Below are positions 1-64,000 of a DNA stretch of 64,000 nt, piece by piece. The stretch is from Pseudogymnoascus verrucosus. Its lineage: Eukaryota. The DNA lies in assembly GCA_001662655.1 (NCBI GenBank), contig KV460218.1; one strand, 5' to 3'. The notes beneath the pieces are model-generated. The model was given only the letters and a program-made list of their open reading frames with translations. It was not told the origin of the DNA and made no database searches. Each line of letters opens with the position of its first letter. Position 1 is the stretch's first letter. A program made the translations under genes and the position numbers.

Positions 1-333
1 TAATAGACAGGTTATAAAAGGATATCAGGATGTTATTGTGATTGTGGTGCACAGTGGGTGAATAAACACAGAATGTGTACAAGTATATGGCTATAATATT
101 CAACTAAGATCTAGCTAACTAAGTAATCAAAACGCCAGATCCCTGTTACCGAGCGCCAATTCTAGAAACGACTGTCCTCTATCAAATGTTGCCTCGGCCT
201 TCGCTAATGATATAAGAGAAAGAAATATGGTCCAGTGTTGATACAATGCTCCTTCTTCACAGACTCCCACCTTCTTCAAAGGCTCCTCTCTCGCCAAAGG
301 CTCTCTCCCCCTTCAAAGGCTCTCTCTCCTTCT

Positions 334-1260
334 TCAAAGGATATCCCACGCTTCGGTCCTCTGATTCTGTCGACTGCCAGACTGAGAGACGATCTGCAAG
401 AGGCTCAGCGCGTTGTGCAGCTGATCCACCCTTCCTTCCAGGTCTCTCAAGGCCTTTACTAACTCGTCGACATCCAAGCTCTTCCTCTCCTTCGGCGTCG
501 GCATCGGCATCGGTGCACCCGGTCGCTTGCAGTGACAAGGGTCAAGGAAAGGGTCGCCCTCCACAACATTCAGGCCGCCCCATCCTGGGAATCGGTTTCC
601 AACCTCAGGAAAGCTGTCTCCTGGCATCTCATAGATCGGGAACGGCGACGGGGTGCGTGGTGGAGTGCGCGGCAACGTGAATTGCGGCGAAGAGAACGGG
701 GACGGACCAAACTCCAGCAAACTGAACTGTGGCGAGCCGAACTGTTCCTCCTCCCTGTCATCAATCCACCCTGACTCGGCGCGTCTCACGAACCGATACA
801 ACTTCTCCCTCGACTCCTTGCGCAGCATATACTGCACGCCATCATCCCTCATCCACTGCTGCAAGATATCAAGCGGCACCTCGCGACACTTGTCCAAGCG
901 CACCCAGCTGGTCTTTGGAAGCTGCGTCACGCATCCTGGGGTATTGACGAGGTTGAGCTTGGGGCCAGTCTGCTTCTTCATCCAGTTCGGCGTCGCGATC
1001 TGGAGGTAGTTTCGCGGGTCGACGGAATCGTCCCGGGTCGAGGTCAGGGAGACCACTTCGGCGCGGTCGTGGCCTAGTTTGCGCACCACGAAGACGGGGT
1101 GCAGGAAGAAGGAGTCGCAGAAGCCGAGCTCGCTGCGTGCGGCGGCGGGCCAGTCGATGCGAGCCTTGAAGCGGAAGGCTTTGCCTTCAATGGACTTGTG
1201 GCCCTTCATATTGAGTGGTGGTGGGGTAGTTGGGGTAGAGAGAATGTATGGCAGAGACAT
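334..1260 (-). CDS. Hypothetical protein with putative PemK/MazF-like domain (paralog A)
   Basis: The ORF track start at 1368 is TTG; in-frame ATGs lie at 1260 (MSLPY) and 1209 (MKGHK). The motifs HPVFVV..VVSLTS..VDPRNY..LPKTSWVRLDK..VP align with ORF 4012-5205. An S/P-rich linker and a coiled-coil-like tail follow. Confidence 0.65.
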   Translation of the reverse strand: MSLPYILSTPTTPPPLNMKGHKSIEGKAFRFKARIDWPAAARSELGFCDSFFLHPVFVVRKLGHDRAEVVSLTSTRDDSVDPRNYLQIATPNWMKKQTGPKLNLVNTPGCVTQLPKTSWVRLDKCREVPLDILQQWMRDDGVQYMLRKESREKLYRFVRRAESGWIDDREEEQFGSPQFSLLEFGPSPFSSPQFTLPRTPPRTPSPFPIYEMPGDSFPEVGNRFPGWGGLNVVEGDPFLDPCHCKRPGAPMPMPTPKERKSLDVDELVKALRDLEGRVDQLHNALSLLQIVSQSGSRQNQRTEAWDIL

Positions 1261-2328
1261 GACGATGATGGGTGTGTGTAGGTGGTTTGTGAGTGGTTTG
1301 TGAGTGGTTTGTGGGGGTGATGTTGGCCGAATGCGGAGGCTTGCAGCGTTGCCTTGGGGAGATGCCAATAGAAGATGCAGTTGAGTGTTACAGAAGAATG
1401 ATCCTAATCATGCAGATGCAGGTCGTGATATATATACATGTGTGTGCATGACACCACCTCCAACAGATAAGGGTTGAAATGAAACCTCCAACGGACGGAG
1501 GCTGTGGATTGAATCTGCCCATCGTAGGCGCTCACCTTCGAAGTCTGGCAAAGACCGAAGACAGACCAACATCATGGCAAGCGCTCTTTTGAAGCGCCAA
1601 CTTACACTGAATATCAGAATATCGCCGCGTCATCTTGGAGGGCGTCAACCCACGGGGTCGATGTGAAGGGACAATAGGACGGGTTTCCCATTCCATGTAT
1701 CCCTCAGAACTGCCTCACACGGCCAACAATGGTCCCCATCCCCTGATAAGGGTCGCAAAAGGTTGCGACCTTGACAGATCTCATGATCGTTTTTCCCTTC
1801 TTTCATATGTTGGTTTTGAAGATGTTGGGCGGCTATGGTGTTGGTGGTGGGCAGGCGCAGCGCTTAGCTCGGAACCGTTGGCCGCCGGCCAAACCCCTCA
1901 TGAGTGAATTTCCATGTCGATGCCAACATCCAACAGACATGGCGCGATTAAAGAATCAAAGGGGCACTCTACTATGTTGCTCAAAGTCCGATAGAAACCG
2001 ATACTGCATTTAGAGTTGCTAAGACTTCACATGTTAATTTCATCTCTGAGCAACCAACCGTGATAATTACAGCACCAAGTGCTCAAAAGCCTTGGTTTAT
2101 TCATAGTTGCTGTGAAAACTTAGAGTGACAATAAGTTATATCAGCTATTCGCAAACTTCGAGATACTATTGTCACTACTTCCTCCGTTGTGTTCAAATCC
2201 CCCCCCCCTCACCCCCACGAACTGACAGAAAATATGATACCTGTCTCATACAACAACGCCCCCCGACTCTAGCTCCCGCCATCTCGCGCGCGCTTCGTCG
2301 ATCAAACCGCTCATCCTCCCCCAATATT

Positions 2329-3522
2329 CTACTTGCTCGTGTCAACTACTATCCTCCCCGCTACCTTCCCCGCGCGTAATCTCTCGAATATCTCCTGCAA
2401 CTGACTGAGTCCCATCACCTCAAGCGGGGCACTAATCAACCCCCGCGCAAAGAACTGGATCGCCTCCGCCGTGTCGCGCCTGTTCCCAACATAGCTCCCT
2501 TTAATCGTGATCATCTTGACGACCGTTTCAAACACAGGCGCCCGAAGGATCGCATCCGCGGGCATTCCTATCGCGACAATCGTCCCACGTGGTCGTATAT
2601 ACTCGCTGGCTTGCTGGAACGGCTTCTCGAACGGCGCAATCAGTAACACGGCGTTGGGGCCTGCGCGCTCGTCGGTTTCTGCTTTGACATCCGCTACGAT
2701 ATCTTTTGTGGTCTTGAAATTGATATAAGACTTTGCGCCGAGTTTCTTGCATAGTTCTCCCTTTTCGGAGCCACCGTCAATCGCCAGCACCTCGAGGCCC
2801 ATCGCTTTCGCATATTGAATTGCAAGCGTTCCGAGCCCACCTCCTGCTCCGACAATGGCAACGGTCTGTCCAGGACGGGCATTCGATTCTTTCAGTGCCT
2901 TATAAACCGTGATCCCAGCACAGAGAATGGGTGCCACAGACGCCAAGTCAACATCTGGTGGGATATGTGCGACATGTGCGGCCTTCGCAATACAGTACTG
3001 TTGAAAGGTGCCATCAACCGTGTACCCTGACAGAATCGCCTTTGGGCACAACGGCTCATCTGAAGCCTGGCAGAAGGAACAAGAGAGACAGGAACCGTTC
3101 AGCCATTTTACACCGACATGGTCTCCGATTTTGACATCGCTGATGAGTTCTCCACGCTCGACTACGACGCCCGCACCTTCATGACCTCCGATTAGGGGCC
3201 ATTTGGTTTTGAGAGGCCAGTCTCCGGCCAGAACATGTAGGTCGCTATTCTGTCAGTGCTTTAATATGCAATATGAGTAAAAGAGACGCACGTATGGCAA
3301 ACCCCGGAGAATTTTATATTAACTAGGACTTCATCTGGGCCGGGAATAGGGACAGGGACCTTTTTGTATTCGAACTCTGGGACAGTTTAGTGACTGCCTT
3401 TCATTGACATGAGATGAGGAAAGATCATGTCGAGAAACAGGAAGAGATAACAAGAGGTAGTGCCTACCGTCACCGGGCCCTTGGGCAACTTGTGCCCATT
3501 GAGTATCTGGTAAATTGTCCAT
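2329..3522 (-). CDS. ADH1: Zinc-dependent alcohol dehydrogenase (ADH1-like), 3 exons
   Basis: Spliced reading [12 protein letters not shown]..|[34 protein letters not shown]. Structural Zn cysteines, GAGGGLG NAD-binding motif and C-terminal GRIVVD are present. Introns lie near 3467-3378 and 3291-3246. Confidence 0.93.
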
Positions 3523-4011
3523 AGTCTGTGATTCCCCGTGACCAACGTAGTCGACTTGGTAACTGCAAATGCAAGGCTGGCCTGTAGCTAGAAATTATAA
3601 TACGGGATTATTTCAGGCATTTAGGGAAACAAAGTCATGGTCCCGAATGACAGCATACTGAATGCGAGAACAGGTGACTTTCAGGTCCCATTACGTAGGT
3701 GGTGTCGCGACAAGGCTATAACTTTCTCCTAAGCACCAATGATGGAAATATCCGTCTTAAATCACTCTCTTGCCCAATTGTATGTAAAATCTCAGAGCGA
3801 ATTAAATAGAGTATGTTAGGGGACTAGGGGTTATCAAAACCCTGGGACCGCTGCCATTGTAAGGGTCTCTTGGCAACTCGCCGTCATCGTGACCTCAACC
3901 AGGCCATGACCCCCAAATATAATGGACAGAAATCCTGTACTAGATGCATGGCCTCAATCTTCGTTTTATTCATTTAAATTACCAAATCCTGTGCCAAAAA
4001 AAGTGCCATAA

Positions 4012-5205
4012 ATGAGTCCGGAATCAAGCTCTAGCTCTGGTACCAATGTAGGTCGAGCAGCGTCTCCAGCAACCTTGGAGATAGAATCTGCCAGGAACTG
4101 TGTTGGGCGGGTGTATAATTTTAAGCCGTATAAAAAATGGAGCTTGGATACGCACCATGAAGTTGACAGAGAATGGCTGTATCAACATCACCCAGTGGTC
4201 GTCATACACCGGCAGTCAGATGGGCATGTTCATATTGTCACCATCACCTCGTCTATCGACAAAACCGTTGACCCCCGAATGTACATACCAGTCTCTGGGA
4301 ATCATTGGGATACTACCGATAATCGAGCAAAGGTAAATCTAGTCGGCACAGAGACGGATGCATCTGAGATGCCGAAACCTCGGAGCTATGTGAGGCTGGA
4401 TTCTAGGAAACAAGTCCCATTTGACGTTCTACAGGAGTTCCACAGTCACAGTGGGGAACATTACCAGCTATCATTGGAATCCACTATAATGCTGTGGGAT
4501 TCTGTCATGGACGCAGAGAGGGGATTCACATCGGGACAGGGGTTGGAGTATCAAAATGCTGAAAAGAGAGCGGCATTAGCTGTGTCTGACTATGTTAATA
4601 AATGGGCAAGCGTGAAACAGGGCGAGAAACAAATCCGTGTGCTACGGGTGCTCCAAGAAAAGGTTAGAACGCTTGCGGGGGTGGTTGACGAGTGCCTTGA
4701 TCAGTACTGGCTGCAGCCGCAGCAAGAACTAGAACGAAGTCTCTCCGAGAAAGAACGAGCTCTTCAAGATGCGGTGCGCGAGCAGGGTTTTCGCATCAAA
4801 AACCGAGCAGACCATATCCCGGTCGCAATTGCAGTAGAAGCCGAGGCAGCCAGACGCGTGGAAACCGAGTTTATGATTAACCAAAACAACAAGGCCGGAA
4901 AACGCACTCCGGCGCAGAATAAATTGCTTAAGGAACTTAAGAAGGTAGTTAAAAATGTAATCAGAGGGGAGCTTCAGAGACAGGGGTGGGATGAAGGTAT
5001 GGGTAGCAACGGAAGTACCACAGAAGAAAAGAGAGCTGCAAAGCTTGCTAAAAAGGAGCGTAAAGCACTGAAAGCGAGGAACATGGCCATGGCGCCTGAC
5101 ATCCCTCTGGACTGGGAGGCAGTAGAATCCACTCTAACAGAGGCCGGTTACGCTGATGAGGATCTGGCGTTTTTGGAATGTGTAAGGCTTTGTCAGGCAG
5201 GATAG
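4012..5205 (+). CDS. Hypothetical protein with putative PemK/MazF-like domain (paralog B) and a helical/coiled-coil C-terminus
   Basis: Intact 397-aa ATG ORF. HPVVVI..IVTITS..VDPRMY..MPKPRSYVRLDS..VP is collinear with the ORF at 334-1260. Confidence 0.75.
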   Translation: MSPESSSSSGTNVGRAASPATLEIESARNCVGRVYNFKPYKKWSLDTHHEVDREWLYQHHPVVVIHRQSDGHVHIVTITSSIDKTVDPRMYIPVSGNHWDTTDNRAKVNLVGTETDASEMPKPRSYVRLDSRKQVPFDVLQEFHSHSGEHYQLSLESTIMLWDSVMDAERGFTSGQGLEYQNAEKRAALAVSDYVNKWASVKQGEKQIRVLRVLQEKVRTLAGVVDECLDQYWLQPQQELERSLSEKERALQDAVREQGFRIKNRADHIPVAIAVEAEAARRVETEFMINQNNKAGKRTPAQNKLLKELKKVVKNVIRGELQRQGWDEGMGSNGSTTEEKRAAKLAKKERKALKARNMAMAPDIPLDWEAVESTLTEAGYADEDLAFLECVRLCQAG

Positions 5206-5319
5206 TCACCAGCCGTAGCATGTAAGTCAATATAAACTGTCAATGGCGCTTGAAACTACAGTATCTATAGCTTTTTCTCCCCCCCTATCTCACCCAGTAC
5301 CTCCCGCACTCGTCTCACT

Positions 5320-6878
5320 CTATGAGCCACCTGGACCTCCCAACAGAGCAAATCTCCGCACAATGGAGGGGCCTATCTCATCATACTCCGCCTATAAAAT
5401 GTTAGTGCTGCATCTAAAAGATATTTATAGTACTCGATGGCACATACCTTGGTGTGGCAGTAACTCCTGAACTCGGGCGTCTGTCCCAACAAACTTCCAC
5501 CAAACCATGGGCCGTGTCTCTGGCGCTTGTGCGTAATAACCTGTACCTCCAGGCCGCCAGATTTTGCGCCTCCGCTCTTCGCTTCCGAGGCGCGGATGCG
5601 TGCGTCGACGAGGTGCTTGATATCGCGCTGTAACCTGCGGCCGAAATCTTTGTAGAGAGTGGATCCACCAGACAGGACAATGTTCTTGTAGAGACCACGA
5701 CGCACATCGATGGGCGAGGTTTGGATAACGGTGTCGACCACTTGTGGGAGGGGGGTCAGGAAGTCGGAGGAGTAGATCTCGGGGTTGAAGAAGATCTCGG
5801 GGGCCAGGAAACGCTCGTAGCCAACATCGACCGAGACCTTCCTTCCGCCGGGCTGGGTGACAAGGTGCTTCACGAAACGTGTGGGGTCCTTGTCGAACCT
5901 GCTGAACTCCTTGACAATATCGGGGCAAACGTAACAGTATTCTTCCTTGATCTCTCCGGCAGTCTTCAAGCTCGAGTCGGCCTCGCCGCGGTCTCTCAGC
6001 AGGGATTGCACGAAGTAGGTAATATCACGACCGGCGATTGGGATGGACTTGATAGAGGAACCAATAACGTATCCCTCGGCAACGGGGATGACGTGGGTAA
6101 CACCATCACCAGAGTCGATAACCGTTCCGGTAAGAGACCGGTCGGATACCTTGGAGGAGGTCCACGAGGCAGCGAGGGCGAGCACTGCCTGGACAGCGAT
6201 GTATAGACCGGCGCAGTTGAACGATTCGAACATGATCTCGGCGGTGTTCTCGCGGTTCTCAGGTGGGTTTAGCGGGGGCTCGGTGAGCAGGAAGTGATGG
6301 TCTTCTGGCTCAACGCGCAGGTATTTGAATATCGAGTTCGACCAGAAGCGCTCCATGTGATCCCAGTTCTCAACTTGACCGTGGCGAATGGGATAGTGAA
6401 TTCCATATCCTGCGCTAAAGTTAGTCTCACTCCCCTCCAACGACTAAACTACAACGTACCTGGTCCATTCGCGGCTGCCAAGGCTTCGTCACCGATGAAG
6501 AAGTCCAGGTCCTCTGTCCCTCTCTTCATAGATAGGTTTCCACCACCTGACCCAGTTCCACCAGTGAGAAACGATGGCTTCGCTCCGACACCTGGGCGGC
6601 CAGATCCAGTGCCTCCGGCTCCTGGTGCCCCGCCCTTGGTCGCGATGGCGGTAGGGAATACGAAGGACGGCGAGTCATTTCCAGCGAACCCTAGAGAGAT
6701 ATGGTCAGTTGCGTCCCAATTCCGGGCTTTCATTCCCTCTCACCGAGCTTCGAGAAACCTGTGCCGCTGTATAAAATGTCAGTATGTCTTACAATGCCAC
6801 AGGCAGCGGTCCATTGGGGGAGGAGTGGGGTAAAAGTGCTTACTTGTCCATGACAACGGCGGGGGTATGGTTCGCCAT
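5320..6878 (-). CDS. ARP3: Actin-related protein 3 (Arp2/3 complex), multi-exon
   Basis: [12 protein letters not shown] start, [55 protein letters not shown]; last exon [23 protein letters not shown]. Confidence 0.96.
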
Positions 6879-7106
6879 CTTGGGGGTTGGGGGGGGGGTC
6901 TTCAGGCGCTCAATATACCAACAGCTTCAATGAGAATGGATGAAGCTGTTGTAGAGATATATAGCAGCGGCGTCAGCGTCGCAAGGAAGTTGTTACCTTC
7001 GAGGTTTGGATGACGACGGAAGCTGGTGGGCGACGCAGCCTATCGGAAGCCGCCCCACCATGGATTTAGCGTGAGGCTGGAGAAGTTGGAGGCTGGTGGC
7101 TGCGTA

Positions 7107-7114
7107 TCACGTGA
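7107..7114. promoter_or_regulatory. TCACGTGA bHLH (Cbf1-type) E-box in the ARP3/taspase divergent promoter
   Basis: Perfect palindrome in an intergenic region; the same 8-mer occurs at 37864, 55553 and 62295. Confidence 0.45.
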
Positions 7115-8247
7115 CCGTGGATTGTTATATCTGAAAGTTATGAGGAGCGACTGACAGTTCGCTGCCGCATCTCACAGTTTACAAAATAAGAAAGAGCTGC
7201 CCAGTGTCAATAATCTGTCAATAACTGGACAATATACTTGCACGCCATGGCAGCTGCGAGTAAGTGATGAGGAGATAAGGTAGATAAGTCTCTCCAAGCA
7301 GCTTCTGTCCTCCATTGAAGCCGAGCAAGGGATCTTCTCATCACCCTACTCGGCCTCCTCCTCTTTGGCCTCATCTCCATCAAATATCTCATCTCTACCG
7401 AAATCATTCATTCCCAATCATTCTTTATCCCTTTTTTGTCACTGTCATTATAAGTTTCCTGAAATCCCGTGCTGTTGTGTCAAGCCGCCTGGCCTCCCCA
7501 TTCATAAAAAGACTCTGTATAACGGATCTTTTGTCCATATACGTGCTGCTCGTTTGCATAGCAGTTGTTTCTCCGATTCAACCTAGAATTCTTGATTTTG
7601 GGTCTTTCTGTGCGGATTCCATGAGACGGTCAACAGACGTGTCTGTTGTACAAAGAGCTCCGGTTTGTTGCCAGTATCTCAACGTTCTTGGGCGTCCCCG
7701 TTAAGCACTTGGAGGCTGATACTGCAATATTTCCCAGGTCGTCTCTTTGTTTTGATCTTCATAGTGTTTCCCATCCTTCAATCTCGACCTTTCACACATA
7801 ACCAACCGCTTGCACACCAGTCTCAGTGACGAGTTCACACATCGCCGGTGAGCTAAACGCCAGGCAACTCACCGGACAAGAATTCCTCAGCCTTCATGTT
7901 GATTTCGCCTGTTACCTCGCAAATTCGCCTACTTCACAGCCGAACGCACCAAGAAATCATCCACATTTCTCGTATAATTGTTCCTGCAACCTTTGTTGAC
8001 CTCACAGTTGGTCCACTCTATGCAAAAACCAGAGACAGCTTCCAGACGCCACATCCTCTCTAGAAGGCTTGACCACGCTCGAACCCACTTTAGAATCATC
8101 CGAAGTCGAGTCCATGACCACGTAAGGAACACAAATACAAGCCTAACCCAGATTATTTCGAGGCCATTTCCAGGGTACAAAGAACAACGCGTTCTGGGTT
8201 ATATCCGACTCCAGGCGTCACCCCCTAGGCCAGTACTTGGCGCCGCA

Positions 8248-10129
8248 ATGGATGGCGCTGGGGAAAAACGGCCGGGGTTAAATCGACAGAGTCATGCTCC
8301 GGTGGCGGCCATATTCGTCCATGCTGGTGCTGGATATCACAGCACCACGAATGAGAAAATACATCTCGCTGCATGTGCAGAGTGAGTTTACCTATGCCGC
8401 TAACATTCCCTTCCTTCTGAGAAACAACATCCGTCAGGGAGATGTCACACACAGATTGTGCTAACAATGTTTTAGCGCATGCATAGTTGCGATGAGATTT
8501 CTTCGTGGAGGTGCCACTGCGGTCGATGCAGTCGAAGCAGCAATCAAAGTCCTTGAAGACAAAGAAATCACCAATGCTGGATACGGAAGTAACCTCACAA
8601 TCGAGGGCGTTGTCGAGTGCGATGCAACAGTTGTTGACCATCTGGGTCGGAGTGGAGCTTGTGGCGCCGTTGCGAGTAGGTTCAGAACACCAAGTGAACT
8701 TGTGGCCATGCTGACATTTGTACAAGAAATTAAAAATCCGATCCACCTCGCCCGAATTATTCTAGAAGAGTCCAACCGCCCATTGTCGCTCAGAAGAGTA
8801 CCACCAAACCTGTTGATAGCCGATGGTGCAACAGAGTTTGGGTTTGAGCATGGGATGGACATAGTTCACCACGATGCACTCGTGTCTACTAACGCCAGAG
8901 AAAGATTTATCCGCTGGCGAGAGGACCTGAGGAAAGCTGGGTTTCCCCGCACTCCCAACAGCCCAGGTAGCCCAGGTAGCCCAGGTAGCCCAGGCGAGGA
9001 AGTGGTTGATCATGAATACGAAGAAAGAGTTCGTGATAAGCAAAGAAGAGATCACTTCAACGCACTCATGAGTGCTACATGGAACGAAGGCCAACCAGGT
9101 ACTCCTCAGGCAGCATCGCCGTCGACTTTTGCAGAGGACAAGATGCAGGATGTTTCCCAATCTGAGCATGATATGCTCCCAACCAGGATTCCAGCCTCGA
9201 CCAACCAGAAAACACCAAGGACTCCAGACAAAAAAAATCAATATGAGTCAAACACGCAATCCCGTATTCCCGTCAGTCCATCCATGCACTCGGCCAAGCG
9301 CCCCAGGTACAGCGGTAGCCGTTCCAGTAAAGGACATGGAACATGTACTCCCTCTTTGCTTAAACCAAACACAAATGTGGATGCGGCTGAAGAACCATCT
9401 AAAAGTGTTTCTGATGCACCATCCGGTCTGGCACGCCCTCCTACCGGCAAGCAACGCAAAGGCACCGATGGCTCTGATGAAACACAAGAGCCCGCTACGC
9501 TGCCAGAGCCCGAAGACGAGACTCCCAAGCCCTTCCCTGCTTTCATGCTCTCCGACATTGACGAAGACCGCATCACCGACACCGTCGGCGCCATCGCCAT
9601 TGACATCTTCGGCAACATCGCCGCCGGCTCATCCTCCGGCGGCATCGGCATGAAGCACCGCGGTCGCGTCGGACCAGCCGCCCTCGTCGGCGTCGGCACA
9701 GCCGTCATCCCCGCCGACTTCGAGGACTCGGAAAACGTCACCGTCGCCGCCGTCACCAGCGGCACCGGCGAGCACATGGCCACCACGATGGCCTCCCAGA
9801 AATGCGCCGAGCGCCTCTACTTCTGCACCAAGCGCGGCCGCGGCGGCACTAACACCGAGACCAACGAAGAGGACGCCATGGAGTCCTTCGTCCTCAACGA
9901 CTTCATGGAGCACCCTGGTGTCAAGAACAGTCACTCTGCGGGAGCGATCGGCGTCATGGCTGTCAAGAAGATGCCGGAGGGGTATTTTTTGCATTTCGCG
10001 CATAATACGGATTCGTTTGCGCTGGCGAGCATGCATTCGGGGGAGAGGGAGCCGAAGTGCGTTATGAGTCGGATTGGGGATACGGGGGTTGTGGTGCAGG
10101 GGGGGAGGAAGATTAAGGTTGATGGGTAG
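8248..10129 (+). CDS. TASP1: Threonine aspartase 1 (taspase1; asparaginase-2 Ntn hydrolase)
   Basis: IFVHAGAGYHS, TNAGYGSNLT..GVVECDA, autocleavage/nucleophile D|TVGAI, AGSSSGGI..GRVGPAA, TSGTGEH. Introns at about 8382-8475 and 8676-8726. The start could be further upstream (8020 or 7247). Confidence 0.88.
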
Positions 10130-10696
10130 TTTGCCGTTAAATGGTAGGGGGTGGTGGGGGGTATGGGTGAGGATGGGTGTGTGGACAGTAATGAATGGGA
10201 GGGGGGGGGGAAGGGGGACATCTGCTAGTGGGATGTCCGGTTGGTTGAGCAAGGTGGGGAAGCATCAGATTGCCTCGCTCACTGTCCGTAGTGGTCTTTT
10301 CGTCCCTAGTTTTCCAAGCGAGTAGACTCGGAGTTAGTGAGTGGAATGGAAACTTTACATGATACTTTCTCTCGTGTGGTTGTGATGGTCAGAACTTTTA
10401 AGGGTGGGGCATGACAAAGAATTATGAAGGGACAGGTATTGTAGACTTATTCAACTGGCTTGTACTGCCAGGAATGTCATAAAAATGTATTTCAGGAACT
10501 GTAGGATCTACTGTCTACTACCAGCCACCCCCCCCCCAAAATAGGATCTATCCCAACTATACCAGTAGTAACGCAATGCAATGCATCATCCAAGCCAAGA
10601 TATACCATGGCCACGCATCATCTTCCTCTACCACTTCTATCACTTCTATCGAGAAGCTAAGTCGGTAATGCAATCCAACCTACTCCACTGCAACAT

Positions 10697-13600
10697 CTAC
10701 CGCAACACCCCCATTCACAGCCTGCACAGCCTTAGCAATAACCCCCTCGCTCGCCTCCTTAGCCAGTTCCTCGCTCTGTTGAAGACCCTTCCGGATCGCG
10801 AGGACGCTGTCGACTATGACGGCGTCTATGCCTTCTTTTACTTGTAGCTATTTTCACACACGTCAGCATTTCCTCTCATCTCCTTGCACCTCATCTCCAT
10901 AATAGGGGGGGGGGGGGACGGGGGAACTAACCTGCACCATCTTCGGATCATTATTCTGCACCCCATAACTCACACAAACAAGCCCATGCTCCTTAACCAC
11001 CTTCACCAACCTAGGCGCCGCACAAAACGCCGCCGCCTGCGCCACAATCCCAAGGAGATTCCAGCGGCTCGCGAACCGGATCGCTTCTTGCAGACTACTC
11101 GCCCTTATATCGCCGACCGGCGACGCGCCCGCATCTGACAAAAACAGGATGGGGAAATTAGGCTGCTTGAAGGAGAGAACGAGACACACATCCGGGTTGA
11201 AACTCGAGAAGATCAGGTGGCGCTGGCCGCCAAGCTCGTACGCTTGGGCGAGCACAGCATCAGTGAAAGAGTTAAGTTCGACAGCGTAGGCATCCATATT
11301 ATGCTCCTCACTCTCATGCAACATCGGATACTTCAACTCGATATTAAACCCCACCTTCTCCGGCAGTTTCCTAAACAACTCCTCCAGCGTCGTGAAAGGC
11401 TGCTGAATAAACCGTCCCCGCGAATTCGCTTTATACCCATTCGCCTTAAAGTCGTGCGTGTACTTCATCCGCTCCTCCATCGCCGTATTCATGTCCGTCG
11501 GCGTATACCCCACTGAGAGGGAGCGCGGGCGCGGGGTTAGCGCGGGGAGGACGGGCAGGGCTTGCGAGGGGGTATCGGCTTTGCGGAGAGGGGAGGGCGG
11601 TTGAGAGCGTGTGGGTGTGTCGTTGACGTGGAGGAATTGCTCGAGTGTCAGGGTATGCACTGGTGCATCGATTCCCGTCTCTGAAACCAAAAAGTCGTGA
11701 TAGATCACGGGTACATGGTCTTTAGTGAGCTGGACATCGAATTCCACGTAATTCGCACCCAGGTTCGCGGCAGAGATGAAGGATTGAATCGTATTCTCCC
11801 CCAACTGCAGGGATTTATTCGCTGTCTGGTTCTTTCCCAGCCCCCGGTGTCCGATCACCATAGGCGACGTCAGGCTCTTCCAGTACGTCTGCGTCTCTGT
11901 GATCTCCATGTTAGGGTGCGAGAAGGGCGTGATGATGAGGAAATTGAAGTTCACAGTCCCCAGCACCTCGAGGGTGTCAGCCGCCACGATGGGGACAGAT
12001 AGGTCGCCTGCGAGGTTTGCGCGCTTCGAGCCGACGGTGGAGCGGATAGAGGAGAGGAGCGCGACAGCGCGGCCGAGCTTGTGTTTCTGGTTTCCGGAGT
12101 AGGTGGGGACGAGGTCGAAGAGGAGCTTTACTTTCGAGGGGTCTTTGGTGAGGAAGGTGAAGGGTTCTGTGGCGATGTTTTCTTGCACGGGGAGGTCGAT
12201 TGTGGTTTGATCGCCTTCGGCGCCGACGGCGGAGACGAGGATTGATAGTGCGGTGTCGAGCTGGGTGGAGTGGGCTTCGGCGATGGGGATCTTTTCGAGG
12301 TTTACGGCGTCGTTTGGCTTGCGCATGTCCATTGATCCGAGGCTGACGAGAACCATGCTCTGATCCGTTAGATAACGATGACCAAACGCCCTGACGGGGT
12401 TCGATTCCTTAACGGTAGTCAACGAGTTCCTCTCTTCCAGAGAAGCTATACCAGGAGGCGAACCAGTCAACCCGGTGCTACCGTCAAGGGATTCCGCGTC
12501 ATGCGTTATATATTCAGCTAGCAGCTCCGCGATATCAATATGCCCTCTCAGCGCAGCATGCTCACGCGCATTCCACCCAGAAGAGTCCTCTTTGTTGACA
12601 TCCGCATGAGCTTCCACGAGCAACTCGATGATAGGAAGGTGTCCGTCAACGGCCGCGATATGCACAGGCGTCCACTCAAAATACTTCTCGCAGACATCCG
12701 GATCCGCCTTCTGCTCCACAGTGCCATCGAGAAGGATCTTCGCGCACTCGACATGACCGAATCTGGCAGCGACGTGTAGGGCCGTCTCGCCGGCGGCATC
12801 TTGCCAGTTCACGTCAACACCCGAGTCTACCAAGAGACGGACAATCCTGTAGTAATTCGACTTTGTGGCGAGATTCAAGACGGCGCTGGACTTTGAGCTT
12901 CTAGCCGCCTTTCCAGTGACGCCCTCAGCTTCAAAGAGCGCCTTGGATGTAAGATAATGCCCACCGACAACACTCAAATGCAGCGGAGCCAGACCCTCAT
13001 GATCTTGCCACTCCGGCGCATCGATTCCGTTGTCAACATTGAACAGGCCCCATTCGCGCATAAACTTCATCAGAACCTCGCAGACGACAACGATGCCGAG
13101 CTGTGCAGCGTAATGAAGTGGTAGTCGGCCATATGAGTCTTTGGCTGCGATGGCGTTGTACTGGGAAGGTTTCATCCTCTCCAGCACGTACGATAACATA
13201 TTAACCGTCTCGCCATCGAGGCTCGGGGTTTCAGCTTCGGCGCACTTGCTGGCGCGCGGGCCTAGGAGAGGCTGAGCAGCTGGATGGATGAACTGGTTCG
13301 TCTCGAGTAACTGAGCAGCCTGGTCCTTGTTCGTCTTGTTGATAGCCAGAACCAAACGATGCAGGCAATTCCGCTGGTTGATATCATCCGGCTCGTCAAA
13401 GTCCTTGACTTCCGCTAAAAGGAAGTCAATGCACTTCTTTGACTTGCTCGAGATGGAGCGTTGGAGGAGCGTCAGCTCGAGGCTGTTCAACGCAGGATCT
13501 CCAGCATCAAACTCAGCAGTCGCCAGTATCTCCTTCAGTATAGACGCATCGTCATTCTTCACTGCCCCCTTAACCGTCTCCAGCAACCCAGACGGCAAGT

Positions 13601-14266
13601 TCAGCATCGGCTTATGCACCGAGTGTATCGACTTGCTCTCCGGGGTCTTCGCATCATTCAGCGCCGACAACCAATCATTAATCGACTTCATACTCTCCGC
13701 CAGCGCCTGATTCGTGGCAAACTGCTTCGGATCCACGCGCGACGCGATATACGACTTCTGTATAAACGAGCTCTCGATCTTCTTATCCAACTTCTTCGTG
13801 ATCTTCAGGAACCCCCTCCGATTCACCTCCCCAAACCACTGCAGCTTCCGCAACTGCCCGCGCAGATCCAGCAGCGCCGCGCGCAGCTCTTCGAGGTCGT
13901 CATGGTCGCGGTGCTCGAGCAGGCGCAGCCGACGGGACGCCTTGCTGTACTTGCGGTTGTAGAACTCGTCGACGGTCTCGAGGTTGCGGTCGAGGGAGAA
14001 GAAGAATTCTGGAGAGGTCAGAGGGGGGGTGTCCGGGGGGAAGTTTGTGGATTCATGAGTGCGGACCTGCCAGATCGGCGTGGTCGGGTTCCGCGGCGAT
14101 GGCTCGGATGAGCTTCTTGAGCCCTTTGTAGTTGATGTAGCTGGATGCCCATTCGGGAACTTGGTTTCGGGGGAGGCTGGGGGGGGGGAGCGGTCAGCGT
14201 ATGGGACGTAGATGAGGTGAATGTGTGAGTGAGAGGAGGATGCACTTACTTGCGACCGAACTTCAT
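10697..14266 (-). CDS. GDE1: SPX-ankyrin-GDPD glycerophosphocholine phosphodiesterase
   Basis: MKFGR|NLPRNQVPEWASSYINYKGLKK (SPX), NRRGFLKITKKLDK, ankyrin repeats (GETALHVAA), GDPD motifs IGHRG, VEFDVQLTKD, FNIELKYP; last exon LQVKEGIDAVIVD...VLR*. Confidence 0.95.
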
Positions 14267-15099
14267 GATGTGTTATGAGGCGTAGCAGCAGCAACGTTAA
14301 TGGGCGGTGAGTTGCAGCGCCGGGTGGCGGTCAAAGGACAGGATGAGACAAAAGGTCAACAGAAGGTGGTCCATTGAGATATATGAGAGTTTTTCGCCGA
14401 TGAACGGAAGCTGGGTCCCTGAGAGCGGGATGTAAAAGAAAGAAGATTCAAGAGCAAGTACAGCTGTATACAGCAACTTGTATGCAGCTCGAGCTTCTCA
14501 GAGTCCTATCCCGAGGGTCAAACAATGGGGCCACGAGGGAGGTCAGAGTGACAATAATATCCCTGCAAAGTGGCGCTACGGATGCAGGAGGAAAGAGGAG
14601 CTGCTGATCGTGAGGGGCGGGTCGAGTGTATAGGGTGCGTGCGGGTGTATGGGAAGGATGTATGGAGAAGAGAAAGATTTCAAACAAAGAATGTCGGGAT
14701 TATTGGAGGGATCGTAGGGAAATGTAGGGCAGTAGAAGAGGGAGATGGGACAACTGACTCTCATCCGCGCCGCTCGACGCCGGCAGAAAAGGCCGTGTCC
14801 CGCCTGACGCCGATGACTGGCTGGAAATGTTATTCTGCCGCCCGTCGCGTATCGGCGGCGTGGTTGATGTACTCACCGCCTTTGGGAGGGGGGTGGAGGA
14901 GAGTGGAGGGGGGGTGGAGGGAGGGGCAGAGACTTGGAAGGGACGGGGGGGTTATGTACTCTGAGTCAGCTGTGAGCTACTGTGGGACACTACTGTAGAA
15001 ACTAAGAAATTCGATGCAGGTACATGAGGTTTAAGTAGAGGGAGGGTATCCTGTTGGATTAGAGCACTCCGAGGACCGCGTATCTGCCCTTGAGAATGG

Positions 15100-15370
15100 G
15101 GTTATATGCACTCCAGACTGGATATATGCACTCCGCCGTCATCGTGTCCACAGGTAGTAATATACGTGGATATATATCTGGATATATCCACTCCACCATC
15201 ATGGCCGCCCTTTATCCCCAGCTTGTAAGAGGCATATCTACGTAGATATATCTGGATATATGCACCCCGCCATCATCACCGCCCTTTGTCCGCAGCTACA
15301 GTACAGTAGCAAAGAGGAATGTACGTGTACGTGCGTGGCTATATCCAGATATACGCACTACCCCTTTATC
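15100..15370. repeat. Degenerate ~60-75 bp tandem repeat with near-palindromic core ATATATCTGGATATAT
   Basis: GGATATAT(G/C)CAC(T/C)CC(G/A)CC(A/G)TCATC recurs at about 15120, 15180 and 15254, with decayed copies at 15101 and 15340. Confidence 0.7.
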
Positions 15371-15782
15371 GTCGCATCACCAAGCACACCGCGGAGAATA
15401 TAAGACATCCATCGTGGTCAGGTGCAGGCAGGTCTTGCCAGTCTCTGTGTGTACGCTGTTCATAAAATAAATAATAAAATATATGGCATCATCTACAGTA
15501 TTTCCTTTTTTCCCTTTTCTTTTTATTTCCCCCCTCCACCCGTACCAAAACCCCCAAAACCTGGGATTGCTGGGCTGGGCTGGGCTGGGCGACAAGGGAC
15601 ACTCCACACGTTAAAAAAAAGTTGAACCTTAAAATGTGTGGTCACGAGAAGTGCAGCGTACCTTTTCTTGCGTAGGCGGTGGACGGTGGACATATCGTGT
15701 ATGGTAATAGTAGTAGTGCTGTAAAAAACTAGAATTCCCCTCCTATATATGCCCAACTAACACACATACTCCCATCAAAACG

Positions 15783-15873
15783 GGCCTGATAGTTCAGTGG
15801 TAGAATTCTTGCTTTGGGAGCTCATCAGCATTCAAATTGTAAGAGGTCTCCGGTTCGATCCCGGATTAGGCCC
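15783..15873 (+). tRNA. tRNA-Pro(TGG) with a 19-nt intron (15819-15837)
   Basis: Acceptor stem GGCCTGA/TTAGGCC, anticodon stem CTTGC/GTAAG around TT-TGG-G, T-loop GGTTCGATCC, downstream oligo-T terminator. Confidence 0.93.
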
Positions 15874-16765
15874 ACTTTTTTGTTGTTTTTAGCGATTTTT
15901 TTTTTTTTGGTGGTGGTGGGTGGTGGTGGGTGGACCTCGCTCAGTTCAACTGTATGTGTGTACCAGGAAGGCGGGGGCCTTCCAGCTGTCAGACAATCAC
16001 GTGCAGGGAGACGGAGAGTATAATCTTTGGTCTCGCAGAGTGTGGACGGTGATTATGGGATAAAATAATGGATTCAATCGTTCTGAGCGTCATGTTACAT
16101 TCCTTTTGCAGACCAGCTACCCAGAAGTACATCAAAGAGACAAAATCCCCTTCACAGCCACCATAAAATCAATAAATGGCTTCAATCACTCAGGGCTGAA
16201 CAAGCCGTGTGATGTGACTCTGTCCCAAACCAATCACCCAGACGCAACTCAAAGCCACAAATCAATCTCACAGAGATAATTCAATAGATGAACGCCACTG
16301 ATCACTCTCACTCACACTCTCACTCACACCCCCATATCACACCCTCTTCCACACCATTCACTCACCCACAAAGCAACTCAACCCAACTCAACCATCTCAA
16401 GTATCAATCTCATTCATTCCCTATCTGCGCGCAATTATGGCCTCCCATCCACGTTTGCTGCTCCACCAGTTCCCCTCGTTCCCCTCCCCCGCTTCTGACC
16501 AAGAAAATATATGAGGTATATAGTTAATAAAACAACGAGATCCCAAACACCATGCATCAATCCCATCACCGCCGACAAACACGCTTCTTTCCCCTCTGTA
16601 TATCCGGCATATATCCACAACCACGCTCTTCCCCTCCGTATATCAAGCATATATCCACAAACCCCCCTTTCCCCAAACCACCCCCCTTTTCGAAATAAAC
16701 CTCCTACCCCCTCTCTCCCCCTCCCCCCCTTCTCCCCCTCCCCCCCTTCTCCCCCATCTCCCCCT

Positions 16766-17845
16766 CTACAAAAACCCATCCCCAGCCACAATCTTCCTCG
16801 CCTCCGCAATACTCCACTCCGTCCCCGTATCATCCTCCATATCCATAAACAACCCATGTGTATCACTATACGTACTCAACTGCGCCCCCGCACTCCCCAA
16901 CGCATTACTAATCCTCCACGTCCCATCCAGCTCACTCCTCACATTCCACTGCTGCCCCGTCACCGTATCATCCGCCTCCTCCATCAACGGATTAATCCGA
17001 TCCGACGGATCCAGAAACAGGCGAATACCCTTCCCGAGGTACAGGCAGGCGAACCAGTACCGCTCGTCCGCGTCGGGCACTTTTTTGATCTGCCAGTACT
17101 GTCCGTCGCTGTCGGCTGTGAGGGACATGTTGAGCTTGCGCGAGAAGGTGCCGTTGTCCTTTTGGATGTCGAGGGAGTATTCGCGCTTGAGATACTGATT
17201 CGATAAGCGGTAAAACGTGCCCTCGTCGAACCTTGCCGTCGCCGTAGCACTGGCAGTCGTAGCCGTCGCGTCCGTCGAAGTAGGATCCGTCGTCGTCGCA
17301 GTCGGCGTCGTCGTCACACCCGCCGCCGCCGACGACGACGACCCAGCAGTATCACCACCAGCAGATGCACCAGCACCATGCGAATCCTTCGACTTCTGAC
17401 TCCCCACCACACCACCCACCACGGCCCCAATGACAATTAACAACGCAGCAACTACCAGACACCAGAATACCACCACCGATAACCCACAGATCCGCTTCTT
17501 CCTCCCCTTCTCATCAGGCTGCATCGCATACGGCGCAGCCTGCATGAACCCCCCCGGCTGATTCTCTGCATACTGCCCGCCTGGGGGGGGGTTGATATAC
17601 TGCCCCTGCTGTCCCTGCGGCAGCTGCTGCTGGTATGGCTGCTGTTGATACGACGGCTGATACGGCAGTTGTGGTCCCAGCGCTGGGTTATCGGAGTAGG
17701 GCGCTTTGTTGTAATTCTCGACGTATGCGCTGTGGACTTGTAGTCCCTCGGACTCGGGGCGTGGACCCCCGTAGTGGGGGCCGGTGTGCCCGGCGTGAGG
17801 GGAGGATTGGGGGAGGGGTTGGTAGACTTCGGGGAGGTCGGACAT
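16766..17845 (-). CDS. Type II membrane protein with Thr/Ala stalk and a C-terminal ricin B-like (QxW) lectin domain
   Basis: Q/P/Y-rich N-terminus, KRICGL plus transmembrane segment ending GGVVG, S/T/A stalk, then YRLSN..LDI..GQYW, GQQW and GTEW triple repeat typical of beta-trefoils. Confidence 0.75.
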   Translation of the reverse strand: MSDLPEVYQPLPQSSPHAGHTGPHYGGPRPESEGLQVHSAYVENYNKAPYSDNPALGPQLPYQPSYQQQPYQQQLPQGQQGQYINPPPGGQYAENQPGGFMQAAPYAMQPDEKGRKKRICGLSVVVFWCLVVAALLIVIGAVVGGVVGSQKSKDSHGAGASAGGDTAGSSSSAAAGVTTTPTATTTDPTSTDATATTASATATARFDEGTFYRLSNQYLKREYSLDIQKDNGTFSRKLNMSLTADSDGQYWQIKKVPDADERYWFACLYLGKGIRLFLDPSDRINPLMEEADDTVTGQQWNVRSELDGTWRISNALGSAGAQLSTYSDTHGLFMDMEDDTGTEWSIAEARKIVAGDGFL

Positions 17846-19296
17846 GGTTGTGTGTTGTGAGGGGGGTTAGGGTGAGGGTGAGGTGGGTGAGGTGGTGGTT
17901 ATGCGCATTCCAGGGCCGAAGCTCGCTGGTCGTGGTCGACAAGGCTGTGGGTGTGTGTTTTGTTTGTCGCTCAGCTGAGAGTGTGTGTGTGTGGTTGGGG
18001 ATAGTAGCGACAGTATTCGATACTCAATGGCCAGAAGCGCGAAGGAAAGAAATGATGATGAGATATCTTGAAGTCGAAAAACGATGGTAGAATGTGTGAG
18101 GAAGGAGAGTAGGAGGAGGAGGAGGAGGGTGGTAAGCACAGGAGAAAAAGACCAGAGATGATAGCGTCGTTACTAACTGTACAGTAGTAGTAACCTCTTA
18201 CCTGGATGCTTGCGCGACATTAACCTTACCATAGGACTTCGGTGGGTATAGCCCCCCATCCTGTCAGGATTCCCGTCCCTGCTCCCCTGCCACATGGCGC
18301 GTCTCATCTCCCATCCATGCGCCAGTAGGGTGATTGTGTCCGTAGAGAGTATCCATCCCATATCCCGGTATCGCATACTTCAGTATCCATCCCAGTATAG
18401 CAATTGTGTATGCCACCCCCAGTATGTCAGTGTCAGTGTCAGTGTTGCAGTATAGAGCCCAGCAATGCAATAATGCCTTCGAATATCCCCGTTCTCCCCA
18501 GTATCTCCCCAGTATCTCCCCACCGCCAGGGCTGCCAATCTCCCTCCTCCCCCCCCATCATCAACACACGAAATAAGCCCAGCAAATACGGCGAATACAG
18601 CCGGAGGAATAATCCCCCCCCCTGTGCCCAGCTCTGCCCGCCTGCGTCAAACCTCCATCCATCACCCACTCACGCCCCGTCCCTCCAGCCACACGCGGGT
18701 CCCGATCCCACGGTCTGACAGCCGCATCGACCAATCAGAGGGGGGTTTCACTCGCTAGTCCTTGCTAATTAAGGGCAGTTGCAGGTGGAGCTGTTTTTTC
18801 TCCGGTGTGTGCGGATTTCCGCTGTGGTTTTTTGGGGGGGTGTGGGGGCTAGGCTGGATAGAGGTTAGCGTTGTCAGCTGAAGGATTTGGGGGCTGTGGT
18901 GGAGAGGATTGGGATTGGATTGCTGGTACGAGGGGGGAAGGGATTACAGGGGGCTAACTGGATTAGGTTAGGGAGCCACACTGGTGGTGTTAAGGTAGGT
19001 GGTGTGTCAAAATAGCATACAGTAGTGGTGACAGTGGTGTATATTTAGAAACTTGTCCTGGTTTTGGTCTTGGTTCTGGTCTTGGTCTTGACAGCTTCCC
19101 TGCTGACTCTGGTTAGGATTGTCTGATCTTGTCTGATCTGGTATGTATGGATTGATATAATTGGATTCTTCCTCATTATTCAAGGTTATCATTACTTTTA
19201 CAGTATGGTATGTACACTATCCTACCAACTAGCCACATATGCACCGTAGGGTATCCAACCCAGATCCAGACTCCCTCAAGTCTATTTATTCTATTC

Positions 19297-21411
19297 TTAA
19301 AAACACCCCGCCAGCGGTCCCTCCTCGGCATACTCCTCCTCACCAAGACCTCCAACACAATATGACGTCGCTGCCATAGGTCGAAAGTTAGACCTAGCTT
19401 CCTCCACAACCTCTACCAGGCTAGGCGGCGCCACAAACACCCCCCCATCCTCCCCTCCTCCCTCCTCCTCCACTAGTTTCGAAATCTTCACAAAGCTCGG
19501 CAAATCCGCCATCAACATCCCTCCAAACTCCCTGGGTATCTCCTCAACTCTCATCCTGCTCACCTCCCCCTCCCCCCTTATCCTCTCCCTAAAAGGCAAC
19601 GACACCCTCCTCGCCCGATAACTCGCCATATCCTTCGCCTCCTCGGCGTGGAAATGCCGTATCATCGCCGCGAACTGCTCGGGGTATATGTACCGCGCCA
19701 GCGGGTGCTGGACATCCTGTATCACCTCCGCCGCGTCTGCCGCTCCCGATAATGCGGAGCCTAAACCACAGGCTTCGAGAACATCGTGGATCTTACCCCG
19801 CACGTCTGAGTTGTAGTCCAGCCCGCCCCCCGGCTTCTCTTTCTTCCCAAACTGCCACGACAGCGCCGTGACGATGCGGAGGAGCGCGCTGGTCCGCTCG
19901 GGACACGTGAGGCTGTAATATACAATATCGGCGAAGACCTGGGTGCGCACGTAACAACCCTCTTTGATAGCCGTCTTGAGGTACCGCAGCGCCCCGTCCA
20001 GGTTGTGGAAGGTCATGCACCCTCGGATCAGAGACTCGAAGATATCCGAGTTCCGGTGCGCCTTCTCTTGTAGATACCCATCTCGGTGTATGACGTCTGT
20101 GTCCAGCGCCCATTTTTGCACTGTGGGTTTGGTCAGGTCGAAGATATGATGTCTCTCGAAGCCTAGGCCGTCTTCTAGACCGGCCATTTGTCGGACGGTT
20201 GTGTAGAACTTCTCGGGGTCGCGTGACATCCCGTAATGCATGAGTATCGCTGATAGTATACCCTCGTCGGGACGTAAGCCGTTGTTCTTGAACTGGTGCA
20301 CTACCACCTCGGCGAGCTCGGGTTGTCGTAGCTTCGTGAAGGCGCGGATTAATAGCTCGTACGTGGCGGCGTTCGGCACTGATGTTGAGGTGAGAAGGTT
20401 GTAGCAGATCTTCGCAATCATTAGATCGTAATTCCGCTCTTTGAATCCAAGCGTCTTTGTTATAGAATCAAGTGTTGCGTTCAGACTTTGCGAGTCTGAA
20501 TTGCTCCCCACGGTGCCTACCCTGGGGTAGTCTGGCGCTGCCGTAGTGCCATCCAACATCGGCATCATAAGCTCAGTCAGCCGCCTGATTTCGGACCTAG
20601 CTTCCATCTCAGCGTCCATTCCCGCATCTGTTCCCACCCCGCGCCTTGCGGTTCCTTTTTGCCCCATCGATGTAGCTTGCCAAAGTTCGTGCACGAGTGC
20701 ATTAACGTTGCGCGCCAGTCGATCCAATTGATATGTCGTCCGGGGGTCCCAATGCGACATTGTCGAAGCAGCGAATTCGTTCCCTTCCAGTAGCCTGCGA
20801 TCGCTCTCGACCGCAACCGGGGATCTCTCCTTCGTAGAACCCTCCCGCCGATTGGCCTGATTTATATTATTCCAGTTCCCCGACTCTTGAACGCTCTCCC
20901 ACAGCATACCCTCCAATTCGTCCCAGACCGGAGTCATCGATTCCCTCCGCCTCGGCGTCGACTGCGGTGCTTCAAGTATCGGCATCGGCACAAAACTCAT
21001 GAGTTTCCGCACCGTCGTTGCGCCCTCCTCCAGCTTCCGACATATATTCGCATCCGGTGTATACTCCTCGACCTCATTCCCCATAATATTCGACTCCTCA
21101 TCCGCCGCCTTCCCAATCGACACCCGTCCCGGCGTCGAGATACTCGCCAAATCCTTCCCCGACCTCACCTCCTCAATCGCCTGATCCCACTGCAACAACC
21201 GCTCATCCTTCCTCCTCGTATCATACACCGCGGCCGTCGCCAGCATCGCCGAGAAACTCGCCGTAAACACATCGCTCGGCCGTAACCGTCGTCGCGCCGC
21301 CGCTGCTGTGCCCCCGCTCGTCGTCCGAGCAATCCTCGCGCCGGCTTGCAGACATGGTCCACACTGACAGGACCGGCTGGCCTGCACGGTGCGAGACCAG
21401 AGAGCTAGCAT
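19297..21411 (-). CDS. Mitochondrial pentatricopeptide-repeat (PPR) protein
   Basis: 704-aa ORF with an Arg-rich presequence-like N-terminus and PPR-like PNAATYELLIRAF, RPDEGILSAILMHY, IFESLIRGC. Confidence 0.75.
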   Translation of the reverse strand: MLALWSRTVQASRSCQCGPCLQAGARIARTTSGGTAAAARRRLRPSDVFTASFSAMLATAAVYDTRRKDERLLQWDQAIEEVRSGKDLASISTPGRVSIGKAADEESNIMGNEVEEYTPDANICRKLEEGATTVRKLMSFVPMPILEAPQSTPRRRESMTPVWDELEGMLWESVQESGNWNNINQANRREGSTKERSPVAVESDRRLLEGNEFAASTMSHWDPRTTYQLDRLARNVNALVHELWQATSMGQKGTARRGVGTDAGMDAEMEARSEIRRLTELMMPMLDGTTAAPDYPRVGTVGSNSDSQSLNATLDSITKTLGFKERNYDLMIAKICYNLLTSTSVPNAATYELLIRAFTKLRQPELAEVVVHQFKNNGLRPDEGILSAILMHYGMSRDPEKFYTTVRQMAGLEDGLGFERHHIFDLTKPTVQKWALDTDVIHRDGYLQEKAHRNSDIFESLIRGCMTFHNLDGALRYLKTAIKEGCYVRTQVFADIVYYSLTCPERTSALLRIVTALSWQFGKKEKPGGGLDYNSDVRGKIHDVLEACGLGSALSGAADAAEVIQDVQHPLARYIYPEQFAAMIRHFHAEEAKDMASYRARRVSLPFRERIRGEGEVSRMRVEEIPREFGGMLMADLPSFVKISKLVEEEGGGEDGGVFVAPPSLVEVVEEARSNFRPMAATSYCVGGLGEEEYAEEGPLAGCF

Positions 21412-21740
21412 TATACCATCCCGGGTCCGTCGTGTGTGTGAAAGGTCTATAACACGGGGCTCGTAGGGGAATTGCGAAAGGCCGGTGGTGGGGAGCTCAA
21501 TTGGGCGTGTTCGGGACTTTTTTTGGAGGGCTCCGAGGACCTGCGTTATGCTCAGCAGTTATTGCCGACCTTGCTGCGTTTAGCGCGCCAAGCGAGGGAC
21601 GCCGCTTTTGGCTTATCGTGGGTTGGATATCGGGACAGCTTCGTCTAGATTGAGGTGGAACTACTTTTTGATTTCCGCGATAATACGAACGCAAGTCAAT
21701 TTTAAGCTCCTCTGGAAGAGCTGTTGATTTTTTTGAAGAC

Positions 21741-22434
21741 ATGCTTTCTCTTACCTTGACTGCTGATCTCTCCGGGTAAGACGACTCCCATCCGATCCCA
21801 CAATTCACATGCTTACAACCTCTCAGAGTGACTGATTTGCGTCCGGATGATACTCCAGAGGATCCCTTCTGGTACACGTTCAAGGTTCAATGTACATCTT
21901 GCAGGGAAGTTCACCCTAACTGGGTCAACGTGAGCCGATTTGTATGCTAGAACCCATCTCTCCTCCGATATTCCAACAGCTAACGAGGGATTTAGGAAAT
22001 GAACGAGATGAGCGGCAGCAGAGGCGAGGCCAACTTCGTCTGGAAGTGCAAAATGTGCAAGGTGAGATTTACCACTGGAAACCGTGTTCGTGGCCATGTT
22101 TAATCCGTTTGGACAGAGAGAGTCTTCGGCGACAATCATGGCACCACCAATTTCATATCAGCAGGAATCACCTCCAAAGGCCCAGAAGGTCATTGATTTT
22201 GACTGCAGAGGTCTTGAGTTTATAGATTTCAAGCCTGAGGTATGTGTTATATCTTATGTGTGTATATGTGCGACTCTAACATAGCTATAGGGAGATTGGC
22301 TGGTCACGGGAATCGACTCGGGAACCAAGTTTGAGGCTATCAACTTCGAGGAGGGAGATTGGTACGAGTATGATGAGAAGGCAGGAGATGAGGTTAGCAT
22401 TAAGGATTTGAAGTGGGAGATCAAGAAGGCGTGA
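21741..22434 (+). CDS. DUF866 / CXXC zinc-binding protein (C1orf123-like), 5 exons
   Basis: Spliced MLSLTLTADLSG|VTDLRP..FKVQCTSCREVH..|EMSGSRGEANFVWKCKMCK|RESSA..FDCRGLEFIDFKPE|GDW..WYEYDEKAGDEVSI. Confidence 0.9.
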
Positions 22435-22846
22435 TGGGTGGTAGTAGTAGTAGCAATTAAACCAAACTTTGCTGTGATGTTGTGTTGTGTTTGAATTGAT
22501 ATTCGTGTAAAATAATTAAATTTCATGCAAAATATTATAAAGACCGATATCATTCAAATCTAACAATTAAAATCCTCTCATACAAAGTCTATTTCTATAT
22601 CATACCAGACCACCATCTAGTCTCCAGATTCTACATTGTAGCATCCTATAAATTCCCAAAGATTTGAAATATAATAAAGCCCACCTACCCCTCATTAAGC
22701 GCCATCACCAAAATTCGACAGCCTCGCTTACATAATCACACCCACTGAAAAGTAACAACCGCCAAGAATGTTCACGACAGAAGCTCCAGCCGCGTCGAAG
22801 CCCAAGTACCCTCGTCCCAGACCAATATACCCACAACACCGCCAAA

Positions 22847-23296
22847 ATGAGTGTAAGTCCCTTCCACCCTCCTCGAATGCCTCGACGATGCTAATATAGC
22901 GCAGGTTATGCCAGTTAACCCCCGACCGATGCTACAATCGCTGTATGTCCTCCCCCTCGGCCTCACCCCAGCCCACCCGCACCACCCCAAGCACAAACAC
23001 GCGGCACAACGATCCTCCTCCCTCCCTTCCCTGACCGGATCCGCGCATGTCTAACTATCAGCAGTGTGAACGAAGAAGTAGTAGTGCGCCTCAAGTGGGG
23101 ACAAACCGAATACAAAGGCATCCTCGTCTCCATCGACAGCTACATGAACATCCAACTCACCAACACGGAGGAGTTCATCGACCAGAAGCTGACTGCCGCG
23201 CTCGGCCAGGTGCTGATAAGGTGCAACAACGTGCTGTGGATCCAGGCTGCGCCGACGGGCAAGGAGGGTGGCGGGGATACGAAGATGGAGGGATGA
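22847..23296 (+). CDS. SMX3: Small nuclear ribonucleoprotein SmF, 3 exons (6-nt first coding exon)
   Basis: MS|VMPVNPRPMLQSL|VNEEVVVRLKWGQTEYKGILVSIDSYMNIQL..LGQVLIRCNNVLWI. Confidence 0.95.
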
Positions 23297-23753
23297 GTGG
23301 GAGGGATGTTGGGCGCGGATTTTTTCGGAACTTGCATGGGAAGACGGACAGACATGCACCTGGGATGGGATGTTGGACATGCGAGGGGTTCTGGCGGGGA
23401 GTGGGAAATATTAAGGAAGGGCAGATACCATAGGTGGTGAATTGAGGCCGGGGTATGGCGTTACGACTGAGCACAAGATAGAGCTTCCATATAACAAGGG
23501 AAAAGGAAAGCATTATGAATCTTGACTGAACATTCTCGTACTCATGCCTCTGAAGAGTCTGGGTAGGGACTGTGCTAAAATGCAGTGATTATAGTGATTG
23601 TGGTTAGTTAAAGGCTTTCAATCACCCAAAGCTAAATTTGCTATAATAGCCATTCACAGATAGACAAAAGGAGAGAACATATGAGCTTAAATCGCTGGTA
23701 TCAATCCTCAGCCGTATGATTTGTCATGATATTTTCGTAAATATGGCCCTCGT

Positions 23754-26434
23754 CTACATCAAGCATCCTTGCTTGCGGCTACTGCCTACATCGCTGATGC
23801 CGACTCTGAGTCGCTTTCGGGGCCCGGTCATAATGAAAGCCTCCACAATCCACTCATACCACACCTTCCTATCATCCGTCTGTCTCCAGATGCTAACTTC
23901 AACCTCTGCATCATCTGGAACGTGTAGCGGGTTCTGTCTCTGTTAGATCATGCTGATACTCGGAAAATGTTCGAACATACCTTCAACGGGAAATATATCG
24001 GAAACCAACTGATCATATCCTTGCTCTTCGCATCGATGGTATCCGGCCTCGTGCTCAACTCCACAATCTCCCCCACCTGCTCACCAGTTGCGGATTTCCT
24101 CCGTCCGTCGTAAAGCACAGTCTCGAAATATCCCGCAATACCGTGAACCATACCCCTGTTCAGGCATACGAATTTACATCTCGAGTATCTCGCATTATGC
24201 TCATTCGCCCCATCTCCACCCGCCATACTACCACCGCCGCCACCGCTCACACCACCCTGTCGCCGCGCCTCAGCCAACTCAAGAGTGGCTGCAGGAAGCG
24301 GATGCACAAACTCCCATGCTTGCTGAATGCGGGGGTGGTCAGGGACGGAGGTGGCCAGGAAGTCAATCGCATGAAGCATGACAACGTAAGGCGTATCCGT
24401 TGCATCCGCGTCGTTGACAGCACGGTGAGAGATGTCTGCGTGGAGACGCGGAGCGAGAACCGGTGAGAGATGCGCCGTGTAGCTGCTTGGGATAGAGATT
24501 CCAAACTCCGGAGCTAGAACGTGCTGCACGCCATCAAGGCACTCGGGGCTCAACTCGTTGTCAGCGAAAGACCCAAGAAGCTCCGACACGATGATGTCGA
24601 CCTTTCCATATGTCGGGAGCTGTGCTTCAGATGAACCGGAATCCGCCGTCTTGCCTGACCGGCGAAGCGGACCTTTCCAGGCTCGCATATCCGATTTGAC
24701 AACATTCACAGCGTTGTCCCAGTCCTCTTCGTTGTGGCGCTGGAGGAGCACATAGGCATTTGGGTTCTTCTCCACCGCCCATGCCTCGATTGGGATGCCT
24801 GTTTTGGCAGATGCTCTCAGTGCTCTTGTGACGAGTGGTCCGCGGCCAGAGCCAGCTACCGCGAGGACCACAGCGCCAGATGCGGAGGATGTGGGCTTGT
24901 TCAAGGCCTTCCAGTCTGTGAGCGCAAGCGCAATGGCGCGCTCGTACCAGTCGTACTTGATAGGATCTTTCTCAAAGACTTCGTAGGTCACAGACTCGAG
25001 GTTGTCAGCTAGCGGCTGCAACGGGGCTTGCAAGTAATCCTGGTACCCGGACCCGAAACGTTCAATCACAGACCTGGGAGGCTGGTTACGTTGGAGGTAG
25101 CGGAGGTAAATGAGGTGAGCCGTTTGATCCTTTGCCTTGGACTTGGAATTCTGGCTTTCGCGCTTGATCAGAGAATTGAGGTCGGCCACCTGAGGCATCG
25201 GTGCCCCCGATGCGTCTGTGGTAACACTTGGGGAAGGGAAGCCGTCCGCCACAGGATATGGCTCGTAGGGCTCAACGTCCGGGATTGGCCCAATATCACA
25301 GAGTAAAAGCCATGGCGCATGCTTCAGGCGCATATATCGAGAAATGAGAGTCTGGTGGCCCTTCCCAAGGACTGGGTGGCCGCCCTTGTTTTTCAAGAAG
25401 GTAGAAGCATTAAATGAGAGCAATCGCAAAGGCTCAGCATACCAGCGAGATTGCAATGCTTCAGTTGGAAGCTGGCGAGGTATAGCAAGTGCTAAATGTT
25501 TGTATTAGCACGTCTGAGGCAAAAACATAAACATGAATCCAAACTTCTGCGGTTGTCCAATGCTTCAAGGGCTACAACAAACTGACATACAGCGAACGGC
25601 TTATGACCGGGGGGAGATGGATATATTAAATCGTTTCATTGGTTTCTTACCTACGGATAGCCTTGAGTTGTATTTACACACACTTCGAATGACGTTCCAC
25701 GCATCCCAGCTGTCGAATAGCTCCTCATCTTCATCGGAATCATCTGATATATATTCGGCTCTAGTGAAAGGTTTCATGTCGCCTAGAAGAGGGATAGCGG
25801 TGCTGTCTTTCTGGGGATACATAGGGATATGTATGGCCACATGGACATAACCGGCAACGCCGAGGGCCTCTTGTACGGCGCGAGCATATCGGGCCAATCC
25901 ATCGGCGGTGGCTGTGCTGCTGTTATACTGGCGAGGCCCGGGTATAATGATGTTGGTGACGCCGCAGAAAGAGGCAAACGCAACTTCCATAGTCAGGACT
26001 TGCCGAGATATATTGGAGATCAAGGGATCCGGGGATCCCAGGTCGATCCATGAGCTACAGTAGCCAACCAGCTGGCTGACCGTCTCTCCAGGTCCCAACG
26101 GAGTATCTGCCGAGTTGAAGGGCGGCAGTATCGGTGGAGGTAGCTCATTCGAAGAAGAGTCGGCAGACTTATATAATTCGAGCTGGTTTGATAGGAGGGA
26201 GAGAACTCGTGAGTGAAAGTGCGGTGTGGTTATTGGACTTGTAAGCATATCATACTGGGCAGGTCAGCGTCGTTCAACATGGGCGCATAGAGAGCAGCTG
26301 CATACCCCAACATCCTGTCCTTGACGCAAGGTTCTCTCCGAAATTGGTAGAGCTCTCCCGGCTTCATGGTGCCCAACGTAGAACGTTGGCATATAGTCGT
26401 CCACCATTGGTGGTCGTGAGGTTTCGGGATCCAT
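23754..26434 (-). CDS. HSL7: Protein arginine N-methyltransferase 5 (Skb1/Hsl7), multi-exon
   Basis: YQDYLQAPLQPLADNLES.TYEVFEKDPIKY, GSGRGPLV, AVEKNPNA, IIVSELLGSFADNELSPECLDG, SWFPIYFPLK; last exon KVWYEW..GCLM*. Confidence 0.94.
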
Positions 26435-26985
26435 TTGGGCTCACCTATTGGCAGCGAAAGGAAGCTATAAATGCGCGAGATATGTAGCAACTAGTTTATC
26501 GAGTTGACCAGCAATCCTAAAATATACAGTAAGCAAAGGACAAACTATGTGTCTTTATAAAGATTGTTCTCGGCCCATGGCTTTCGTGGGATGTTTCCTG
26601 TAACTTAATCCCTCGAAAGGCTATGGTGGGGGAACTTTTCGTTACAAGGTAGACAAACCTAGGCGAACACAGATAAAGATTCCCAAGAAAAATACAATAT
26701 TAATGGGATATATGGCATTTTGTGAATATTATTTGTACTAATGTGTTATATAAAAATATGATAATAGAGAATCCACAACAATTCCAAGACACAGCTCCCG
26801 TTTGTAGACAATTCCAGGCCGTGTGGGTTATATAAAGTGATATCGAACATCCCCAGCCTGATCACATGACCCCAGATAAAGCAGTTGCGACTAGCCACAA
26901 ACTCACTAGCTTACTCGTGTGGATTATACTTTTTCTTCCAGGCGCCAAATATCTCAGCCTTGCGCCGAAACAGAACTATTTTTGA

Positions 26986-29377
<2,392 letters not shown>

Positions 29378-29905
29378 GAGGCACGTTAGAAATGAGAATG
29401 AATTAGCCTTGGGCCGCTTGCGCTCCGCATAGAGCCGAGTTGTTTTCTGCTGGAGTACCCCATTGAGCGGCAAGGAGTAAATACCAACTGTCGCTTCTAA
29501 TGTCGACTGGAGAACATGGAGTTTCAAAATGGGTAGACGGCGGCGTCAATCACAAGTAGCCATTGATTGAATCATATATAGACGAGTCATGAGTTATGGC
29601 TAAGTAGACGAAATAAATCACTTAGACTCGACTGAATAATTCAGCCAAAATATATCAAGACACCAAACTTTGTTGCTATTAACCGTTGAGAGCGTAACTC
29701 ATTTGTTAAATGAGGCCCCTAGAAATTGATAATTTAGCTTTTGATCTAGAAGGTCTGTGACGTTGGGTGGCGGACAAGGGATCCAAAGGCGGTATCATTT
29801 TAGGTCTAGCGCATACGGCAGAAATATACTTGCATCCCAAAGTTTCGTTCTGTTAGCTGGGAGGCTAAATAATAAGTCGTCCTCCCGCCGCCACCATCTC
29901 TCGTT

Positions 29906-31810
29906 ATGTTAACAAGTTTAAACAAACTTATCACACTCAACTCACGAATCCGACTACCATCACTCATACAGACTTCAACCACCGCAATGATGAAAGAATC
30001 CAGGGATCGACCTCCCCAAAGGCGCGGGCCATATAACGCAGCGAAGAGAGATATGACCACAACTGGACCAAGGCGCAACAATGCTGCTCCAGGATCTCAA
30101 CAAGAAGCACCACTTCCGAGAGTGTCTACTCCTCCTTTGGCCGAGCCAGTCCCACTCGACACACCGAGATTTGCGGATCTGGGCAAAGAGAACCTCCTCG
30201 ACCCTATCCTGCTCCAAACTATCACCGAAGACCTCAAGTTCGACCACATGATGCCGGTGCAGGCAGCGACATTACACGACCTCCTCCAAAAGCGAACTGA
30301 TGTCCTCGCGCAAGCCAAGACTGGAACGGGAAAGACGATTGCTTTCCTCCTTCCCGCTATCCAAACCATGCTCAACAAGGGCAGACAACAAGGTGGCATT
30401 TCCCTGCTTGTCATCTCCCCGACGAGAGAGCTGGCTATGCAGATTGCAAAGGAGGCATCGGCTTTACTCCAGCGTCTCCCACAATTCAAGGTTCAATTTG
30501 CCATCGGAGGTACAAACAAGGACAGAGAAGAGAAGCAAATCCTCGGCAGATGTGATATTCTGATCGCCACCCCTGGACGACTATACGACCACCTGAGCAA
30601 CCAGAGAATCCGCGATTCGTTCAGGAATCTTGATACCCTCGTTCTCGATGAAGCTGATCGCCTCCTGGACATGGGTTTCATGAATGCGCTGAAGGATATC
30701 ATCAAGTGCCTCCCAGACAAGGAGATGTCCCAGCGCCAGGGCATGCTCTTCTCCGCAACCATCGCACCGCATGTGCAGAAATTTGCTCATCTTGTCCTCA
30801 ACAAGGAGTACAAATTCACATCCACAATCCCCAAGGGTGAAGTCAACACCCACGAGCGTGTTCCGCAACTCCTGGTCACTGTCCCCACATTCTCCGCCGT
30901 CGCACCCGCACTCATCTCATCCCTCCGCTCCGAAATGGCTATTGCCGGCAAGGAGAACTTCAAAGTCATCGTCTTCGCCCCCACCGGCTCGCTCGCCGAC
31001 TGGTACGCCGCCATCCTCTCCTCCCTAAAAGACCTCCCCGAGGTCTCCGTCCTCCACTCCCGCCTCTCTCAATCCAAGCGCACCAACGTCACCGAGGCCT
31101 TCCGCAAATCCTCATCCTCCGTCCTGGTCGCCACCGACGTCGTCGCCCGCGGCATGGACTTCCCCAACGTCTCCAACGTCTTCCAGGCCGGCATCCCCGC
31201 CGACAAGGAATCCTACATCCACCGTCTCGGCCGAACCGCCCGTGCTGGCCGTGAGGGACGCGCCGTCTTCATCGTCACCGAAGCCGAGTCGTTCTTCCCC
31301 AAGTACACACTCAAGGAGATTACATTCGAGACCTCGGCGCCTGATCTTTCCCCCGCCACCGAAATCGCAGGACCGGCTGCGGCGTTCGATAACAAGGGTA
31401 AGGTCTACCAGGCCTGGTTGGGATACTACAAGAACTACGTCAGGCAGTTCGGGTGGGACCTCGAGAGGCTCGTGGCTGAGGGAAACCAGTTCGCGTTCGA
31501 TGCACTGGTTGCTGGTGAGGTGCCTGGCATCCCAAAGAGCACGGTGGGCAAGATGGGACTTAAGGGTGTCAGGGGCGTGAATATCGTCGCGAACTTCGAG
31601 AAGCCCCCGAGAGGAGGCGGTGGAAGGGGTGGTGGTGAGGGACGCAGCAGAGGTTCTGGTGGACAGGGACAGGTTGGCGGTGGCCATGCGAATGCCAATG
31701 GTGGTGGACAGGTACCTGGAGGAGGTGGTAGTGGTGGCGGCCGCGGTGGCGGTGCTGGACGAGGACGCGGAGGTGGTGGTAGGGGTGGTGGACGTGGCGG
31801 AAGGAGCTGA
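29906..31810 (+). CDS. MSS116: DEAD-box RNA helicase, Mss116/CYT-19-like, with RGG tail
   Basis: AKTGTGKT, PTRELA, DEAD, SAT, ARGMDF, HRLGRTAR, YQAWLGYY C-terminal extension and G/R-rich tail. Subfamily assignment is by resemblance only. Confidence 0.8.
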   Translation: MLTSLNKLITLNSRIRLPSLIQTSTTAMMKESRDRPPQRRGPYNAAKRDMTTTGPRRNNAAPGSQQEAPLPRVSTPPLAEPVPLDTPRFADLGKENLLDPILLQTITEDLKFDHMMPVQAATLHDLLQKRTDVLAQAKTGTGKTIAFLLPAIQTMLNKGRQQGGISLLVISPTRELAMQIAKEASALLQRLPQFKVQFAIGGTNKDREEKQILGRCDILIATPGRLYDHLSNQRIRDSFRNLDTLVLDEADRLLDMGFMNALKDIIKCLPDKEMSQRQGMLFSATIAPHVQKFAHLVLNKEYKFTSTIPKGEVNTHERVPQLLVTVPTFSAVAPALISSLRSEMAIAGKENFKVIVFAPTGSLADWYAAILSSLKDLPEVSVLHSRLSQSKRTNVTEAFRKSSSSVLVATDVVARGMDFPNVSNVFQAGIPADKESYIHRLGRTARAGREGRAVFIVTEAESFFPKYTLKEITFETSAPDLSPATEIAGPAAAFDNKGKVYQAWLGYYKNYVRQFGWDLERLVAEGNQFAFDALVAGEVPGIPKSTVGKMGLKGVRGVNIVANFEKPPRGGGGRGGGEGRSRGSGGQGQVGGGHANANGGGQVPGGGGSGGGRGGGAGRGRGGGGRGGGRGGRS

Positions 31811-32434
31811 AGGGGACGAGGCAATGCAATGACCTGTTAGATGGATGTGGTTTCTTTTGTGTTTTCAACGGCAATCAATAGACGGCATGTTCAGGGATAG
31901 AGGATCTGGAGCACTGGATGGGAGGTGGAAGATACCCTTTCCTTGTTTTGTGACTTGCGTTGTATAATTAGACTAGCAGATAGAAAAGTTTTATTTTGGT
32001 ATACCTGTACGGATGAAGGTCTACTGTAGCTCTATCTCATACAGTGCTTCCTTCTTCTAATATATTTCATTCTTGTGACAGCTACACTGTATAGTTCGCT
32101 CTGACACAATGACACACCATTTCCTCCCTATACAGTTCCATCTCATAATAACCAAGCAAGCAAACTATACCTCGGCATCTTTTTCAAGGCGCTTTCTTGA
32201 GCACACTACAGAGCGCAAGGTAACTCTCATCCAGTCACGCGATGAGGGGATTCCGGTCCGTACGGTCCGTCTAATTCATACGTGAACTTAACACCACCAG
32301 CAATTGAAGCAACAACAAAAGCAAAAATGTAGCATAAAACCATCATCCGATTCATACATCACCTGCAAAAACATCATCCTCCAATCAATTAAGCAAAAGC
32401 ACAAACTGTCAAAGACGACAAAAAGATAATTTAA

Positions 32435-32552
32435 TGCGTCGACCGGGACTCGAACCCGGACCGTGAGCAAACACGTTTGAAGTCCACGTTACCGCAGACC
32501 CCAGCTTTTTACAGACTGGGAAGCTCACATTCTACCCTTAAACTATCGACGC
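32435..32552 (-). tRNA. tRNA-Gly(CCC) with a 47-nt intron (32470-32516)
   Basis: Reverse complement reads GCGTCGA TAGTTTAAGGGTAGAATG TGAGC TT CCC A [intron] T GCTCA CGGT CCGGGTTCGAGTCCCGG TCGACGC A. Confidence 0.92.
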
Positions 32553-33962
32553 TGTTGATTGAAATGAGGGAGCAAATTTGGGATTATAGAGGGGGTAGAA
32601 TGGCGAATCTTTCAGAAATATATTCAATCGCGGGTGAGACATTGAGTTGGCAGGAGTTATGGTGATGGTACGCATGTTTATCACTTGGTATGGTGTCACA
32701 AAGAGTTACATATACTTAAACTGACTCGTACCCAGTGGATTTAACTCTAATGGCACCTCTGTACGAGTAAGGAATGACGAATTTATTATGTTGGTGTCTT
32801 CCATTTGGGCTCTAGATATGTTTCTTGCCAGGAGAAAAGGTCACTCACCAGCGGTCTACTCTTCACCAGCGATCTACAGTATCAAGCCCTACCCCAGTGA
32901 TTGGTAATCTGAAATTGGCCTCCATATCGCCATACCCTGCCGCCATCCGGAGGCAAAAGCGAAACGTGCGGGGCATGGCGTGAGTACCTCTGCAACCAGG
33001 TAGGGGTTCTTCCACGGTAATTCTTTACTAACTGTTCATCAGATAAGAACGGCGGCGGACATCGATCCTCTCGCGGCCTCCGCCCTCCATTCCATCCCCG
33101 GGTATATTATATAATATATATCTTGAACCCCCCTCGCCAGCCTACATAGCTAGACAGCATCATTCCATCGATGCTCTAGAAGACTCTTGGTACTTTCCAT
33201 CTCCACCGGAGCCCCATGGAAACTCCATGGAGACCCCGGCCCAGACACCAAGAGCGGATCTAGATCCGCTATCTTGCCTCGCCTCGGTCCGACCATCGGT
33301 CTCCTCACCACCAACCCCAAACTCCGAATGAAAAAGAGGGGAGGAGAGGGGAGAAGAAGGAGGGGGACACTGCATACGGATATATGTGGATGTCCCGTGT
33401 GGGTGATGACCTACTTTTAACCCAAAGCTCCCCCCTCCTCCCCCCCTAACCCCCGACTCCCCTCCCCAAACCCCAAGCCACCACGAGGGAGGACGCACGC
33501 TACGGGAGTGCGGCACACAGGATCGGTGGCCTCCCCACCCTACAACCAGCATAGCGCTCCATAGCGCAGCGCTGTACTCCACGCCCGCGAAAAAAATCGA
33601 GGTGCCGATTGGAGTAAAATCCACCATTGGCGCCCTTCGCGGCGCTCCATGCTATTTTTCACTATGGGGGAGGGGAGTCATGACATGCGATTACTGTGAT
33701 CGGGGCCCCGTCAGGACTGAGCCCGGCCCAGCTCGTCTGGGTTTCTGCAACGTTAGCTGGCTTTTGGAGCGAGATGGATGACCCCATCCATGGGGAGAGC
33801 CCAGCCTTAAAGGCGCCCAGTCCCGCCCCAAGGCGACTATTCTTGGGCCGCGGTGATTTTATTCAGTTCTTTATTTTTTCTATAGTGACCTTGCTTGTCC
33901 GTGCTACTGCTGCTGTTGTTGCTGCTTGTTGTTTAATGCTTCCTATGGGTTGAATCACTGCC

Positions 33963-35657
33963 ATGACCACCTCTGCCCCTTCCACACAGGCATCCATCAT
34001 CCTCGATGAGAAGGACTTAGAAGCCTCCGCCGAGCGTAGAAACAGCATCCCGAGCCAACATGGCAAGGAGGACCTGCTGCCGGCGCCCACGCGCGAGGCC
34101 ATCCTCGCCGTCCCAGGTCTAACTGCTGACCTTGAGGCTCCGGGGGTTTACATCGTCAGCTGGGATGGCCCAGACGACAAGGCCAACCCGCTCAACTTCT
34201 CAGTTTCTCGAAGATGGCTCACAGTAGCCAACGTCAGCCTCATCACCTTCATCACGTAGGACCGACCGCTCATGCACCCCTCCGCCCCTCCCCCCCAAGA
34301 AAATAAAGAGTCTATATCTAACAACCCCCCTAGCCCTCTAGCCTCCTCCATGTTCGCCCCCAGCGTCCCAACCCTCATGAAAGAATTCGACGTCCAATCG
34401 CCCCTCCTCTCCGCCTTTGTCGTCTCCGTCTTCATCCTCGGCTTCGTCATCGGCCCCGTCGTCTGCTCCCCCCTCTCAGAGCTCTACGGCCGCCTCCCCA
34501 TCTACCACTCCTCCAACGTCCTCTTCTTCCTCAGCACCATCGCCTGCGCCGAGGCAAAGAGTCTAAACATGCTCATCGGCTTCCGCTTCCTCGCTGGGTG
34601 CGCAGGCGCCGCCGCGCTAGCTATCGGGGGCGGCACAATCGCCGACGTGATCCCCATCCACCACCGCGGGAAGGCTATGGTCCTCTTCTCCATGGGCCCC
34701 GTCCTCGGACCAGTAGTAGGGCCCGTGGGCGGCGGATTCGCAGTCCAGGCGCTGGGATGGCGCTGGATCTTCTGGATCCTCACTATACTCTCTGGCTGCG
34801 TCACGCTGCTGACATTCGCTGTTATGCGGGAGACGTTCGCGCCGACGCTGCTTGGGCGCAAGACTACGCGCATGCAGAAGGAGTATCCTAAGTACAAGTT
34901 CCGCTCGCAGTATCACACGGGTATGAAGGCTAGTGCCTATCTTCGACGCTCGCTGGTGAGGCCGCTACGCATGCTTGTCAATCCGATAGTGCTCATTCTG
35001 TCGATATACCTCGCGGTTGGCTATGGATACCTATACATCCTCTTCACGACTTTCGCGATCGTCTTCAGGGACCAGTACGGTTTCTCCCCAGGGACTGTAG
35101 GATTGTCGTTTCTGGGCTGTGGGATTGGTTCCGTGGTGGGAGCAATCCTTTATTACTTCACGAGTGATAGAATCTTGCACCGGCTGTCTAAAGCAACCGG
35201 ACCTCAGCCTGAGCATCGTGCTCCGCTGATGTGCTATGGGGCTATTTTAATGCCCATTGGGCTATTCATGTACGGCTGGGCAGCTGAGAAGCAGGTACAC
35301 TGGATTGTGCCTATAATCGGCACGGGAATTTTTGGCCATGCGCTGGTAATGGTATTTGTAAGTACACCGGGGACGCACGTTATGAGTCCCTACTAATGAT
35401 CACCCCAGCAATCTATATTGAACTATATTGTCGACACATTCGACATCTATTCAGCATCGGCTCTGGCGGCGAATATGGTACTGCGGTCTCTTGGTGGGGC
35501 GTTTTTGCCGCTGGCTGGCGAAGATATGTATGCTACATTGGGACTTGGATGGGGCAACTCTCTTTTGGCATTTATTGCGGTTGCCCTCATACCAGTGCCA
35601 TTTGCCATTTTCAAGTACGGCCATCGCATAAGGGCAATGGCAACAGTCAAAATCTAG
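33963..35657 (+). CDS. MFS drug:H+ antiporter (DHA1 family), 3 exons
   Basis: WDGPDDKANPLNFS, PLSELYGRLP, GPVLGPVVGPVGGG, GWRWIFW, PEHR, LGLGWGNSLL; introns at about 34256-34333 and 35358-35408. Confidence 0.93.
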
Positions 35658-38600
35658 AATAAAATAAAATAGAATAATATAGGCTTAATAGGCTTCTAAC
35701 TTCTCTATGAGCTTCGTATTATAGACATGCGGCGCCTCAGCGCGGTTGTGTTTGCTAGCATAAATGAGTGTTAGCGATCTGAAAGTATGCATTGGGTAAG
35801 GGAGACTTATCGAAAAAAAAAAGTGAGCGATACCTCTGTTCGAGGTACCGCTTTCAAGAGTCCACCCTGACTCATCACAGCATCCCAAGGCCTCGAAAGG
35901 AAACATCACTAGCATCAAAACTAAACCTTTCTCCACAAGTGTAGACAGGCACTAAGCCTTGACTCCAACTCGAGATGGGTCCCACACAAGCGGTTTCGGG
36001 CCATTCCTTAACTAGTGATGCACCGGAGGGCAAGGTCAGTCGTGTGAGCAAGAGGAGTGGACTCGCCACCGCAACTACACCAATTTCACCCCTGGCATAA
36101 ACCCAGCGAATATGCTCCCGTAGACGCCCTTCAAAATACTGTTTTCCCGGAAGAGGCGCACAACTCCGACAGGCAATCGGTCCACTGGCAATCCGAAGCT
36201 CGGGTCCAGATCATCATCGCGCGGAGAACAAGCAGATTTCTCTCTGTTTGTAAGCAATGCCCTCGGAGATAAGTTTTTCGATTCCTCGCTTGGAATAAGC
36301 AAGCGGGCACAAACGGACAAAAGACATCAACAAAAGCCGTGAAGGCGCGAGCGGAAGCTTTAGGGGCAACTGGTCGCGCGGTGGCCAATTCCAAAAAGGA
36401 ACTGACGTTGTGTTGGCGCCCTCCAGTCATCTCATGGACGGAGCCATGAGGAGAAGGTTGATGCAGCTGATCGTGACTTTGATGCAAGCATCAACAACGC
36501 CTGTGGCTGTTGCCTTGGCAGAGGTTTCTTGGGCTTATAATGGTCGTCAAGGAACGATGGGGTGGATATAGTGATTGACAAAGTAGTCAATAGGAACATA
36601 TGGAATGCTTCCCTGAAACTGAATTCGCAATCTGCCATCCCTGAAATCAATGCAACAACGTCGAGCTTAGGGCAATGCAGGAGCCAAACAAATACAGCCA
36701 TTTCTTGGTGAAACCAAGTACCGCCTTCTGCACCATCTCTGTATGAAGACCTGAAATACTGCTAACTGGCAGAACGAAACCAGGCCATTCAAGGCTGGAA
36801 GCTCTCCGTATGGAAGCCATCGAAACCTCGCTCTGTCAGACTCTGACAATTCCCACGAGTTGGATCGAGGCAAGAATGAGAGCATAGCCAAGGAGATGGT
36901 GTAGAAGACAGTATGCATGTAGGAAATGTATTTGAGCTCTACCGAGACTCTTCGGTCGAGGAATGCTAACAGAGTTGATAGACAGAAAGTTGTCAAAAGA
37001 CTCTCATCGAACCCAGTGCAGTTGAAAGCACCCGAATACAACCTCCACACTGAGAGTTGCATATATGTAACCAACACGTATATCCCACCGTACCAATGAC
37101 TTAAGCACCAAAGAAACAGTCGGGGCTTGATCAGAGTATAACGCCCAGCAGATGAGTCTGACGAGCTCCCTCGCGGAGGGTATTACCAGAATGGCTCATA
37201 GAAACATCTCTTTTGTGTCCGAAGACTCTAGGCTCCCCAGCTTGTGTTTCGGGCCCTTGGTCTTCCATTGCACCACTTTTCAGCTTAACAAGTTTCGTAC
37301 CAAGAGACGTAGTAAACAAAGCCGAGCAACATGTCTGCAAAACTTGGAAAAACCAACGATTACTTAGGGTTAAGTTCCAATACCCATTCCCAACTCCAAT
37401 CCATGTTGCCCGCCCCCCGGGGGGGCTGCAACCAGACGCGGAACCGATCGCGGCATGCTCATGGTGAGACTCGCGTGGAGCTCGAGGATGCGACGCCGCG
37501 AGAGGCTGCTGGACTGGAGAAGAGGCCAGAGGCATTCCTTTCGGAAAATGAGTACCGGATGACTGTGGAGAAGGCGCGTTGCTATTTTGTGACCTCTTCA
37601 TACAGAGGTTGAGAGAAGTTGCCAGTCCTGTGCGATGATGATGATCTGGGTCGCGAACAACGAGCTGTCAATGGATTGGGTCCTGTAGTTGAGAAGTTGA
37701 GTCCTCTGCCGGTCGAGTATTCCTGGTGATAATCTAAACGGAGCATATTGGCCATGGCAACATGTCGGGCGCATTGAAATTGGCGATGAGCTGCAAATGG
37801 GTTGAAGAAAGAGGGAAGTAACCAGCCAGGGAATATATAAGAGACGCGAGTAAACACGCGTAATCACGTGAGATATAAATGTGGTTTGGGCCCACTTATC
37901 AGTGGTTATCAGCGATTAGGTAAGCGATGGATATAGATTATGGCGACAACAACATAACATAGGAGTCAGTTGCAACATTAACATGAAAGCAATATCAGAT
38001 ATAAACTTCGGAAGGGGTTTGTTATTTGCTTTTTTACATAAAATTGTGTGTATGCAGCCACCAGAAGTCTGTCGAGGCTCGAGATGCACAACTGTACCCA
38101 GTAGGAAGCAGAGAAGGCATATGCCGTAGGGGGCTCATTTCGTAGAGTATGGGATTCAAGATAAGTGAATTTTAGCTGCTGTCTCTCTCTCAAGTTATGC
38201 TTGTCAGGTAAGCTAGTATCAGGTCTCGCCATGTGGGATTATTTAATTGTTATTCCCTCTTTATGGCCACTATATTACATGATCTGTACGGCTGGAGGTT
38301 GAAACATGGAATCTTTATCATGGGGATCATATGGCATATCTTCTGGCGTATCTTCTGGCGCTAGCCTACTAAATTTTAATATCTGTTATTTAAATGTTTG
38401 TGTGCAGGAAGTACTGTGCAGTATTTAAATTGTTGACGCGAGTTGCACCTTCTTTGCCGCCTCTCGCTCTCTGCCTCTGCCTTTGTTGTCGTACATCACC
38501 CCCCTTCTTGCCCTCAGTCGCGCTTACCCCCACAACAACCCTCTAACTTCGCACCTTTTCTGCACAACAACAAACTCTTCGTTGCATCTCCTTGCTTTCT

Positions 38601-38716
38601 CTTCTTCCTTAATTCACCCCTTCACCACCAAGGCCCCCTTCCCCAAAAATTTAAACTTGTTGATACCCTTTCATTCCAACCTGCTGGATGCTTGCTCAAT
38701 ATCGAACCCCCTACCA

Positions 38717-41692
38717 ATGTCAACCACTGAATCCAGTCGCTCCAGCGGCCGGAGTTCAAAAGAGCTGCGCTACTCGAGGGAAAATTTGCTCTTCTTGCGA
38801 GACCAATTGCCTGTAATCATTTGCGACGTGACAAAGATGAATAATACCAATGCTGGTACGTGTTCACGCCCATTCCATACCTACTCGCCATCCACAACCT
38901 ACTAACACTTCCTCCCCCTAGATTTGCTACGATTGCCATCACAAATAATGTCTGATACTGGCCTCAAGTCGTGCCCTACAAGGGTTTTGCGACGTGTTCC
39001 AAACTTCAAAAATAGAGACGATGTTGGTGGCTCTGAAAATAGTCGTCTTCATAGACACAAGATCTCCTTGGAGTCCGACGAAGAAGAGATTGTGTACCGT
39101 GGACATCCAATCCGCCACTCCCTCAAAGAAACACAATGGCAGTTCAAGCGTCGCGATGACTCTGATAGATCGAGCCAGCCTCTGTCCGCACCATCCGGAT
39201 ACCATGCGCAGAAGGCCGAAAACTTCCAGAAATTCTACCGTGCCGTTGTTTCGCCAACACACGTTCGAGTGACAGCTGGCGGCCGAATTGTTCCAAACAT
39301 TCGCGCCCCTCCGCAGCCTGTATTCGTCTGGAACCGCGACAAGTTCTTTTTCGAGGCGAAGCAAGACAAGAAGGCTGCAGGAGCCGTAGATGCAAACTGG
39401 CAAGAAGGTGCAGCTTTGAGACCCTCCGACCCAAACCAGTTGCCTATCAATAGCCCAACCACAAATCCGAACATTGCTACTGCTCCACCCTCCCACTCTT
39501 TAGAGAAACCATTGAACTCCGGCACTTTGCAGCCGTCGACAATTACTGAGCCACAGGCTCCAGATCCTGCCCCAACTCTTCCAAATATCTCGGACCAAAA
39601 CAGCTCGGCTGGCCCTTACCCGATCAAGCTGTCTCCGCCAGGCCAATTCGATATGACAAAGCCTTTCATGGTGAATGGGCAGATGGTTTACCCCCTCCCA
39701 TCGGACTTTCAAATCCCCCACGGCGTTCCCGTGATACCATTCAATATGCTTGGAAATACGATGCCTCTGCAGAATCTACAGCCTTCCCAATACCCTCAAA
39801 TGCCGCTTCATCACGGCTTATTCAACCCCATAGAGCCTTCTTTGGGCCAGGCGCAACCAATCCCCTATAACAACCCACTCACGACTGGTTTTGGAGGCAT
39901 GCCTGTTCCTCATTCAAAGATGGGAGACCGAAGTAGTAACAACAACAGACCAGTGACCATGCCGCCTCTACCTGGTCTTGACCACCCTCCATACAATCAG
40001 CCGGGGTACGTGAAACAAAAGATAAAATCGCTACAAGATGAGATCAAGAAGTTCGATCATCAGTTGGATCACAATAAGCACCAAATCGACGAAATACATG
40101 TCAAGAAGCAGCGTTTCTATGTTGAGAGTCAGATCCAAACTCTTGAAGCAAGCTTGGCCCTGCTTCCTTCAGAGGATTTCAATCACTTGTTTCCAGGAGC
40201 TCACCCTCGGCCTCTGGCACCACTCATCCCAAGTTGGGTCGCTACTCCAGTTTATCACTCGAGAAGTTTCGATGGAGTATATGACCAAGGACCGGTTCAC
40301 CAACCCGCGGCATCGAGGGCGATAAATCGATCCGAGCCATTCCATAATCCCACTCCAGTGCCTGCTTCCAAAGCTTCGGTCGCGAAATCTTCTCAGACGA
40401 GCCGAACGCGCCTGAGCCTCTCTGCGGCAAAGGCAGCCCCTTTTAAGCCTAGGTCTCAACAGGGTTCACAGCCTCCCGTTGTGCAGCCACGTACCGCACC
40501 GAGCGATGTGGGCGAAGCCAATAGCATCATACTGGACGAGACCACTAGTACCCCAGCAGAACATGGGCAAGATATAGAAAGCCGCCTGAAAGGCACAGGT
40601 AATGCATGGGCTGGGCCAAAGGGTGGAGGCAACCATCCTATGTCGTCAAACACTACATTGGTTGAAAAGACACCTACTCCGGAAGTTCTCGAAACCCAGA
40701 GCTACGAAGGACGTCATTTGATGCCAGCAGGACAACCTCGGGGCAATGGGTCTACTTCAGCCTCTGCGGATACTCGTACTTTGGTCTCGGCTTCTCATCA
40801 TACCCCGGGCATGCCTTATTTGATGGGATTTCCTCCGCCAGGAGTACCGTGGAAAGAGGCTCGATCTCACGAACTCATGTATACGAGACCTCTCACCCCG
40901 GAAGAAGTTCGTGCTCGACACTTGTACTGGGGAAATGCCAGCAAGGAATCCCAGAAGGGCCTACCAAAATTTGATGGGCAAGACTTTTATCCGCCATCCC
41001 CGCAGAAGGGATATGCTCTTCCAGTCGGCCAGGGTCGCTACAGTGAGGCATCAACGATTATTCGGAAGTCAAAGGATAGTAGTGCCACGTCCAAGGAACA
41101 GGGATTAGGTGAGGAGTCACAAGCTCTAGTTCTTCGAACAGAGGCAGTCGTGGGTGGGAGAACTTCGCCAGACAAGAATGTTGCCCTACACGACGACAAT
41201 GATGATGTGGTATCTGTTGACTCGTGGGGTGCTTCTAAGAGCGTGTGCTCCCCCCCACAGCATGCCTCGAAAGCTGCGGCGAAATTCAACAAGCAGTATA
41301 GCGCAACTACGTCGGCGTTTCTACTTGGGATGCTGAAGAACAGCCCAGCCGTTTCTTCACCACTTTCTGGGTTGTCATCAACTCATGCTGTAGGATGTCT
41401 TCCGAACTATGGCGGGACCGCAATTCCCTCGCTGGCTCCAGGACCAAGGCCAAGCTCATCGTTCACATTTGACGCCCCCAACACCAAGATTGTTCGGTCT
41501 GCTTCTGGCCTGTCGGTTCGACATGAAAATCGGCCGCCATCAAGGGCCGGGTCCGCTTCAGCGGGCGGGTATACTGCCGCCGAATTTCTAGCCAAAGTTA
41601 ACCGTCAAAATGAGGAACGCCAGGGCAACGCCGAGCCAGATTGGAAAACCGCGGCTAATGGAGTTGGGTCTGTTGCCAATTCGAGCTGGTAA
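38717..41692 (+). CDS. Large low-complexity hypothetical protein, 2 exons
   Basis: Exon 1 38717-38855, intron GTACGT..CTAAC..TAG to 38921, then a 922-aa frame with motif-like blocks FQKFYRAVVSPTHVRVTAGGRIVPN and ARHLYWG..GLPKFDGQDFYPPSP. Confidence 0.85.
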
Positions 41693-42847
41693 TTCTAATG
41701 TAACTATGGAGCTGCCTTATCAGAATTTCGGGATTTCTGTGTCGTCAGTTGCCTTTCGAGCTGTTGGGGAGGAAGTTATATGTTTCCATACATACATATC
41801 CAAGGTTATTGTCTTCCGGATTTTCTTCGAGGGGTGTTTGTATCGATCATTGCGGTTCACAACTCATACGACATTCCACCAGCATGAATACGCCTTCGCA
41901 ACAATTATACTTGGGGCATTGTGACGTGGCTTTGAATAGCATTCCTACGGTGGATGTTTCTCTTTTATCGAGGGCGTTCTGTTCAGGATTTTACTGGCAT
42001 AACATACATTACTTGTGGTATGGACGAGTTTCTGGCGGTTGGGTTTTCGGTATTTTCTTTTCACGCTTAATATTTGCTTTTACTTTGTGGTGTACTGGAG
42101 TCATTGGGGAGTAAGAATATATATATATGGTGTGGTTGTGAATGGGTGAGGGGGTTGTATTCTGAACAGTGGTATAGTGGAGGAAAGAAGTTACTGTGCG
42201 CTTTTCGGCATGATAATAGGGGGGTGTATGGGGGGATTATAATTGTCGGATTGAAGAGGGAAGCATTCATTGTGTAAGAGTAGCAGAGAAATAAAAATAT
42301 TTTTCCAATATGTGGCTTATGGGGGTGGTGAGTTTGGGTTGTTGATGTTTGATCTTGAGTGATTGATGTCTGAGCGTGGATTGACCGATGTTTGATAGCA
42401 GCAGTTATGCGTATGATGGTGCACCTGAAAAATGTAGTATTTGCGAGGACTCATGACCTTGCGTTCTATGCCTGCTATATGTACTGTATATACCAAATAG
42501 GCCACCCAATATGATTCAGTCATTATCCTTTCCAATCCCATGTTCAGCCACTCTCTCCTCGCCATTCCCGTCTCCAGTGCGAAGTTGAAGAGCCACATGG
42601 ATAGATAAGACCTATGCAAGCAAATATTCTACCCAAAAATTCAAAATTGCGCCAATTATCTGACGTAGACCGAGCAGCTACTTTAGATACCCCTCCCAAA
42701 TCTCGGTATGTGTTTGTGTTTGCGTGTGTGTAGTTTATAGTCCTGCAGACTGACTGTCTCTCTCTCTTTGTATCCCCTCCTCCGCTCTAGTAAGCATATA
42801 TATGTAACCTCTCTCTCTCTCTATAACCCCCCTCTTCCATCCAGGAC

Positions 42848-44681
42848 CTACGCCCTCTCCCCCCTCAACTCCTCCTCAACCTGCTTCACCACAATCTCCC
42901 TCACGCCCTCCCACCCCGCACCAGCAGGCACATCCGTAACCCTCCTCTCCTTCTCCTGGAGACCAACAAACTCCTCCGGCAGCACGCTCGAGAAATCGAA
43001 ATCTTTGTCCTTAAGCGCAACCTCCACCGCGCCCGCAAACTTTGCCGGATGCGCAGTCGCAAGCGAGATATGCGGCACCCCCTCCGCGCGAGCCATACTA
43101 CGCAGCGACGCGGCAATACCAACCGCAGAATGCGGATCGAGGACGTACTTCGCACTGTCGAAGAAATCGGCAATAGTAACCGTAGTCTGGGCGTCCGTCA
43201 CGCGCTCGCTGTCGAAATCGCGCTGCGCGAACTTGAGGATCTCGGTGTTGACGGAGAAGCCGCCCGCGGACTTGAGCTGCGCGTGCCATGCTGCGACTTC
43301 CTGTCCGGCTTGCTGCTTGGTCCACTCGTCGTCCATGCCGGCGCCGGAGGCGTACTCGTACGCGAGGAACCAGAGGAGACGCTCGAAGTTGGAGGAGACG
43401 AGGATGTCCATTGCTGGGCTGAGAGTCTCGCGGACACCATCGGTGTGGGCCTTTGCGCCGTCGACTGCGAGGCCTTCGGTCGCGGAGGGGGAGTGGGAGG
43501 GGTTCTTCTCGTAGGTGCCGGTGCGCCAGAAGCGGTCGAGGATGTCGTTCTCGTTGGTTGCGCAGACGAGCTTGTCGACGGGGAGACCCATGCGCTTGGC
43601 GAAGTAGCCGGCGAGGATGTCGCCGAAGTTGCCGGTGGGGACGACGAAGCGCGGCTTTGCGGAGGCGGGGAGGCGCTTTTGAAGAGAGAAGTAGGAGGCG
43701 AAGTAGTAGGTTGTTTGGGCGAGGATGCGGGCCCAGTTGATGGAGTTGACGGCGCCGAGCTTTTGGCTGGCGTTGGTGATGGGGTCGGCGAAGAGGGCTT
43801 TGACAGTGTCCTGGGGGTGGTGTTAGTGGGGCTAGGGAGGGGTAATGGGTGGGTGGGTGAGACATACTTGACAATCGTCAAAGGTGCCTTCGACGGCAAG
43901 GTTGTGGACGTTGGCGTCGAGGACGGTGGTCATCTGGGCCTCCTGGACTGGGCTGACGCGACCCTTGGGGTGCAGGATGAAGACGGAGACATCCTTCTTG
44001 CCGCGCAGACCGTAGATGGCGGCGGATCCGGTGTCGCCACTTGTCGCACCAACGACAGTGAGATGATGCCTGTCCTTTCCGGTCTTGCCCTCATTGCGCC
44101 TCACAAGGAAGTACTCAAACAGGTTTCCCAGTAATTGCAGCGCAACATCCTTAAACGCCCAGGTTGGGCCGTGGAATAATTCCAGCAGGTACAGGTTCTT
44201 CTCCTGGTCCAGCGGGACGAGCGGGGTGGTCTCTGGGGCGCGGAAGGTGGAGTAACTGCGATCGATGATCTCCTTCAGGTCGGCGGAGGGGATCTCAGAC
44301 GGCGAGATGTAGAGCGAGAGGATGGCGTGGGCGAGGTCGGCGAAGGAGAGGTCGCTCCAGGCGGACTCCCAGTCGGCGGGTAAAGAGGGAATCTCCTCTG
44401 GAATGAAGAGACCACCGTCGGATGCGAGGCCCTTGAGGACGACATCTTCAAAGGAGAGCTGTTCAAGAGAGAGTTTATCAGCCACTTGTTCAATCAATCA
44501 ATTTTTATCGAGACGTTAATTGGTGGCGTACGCTGTATTCCCCGCCGCGTGTGCTTAGGTAGCGCTGCGAGGGGGTGTGGCTGGCGATATTTGCTTTTTC
44601 TTGTGACGCCGCGTTCGCATTGGCGGCGGTGGCCAGCTTGGAGGGGACATCGCCCGTGAAATGGACAGCGCTGGGAGCCAT
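42848..44681 (-). CDS. THR4: Threonine synthase, 3 exons
   Basis: RYLSTRG, GLASDGGLFIP, ELFHGPTWAFKDVALQ (PLP Lys), GATSGDTGSAAI, VNSINWARI, LSPAMDILVSSNFER, ATAHPAKF. Confidence 0.96.
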
Positions 44682-45093
44682 GATTTGGTTGAAGAATGGG
44701 GGAGAGGGAGATCTCAAGATAAGATGAGGATCTGGAGATGTTTGAAATATGGGGAAGGGGACCAGACGGGAGCGATGCGGTATTTAATAGTCTATATGAG
44801 TCAAAAATGGAAATAAATACATGGAATTTAAAAATCATTAATTGGTCAATTGGCAACTAAATTGAATTTCCGTTCACCGTATGGTTCCGGTGTACCCCGC
44901 CACGGGGGGCGGGCGAGATAGCAGATAAGCCAAGTTTTTTGGGTGTGTTTTGGTGTGTTTCCGCCTATTTTCTGCCGTTTTCTTGCCAAGAACGGCCTAG
45001 TGTGAGCAGAGTTGATCAATGTTGAGCACGGCTGGCCCGATTTCGGTGGCAATGAATGAGGTGACAAGACGCTAAGCTGGATTGAGGATGGCG

Positions 45094-46066
45094 TGCTGGA
45101 CTGGCTGGCTGTGAGAAGGAGGGAAAGAAGGAGCAGTATTTGCAGTGCCTCAGGCAGTAGGGGACCTGTAGGGGTTATGTCACACTGTGGACAGCTGTGG
45201 ATCACTGTAAGCCACTGTAGACTCACTCTACCCCACTGTAACTCTCCATCTCACTCTCATCTCTACCTCATCCTCATCTCTTGTGCATCTCCACCTCATC
45301 TCCAGCTTCATATTATCCAAATGTAGGTCTTGCTCAGCCCATGTGCTCATGCTGTGCTCACTCACTGCTCATTCTCTGCTCATGCTGCGCCCATGCTGTG
45401 TAATACTATACTATACTGTATGTATGCACAGTATGTATGTCCAGTACGCCACTGTCTCATCCTGACTGTCAATTTGTCAATCTTCACTTTTTTCCTTTCC
45501 TCTTGTTCATCATCGCACATGTTGGTTGCACACTCCTGCACAGCCTCATCTCCTCCCCTCACTACCTCCTCACAGCCTCGCCTCCCCCCCTCACCACCTT
45601 CTCGCCTCCTCATCCCCCTCTCATCTCCCTCTCATCTCCCCAGCCTTGCTGCACTCACATCCAGAGACCAACCAGGCGGCCATGTGCCCACTCGGCCAAC
45701 GATGAGAACACGCTGCTGTATGCTCTGTCTCTCTCTTTCTCTCAGTCCTGGTAAGTTCCTCATTTCACTCCTGATTCACTTGCTCATACTCCCTCCAGTA
45801 CACTCTACTCGGCGCTTATCATACCGCGGGCAGACGCCACTCGGGCATACCACCCCCCAACAAACTCCATGAAAGACAAGGCTCCGTCTTGTGTGCATGC
45901 TCATGATGCACTTCTTGCGCCCATTCCCTCACCGAGTTTTTCACCCCCCCTCCAGCCAATCGCTGCGCCTGCTGCATCACATCCCGAGCACTCGCAGATG
46001 CAAGCATGCAAGCGCCCCCAACCAATAACGCCCTGCGAGGAGCCGCGCTCGACAGCTGAACTGTAG
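45094..46066. mobile_element. CpG-depleted, decayed repeat or transposon relic (class unknown)
   Basis: No CG dinucleotide from about 45094 to 45385 and about one per 60 nt to 45660, with many TG/CA. Contains a remnant intron (45751-45798) and a stop-interrupted Cys-rich frame. Confidence 0.5.
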
Positions 46067-46187
46067 CCTAGCTCAGCCTTGCGATCCCCTCTCAGCCACA
46101 GTTACACACATGTTCAGAAAGTGTTAAAAGACGAGCGTATGCCGCTCATGAGACGGACATCTTGTTAATGCTCTACACGCACGCATA

Positions 46188-48286
46188 ATGAGTTACGGTC
46201 GCAACTCCGCGCCAGATTTGATTCGCAACCCGGGCTTCCTTTACGTAGCCGGCGTGAAGCAGAAAAAGAGGAGGAGCGCCACTATCACATACCAATGTGA
46301 CTTTGGTGGAGACTGTCAGACGGCGGTCGCCAAGTCCACATATTTCTGTAATACTCGTACGTCGTCTTTGTAAATTAAATCTTCAGATATGCATGTGCAT
46401 TTCTGTTCTCCAATGCCAAGCTGACAATGACTGTGCTCCAAGATACCTGTACCGCCTTACAAGACCAAGCTCGGTGCTTCAACAAAGTGATACAAAGCGG
46501 GGCGACAAGATGTGTAGTCCGTGAGTGCGACGACTCCTCAGACGCCATGTTCGATTGATCGAAGAAGCCATCCCAAGCTATTCTTTGCAATCCATGGCTC
46601 TTAACTGCCCCAACGTCATAAATACTTACCCAGCATAGACTACCAATGCATAGTCAGTGGTTGCTTGGGGAAACGAGTAGTATCCCCTAATGACAGATGG
46701 TGGGACTGCTGCGAGCATCGTGAGTGAACACAATTTGAGAGCCGATAACGAGAACATGATAATAATCAATTCCCAGATAAATGCGACGCCGACGAATGCT
46801 ATTCTCTCAAAAAATTCAACGTCCAAACGGGGAGGCACTTCCTGTACTGCCCAAAGCGTAAGCTCCAACCAACGCCATCTACAACCAGTAGTCTCACATT
46901 ATTCTACAGACAAATGCGTGAGAGAAACATGCGAACGAAGTCACCCGACGACGCAACCCCACTGCATCACACGTATGTGCGAGCCTCTGCTTCAGCACAA
47001 TGATACTAACGACAACCAGACACTTGCTCCAAAGAAGTCTGCATTGGTATGGTAGAGGGCGACGAGAAACTATGTGCTCGCCGTGAGTGAACCCACCAAT
47101 TGAAAAGACAAAACCAAGTCTCACACATAAACAGATATAAGATGCTCTTACAGGAACTGCCCAAGCAACCGTATGCAAAAAGATGGAGAATACCAGAAAT
47201 TCTGCTCACGTCGTATGCCTCTCATCTTCTGACCCCCCTGAACCGCCACATAATCCTAACCAACCTTACAGACTCGTCATGCACAAGCTCTCCATGCACA
47301 AGAGAGAAGAAACTTGGCTCAGAGTTCTGTGACTTGCGTAAGCTCTCCCCTTCCCAGTCACGATATCGACTCTGACATTCCTAGACACCTGCCCCATGAG
47401 ATACTGTACCAAACGCTGCAGTGGCAACCACTTCTACTGCAGTGACCGTAAGCCTCCTCGCTCCCGTCAGCTACCCAAACCCCAGCTGACAATCCTAGAT
47501 ATCTGCGACCACGACGGATGTGGTTTTCCGCGAACATTCTACTTGGAAAGAGACAACGTCGTGCCCACCAATTACTGTCCCATCCGTACGTGTCACAAAA
47601 CCCTTCATGCCCCAATGGGAACTACAGCTAATACACTCCAGATGAGTGTCAAGAACCTAGTTGTCACCTCAACGCCCCCAGCCAAACATGTGGCTACTGC
47701 AGAGCACGTATGTAGCCCTCTGAACCCGTCAAATTCTCTATTAACAAGCCCCAGATAACTGCGACGAACCAAACTGTAATGGCCTCAAACTGATCAATCC
47801 CGGCGGCAAAGCACCCCTCACCAAGTGCCTAACGCGTAAGCCACCTCCCGCACCCTTCTTCCTTTCCCCTTCACCCAATCTAACAACCCACCAGACTACA
47901 ACGAATTCCGCGACCGTTCTCGACGTCCCCGCTCGCCCCCCACCGCTCCGCCCCCAGCTCCCCCAGCTCCCCCAGCTCCCCCTCCAACCCCCCCATCCCC
48001 CGCCATAACCCTCACAACCCTCTCCTCCCAAGTCTCCAGGCTCCAACGCACAGCCAACAGCATACAAGAAATCGCCCTCAACAGCCGCAGCGCCAGAGCC
48101 GGGGCCGCAGGCGACGCACGGGCAGCGTCCGCGGAGGAGGCGGCGGTGGCGGCAGCGGCGGAGGCGGAGAGGAGGTTGGAGGAAGTGTCCAGGGAGCAGA
48201 GGTTGGTGGCGGATGGTATTAGTCAGCAGGATGCGAAGATTAATGCTATTTTGAATATTTTGAGGGAGAGGAGGCGGTATGGGTGA
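46188..48286 (+). CDS. 13-exon protein (~455 aa) with 12 tandem CCCH-type (C-x4(-8)-C-xn-C-x2-H) zinc-finger-like modules, a Pro-rich linker and a coiled-coil C-terminus
   Basis: Exons 46188-46356, 46443-46520, 46639-46719, 46777-46857, 46910-46972, 47020-47082, 47135-47212, 47272-47337, 47385-47447, 47499-47585, 47642-47707, 47755-47835, 47895-48286. All introns are GT..AG. The joined CDS is 1368 nt with no internal stop. Confidence 0.9.
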
Positions 48287-48691
48287 CAGTTTTAAAAAGG
48301 GGGGGGGGGGGTGCCAGGGGAGACTATGGGAGTAATGTAAGACTGATGTACGAAGGGATTAGGGAATGGGGGAGATATGTTGGAGGAGAGATACCTGGGG
48401 GAGATGTCGAGGGGCTTGTTACCTTGGAAGCTGATGGGGGTGTATTCTTTGTGATGATTATGATGGATAATGTAGCTTAGTGTAATTTGGAGTTAGTAGA
48501 TATGCAACTGTTAGGCACGGGTCCAGTCCAATATTCAGTTCAGCAATCACATGTTCGCTCCAGTTTAGAATTAAGTGTGGAAATCGTATTCATTGCTATC
48601 AGTGATGCTACAGCCATATCCGACCATAGTCCATCGCAAACCACGCATTCCGACTCCCAACCCCGACCCGAAAGCCCATCCCAAACAACAT

Positions 48692-49434
48692 TTACTTGAG
48701 GGGAATGAAACGGGAAGAGTGGGTGGCACCAATACCGGGGCGACCGTGCTTGACTGGGTGGCTGTTTTAACTGGTTAGTCACTGTTCCCAACCGCATCTC
48801 CCAAAAATGGTTGAAGGTAAAACTTACTAAGAGATAGAGAACTCGGCGAGGTAGTGACCGACCATTTCCGGCTTGATCTCGACCTGGTTGAACTCCTTTC
48901 CGGAGTAGATACCGATGACCGAGCCGATCATCTCTGGGACGACAATCATGTTACGCAGGTGCGTCTTGACGAGGTCTGGCTTCTCGTTGGGCTTGGCCTC
49001 CTGCTTAGCCTTACGGAGCTTCTTGATCAGACCCATGGGCTTGCGCTTGAGTCCGCGGTTGAAGCGGCGACGAGCGCGCGCATGGACGATGTCGCGCAGC
49101 TGGTCCGAAGAGAGGTCGAGCAGTCTGTGAACGAGGGTTAGCTAGGGGCTCCCCTTTGTGTTCTGGACGTGCCGTGTGACATGTGTGTATGTGTATGGGT
49201 ATAATGGGGACATGAAGAATTCGGGTTTCATGGGTGTGGGAGGTCGTACTGCTCGAGGTCTACGCCACGGTAGGAGAACTTGCGGAACGCTCTCTTCTTC
49301 TTGATCTCGGCAGCCTCAGCTGCGTTCTGTGCGCGAAAGACATGGTCAGTTTGGGGTTCCCATTTGGAATAATCGCGCTCAATTGAGAGGCATTGGGGAG
49401 GTAGGCGGGCACTCACGTATTCGTCGTCAGCCAT
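48692..49434 (-). CDS. RPS15: 40S ribosomal protein S15 (uS19), 4 exons
   Basis: [31 protein letters not shown]|..[49 protein letters not shown]. Confidence 0.97.
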
Positions 49435-50012
49435 GATTGCGGTATATCGTCGAGAGTTGTCGGCGATTGTGGTTGATGAGGAGGTCGTCGAGATGGGGCT
49501 CACATCTTTTCGATATTCCGTGAGGCGGGCGGGCGCTAAGCGGGCACGGGCGGAGTTTGGTTAGGGCAAGACCCCAGCGGAGCGGAAAGGCTTGGCGATA
49601 ATTTTGGTTGAGCCTCAGTCTGGACCATATGGGCGTCATACAGAATGGTTCGGCGGGGAATCTCTTTGATATTGATAATTTAGATTTATAGATAGTTATA
49701 GATGGGTTTCCGGTAAGATTGATTATCCAATTTGGTGGGTTAATAATGCATTTGCCGCTCTTCACAATCATGTCAAATGTCACACATATGTATCAGCAAC
49801 AAACGCAGTATTTAGCAACGGCTCTGTATGGAGGAAACACGTCTCATTGTATTGATGGATATCGTGTAAACAGAAGTTATCGAGTGACATGAAGATCAAT
49901 CTCCAAGCCCTTGTTCCAAGTATATTCCCAGCTCAAGAGGAGATCGCACAGCTTGCCCCATAACCCCAGCGCTACACTCTTCCCATTACGGCAAGGCAGT
50001 GATATTGTGCGC

Positions 50013-50399
50013 TTAATCGAAGAGACCGAAGCCCATATCGTCATCGGACTCCTCCTTCTCCTCCTCCTTCTCCTCAACGGGGGCGGCCTCAGCAGCACCG
50101 CCAGCGGCGGCGCCACCAGCGGCGGCAGCACCACCACCGCCACCAGATGGGACGGAGGCGAGCTTGGCAGCACCCTCAGAGATCAGCTGAAAAATAAGTT
50201 AGCAAATATATGTGGCAAGTAGGTCTCAGTGATAGCGTACGGTGTTGATGTCCTTGCCCTTGAGCTCGGCGATGAGGGCGTCGAGACGGTCAGAGTCGGC
50301 CTCAATTCCAACGGAAGAGAGGACGGCGGAGACGTCAGCGGCGGAAGGGGACTCGTTGCCACCGAGGGCGAGGAGGAGGTATGCTGCGAGGTGCTTCAT
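50013..50399 (-). CDS. RPP2: 60S acidic ribosomal protein P2
   Basis: [53 protein letters not shown]; also a 5'UTR intron (donor near 50518). Confidence 0.96.
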
Positions 50400-50988
50400 T
50401 TTGTATGATGTCTGGAAGATGAAGTCGTCAGCGAAACGTTCAAGCGGCAGTTGTGTGCGATTCCACACCAGGAGAGTATTCTCTGGTGTTCAGGTCGTTT
50501 GGATATGAGTAAACTTACACTTGATTTCGAAAACAAGAGATTCAATCAATTTAACCGCAGGTTGGGCGGAGACTGAAACGTCGAGTTGGTTGATCTTTAA
50601 AAAATATCAGAAAGTTCGCGATCGCATTAGCATCTGTGTGAGTTGGCTCTAGCGCCGAGGCGGACCTTAGCGAGAATCGCGATTATTAGGGCTGCTATTC
50701 CCGATTAGGCAATAACCGACGTTCGCTGGGCGGGCTGTGGATGTCTTACAGAGAGGCGTGCTACTGGTCATACTCGAGGATTAAGTGAACACATCGCCAT
50801 CAACCCTTATATGCCCCTCAAGGACATATATATGAAGTGCGATCTCGAGAGAAAGGCTTCTTCGATCTACTGCTCTATGCGTTGAGGTTGCTCGCCTCAA
50901 AACGTGCCTGATGCACCTGCAAAGAACAAAGCCAGTGACCGATTAGGTTTGACAAGCACTCTCAACTTCCCCGAAGTCGACAGTCAAG

Positions 50989-51999
50989 ATGCCGCCGGTA
51001 TGCCATGCTCCCTAACTTCAGAACGTTATCACAACTACTCCCTCGATGGCAACTGACTTCGTGCAGATCGGAGATCTCCTCGCGCAGATAAGTGGCGACC
51101 AGCCAAAGCCATCGACCACCTCTGCGTTTGTCGCGCCGCTAAAGCGCAAAGCCGACGGCGACCTGCCACGCCACAGCGATAAATCCTCCCGAAATGAGTA
51201 TCCCGCGACCGCCTCACCAAGAGTCGCTACACCAGCGCAAAGGGCTTCAGGAACACCATCGTCGATGTCCAGGCCTGTTCGCCCCCTCCCAGGTCGCTCG
51301 TCGGCCTCCACAACTCCAGTCACGAAGTCGACCAGTGCCCCACCCGGCTCCGCGCCCTCTCAAATCAGCACAGCCAAAGTTCCAAAGAAGGGCTCCTTCG
51401 CCGAGATCATGGCTCGCGCAAAGGCAGCGCAAACGAGCATGACTCAGGTTGGAAAGATCCAGCACAAACGCATCGAGAAGGGTCCAACCAAACGGGAGCG
51501 CGAGGAGATGAAGTCGACCAGCAAGGGCGCAACCGGCAAAGCAAAAAGGAAAGGCCCAACACCACCACTTCGCGACGGCCGCAATGGTGCAAGAGAGAAT
51601 GGGAGAGGCTCCAGAACAACTTCGGCCGAGGCAGAGAAGAGACCAAAGAAGGCGGCTGCTGCTACCACAGGTTACACGGGTACAGCTCGGCCAAACCCAG
51701 CCGCAGCCAAGAAGCCACAGCCATCTTATGGAAGTTCTGGCCGAGATCGGGATCGCCCAAGCCCAGGCCCTTCGCGAGCTCGGTATACATACGCCGCCAG
51801 CGAGGACGAGGAGGATTACGAATCTGACGTTTCGTCTGACATGGAAGCAGCCGCCTACGAAGTCGACGAAGAGGAGGAGAGGGCTGCCAGATATGCTCGC
51901 AAGGAGGACGCCTTGGCCCTGGCTGAGGAGAACAGACTGAGGATGGAGAAGGAGGAGAAGCGGAAAAAATTGGCTGCCATGGCCAGAAATAGACGCTGA
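50989..51999 (+). CDS. SPT2: SPT2 chromatin protein
   Basis: MPP|IGDLLAQISG (intron GTATGC..CTGAC..CAG), GSFAEIMARAK, C-terminal SDMEAAAYEVDEEEERAARYARKED. Confidence 0.85.
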
Positions 52000-52824
52000 T
52001 TGCATTACCTCACTCATAGCGAGCATAGTTGGAGTTTGCAGTTATTATTCCTTTGGGGTACATTGTTGGGTCTCGATTAGCGGTTGGCGCGTGGATGGGC
52101 GAGACGTTTGGTTTTGGAGTATTGTAGACATTGTCATCACTGGCGCGTTATTCGAAGAATGGCAACTTTCTATTGCATAGTGTGTTATGAATTTAAGAAC
52201 TTATTAATTATTTGCTATGCTTTTCTGCAATTCGAACTGGATGAATGAAGTTTCATGCATGCTGTCACCCAGAGGCTCTGAACATGCTACAAATACCATC
52301 ACCGCTTTGGGTGTTGTAGCAACCGTGGATAAAACAAAGGATTATAGTCTCTTGAGACTACAGTAGTTACGTTACGTCAATGGAGTTGAAAAGAGAAATG
52401 TTGATGGTTTTAAAATAGCCAGTATCGATTTATATTCATACTCTAAATGGCAACAGTAGGCTCAACAGTAGAACCTAGGAATGAACTTTGATATCCATCT
52501 TCGTGCTGTACTTCATATAAGAACAATGTGAATTAAACATACCATATCACAACAGCCTGTGTACTGTGACGATGACCAGTCAACTTGCCAAGATCGAGAC
52601 TCGTAACAAAGGAATGGAACATGAGGCTTACATAGCTGTGCAAGATTGGTAGGAGTAGATACAGAATATAAACGAGCACAATAAACATTCACGAGGCAAT
52701 TACAGAAGGCATTCATTCATGATGACATTTTCATTGATTCATTTCCTTTATCTCGGGCGCCTATTCAGTTCCTTATTCAGATGCTCACAAACGGCTCATG
52801 GCCAGGAGCTTGAAAGCGTATGCA

Positions 52825-53955
52825 CTACATAACAGCGCAGATGCTCTCATCGTCATCTTCCTCTTCATCATCCTCAGGAAAATCACTCTTGGGGACCTTG
52901 CAGACCTTGCAGAAGCAACTGTAGCCAAACAGCTTTGTGCACTTGGCAGCTTTCTCGCCATGGCGAATAGGGCCACAGTGCATGTCGTTGTGGTAGCTGA
53001 TGGTAAGCTCCTCGTCTCTCTTCACGTCCTTCGTGGTGATCAGGAACATCTTGAATGGAGGTGCCTCGTTGATTTCCACCATGCAGTTGGGGTCAGCCGA
53101 GTGGTTGAGGCGCGAGGCGTCCTGGTAAATTCCGTAGAGGGGCTCACGGATGCCAATGCACTCAGCATCATCACTGATCTTGAAACGATTGGTGACATAC
53201 TGTCTCAAGACAACATTCTTGAAACCGGACAGCGGGTCTTCGGCGCTGACGTAATGGAGATGCTCTGGAAGCTTGAACGACTTGTTGGCAATCAGCTTAT
53301 TGATGCTGAGGCGGCTGTTGCGTGTGAACAAACGAGTGGAAAAGTCCTGGGCTTCTCTCATTCTGTTATAGGCTTCATCATCTGGGGGTGAAAGCATCAG
53401 GACTCGGGCCATGACCTGACTACTGAATCCTTCCATGTCATTGGCACTCGTGTAGAAAATCGGAGTCTCAGCAATGATGACAGAGTTGACTGGCAGATCC
53501 ATGGCAGCAACAACCTTGTATTGGTTATTCTCCATCATCTTGATTCTGTAGCGGATACGATAGCGCTGATCGACCCTAATATTGACTGTAAAGTAGTTAG
53601 CACATGAATTGCAAGTAGCAATAATATGGAGCACATACAAGGGAGGTTGTCCACATAAGCCGTCAAATCGATGTCTCGGGGGTCCATAACCTCTCCAAGA
53701 GTCGGGTCAGGACGGGGAATCGGCTTGGGCTCCTCTTCACCTTTGGCCTCCTTTTCAAGCCTAGCCATCTCACGAAGTTGGTCATGATAATCGCTTGGCA
53801 CACGTGGCAAGTTCTAAGGACCAGGGGTTAATTTATGCATAATGAACATCCCTTGGGTGACCTACGGCGACTTCCTGGTTAATGGAGCGAATGGGTCTGG
53901 GCTGAATGGGCTTGGGGCGATGAAGGCCCAGCTTTTCAGTGAACTTCACACCCAT
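52825..53955 (-). CDS. SET-domain lysine methyltransferase-like protein, 3 exons, C-terminal CAVM
   Basis: MGVKFTEK..QEVA|NLPRVP..DNLPF|NIRVDQ; VVAAMDLP...IIAETP, SRLNHSADPN, DEELTISY, post-SET FGYSCFCKVC. Confidence 0.85.
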
Positions 53956-54801
53956 GATCAATCAAGAGGTTATTCAAAGAAGGTGTGTGAGCTACTCATC
54001 AGAGTTAATAAGGGGCCAATATGCTAGTTTCGATCTTACTCACCTTGTGCTTCAAGAACAGTAGCAGACTTGTGATATGAAAGGGTGATAGCTAGGTGCT
54101 ATCAAGGAGCACCAGCAATGGTGCTGAGGGAGGGTGGGTGTGTTGACAGAAGAAAAGGGTAAGAGGAGAAGAAACTCAGAAAGAAAACAAGAAGGTGAAT
54201 AAGTGAAATTGGCCAGCGTGCGACGTGCGCGCGTCATACCCCGTCCCCATGACCGCCAGGCGCTACCCCATCGGATACATGAAATAGTTGCACTCTTGCA
54301 ACGGCTAGACTCTTCCTCTATGCCCATCAAACAGAATCATAGACATGCCATGGGGTAGACTAGTCTTTCAATGCTTTATGGATGCACTGAGGTAAGATAT
54401 CAGCCTTGATAAACCCCTTTGATCATATGCGACCACTGACATAGCCAACTAGGCAAGCAAACAGTCTCAACTCTGCCCAGGTCTCTTGAAGAGACAAGTA
54501 GAACACCTGTGATATTCAGGGGGTGCTAAAGATGATAGAGGTACCAACCCTTTATGCATCCGATCAGCGGCTTCAAAGGATGCTGACACAAAGAAAACTT
54601 CCATGAACATACCTGTTGCAACTGTGATGCCAACGGGCAATTGCCAAGTGTATCCAAGAAAGGAGTCAAGCCTACCTTTTGACAGTTCGACAGAGGATTT
54701 TACCTCTGTGCAATCTCATGGAAGATAGCCTAGAAGTTAGGACACAAATAATGGCAGCATCATATGGTAAGGGGTATTCTATTTCTTCTATGTCACCGAC
54801 T

Positions 54802-55419
54802 TCAGGCCTGCCTTGCGAGGACCTTCTTCTCCTCAGCCGCATTGTTCAACTGCTCATAATGGGCAACAAGCTTCTCGATATCCCTTGGGCCCTGGCCAGC
54901 GATGACGTTATGTGGAGACCCTGTGTTGAAGGTTCTGGGCTGATGTTAGTAACATCGTCCGTCTGTATTTGAGTATGCACTTACTCAGGGAACCGGAGGT
55001 TGATGTGTTCTGTCTTCCTGTCGCTTTGGAAGAGGTTGCGGTCGAATGCAGCCTGCTCAATTGCAGCAGTGTGGAGCTTGTTTCTGGCAGCAAATGTATC
55101 CTGGATGTGGGAGTAGCTGTTGATGAGCCTCTCGAGAGCCGGCTTCTTCCCATCAACGGAGGGCTGGGCTAGGGAGTAGACGATGTAGACGGCGGGAATA
55201 GCAGCGAGTGTCATATAGACAGAGAGCTGCAGCATTGTCAGTGGTGTTCGGGTTCTTCAGTTCGCTATTGCTTACTCCTAGAGGCTCATCCTTTGGAGCT
55301 GCATGGCCGTGGCCTGCTTCATGGGCGGTTCGGGAGGTCGATGAGGAGAATTGGGCGGTTGAACGGGCTGTTCTAATGCCTCTGGCAGATTGAACAGCCT
55401 GACGCCGAAGGACGAACAT
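54802..55419 (-). CDS. nuo17.8: Mitochondrial complex I accessory subunit (fungal 17.8 kDa type), 3 exons
   Basis: Presequence MFVLRRQAVQSAR, His-rich spacer, one TM segment, RNKLHTAAIEQAAFDRNLF, LRFPE|TFNTGSPHNVIAGQ. Confidence 0.8.
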
Positions 55420-55805
55420 GTTGAGGATATGAATTGGTCCTCAATGGCAGACTCGGAGTGTTTTCCTTGAGGGATCAATATCAAGTGTCGTCGGCTATGG
55501 GCGCTACCACGCAACAAACGTGCCGCTTTTAGCGCGACTGGACAAACCTCGGTCACGTGAGGGAAACGATCGAGGATGAGTCGTCGATTAGTCGTTTGAT
55601 TAGTCGTCGGCGACGGCGATAGGGGGGCAATGCATCGGAGTCGGCACAGAGGTTTTTCCGGAGGCTTATCGATAGCTCCCTCACACTGTCGTCGCCCTTA
55701 TCATTAACGGGATGTGGCCAAATCCAACAATTTATGGACACTTGTCCTCACCTTGAAAACCATACAATAATGATTACTTATGCGGGTCAACTATGAGTTT
55801 CTACT

Positions 55806-56270
55806 ATGAGTTTCTACCATGATCTAAATGACAACAACGACACAAGTGATAGAGAGCCCTCAGACGTAGAATACAACGAGGATCTTGACGACGCCGATTC
55901 TCTTGCCTCACTTGCAAGCAGCAACCAAGAACATACTATAGAACAAGTCCTAGCTGAGAATACTCGGACAGATTGGGAGTCGAATTTACAAGGCGGCACA
56001 CTTCATCGCTGGGTTCTCATAAAGTGGACAAACAGCCCAGTACTCGAATCAAGCTGGGAACACTACTCCATCCTCGACGATTATCCCACTGTTCGCGAGG
56101 ACTGGGAAGTTGAACTGAGGCGGCAAACAGACGGCAAATCAGTTCCTTTCGACCTCGTAGAGTTCAATTTAAAACTGAGGGAACAAGAAGTTCTCAGGCG
56201 CCAACGACGAAAGCTGCGCCGTTTCCGAAGGCACATCGAGCATATCTTATCAGTCCTCGAGACAGACTAA
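55806..56270 (+). CDS. Small chromodomain-like protein (degenerate aromatic cage)
   Basis: Acidic N-terminus, then EHTIEQVLAE...VLIKWTNSPVLESSWEH, resembling the chromo consensus (Y.VE.IL...YLVKW.GY....TWEP), and a basic helical tail. Confidence 0.6.
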   Translation: MSFYHDLNDNNDTSDREPSDVEYNEDLDDADSLASLASSNQEHTIEQVLAENTRTDWESNLQGGTLHRWVLIKWTNSPVLESSWEHYSILDDYPTVREDWEVELRRQTDGKSVPFDLVEFNLKLREQEVLRRQRRKLRRFRRHIEHILSVLETD

Positions 56271-56289
56271 GACCCGGTTTCTCATAGCC

Positions 56290-57576
56290 ATGAGGGCCTC
56301 AATGCAGCGATATCTCTCTGGCGGCCTTTTCCTCGGTCTTGCCGCCGCTACATCACAGGCGGACCCTTCGCCTTCCCCGAGCAGCGATTTAATATGCCAC
56401 ACGAGCAACCCCGCAGAATGCTACCCCCGAGTTTTCGAGCCGACGGAGGACTTTCAAATTATACATGATGACCAGGACATCCCGCCTGGGCTGCATGTCC
56501 GCATGGATATCTACTCGGGCTTAAAACAAGCTAGGCTTAATATCCCAATGGAGGGCGAGGATGACAATTCCGGTATCCCAACAGAACAGGCTATGGTTAT
56601 TGTCGACCAACCAGAGCAAGATGTGGCGGAAGAGAAGGAGGAGCCCCTTTCTCTCCGAGATAAATCGGGCAAGAAGCCACCCGCATACAAAGCTGCGGGC
56701 AAAATATTACCACCGAGAGAACCGGATGGTGGTGTTACAGATGCAGAGGAGTTCCAGAGAGCCGTGGCCGTCCTGGACAGTGACCAAGCCGACAACTATA
56801 CCATGTCGGTCTCGGCTCTGACCACTCTCCTTGACCTATCTCACGACATCTACTACGGCGTGGAGCTCATGAAGAACAGTGCGGTCATTCGACAACTCAC
56901 ATTCTGCCTCGACGGGGACTTATCAGATGCCTCCACTTCCGCATCCCGCCGTCGCCTCGCAGCCGGTGTCATTGCCAACTCCATCCAGAATAACCCAACT
57001 GCATTGGAAGAGGCACAGAAGTCGTGGCGCTCCTACCTCCCATATCCGCATAGCGCAGACTCTTCGAGCGCCCTCCAGGAATACGCTGCGGACCAGGAGT
57101 TTCTCTCGAGGGTGCTACTTACGCTACGCTCGGAAACCGATCCTAGTGCGGCAAAGGCCAAGGTAAACGCTCTCAGTGGGCTGGTCAAGAGCCCTGAGCT
57201 GCGCGATGTGATTCTTCATCTTGAGGGACTGGAGACCCCTCTTGAGTTGTTTGCCAGAGCGGGTGAGGAGTGGGATATTGTGCGGAAGAAGGTCGCGGAG
57301 TTCGTGACGGATAACTTCCTTGATGAGGACATGGGAGCCGAGATTGGGAAGTGGCCGACGAAGCCACAGAAGATGGATTATACGTGTGCGTTTAAGCCAG
57401 TAGAAGCGGCCGTGGCTGCGGGTACGGTTGGGGATGAGTGCTGGGTGTACCATGTGATGAATTATGTGCTTGAGAAAGAGGAGGCAGGAGAAGACGACGG
57501 ATGGAGCAAGCCATTCTTGCAGATGTTGAGGGGGGAAACGGAGAAGCTGGGGAAGTTTGTACATCAGGAATTGTAA
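56290..57576 (+). CDS. SIL1: ER nucleotide exchange factor Sil1
   Basis: Signal peptide, CHTSNPAECYPRVFEPTEDFQII..QDIPPGLHVRMDIYSGLKQARLN, DLSHDIYYG, QNNP, C-terminal HQEL. Confidence 0.92.
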   Translation: MRASMQRYLSGGLFLGLAAATSQADPSPSPSSDLICHTSNPAECYPRVFEPTEDFQIIHDDQDIPPGLHVRMDIYSGLKQARLNIPMEGEDDNSGIPTEQAMVIVDQPEQDVAEEKEEPLSLRDKSGKKPPAYKAAGKILPPREPDGGVTDAEEFQRAVAVLDSDQADNYTMSVSALTTLLDLSHDIYYGVELMKNSAVIRQLTFCLDGDLSDASTSASRRRLAAGVIANSIQNNPTALEEAQKSWRSYLPYPHSADSSSALQEYAADQEFLSRVLLTLRSETDPSAAKAKVNALSGLVKSPELRDVILHLEGLETPLELFARAGEEWDIVRKKVAEFVTDNFLDEDMGAEIGKWPTKPQKMDYTCAFKPVEAAVAAGTVGDECWVYHVMNYVLEKEEAGEDDGWSKPFLQMLRGETEKLGKFVHQEL

Positions 57577-58393
57577 GCATGGGAAACCGATGCGGAACTT
57601 GGAGCTGAGAATCAGCGTATATGATACGGCGGCATTGGGATTGGAGTACGAGTTCGACGAAACAGTTCATAGATTTATATACAAGATAATGATAATGCTC
57701 TCTCGCTGAGGCAGCCAACAAGGCCACTTTCATGGCCTCCATGTGGAACCAAGTTAAGATCGAAAGCTTTATTTTTGGCATTTCAGTAACCAACTGCCTC
57801 AAAAGCCACTACAGTGTCTTGGTGCCAACGGCAGGAAGTGTCGGCATTCCAGCTCTCTACCGCCTTAAGAGGCACTCGGGTATCTTGAGCCAACAGCAGG
57901 AAATGCGGTGACACCCCGCCAACGACAAGAAATGGAGAACGGTAACAACACCATAGCGACAGCGATAGACGTACGGTAACAACACCGAACGCCTGGGGAA
58001 AGCTTCTAGGGTCTTCTCTGCCGCCGCCTCAGCAGCCTCGTTTTCTGCATTTTCTGCGGCTAGTTCCTCTGCGAAGTTTTTGATCCAGTACTGAACGAAT
58101 AGTTTGCCCTCGCTGATGTTTAGGCACCATAGATACTATTTAACCTCATAGTACAATTTGGATTAAAAAGCCAACTAATATATATTATTGAAGTTTTTGA
58201 ATCAATTTACTTAGAAGGTTTGGGGGGCGTAGGAATTTAGTCTTGTGAGTTGGGTATTATTCAAACTTCATATATTCCGTCACAGATAAATTATGGCAAA
58301 GTCATTTCAAGTTAATAGCCCGTTAACATTACAGACCTTAATGTACATTTTATAGCCACAAAACACCAGCCACTTCCTTGGTTCTATTCTATT

Positions 58394-60948
58394 CTACTCT
58401 ACCCTCAGAACCTTAGGCCCTCTCTTCTTCGCGGCCTTCTTCTTCTTGTTCCCCCGCTCAAATGACGCAGCTGCTCCATGCTCTCGGCCGACATTATCAA
58501 GGTCCTTGACCTTGTAGATCCTGATGATCCAGTTCTCACTGGTGTACGCCTCCTCGATCGAGTTCAGGACTGGTCCGACGTCTGGAAGCCTGGCGCCACG
58601 GACGCGGTCCTGGGCTTGTCCAGGTGGGAAAAGACCGTTGTAGTTGTAGTAAGACATCTTGTACCTGTTGATTGTTAGGGGAGGGGATAACTGAATGGGA
58701 GTCAGAGTACTTACATCAAGCTGTTCTTCATGGTGTCGGTGGCCTCGTGATCAATCTTGTACTCGCCTCTTGGGGTGAAGAAGTCACGCTCCTTGACCTC
58801 GTCAGGCCAGATGCCCTCGGCAATCCTGACCATCCACAGGAACTTGTTGATATCATCTCCGGAGTAGCCTAGGAGACCACCGAAGACAACAAGGACGTAA
58901 TCCACCTCGTGTTGCCTCATGATTGGGTAGCTGACCTCCTCGCTGGAGCTCATGGCCTTACCGACAGTAGCAATGTGAGTGTTGTTCCAGGTGTTGTTGT
59001 CAACAAGAGTTGGTCTGTCGGCCATGCCACCAATTTGGTAGCCATAATCCCACCACGACATGATCTTGGCATCCTCCTTGGTGTTCTGGCGCAGCCACTG
59101 GTATGCCTCACGGTAATCATCAATGATGTGCTGGCTTCCATCTGGCAATTTGCTGGCGAGAACAACGGATGGAGAAGAGTAGGCATTGGAGGTGACCCAT
59201 GTGCAGTGCAGGACGAAGACCAAAAGGTAGAGCGTCATAGCACCCACCACAGTTGACTTCGACACCATGGTATAAATACCCACAAGGGGGTTCCTCATGC
59301 TGCGTAGCCCACCCTTGGTTGGGACATTCTTCTTGGCTGCTGCCTCTGCCGCGACAGACTCAGCATCCGACTTGGGGGACTTCATTGACAGGTAGGTCTC
59401 CAGAATAGTGGAGAGGACCATAGCTGCGGTCACACAGACAATAGGGGTCAATGTGAGCATCAGTCTGACCATGACTCCAGAGAAGTAGCTGGCCAGGATG
59501 GAGTAGACGACAACAAACACTTGCTCATCAGTCAACTTCAGGAAGCACAAGTAGACACCGGCTGGGAACAGCCAAATGAGAAGGTTCAAGTCGAAGAAGA
59601 ACGCAGGCCATGCGGTCGGCTGGTGCTCGGAGACGGATGCAATGATTGGGATATGAATCTTGGCGTAGCCAGTATCCCACAGGGAGTAGAAACGCCCGGT
59701 CCAGGGAGCAATTACGCCAGAAACGGTCAACAATACAAGGCCTCCGAGGGCGACGGAAAACACCAAGGCGACAAATCCTCTCAGTAGGGTCTGGAACTGC
59801 TTGCTGGGAACGCCAGCACGGACGAACTCAACAAATCCAATAAGTTGGAGGAGACCAAAGACACCTAAAAAATCAGCAAAGAGTCATTACTTCATGGGAT
59901 GGCTTGGAACATACCAAGTGCCGACATGTGCTCGCTGCTGCGAATTGGCAAGAACCCAACAAAGGGGATTTGCATGCTTGCCAACGTGCCGAGAGCGTAC
60001 CATGTGCAGTAGCTCACGTACACTCTTGAGCTGAATCGTCCCATGCAGACAAGGACAAAGACATGGAGTGGGATCAAATTCGTGATGAAGACGTATCCTC
60101 CCCAGGCAGAGACCATGTAGCCGTAGAACAAGGCGCAAAGGGCGCCCCAGAAGGCTGATCCGAGCTTGATAGCTTTGATCCACAAGTAGAACGTAAATAC
60201 GAGAAGGAAAATGGCGATAGCCTCATTGTCGTAGCTGCCTGCAACTGAACGAGAAATATAGCCAGGGGCAATGCCCATGAAGATGGCGGCGAGAAGTCCC
60301 GCGGAGGGGGTCGAGGACATCTCATTTGTGAAGAGGTAAGTCGCAAATGCCGTCAGGCCCGAGAATCCCGGAGCAAGAAGGACACAGATGTTTCGAATGT
60401 CGACGGGGAGTGTCAATGCCTTCAGTGCGTGGTAAATAGCTCCACTGGTCACCATGAGGCCGGGATATAATGTCCCTCCAGTGACTCTGCCAAGTGGATG
60501 CCACGTACGGTCATCAAACCAATCCCAAAAGTCGTAGAATCCATTGGCGACCAGGTACTTCGTTGCTCTGAAGTTAAACCATGGATCGACTATTTTATGT
60601 CAGCGTTCGTCCCTCAGGTCTATGGCGTCGTAAGCTGTCAGAATTGGGAAACAACGCACATTCGTGGATTATACTTTCGAATCCTAAAGAGAGAGGAAAG
60701 TTAGCAAAAGTTCCACTGAAGCAGACATAATATCATAGTAAATTCCCTGTTGGAGCAATCGCAAGACGTAGATTTCTCTAGCCAAGACATGCATATCCAG
60801 AGCTACACATATACATACTTATAACAGAGAACAGCCGACTGGAAACAGCTGCCGCCGCAATTGTACAAAGAATGACCAGTCGAAGAAGCCCCCGTGTGTT
60901 CCTCCCCTTTGCACCCGTCAGGTAGGAATTTTCTGTCGCGACCGTCAT
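58394..60948 (-). CDS. STT3: Oligosaccharyltransferase catalytic subunit Stt3, multi-exon
   Basis: [63 protein letters not shown]; includes a 24-nt micro-exon near 60660-60683. Confidence 0.97.
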
Positions 60949-61512
60949 GATGGTGGTCGTGAATGAAAGAGTGGACGACTGATTCACGATCATAGCCAGC
61001 AGGGGAATGCTTAGGTGTCTTGAGCTCGCGTCCCGATGTTGCGCTTGTGCCTGAGGCGTCGAACTCAGATAGAGGCAGGGATATGCCCAACCTGCCGCCA
61101 CATGCCACCAAAGTCACTGACTGGCAATTTGAGAATCATTATTGCTTATTGTGGTGTGAGGGATAAGTCAATTGATTTTATTATAAGATTTGTGTAGTTA
61201 TAGGCACTGGAGTGGCGATTCTAACAATTGGTGTCCTTTAACAGCGACCAAACAGGCTCTTCCAACTCTCCATTCGCAGCTCAGACTCTCACACCCTTTG
61301 CAATCAGATATACCACTTGAATAGTTTGGGAATATAGTACAATACAATGTACAGGAAGTATGCTAAACCGACGTCTAAACCATTTTACGGCTTGCCATTC
61401 TAAATCCTGCCGGCCCATCCCCCATCCTTCATCTGTCCAGGAGTAACCATGTCTTCGATCATCTTCCTCTTCCTCTGCCCAATCTCCGCATCATCATAAC
61501 AGTTCAGATCCT

Positions 61513-62082
61513 CTATTTGGAACCGAATTCGGCGTTCAGGTATTTCTCTAAGTCGAAGTTCTTGTCCTCGGGGTCACGGATAACTGTAGCCAGATCTGTC
61601 AGCAATTGTCTCTATAACCGTCTTCACAGATTCGCGCCAGAGCTGTTCGTCCCTCCAGCAATGTCCCCAAAACAGCCGAACGTGAAATATTCAAATAATG
61701 GGGGGAAAGCGCTGTACATACCACCATCAGCCGCCGGAGGAGCGGTCTTCTTGACGTATTCCTTCTTCGCCCTGTCGATCAGGCCCTGCTTGCGCTCGTA
61801 CTCACGGTTGGCAGCGTTGAGCTTTGCGGAGGCAGAGAGAGTAGCCTGGTGGTAGAGACCGTAGAAGACACCGGCACCAAGAGCCGAGTATCGGAGAACC
61901 TATCGCGTTCAAAGTCAGCGCATGCGCGATTGTAGAGTCAGGCTTGGTTTGGAGATCTAGCAGCATCGAAAAGGTCCTTAGAGTGCTCCTTTGATGTCAA
62001 GGGCAACGGCGCAAGCCAGTCCCGAAGGGATGATGTGCGGTAGAAGTGGTGGAGGACATACGTTAACACCGGTGGAAGCCAT
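61513..62082 (-). CDS. TIM11: Mitochondrial ATP synthase subunit e, 3 exons
   Basis: MASTGVN|VLRYSALGAGVFYGLYHQ..YERKQGLIDRAKKEY..|VIRDPEDKNFDLEKYL..*. Confidence 0.9.
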
Positions 62083-62583
62083 TGGGAATGTCGACGTGTA
62101 GTTTCGTTCGTTGGCGCAGGGACTGTGATAATATGCCAATTGGCTTCGGACCGCTTGTCAAAGTGGATATGGCGACGTGATCGCAATTGAACGGACAGCG
62201 AGAGAGTGTTGCGCGGGATGGATAGCCTCTTGAAATAATTCGGGTGATGTTGCGAATTCGAATAAAGCTTGCTCCCGAGGATCCCTGACAGTTTTCACGT
62301 GACTTTATTTTGGGACAAGCGGGTGCCCCATAGAGTAGAGCATCAACATGTTTCGCGGTCAACAAGGAAATATTCAGGGTCTTTAGTTCGGTCAAGTACA
62401 TAACTTCAAACGCTCTTCCTACTTTATTTGTGAAGGGTTTATATGGGCGAATATTTTGACTGGAGTGCCTGAGTTTGTTTGTTTACTGCTCATATCGTGG
62501 TCCAAATCTACGAAAAATACCAGGGGGTGTCTGCCAAAGGCCTCAAACGCGACTGAAGACGATGTTTGTCTGGCACCGACATC

Positions 62584-64000
62584 ATGCAACAACGAAGAGA
62601 TGAAATTCTCGCGAAGAAGGCGAAGCTTGAAGAGCTGAAGAGACAGAGAGCCCTCAGGGCAAGAGAGGTCTCAGCAACGAGGCAGAGCATAGGGAGCCCT
62701 GTAGATGTACGAACCCCTCGCTTTACACCATGTACATTTCTAACCTGCGCAGTTGATATCTCCGACGCCAGGGAGATCAGACAATCGCCGGGAACTCGAC
62801 AACCTTATATCCAGCTTAGTTGGCGACAGCAGGCCAGGCTCAACAGGTCCAGGAGGTGCAGGGTCTCCGGCGCACAGAGGGAGCAGGCCGAACAGCGTCC
62901 TGAGCGCAGGGGCATTAAGCAATGAGAATTCCGACATTGTGAGCCCGGCGGATGGTCCAGCAGCGCCACAGTCCCAAACACATACAATATCTACCCAGAC
63001 CCTCTCGACAGTCTCATTATCCACAGTCTACGAGTGTCCGCCATCGCCAGTCAAGGAAGTCTTCTCATACAGTAAAGGGGTCCAAACATCAGGGGACTGG
63101 GCGACAAGGGCAGACCAGGCGCGTCCATTCGCAGAGTCGGATAACGAGGATGGGCCATTACCCTCCACCCCCAACACCAAGAGACTGAGTAGGAGGGACA
63201 GGGATAGAGAGGAGGAGTTACGTCAAAATTTAAGGAAGGAGATTGAAGAGGAGCTCAAGGCTGCTAGAGATAGCATCTCGGATGGGCCACTGAAACCAGC
63301 GTCTCAAACTGGAGCCGCTGCGAACTTCCCGCTTCGAGAATTGTCAGATGAGGAGCTAGCCGCTATCAAAGAGTCGGACGACCTCCAAGACTTCCTCGAG
63401 AGATCGTGCAAGGTCATCGAGCGAGCCTTGGACCAAGAATATGATGTCCTGGCAGACTACGCACACAATAACAGCCTTGGCATGGATGATGAAGACGACG
63501 AGAATGACAATGTCGCTGGCAAAGGTCGGCGCAAGGTGAAGCAGGTAGCCCAGTTTTACGATGAGAGGTGGTCGAAGAAGAGGATGATTAGCTCTATCAA
63601 CTTCTCCCCCAAATTTCCAGAGCTTGTACTAGCTTCATATACGAAAAACCCTTCGGCGCCTCACGACCCAGACGGACTTGTTCAAGTATGGAATACCCAT
63701 CTCCACGACCGACCCGAGTTTGTGTTCCACGCGCAGTCAGATGTTCTCACAGCAAAATTCTCGCCATTCCACCCCAATCTTATCATTGGTGGTGCATATA
63801 GTGGGCAAGTCTTGCTATGGGATACACGAGCGAAATCTGCGCCTGTCCAAAAGACGCCCCTGACCGGTTCGGGCCATACCCATCCAGTATACTCAGTCGA
63901 CATTGTCGGCACCCAAAACGCCAACAACATCCTCTCCTGCTCCACCGACGGCGTAGTCTGCGGATGGTCCGTCGACATGTTCACGCAACCGCAAGAACTC
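62584..64000 (+). CDS. PAC11: Cytoplasmic dynein intermediate chain (5' part; runs off the window)
   Basis: MQQRRDEILAKKAKLEELKRQR, SYSKGVQT (LC8 site), SCKVIERALD, WD40 repeats (SPKFPELVLASY, PEFVFHAQSDVL, GGAYSGQVLLWD, GHTHPVY). Confidence 0.93.

Follow-up and report, generated by a model that had tools for sequence, protein, structure and literature searches.

A Pseudogymnoascus verrucosus gene with twelve putative zinc modules, one per exon, and every intron in a module's histidine codon

The Pseudogymnoascus verrucosus locus VE01_03774 is correctly modeled with 13 exons coding for a 455-residue protein, in which 12 consecutive cysteine- and histidine-rich modules are separated by 12 introns that each split the codon of a module's final histidine. 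The gene is at positions 46188-48286 (+) of the window, the whole 64,000-nucleotide stretch of contig KV460218.1 (assembly GCA_001662655.1) that was analyzed. The best explanation overall, and one that we consider probable, is that this is a real and conserved gene whose product is a zinc-binding array, arisen by ancient exon duplication and acting as a nuclear adaptor.

The splice model was reconstructed by a script that placed in the window all 12 modules quoted in an earlier note on this DNA and joined the exons by coordinate (Table 1). The joined exons total 1368 nt, corresponding to 455 codons and one terminal stop, with no stop codon within the 455-residue frame. The splicing proposed in that note, including the phase-1 split of the histidine codon and the module-per-exon layout, is reproduced in full. 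All introns are GT..AG, with donors GTAAGC (four), GTGAGT (three), GTACGT and GTATGT (two each), and GTATGC (one), and acceptors CAG (eight), TAG (three), and AAG (intron 1 only). Every junction has the form C/AY (the slash marks the splice site) and is in phase 1, and the residues at the 12 junctions (57, 83, 110, 137, 158, 179, 205, 227, 248, 277, 299, and 326) are all histidines, accounting for 12 of the 19 in the protein. The internal exons are thus symmetric, phase 1-1 units of 63 to 87 nt, with all 11 being multiples of three, and each codes for a single module; the exception to this layout is module 1, encoded together with the N terminus by exon 1. The consensus donor GT[AG][ACT]G[TC] occurs 13 times on the + strand of the region, and 12 of these are the intron donors. 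With an assumed phase-1 frequency of 0.3, the chance of 12 consecutive phase-1 introns is P ~5e-7, and because the same reading is also present in an independently annotated protein and in orthologues, the splice reading is beyond chance.

Table 1. Exons and introns of the VE01_03774 locus; positions are those of the window.
Feature	Position	Strand	Description
Exon 1	46188..46356	+	start ATG, N-terminal basic patch KQKKRR, module 1 (C-x5-C-x10-C-x2), first base C of His codon; product identical to N terminus of annotated protein P0001
Intron 1	46357..46442	+	86 nt, GTACGT..AAG, phase 1 in His codon; CTGAC 22 nt upstream of acceptor
Exon 2	46443..46520	+	78 nt; module 2 (C-x8-C-x11-C-x2); not in deposited 402-aa model
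Intron 2	46521..46638	+	118 nt, GTGAGT..TAG, phase 1
Exon 3	46639..46719	+	81 nt; module 3; not in deposited model
Intron 3	46720..46776	+	57 nt, GTGAGT..CAG, phase 1
Exon 4	46777..46857	+	81 nt; module 4
Intron 4	46858..46909	+	52 nt, GTAAGC..CAG, phase 1; no branch-site candidate with the pattern applied
Exon 5	46910..46972	+	63 nt; module 5
Intron 5	46973..47019	+	47 nt, GTATGT..CAG, phase 1
Exon 6	47020..47082	+	63 nt; module 6 ('VEG' module; VEG motif conserved among relatives)
Intron 6	47083..47134	+	52 nt, GTGAGT..CAG, phase 1
Exon 7	47135..47212	+	78 nt; module 7
Intron 7	47213..47271	+	59 nt, GTATGC..CAG, phase 1
Exon 8	47272..47337	+	66 nt; module 8
Intron 8	47338..47384	+	47 nt, GTAAGC..TAG, phase 1
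Exon 9	47385..47447	+	63 nt; module 9
Intron 9	47448..47498	+	51 nt, GTAAGC..TAG, phase 1
Exon 10	47499..47585	+	87 nt; module 10, longest loop (x18), extra beta-hairpin predicted by model
Intron 10	47586..47641	+	56 nt, GTACGT..CAG, phase 1
Exon 11	47642..47707	+	66 nt; module 11
Intron 11	47708..47754	+	47 nt, GTATGT..CAG, phase 1
Exon 12	47755..47835	+	81 nt; module 12
Intron 12	47836..47894	+	59 nt, GTAAGC..CAG, phase 1
Exon 13	47895..48286	+	last two bases of final His codon, Pro-rich linker, two long predicted helices, stop codon

The earlier note took the gene to be hidden, yet it is already annotated as the hypothetical protein VE01_03774 (P0001; 402 aa), which has 10 of the 12 modules. 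The suspicion that it had been mis-modeled was well founded: P0001 is letter-for-letter the same as the 455-residue reading except that exons 2 and 3 are skipped, with the intron 1 donor used but joined onward to exon 4, and many orthologue models are broken at module boundaries. A homologue of module 2 is kept in orthologue models P0006, P0009, and P0011 and in Sordariales, and module 3 is kept in models P0002, P0004, P0006, P0009, and P0011. A strain related to P. verrucosus probably transcribes the locus and splices its two 3'-most introns, to judge from a transcript-like 200-nt contig of run X1, which the tool guesses to be RNA; the contig is ~93% identical to the window and covers 2 of the 12 junctions. 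This contig skips exactly 47836-47894, the GT..AG intron 12, and the shorter of the two flanks of the joint is 81 nt long. Its match begins at 47755, preceded by an 11-nt overhang that we read as the end of exon 11, from which it differs at a single position; the mismatch agrees with a Ser-for-Arg difference in orthologue P0002. The predicted junctions are thus seen in this contig exactly at intron 12 and through the overhang at intron 11. In runs X2, X3, and X4, which look like DNA, the locus is present with its introns.

Thirteen related Pseudogymnoascus proteins were identified, Neurospora crassa has the orthologue B19C19.090, and a profile search yields 168 related proteins at E<=1e-3, of which 38 reach E<=1e-10. 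In a 64-sequence alignment, the columns with at least 90% conservation are the initiator methionine and 26 cysteines and histidines, so that the ligand conservation anticipated among orthologues is evident. Organism names are attached to 16 of the 30 clusters looked up, all of them 'hypothetical', and their genera are ones that we take to be Sordariomycetes throughout (the lineage was checked for Lasiosphaeria); the relatives with organism names all belong to the Leotiomycetes and Sordariomycetes. The modules are, judged by alignment scores, collinear with those of Sordariomycete-type relatives: with the ligands masked, in-register pairing outscores random permutations in each of the four comparisons (520, 95, 28, and 3 of 20000 permutations reach the in-register score), and just 2 to 5 of 11 modules have their cognate as best match. 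The C-terminal helical tail is limited to Pseudogymnoascus, and Sordariales orthologues have long, low-complexity, acidic tails in its place. In one distant relative, P0046, a prokaryotic N-terminal methylation motif suggests export. Two scans of metagenome contigs, one with profile A2 and one with P0016, turned up no relative.

The relatives' protein models also provide clues to the locations of their introns. Relative to P0030, the Lasiosphaeria miniovina model P0162 has a 23-codon in-frame insertion at the intron 5 boundary that replaces the histidine, beginning with arginine and ending with aspartate, the expected product of a retained C/GT..AG/AY intron. Models P0019, P0017, and P0203 have arginine in place of histidine and lose the alignment downstream, the substitution being at the intron 3 boundary in the Sordariales-type models P0019 and P0203 and at the intron 11 boundary in P0017; P0203 also has aspartate for histidine at the intron 6 boundary. 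Module 4 is exactly deleted in models P0021, P0207, and P0208, and the latter two, both from Neurospora, lack six residues immediately after the intron 10 boundary histidine. Since all of these errors (histidine-to-arginine changes, the Arg..Asp insertion, and whole-module deletions) sit on module boundaries, the Sordariales, including Neurospora, appear to have the same intron positions, and the His-codon introns are probably shared by the Leotiomycetes and Sordariomycetes, with the Sordariales side read from these protein-model errors.

The modules have the form C-x4(5,8)-C-x10-18-C-x2-H, with 1 to 2 residues between the histidine of one module and the first cysteine of the next. The C-x4-C spacing given in the earlier note holds for 10 of the 12 modules, but not for module 1 (x5) or module 2 (x8). 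Cysteines account for 39 of the 455 residues, and the modules are alike only in their cysteines and histidines, as had been claimed: identity between modules is 25.6% overall and falls to 9.4% when these residues are excluded. An N-terminal basic patch, a proline-rich linker, and a helical tail are all present as described. The array has 36 lysines and arginines versus 29 aspartates and glutamates, and is only mildly basic, unlike typical DNA binders.

An AlphaFold2 model of P0001 has pLDDT values of 89-97 (10-residue block means) for residues 61-260, with helices predicted at residues 312-340 and 348-400. A beta state is assigned after 9 of the 10 ligand histidines and helical turns at C-x2-H in two modules; in the predicted beta-bridge, the residue after each histidine pairs with the residue nine positions on, enclosing the C-x4-C knuckle. 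The full model gives a best Foldseek E value of 0.42, and its VIA-wide matches are to the C-terminal helices only, with Z up to 8.6, which is below the tool's meaningful level for helical hairpins. With the tail-less orthologue P0002, the best Foldseek E value is 0.85, and no chain out of 48161 reaches Z>=2 in VIA-wide. These null results, obtained with predicted models of the zinc array, do not speak for a new fold. An Atlas search limited to named clusters gave no usable feature match, and a PDB sequence search with the profile gave no matches at E<=10.

We infer zinc binding from the ligand pattern and from precedent. By analogy with WRC domains, each module would bind one Zn2+ through its three cysteines and the junction histidine, with the first two cysteines held in a short, beta-bridged knuckle and the C-x2-H on a helical turn, as the model predicts. 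With only one or two residues between each module's histidine and the next module's first cysteine, the array would form a rigid beaded rod, with the variable loops providing a binding surface. A single symmetric phase 1-1 exon plausibly gave rise to the array by tandem duplication before the Leotiomycetes and Sordariomycetes split, with the introns in place ever since. This origin, proposed in the earlier note, fits the uniform intron phase and position, but the exon and intron units have little DNA similarity to each other above shuffled controls; given this and the collinearity with Sordariomycete-type modules, any such duplication must be ancient. The zinc-stabilized rod is perhaps nuclear, and the least certain steps in this proposal are those concerning its inferred function: that it is a nucleic-acid- or chromatin-binding adaptor in the nucleus, and that the Pseudogymnoascus protein oligomerizes via its C-terminal helices.

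The same modules could instead act as a protein-protein scaffold, for example as part of a chromatin or RNA-processing complex, without directly contacting nucleic acid, and we regard this as a possible, if not a favored, role. It is consistent with an array that is close to neutral in charge, with the prediction of a rigid rod bearing variable loops, and with the acidic, low-complexity tails in Sordariales. There are weak zf-C3Hc3H matches in relatives (P0044 has 29.2 bits against a cutoff of 27), and the zf-C3Hc3H proteins KANSL2 and INO80D are subunits of chromatin or RNA-processing complexes; the top Foldseek rows, although insignificant, are the LIM and TRAF6 zinc arrays, which are protein binders. 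However, WRC, the closest tested analogue by pattern, binds DNA, and the protein has no known partner. The register of the zinc sites could also be shifted, with the C-x2-H of one module and the C-x4-C of the next forming a compact knuckle similar to the NFX1-type register, such that the introns cut mid-site. The C-x2-H-x(1-2)-C-x4-C spacing is as regular as that within modules, and among the neighbors of the query is an Atlas cluster auto-named 'NFX1-type zinc finger-containing protein', with a feature score of 0.84 and a TM of 0.47. We consider this improbable nonetheless, as the predicted beta-bridge encloses the C-x4-C as its own knuckle with the C-x2-H on a helical turn, the C-x5-C of module 1 has no preceding C-x2-H and the last histidine no following cysteine pair, WRC uses the within-module register, and zf-NF-X1 is not among the Pfam matches listed.

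Symmetric exons raise the question of whether these are cassette exons generating isoforms with different module sets, with the deposited 402-residue form being a real isoform. Skipping any internal exon keeps the frame and rebuilds the histidine codon, exons 2 and 3 are skipped in frame by the deposited model, the AAG acceptor of intron 1 is weak, and some relatives' models lack single whole modules. But the sole spliced contig, from run X1, joins neighboring exons, each module is conserved in its own right and in collinear order, and the skipped forms come from automatic gene predictions and vary between sister species, suggesting that they are errors; alternative module sets are therefore unlikely. 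Similarly doubtful is the idea that the 12 micro-exons are a splice-programmable array with which the fungus tunes the number and choice of modules in a zinc rod, although if true, any exon could be dropped with the frame and ligand histidine restored, and the persistence of the introns in an intron-poor lineage would be explained. Lastly, the cysteine content and the export motif of P0046 could point to disulfide-bonded extracellular modules, or the locus to a decaying pseudogene or prediction artifact. Both are highly improbable, given that the N terminus is polar and basic with no signal-peptide-like hydrophobic stretch on inspection, a nearly invariant histidine accompanies every three cysteines, the frame is open over 13 exons and conserved between two classes, and a spliced transcript-like contig exists.

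The favored reading, of a conserved zinc array, defines an uncharacterized family of tandem CCCH modules, putatively zinc binding, in filamentous ascomycetes, without a Pfam model that covers it. It also offers a clean case of a symmetric exon repeated 12 times with all introns in the same ligand codon, probably common to two fungal classes, and bears on exon duplication and on why certain introns persist in fungi. The annotation failure is systematic: many deposited models, those of P. verrucosus, N. crassa, and N. tetrasperma among them, either skip runs of 63- to 87-nt exons or read through them. The corrected model could be spread to other genomes by protein-to-genome alignment.

No Pfam family matches P0001 at E<=10; the one CCCH-type hit is that of exon 5, translated alone, to zf-CCCH_10 at E 0.043 (13.8 bits against a cutoff of 27). 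Weak matches to zf-TRM13_CCCH, zf-C3Hc3H, WRC, Zf_WRKY19, and EsV-1-7 are found in relatives only. The likeness to WRC- and WRKY19-type CCCH modules proposed in the earlier note is thus weakly supported by these matches and by Atlas leads, with P0001 itself matching no Pfam family; the Atlas structure rows list EsV-1-7 and Zf_WRKY19 at TM <=0.29 (0.23-0.29 for Zf_WRKY19). The curated models most often reached by relatives are zf-TRM13_CCCH (PF11722; cutoff, 20.9 bits) and zf-C3Hc3H (PF13891; cutoff, 27 bits), but P0001 and its orthologues match neither, and the exon translations have no zf-TRM13_CCCH match either. Matches to zf-TRM13_CCCH are seen in 5 of 64 relatives at E<=1 and in 5 of 76 at E<=1e-4, the latter with 22.6-34.2 bits, above the cutoff as sums with no separately significant stretch. 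For zf-C3Hc3H the counts are 3 of 64 and 1 of 76, with P0044 the sole pass among 140 scanned and P0075 (17.6 bits) and P0104 (25.8 bits) below the cutoff. The matches to both families fall on the profile part ending in C-x2-H, and the scores sum weak partial stretches. TRM13 itself has one such finger beside a methyltransferase domain and no array, and classical tandem CCCH fingers are spaced C-x7-8-C-x5-C-x3-H, which none of the C-x4/5/8-C-x10-18-C-x2-H modules here match.

The WRC domain (CX9CX10CX2H) binds one zinc ion that is needed for folding, binds DNA, and has little regular secondary structure, with a beta-hairpin at its start (10.1101/2025.01.03.631214). The modules resemble the WRC domains of plant GRF transcription factors in having a CCCH set ending in C-x2-H and a loop of about 10 residues before the C-x2-H. 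They differ in that WRC has C-x9-C, a conserved Trp-Arg-Cys motif, a strongly basic surface, and a single copy per protein, whereas here there are 12 head-to-tail copies in an array that is only mildly basic, with C-x4-C in 10 and no WRC tripeptide seen in the modules. P0001 does not reach the WRC cutoff (PF08879; 28.6 bits), and two relatives have matches, the better at E 6e-5 and 23.1 bits. Nor does it reach those of EsV-1-7 (PF19114; 25 bits) or Zf_WRKY19 (PF24906; 27 bits), for which relatives P0025 and P0060 score 17.5 and 20.5 bits, respectively. The EsV-1-7 motif is reportedly C-x4-C-x16-C-x2-H (Macaisne et al. 2017); both the C-x4-C and the C-x2-H are present here, and the loop is x16 in 2 of the 12 modules. 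According to two papers, EsV-1-7 proteins have short tandem cysteine-rich repeats, proposed as a new zinc finger class, with no other domains and a biochemical function given as unknown, and one of the two states that animals and land plants lack these proteins, which are mostly rare beyond brown algae and their viruses (10.1101/2024.02.19.579948; 10.64898/2026.04.27.720984). Short tandem cysteine-rich repeats are common to EsV-1-7 proteins (Ectocarpus IMM and giant-virus proteins), Zf_WRKY19, and the array described here. Literature searches with the locus tags, Pfam accessions, and exon-per-finger wording found nothing about these tandem CCCH modules, nor, with the founding paper outside the search, any account of EsV-1-7 genes laid out with one repeat per exon and a split histidine codon. 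The vertebrate gene WT1 is likewise an exon-per-finger gene, with a tandem array of four classical C2H2 fingers, but the P. verrucosus gene differs in that it belongs to a filamentous fungus, codes for 12 CCCH modules, and has all of its introns in the same phase and in the same ligand codon.

The gene at this locus comprises 13 exons and 12 introns, and every intron splits the ligand His codon of a C-xn-C-xn-C-x2-H module. When the 12 modules were located by script and the exons then joined by coordinate, the result was 1368 coding bases and a 455-aa product with one terminal stop, which agrees with the structure proposed in the earlier note; its remark that open frames are fragmentary here also holds, as no long frame is open across positions 45900 to 48600 among the stop-to-stop frames listed. 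The introns are 86, 118, 57, 52, 47, 52, 59, 47, 51, 56, 47, and 59 nt long (introns 1 to 12), with donors GTACGT (two), GTGAGT (three), GTAAGC (four), GTATGT (two), and GTATGC (one), and acceptors CAG (eight), TAG (three), and AAG (one). A loose NTRAY pattern picks out a branch-like motif 13 to 38 nt 5' of the acceptor in 10 of the 12 and none in introns 4 and 6; in intron 12, CTAAC lies 15 nt upstream of the true acceptor. The arrangement is regular throughout: C|AY is present at 12/12 junctions, all 12 junction residues are His (compared with 19 His in the whole protein), 11/11 internal exons are divisible by three, and of 13 matches to the donor consensus on this strand in the region, 12 are intron donors. 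Within modules, C-x4-C (x5 in module 1 and x8 in module 2) is separated by x10-18 from C-x2-H. The last exon is in frame with three acceptors; the one at the exon 13 start, 47895, yields the 455 aa and is that used by both the deposited protein and a spliced contig.

That contig comes from one of four listed sequencing runs (X1 to X4) that were compared with the region; the locus was found in no run recorded as RNA, and the RNA status of run X1 is a guess. The run X1 contig (200 nt, ∼93% identical) covers 47755 to 47835 and then 47895 to 48011, omitting exactly the 59 nt of intron 12 (GT..AG); the shorter flank of the joint is 81 nt. It begins at the first base of exon 12, preceded by 11 unplaced letters that, by inspection, match the 3'-terminal 11 nt of exon 11 at all but one position (Arg to Ser, as in the Pseudogymnoascus orthologue P0002), and removal of intron 11 is thus supported too. 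Splicing is therefore seen at two junctions in a relative. The junction check on RNA suggested in the earlier note thus finds transcript support, from this relative, for introns 11 and 12 and for none of the other 10 junctions. Introns are present in runs X2 to X4, which look like DNA of this strain or related ones. We note that a 9-nt difference in exon 13 (see the table) is a length polymorphism between strains, and that the indels in the run X2 and X4 contigs lie around a 3' untranslated homopolymer of ∼13 G.

The last exon has one 100%-identity match in the protein database, the hypothetical protein VE01_03774 of Pseudogymnoascus verrucosus (Leotiomycetes, order Thelebolales; 402 aa), whose sequence departs from the 455-aa model only in passing directly from exon 1 to exon 4, and which carries 10 of the 12 modules. 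The gene is therefore annotated, and to call it hidden was too strong in an interpretation that was otherwise largely right; the suspicion of mis-modelling by automatic annotation was well founded, as the deposited model lacks exons 2 and 3. These are evidently real coding exons: Pseudogymnoascus models P0006, P0009, and P0011 contain both modules with all ligands, and P0002 and P0004 contain that of exon 3. Judged from sequence comparison, the relatives' models show a recurrent annotation failure for this gene, and breaks with Arg in place of His likewise appear in several Pseudogymnoascus models and fragments. In one alignment (A6), the Neurospora crassa (B19C19.090, P0208) and N. tetrasperma (P0207) proteins, set against N. 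intermedia and N. tetraspora, are missing all of module 4 and some of modules 1-2, 6, and 11. Because the breaks coincide with the boundaries between modules, the models are probably at fault rather than the genes truly different. In another (A1), the protein of the bat pathogen Pseudogymnoascus destructans (GMDG_06082, P0012) has 281 aa and only ∼3 to 4 modules, and its repetitive C-terminal tail, rich in Gly, Glu, Trp, and Arg, does not resemble those of its relatives; its shortening may reflect either mis-modelling or gene decay. No functional cluster is seen among the neighboring genes, of which the threonine synthase probably contains an intron, since it is spread over two frames.

Coordinates of the gene, its neighbors, and sites of length variation in the window
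Feature	Position	Strand	Remark
Open frame, 928 aa	38906-41692	+	No Pfam match at E<=0.001
Threonine synthase	42848-44497	-	In two frames
VE01_03774	46188-48286	+	13 exons, 12 introns
Pro-rich linker of exon 13	47951		9 nt (one Pro-Ala-Pro unit) missing in run X1 and X2 contigs
Stop codon and G run just after	48284-48330		Several small indels relative to run X2 and X4 contigs
Ribosomal protein uS19	48827-49141	-	
SPT2-domain protein	51016-51999	+	
SET-domain protein	52825-53706	-	

Both the gene and its ligands are conserved. The zinc region, in a word-based search, returned 13 proteins, all from Pseudogymnoascus and many partial or garbled. A profile built from six of these had 168 matches at E<=1e-3 among 1.84 billion representative proteins, of which 38 reach E<=1e-10 and 6 reach E<=1e-30. 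In an alignment of 64 sequences, M1 and 26 Cys/His form the nearly invariant columns, with the consensus C-x2-H-x-C-x4-C...C-x2-H throughout. Of 30 clusters looked up, 16 carry organism names; the genera are Sordaria, Cladorrhinum, Rhypophila, Lasiosphaeria, Cephalotrichum, Coniochaeta, Lomentospora, Eutypa, Hypoxylon, Durotheca, Monosporascus, Pseudomassariella, Seiridium, and an unnamed Xylariomycetidae species, all of which we take to be Sordariomycetes, the lineage having been looked up for Lasiosphaeria alone. An additional search added orthologues in Neurospora (including N. crassa B19C19.090), Podospora, Triangularia, Madurella, and others. Wherever names are given they are "hypothetical" or "uncharacterized," and a literature search on the locus tags found nothing. 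Four distant matches, all unnamed metagenome or fungal proteins, join module arrays to other domains, namely a prokaryotic N-terminal methylation motif (P0046, with >20 modules), an endonuclease/exonuclease/phosphatase domain and MORN repeats (P0033), a methyltransferase domain (P0059), and an HTH and a trypsin-like peptidase domain (P0124), and the module is thus more widespread than the fungal gene.

Errors in protein models provide indirect evidence on intron positions in the Sordariales. Reading through a C|GT..AG|AY intron converts the His to Arg (CGT), as it does at 12/12 donors in the window, and an insertion that stays in frame to the intron end closes with Asp (GAY). Lasiosphaeria miniovina (P0162) has, relative to its sister species P0030, a 23-codon in-frame insertion running from Arg to Asp in place of His at boundary 5/6. 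Arg replaces His at boundary 3/4 in P0019 and 11/12 in P0017, with alignment lost downstream of each, and N. hispaniola (P0203) has Arg for His on entry at 3/4 and Asp for His on re-entry at 6/7. The absence of module 4 is exact, at boundaries 3/4 and 4/5, in P0021, P0207, and P0208, and the latter two lack six residues directly after the His at 10/11. These signatures point indirectly to introns at 6 of the 12 boundaries in the Sordariales.

As judged by sequence comparison, the array is old and collinear between the classes. Conservation between modules is restricted to Cys/His, as the earlier note had claimed, with 25.6% identity within the protein and just 9.4% outside these residues. Exon-unit DNA similarity shows little excess (mean 0.556 versus 0.530 when shuffled; introns, 0.548 versus 0.496), and the comparison reveals neither a family of similar exon or intron units nor any sign of recent duplication among them. 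Sordariales orthologues have equal module numbers and share module-specific residues, namely VEG (module 6), EY..FC (module 7), and PR...C-P-[IL]-H (module 10). With ligands masked, in-register pairing of modules 2 to 12 outscored random permutations: 520, 95, 28, and 3 of 20000 permutations reached its score for relatives P0201, P0015, P0023, and P0016, respectively. No more than 2 to 5 of 11 modules have their cognate as the single best match, and two more proteins were left out because their parsed module number differed. We consider it moderately likely that the array arose when a single phase 1-1 exon was duplicated in tandem, before the divergence of the two classes, and that the introns have been retained since.

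An AlphaFold2 model of the deposited protein (64 aligned sequences) has a mean pLDDT of 83, with block means of 89 to 97 over residues 61 to 260. After 9 of 10 ligand His the model places a beta state, paired with the position 9 residues on and enclosing C-x4-C; in two modules short helical turns lie over C-x2-H, an additional hairpin is predicted in module 10, and two long helices (312-340 and 348-400) make up the tail. A model of the tail-less orthologue P0002 is similar, and fold searches with the array models returned nothing significant. The ligand geometry and register of the putative zinc sites are inferred. With fair confidence, each module would bind one Zn through its three Cys and the junction His, and the array would form a rigid rod, as neighboring modules are just one or two residues apart. 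The basic patch KQKKRR near the N terminus, together with the WRC precedent, hints that the protein might be a nuclear nucleic-acid or chromatin adaptor; counting against this, the array is just mildly basic and the tails differ between classes, and it is nearly as likely that the array serves instead as a protein scaffold.

The module is treated here as an unclassified relative of the C-xn-C-xn-C-x2-H group, belonging by the family thresholds to no curated family, and as probably acting like modules of that group. Neither the deposited protein nor the exons translated singly give a meaningful match to any Pfam family. Among 64 relatives (details taken for 42), matches at E<=1 are to zf-TRM13_CCCH (5), zf-C3Hc3H (3), WRC (2), Zf_WRKY19 (1), and EsV_1_7_cys (1), and 76 more distant matches give zf-TRM13_CCCH (5, all above the cut-off by summed score) and zf-C3Hc3H (1) at E<=1e-4. 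The nearest Atlas cluster is an Ascomycota "hypothetical" one (score, 0.90), followed by an automatically named NFX1-type cluster (0.84), and low-TM structure rows name Zf_WRKY19, EsV-1-7, and TRM13-CCCH. These weak Pfam and Atlas matches place the module near the group and outside the curated families; the likeness to WRC/WRKY19-type CCCH modules drawn in the earlier note is echoed weakly, by Pfam matches in relatives and by the Atlas rows. The gene encodes an array of CCCH-type zinc modules whose exon-per-module layout is unusually regular and apparently conserved in two fungal classes. EsV-1-7 repeats are described as a possible new zinc finger class of unknown biochemistry (10.1101/2024.02.19.579948; 10.64898/2026.04.27.720984). 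The WRC domain (CX9CX10CX2H) is reported to bind one Zn with nanomolar affinity, to fold and bind DNA in a Zn-dependent manner, and to start with a beta-hairpin (10.1101/2025.01.03.631214); both it and the modules described here end in C-x2-H.
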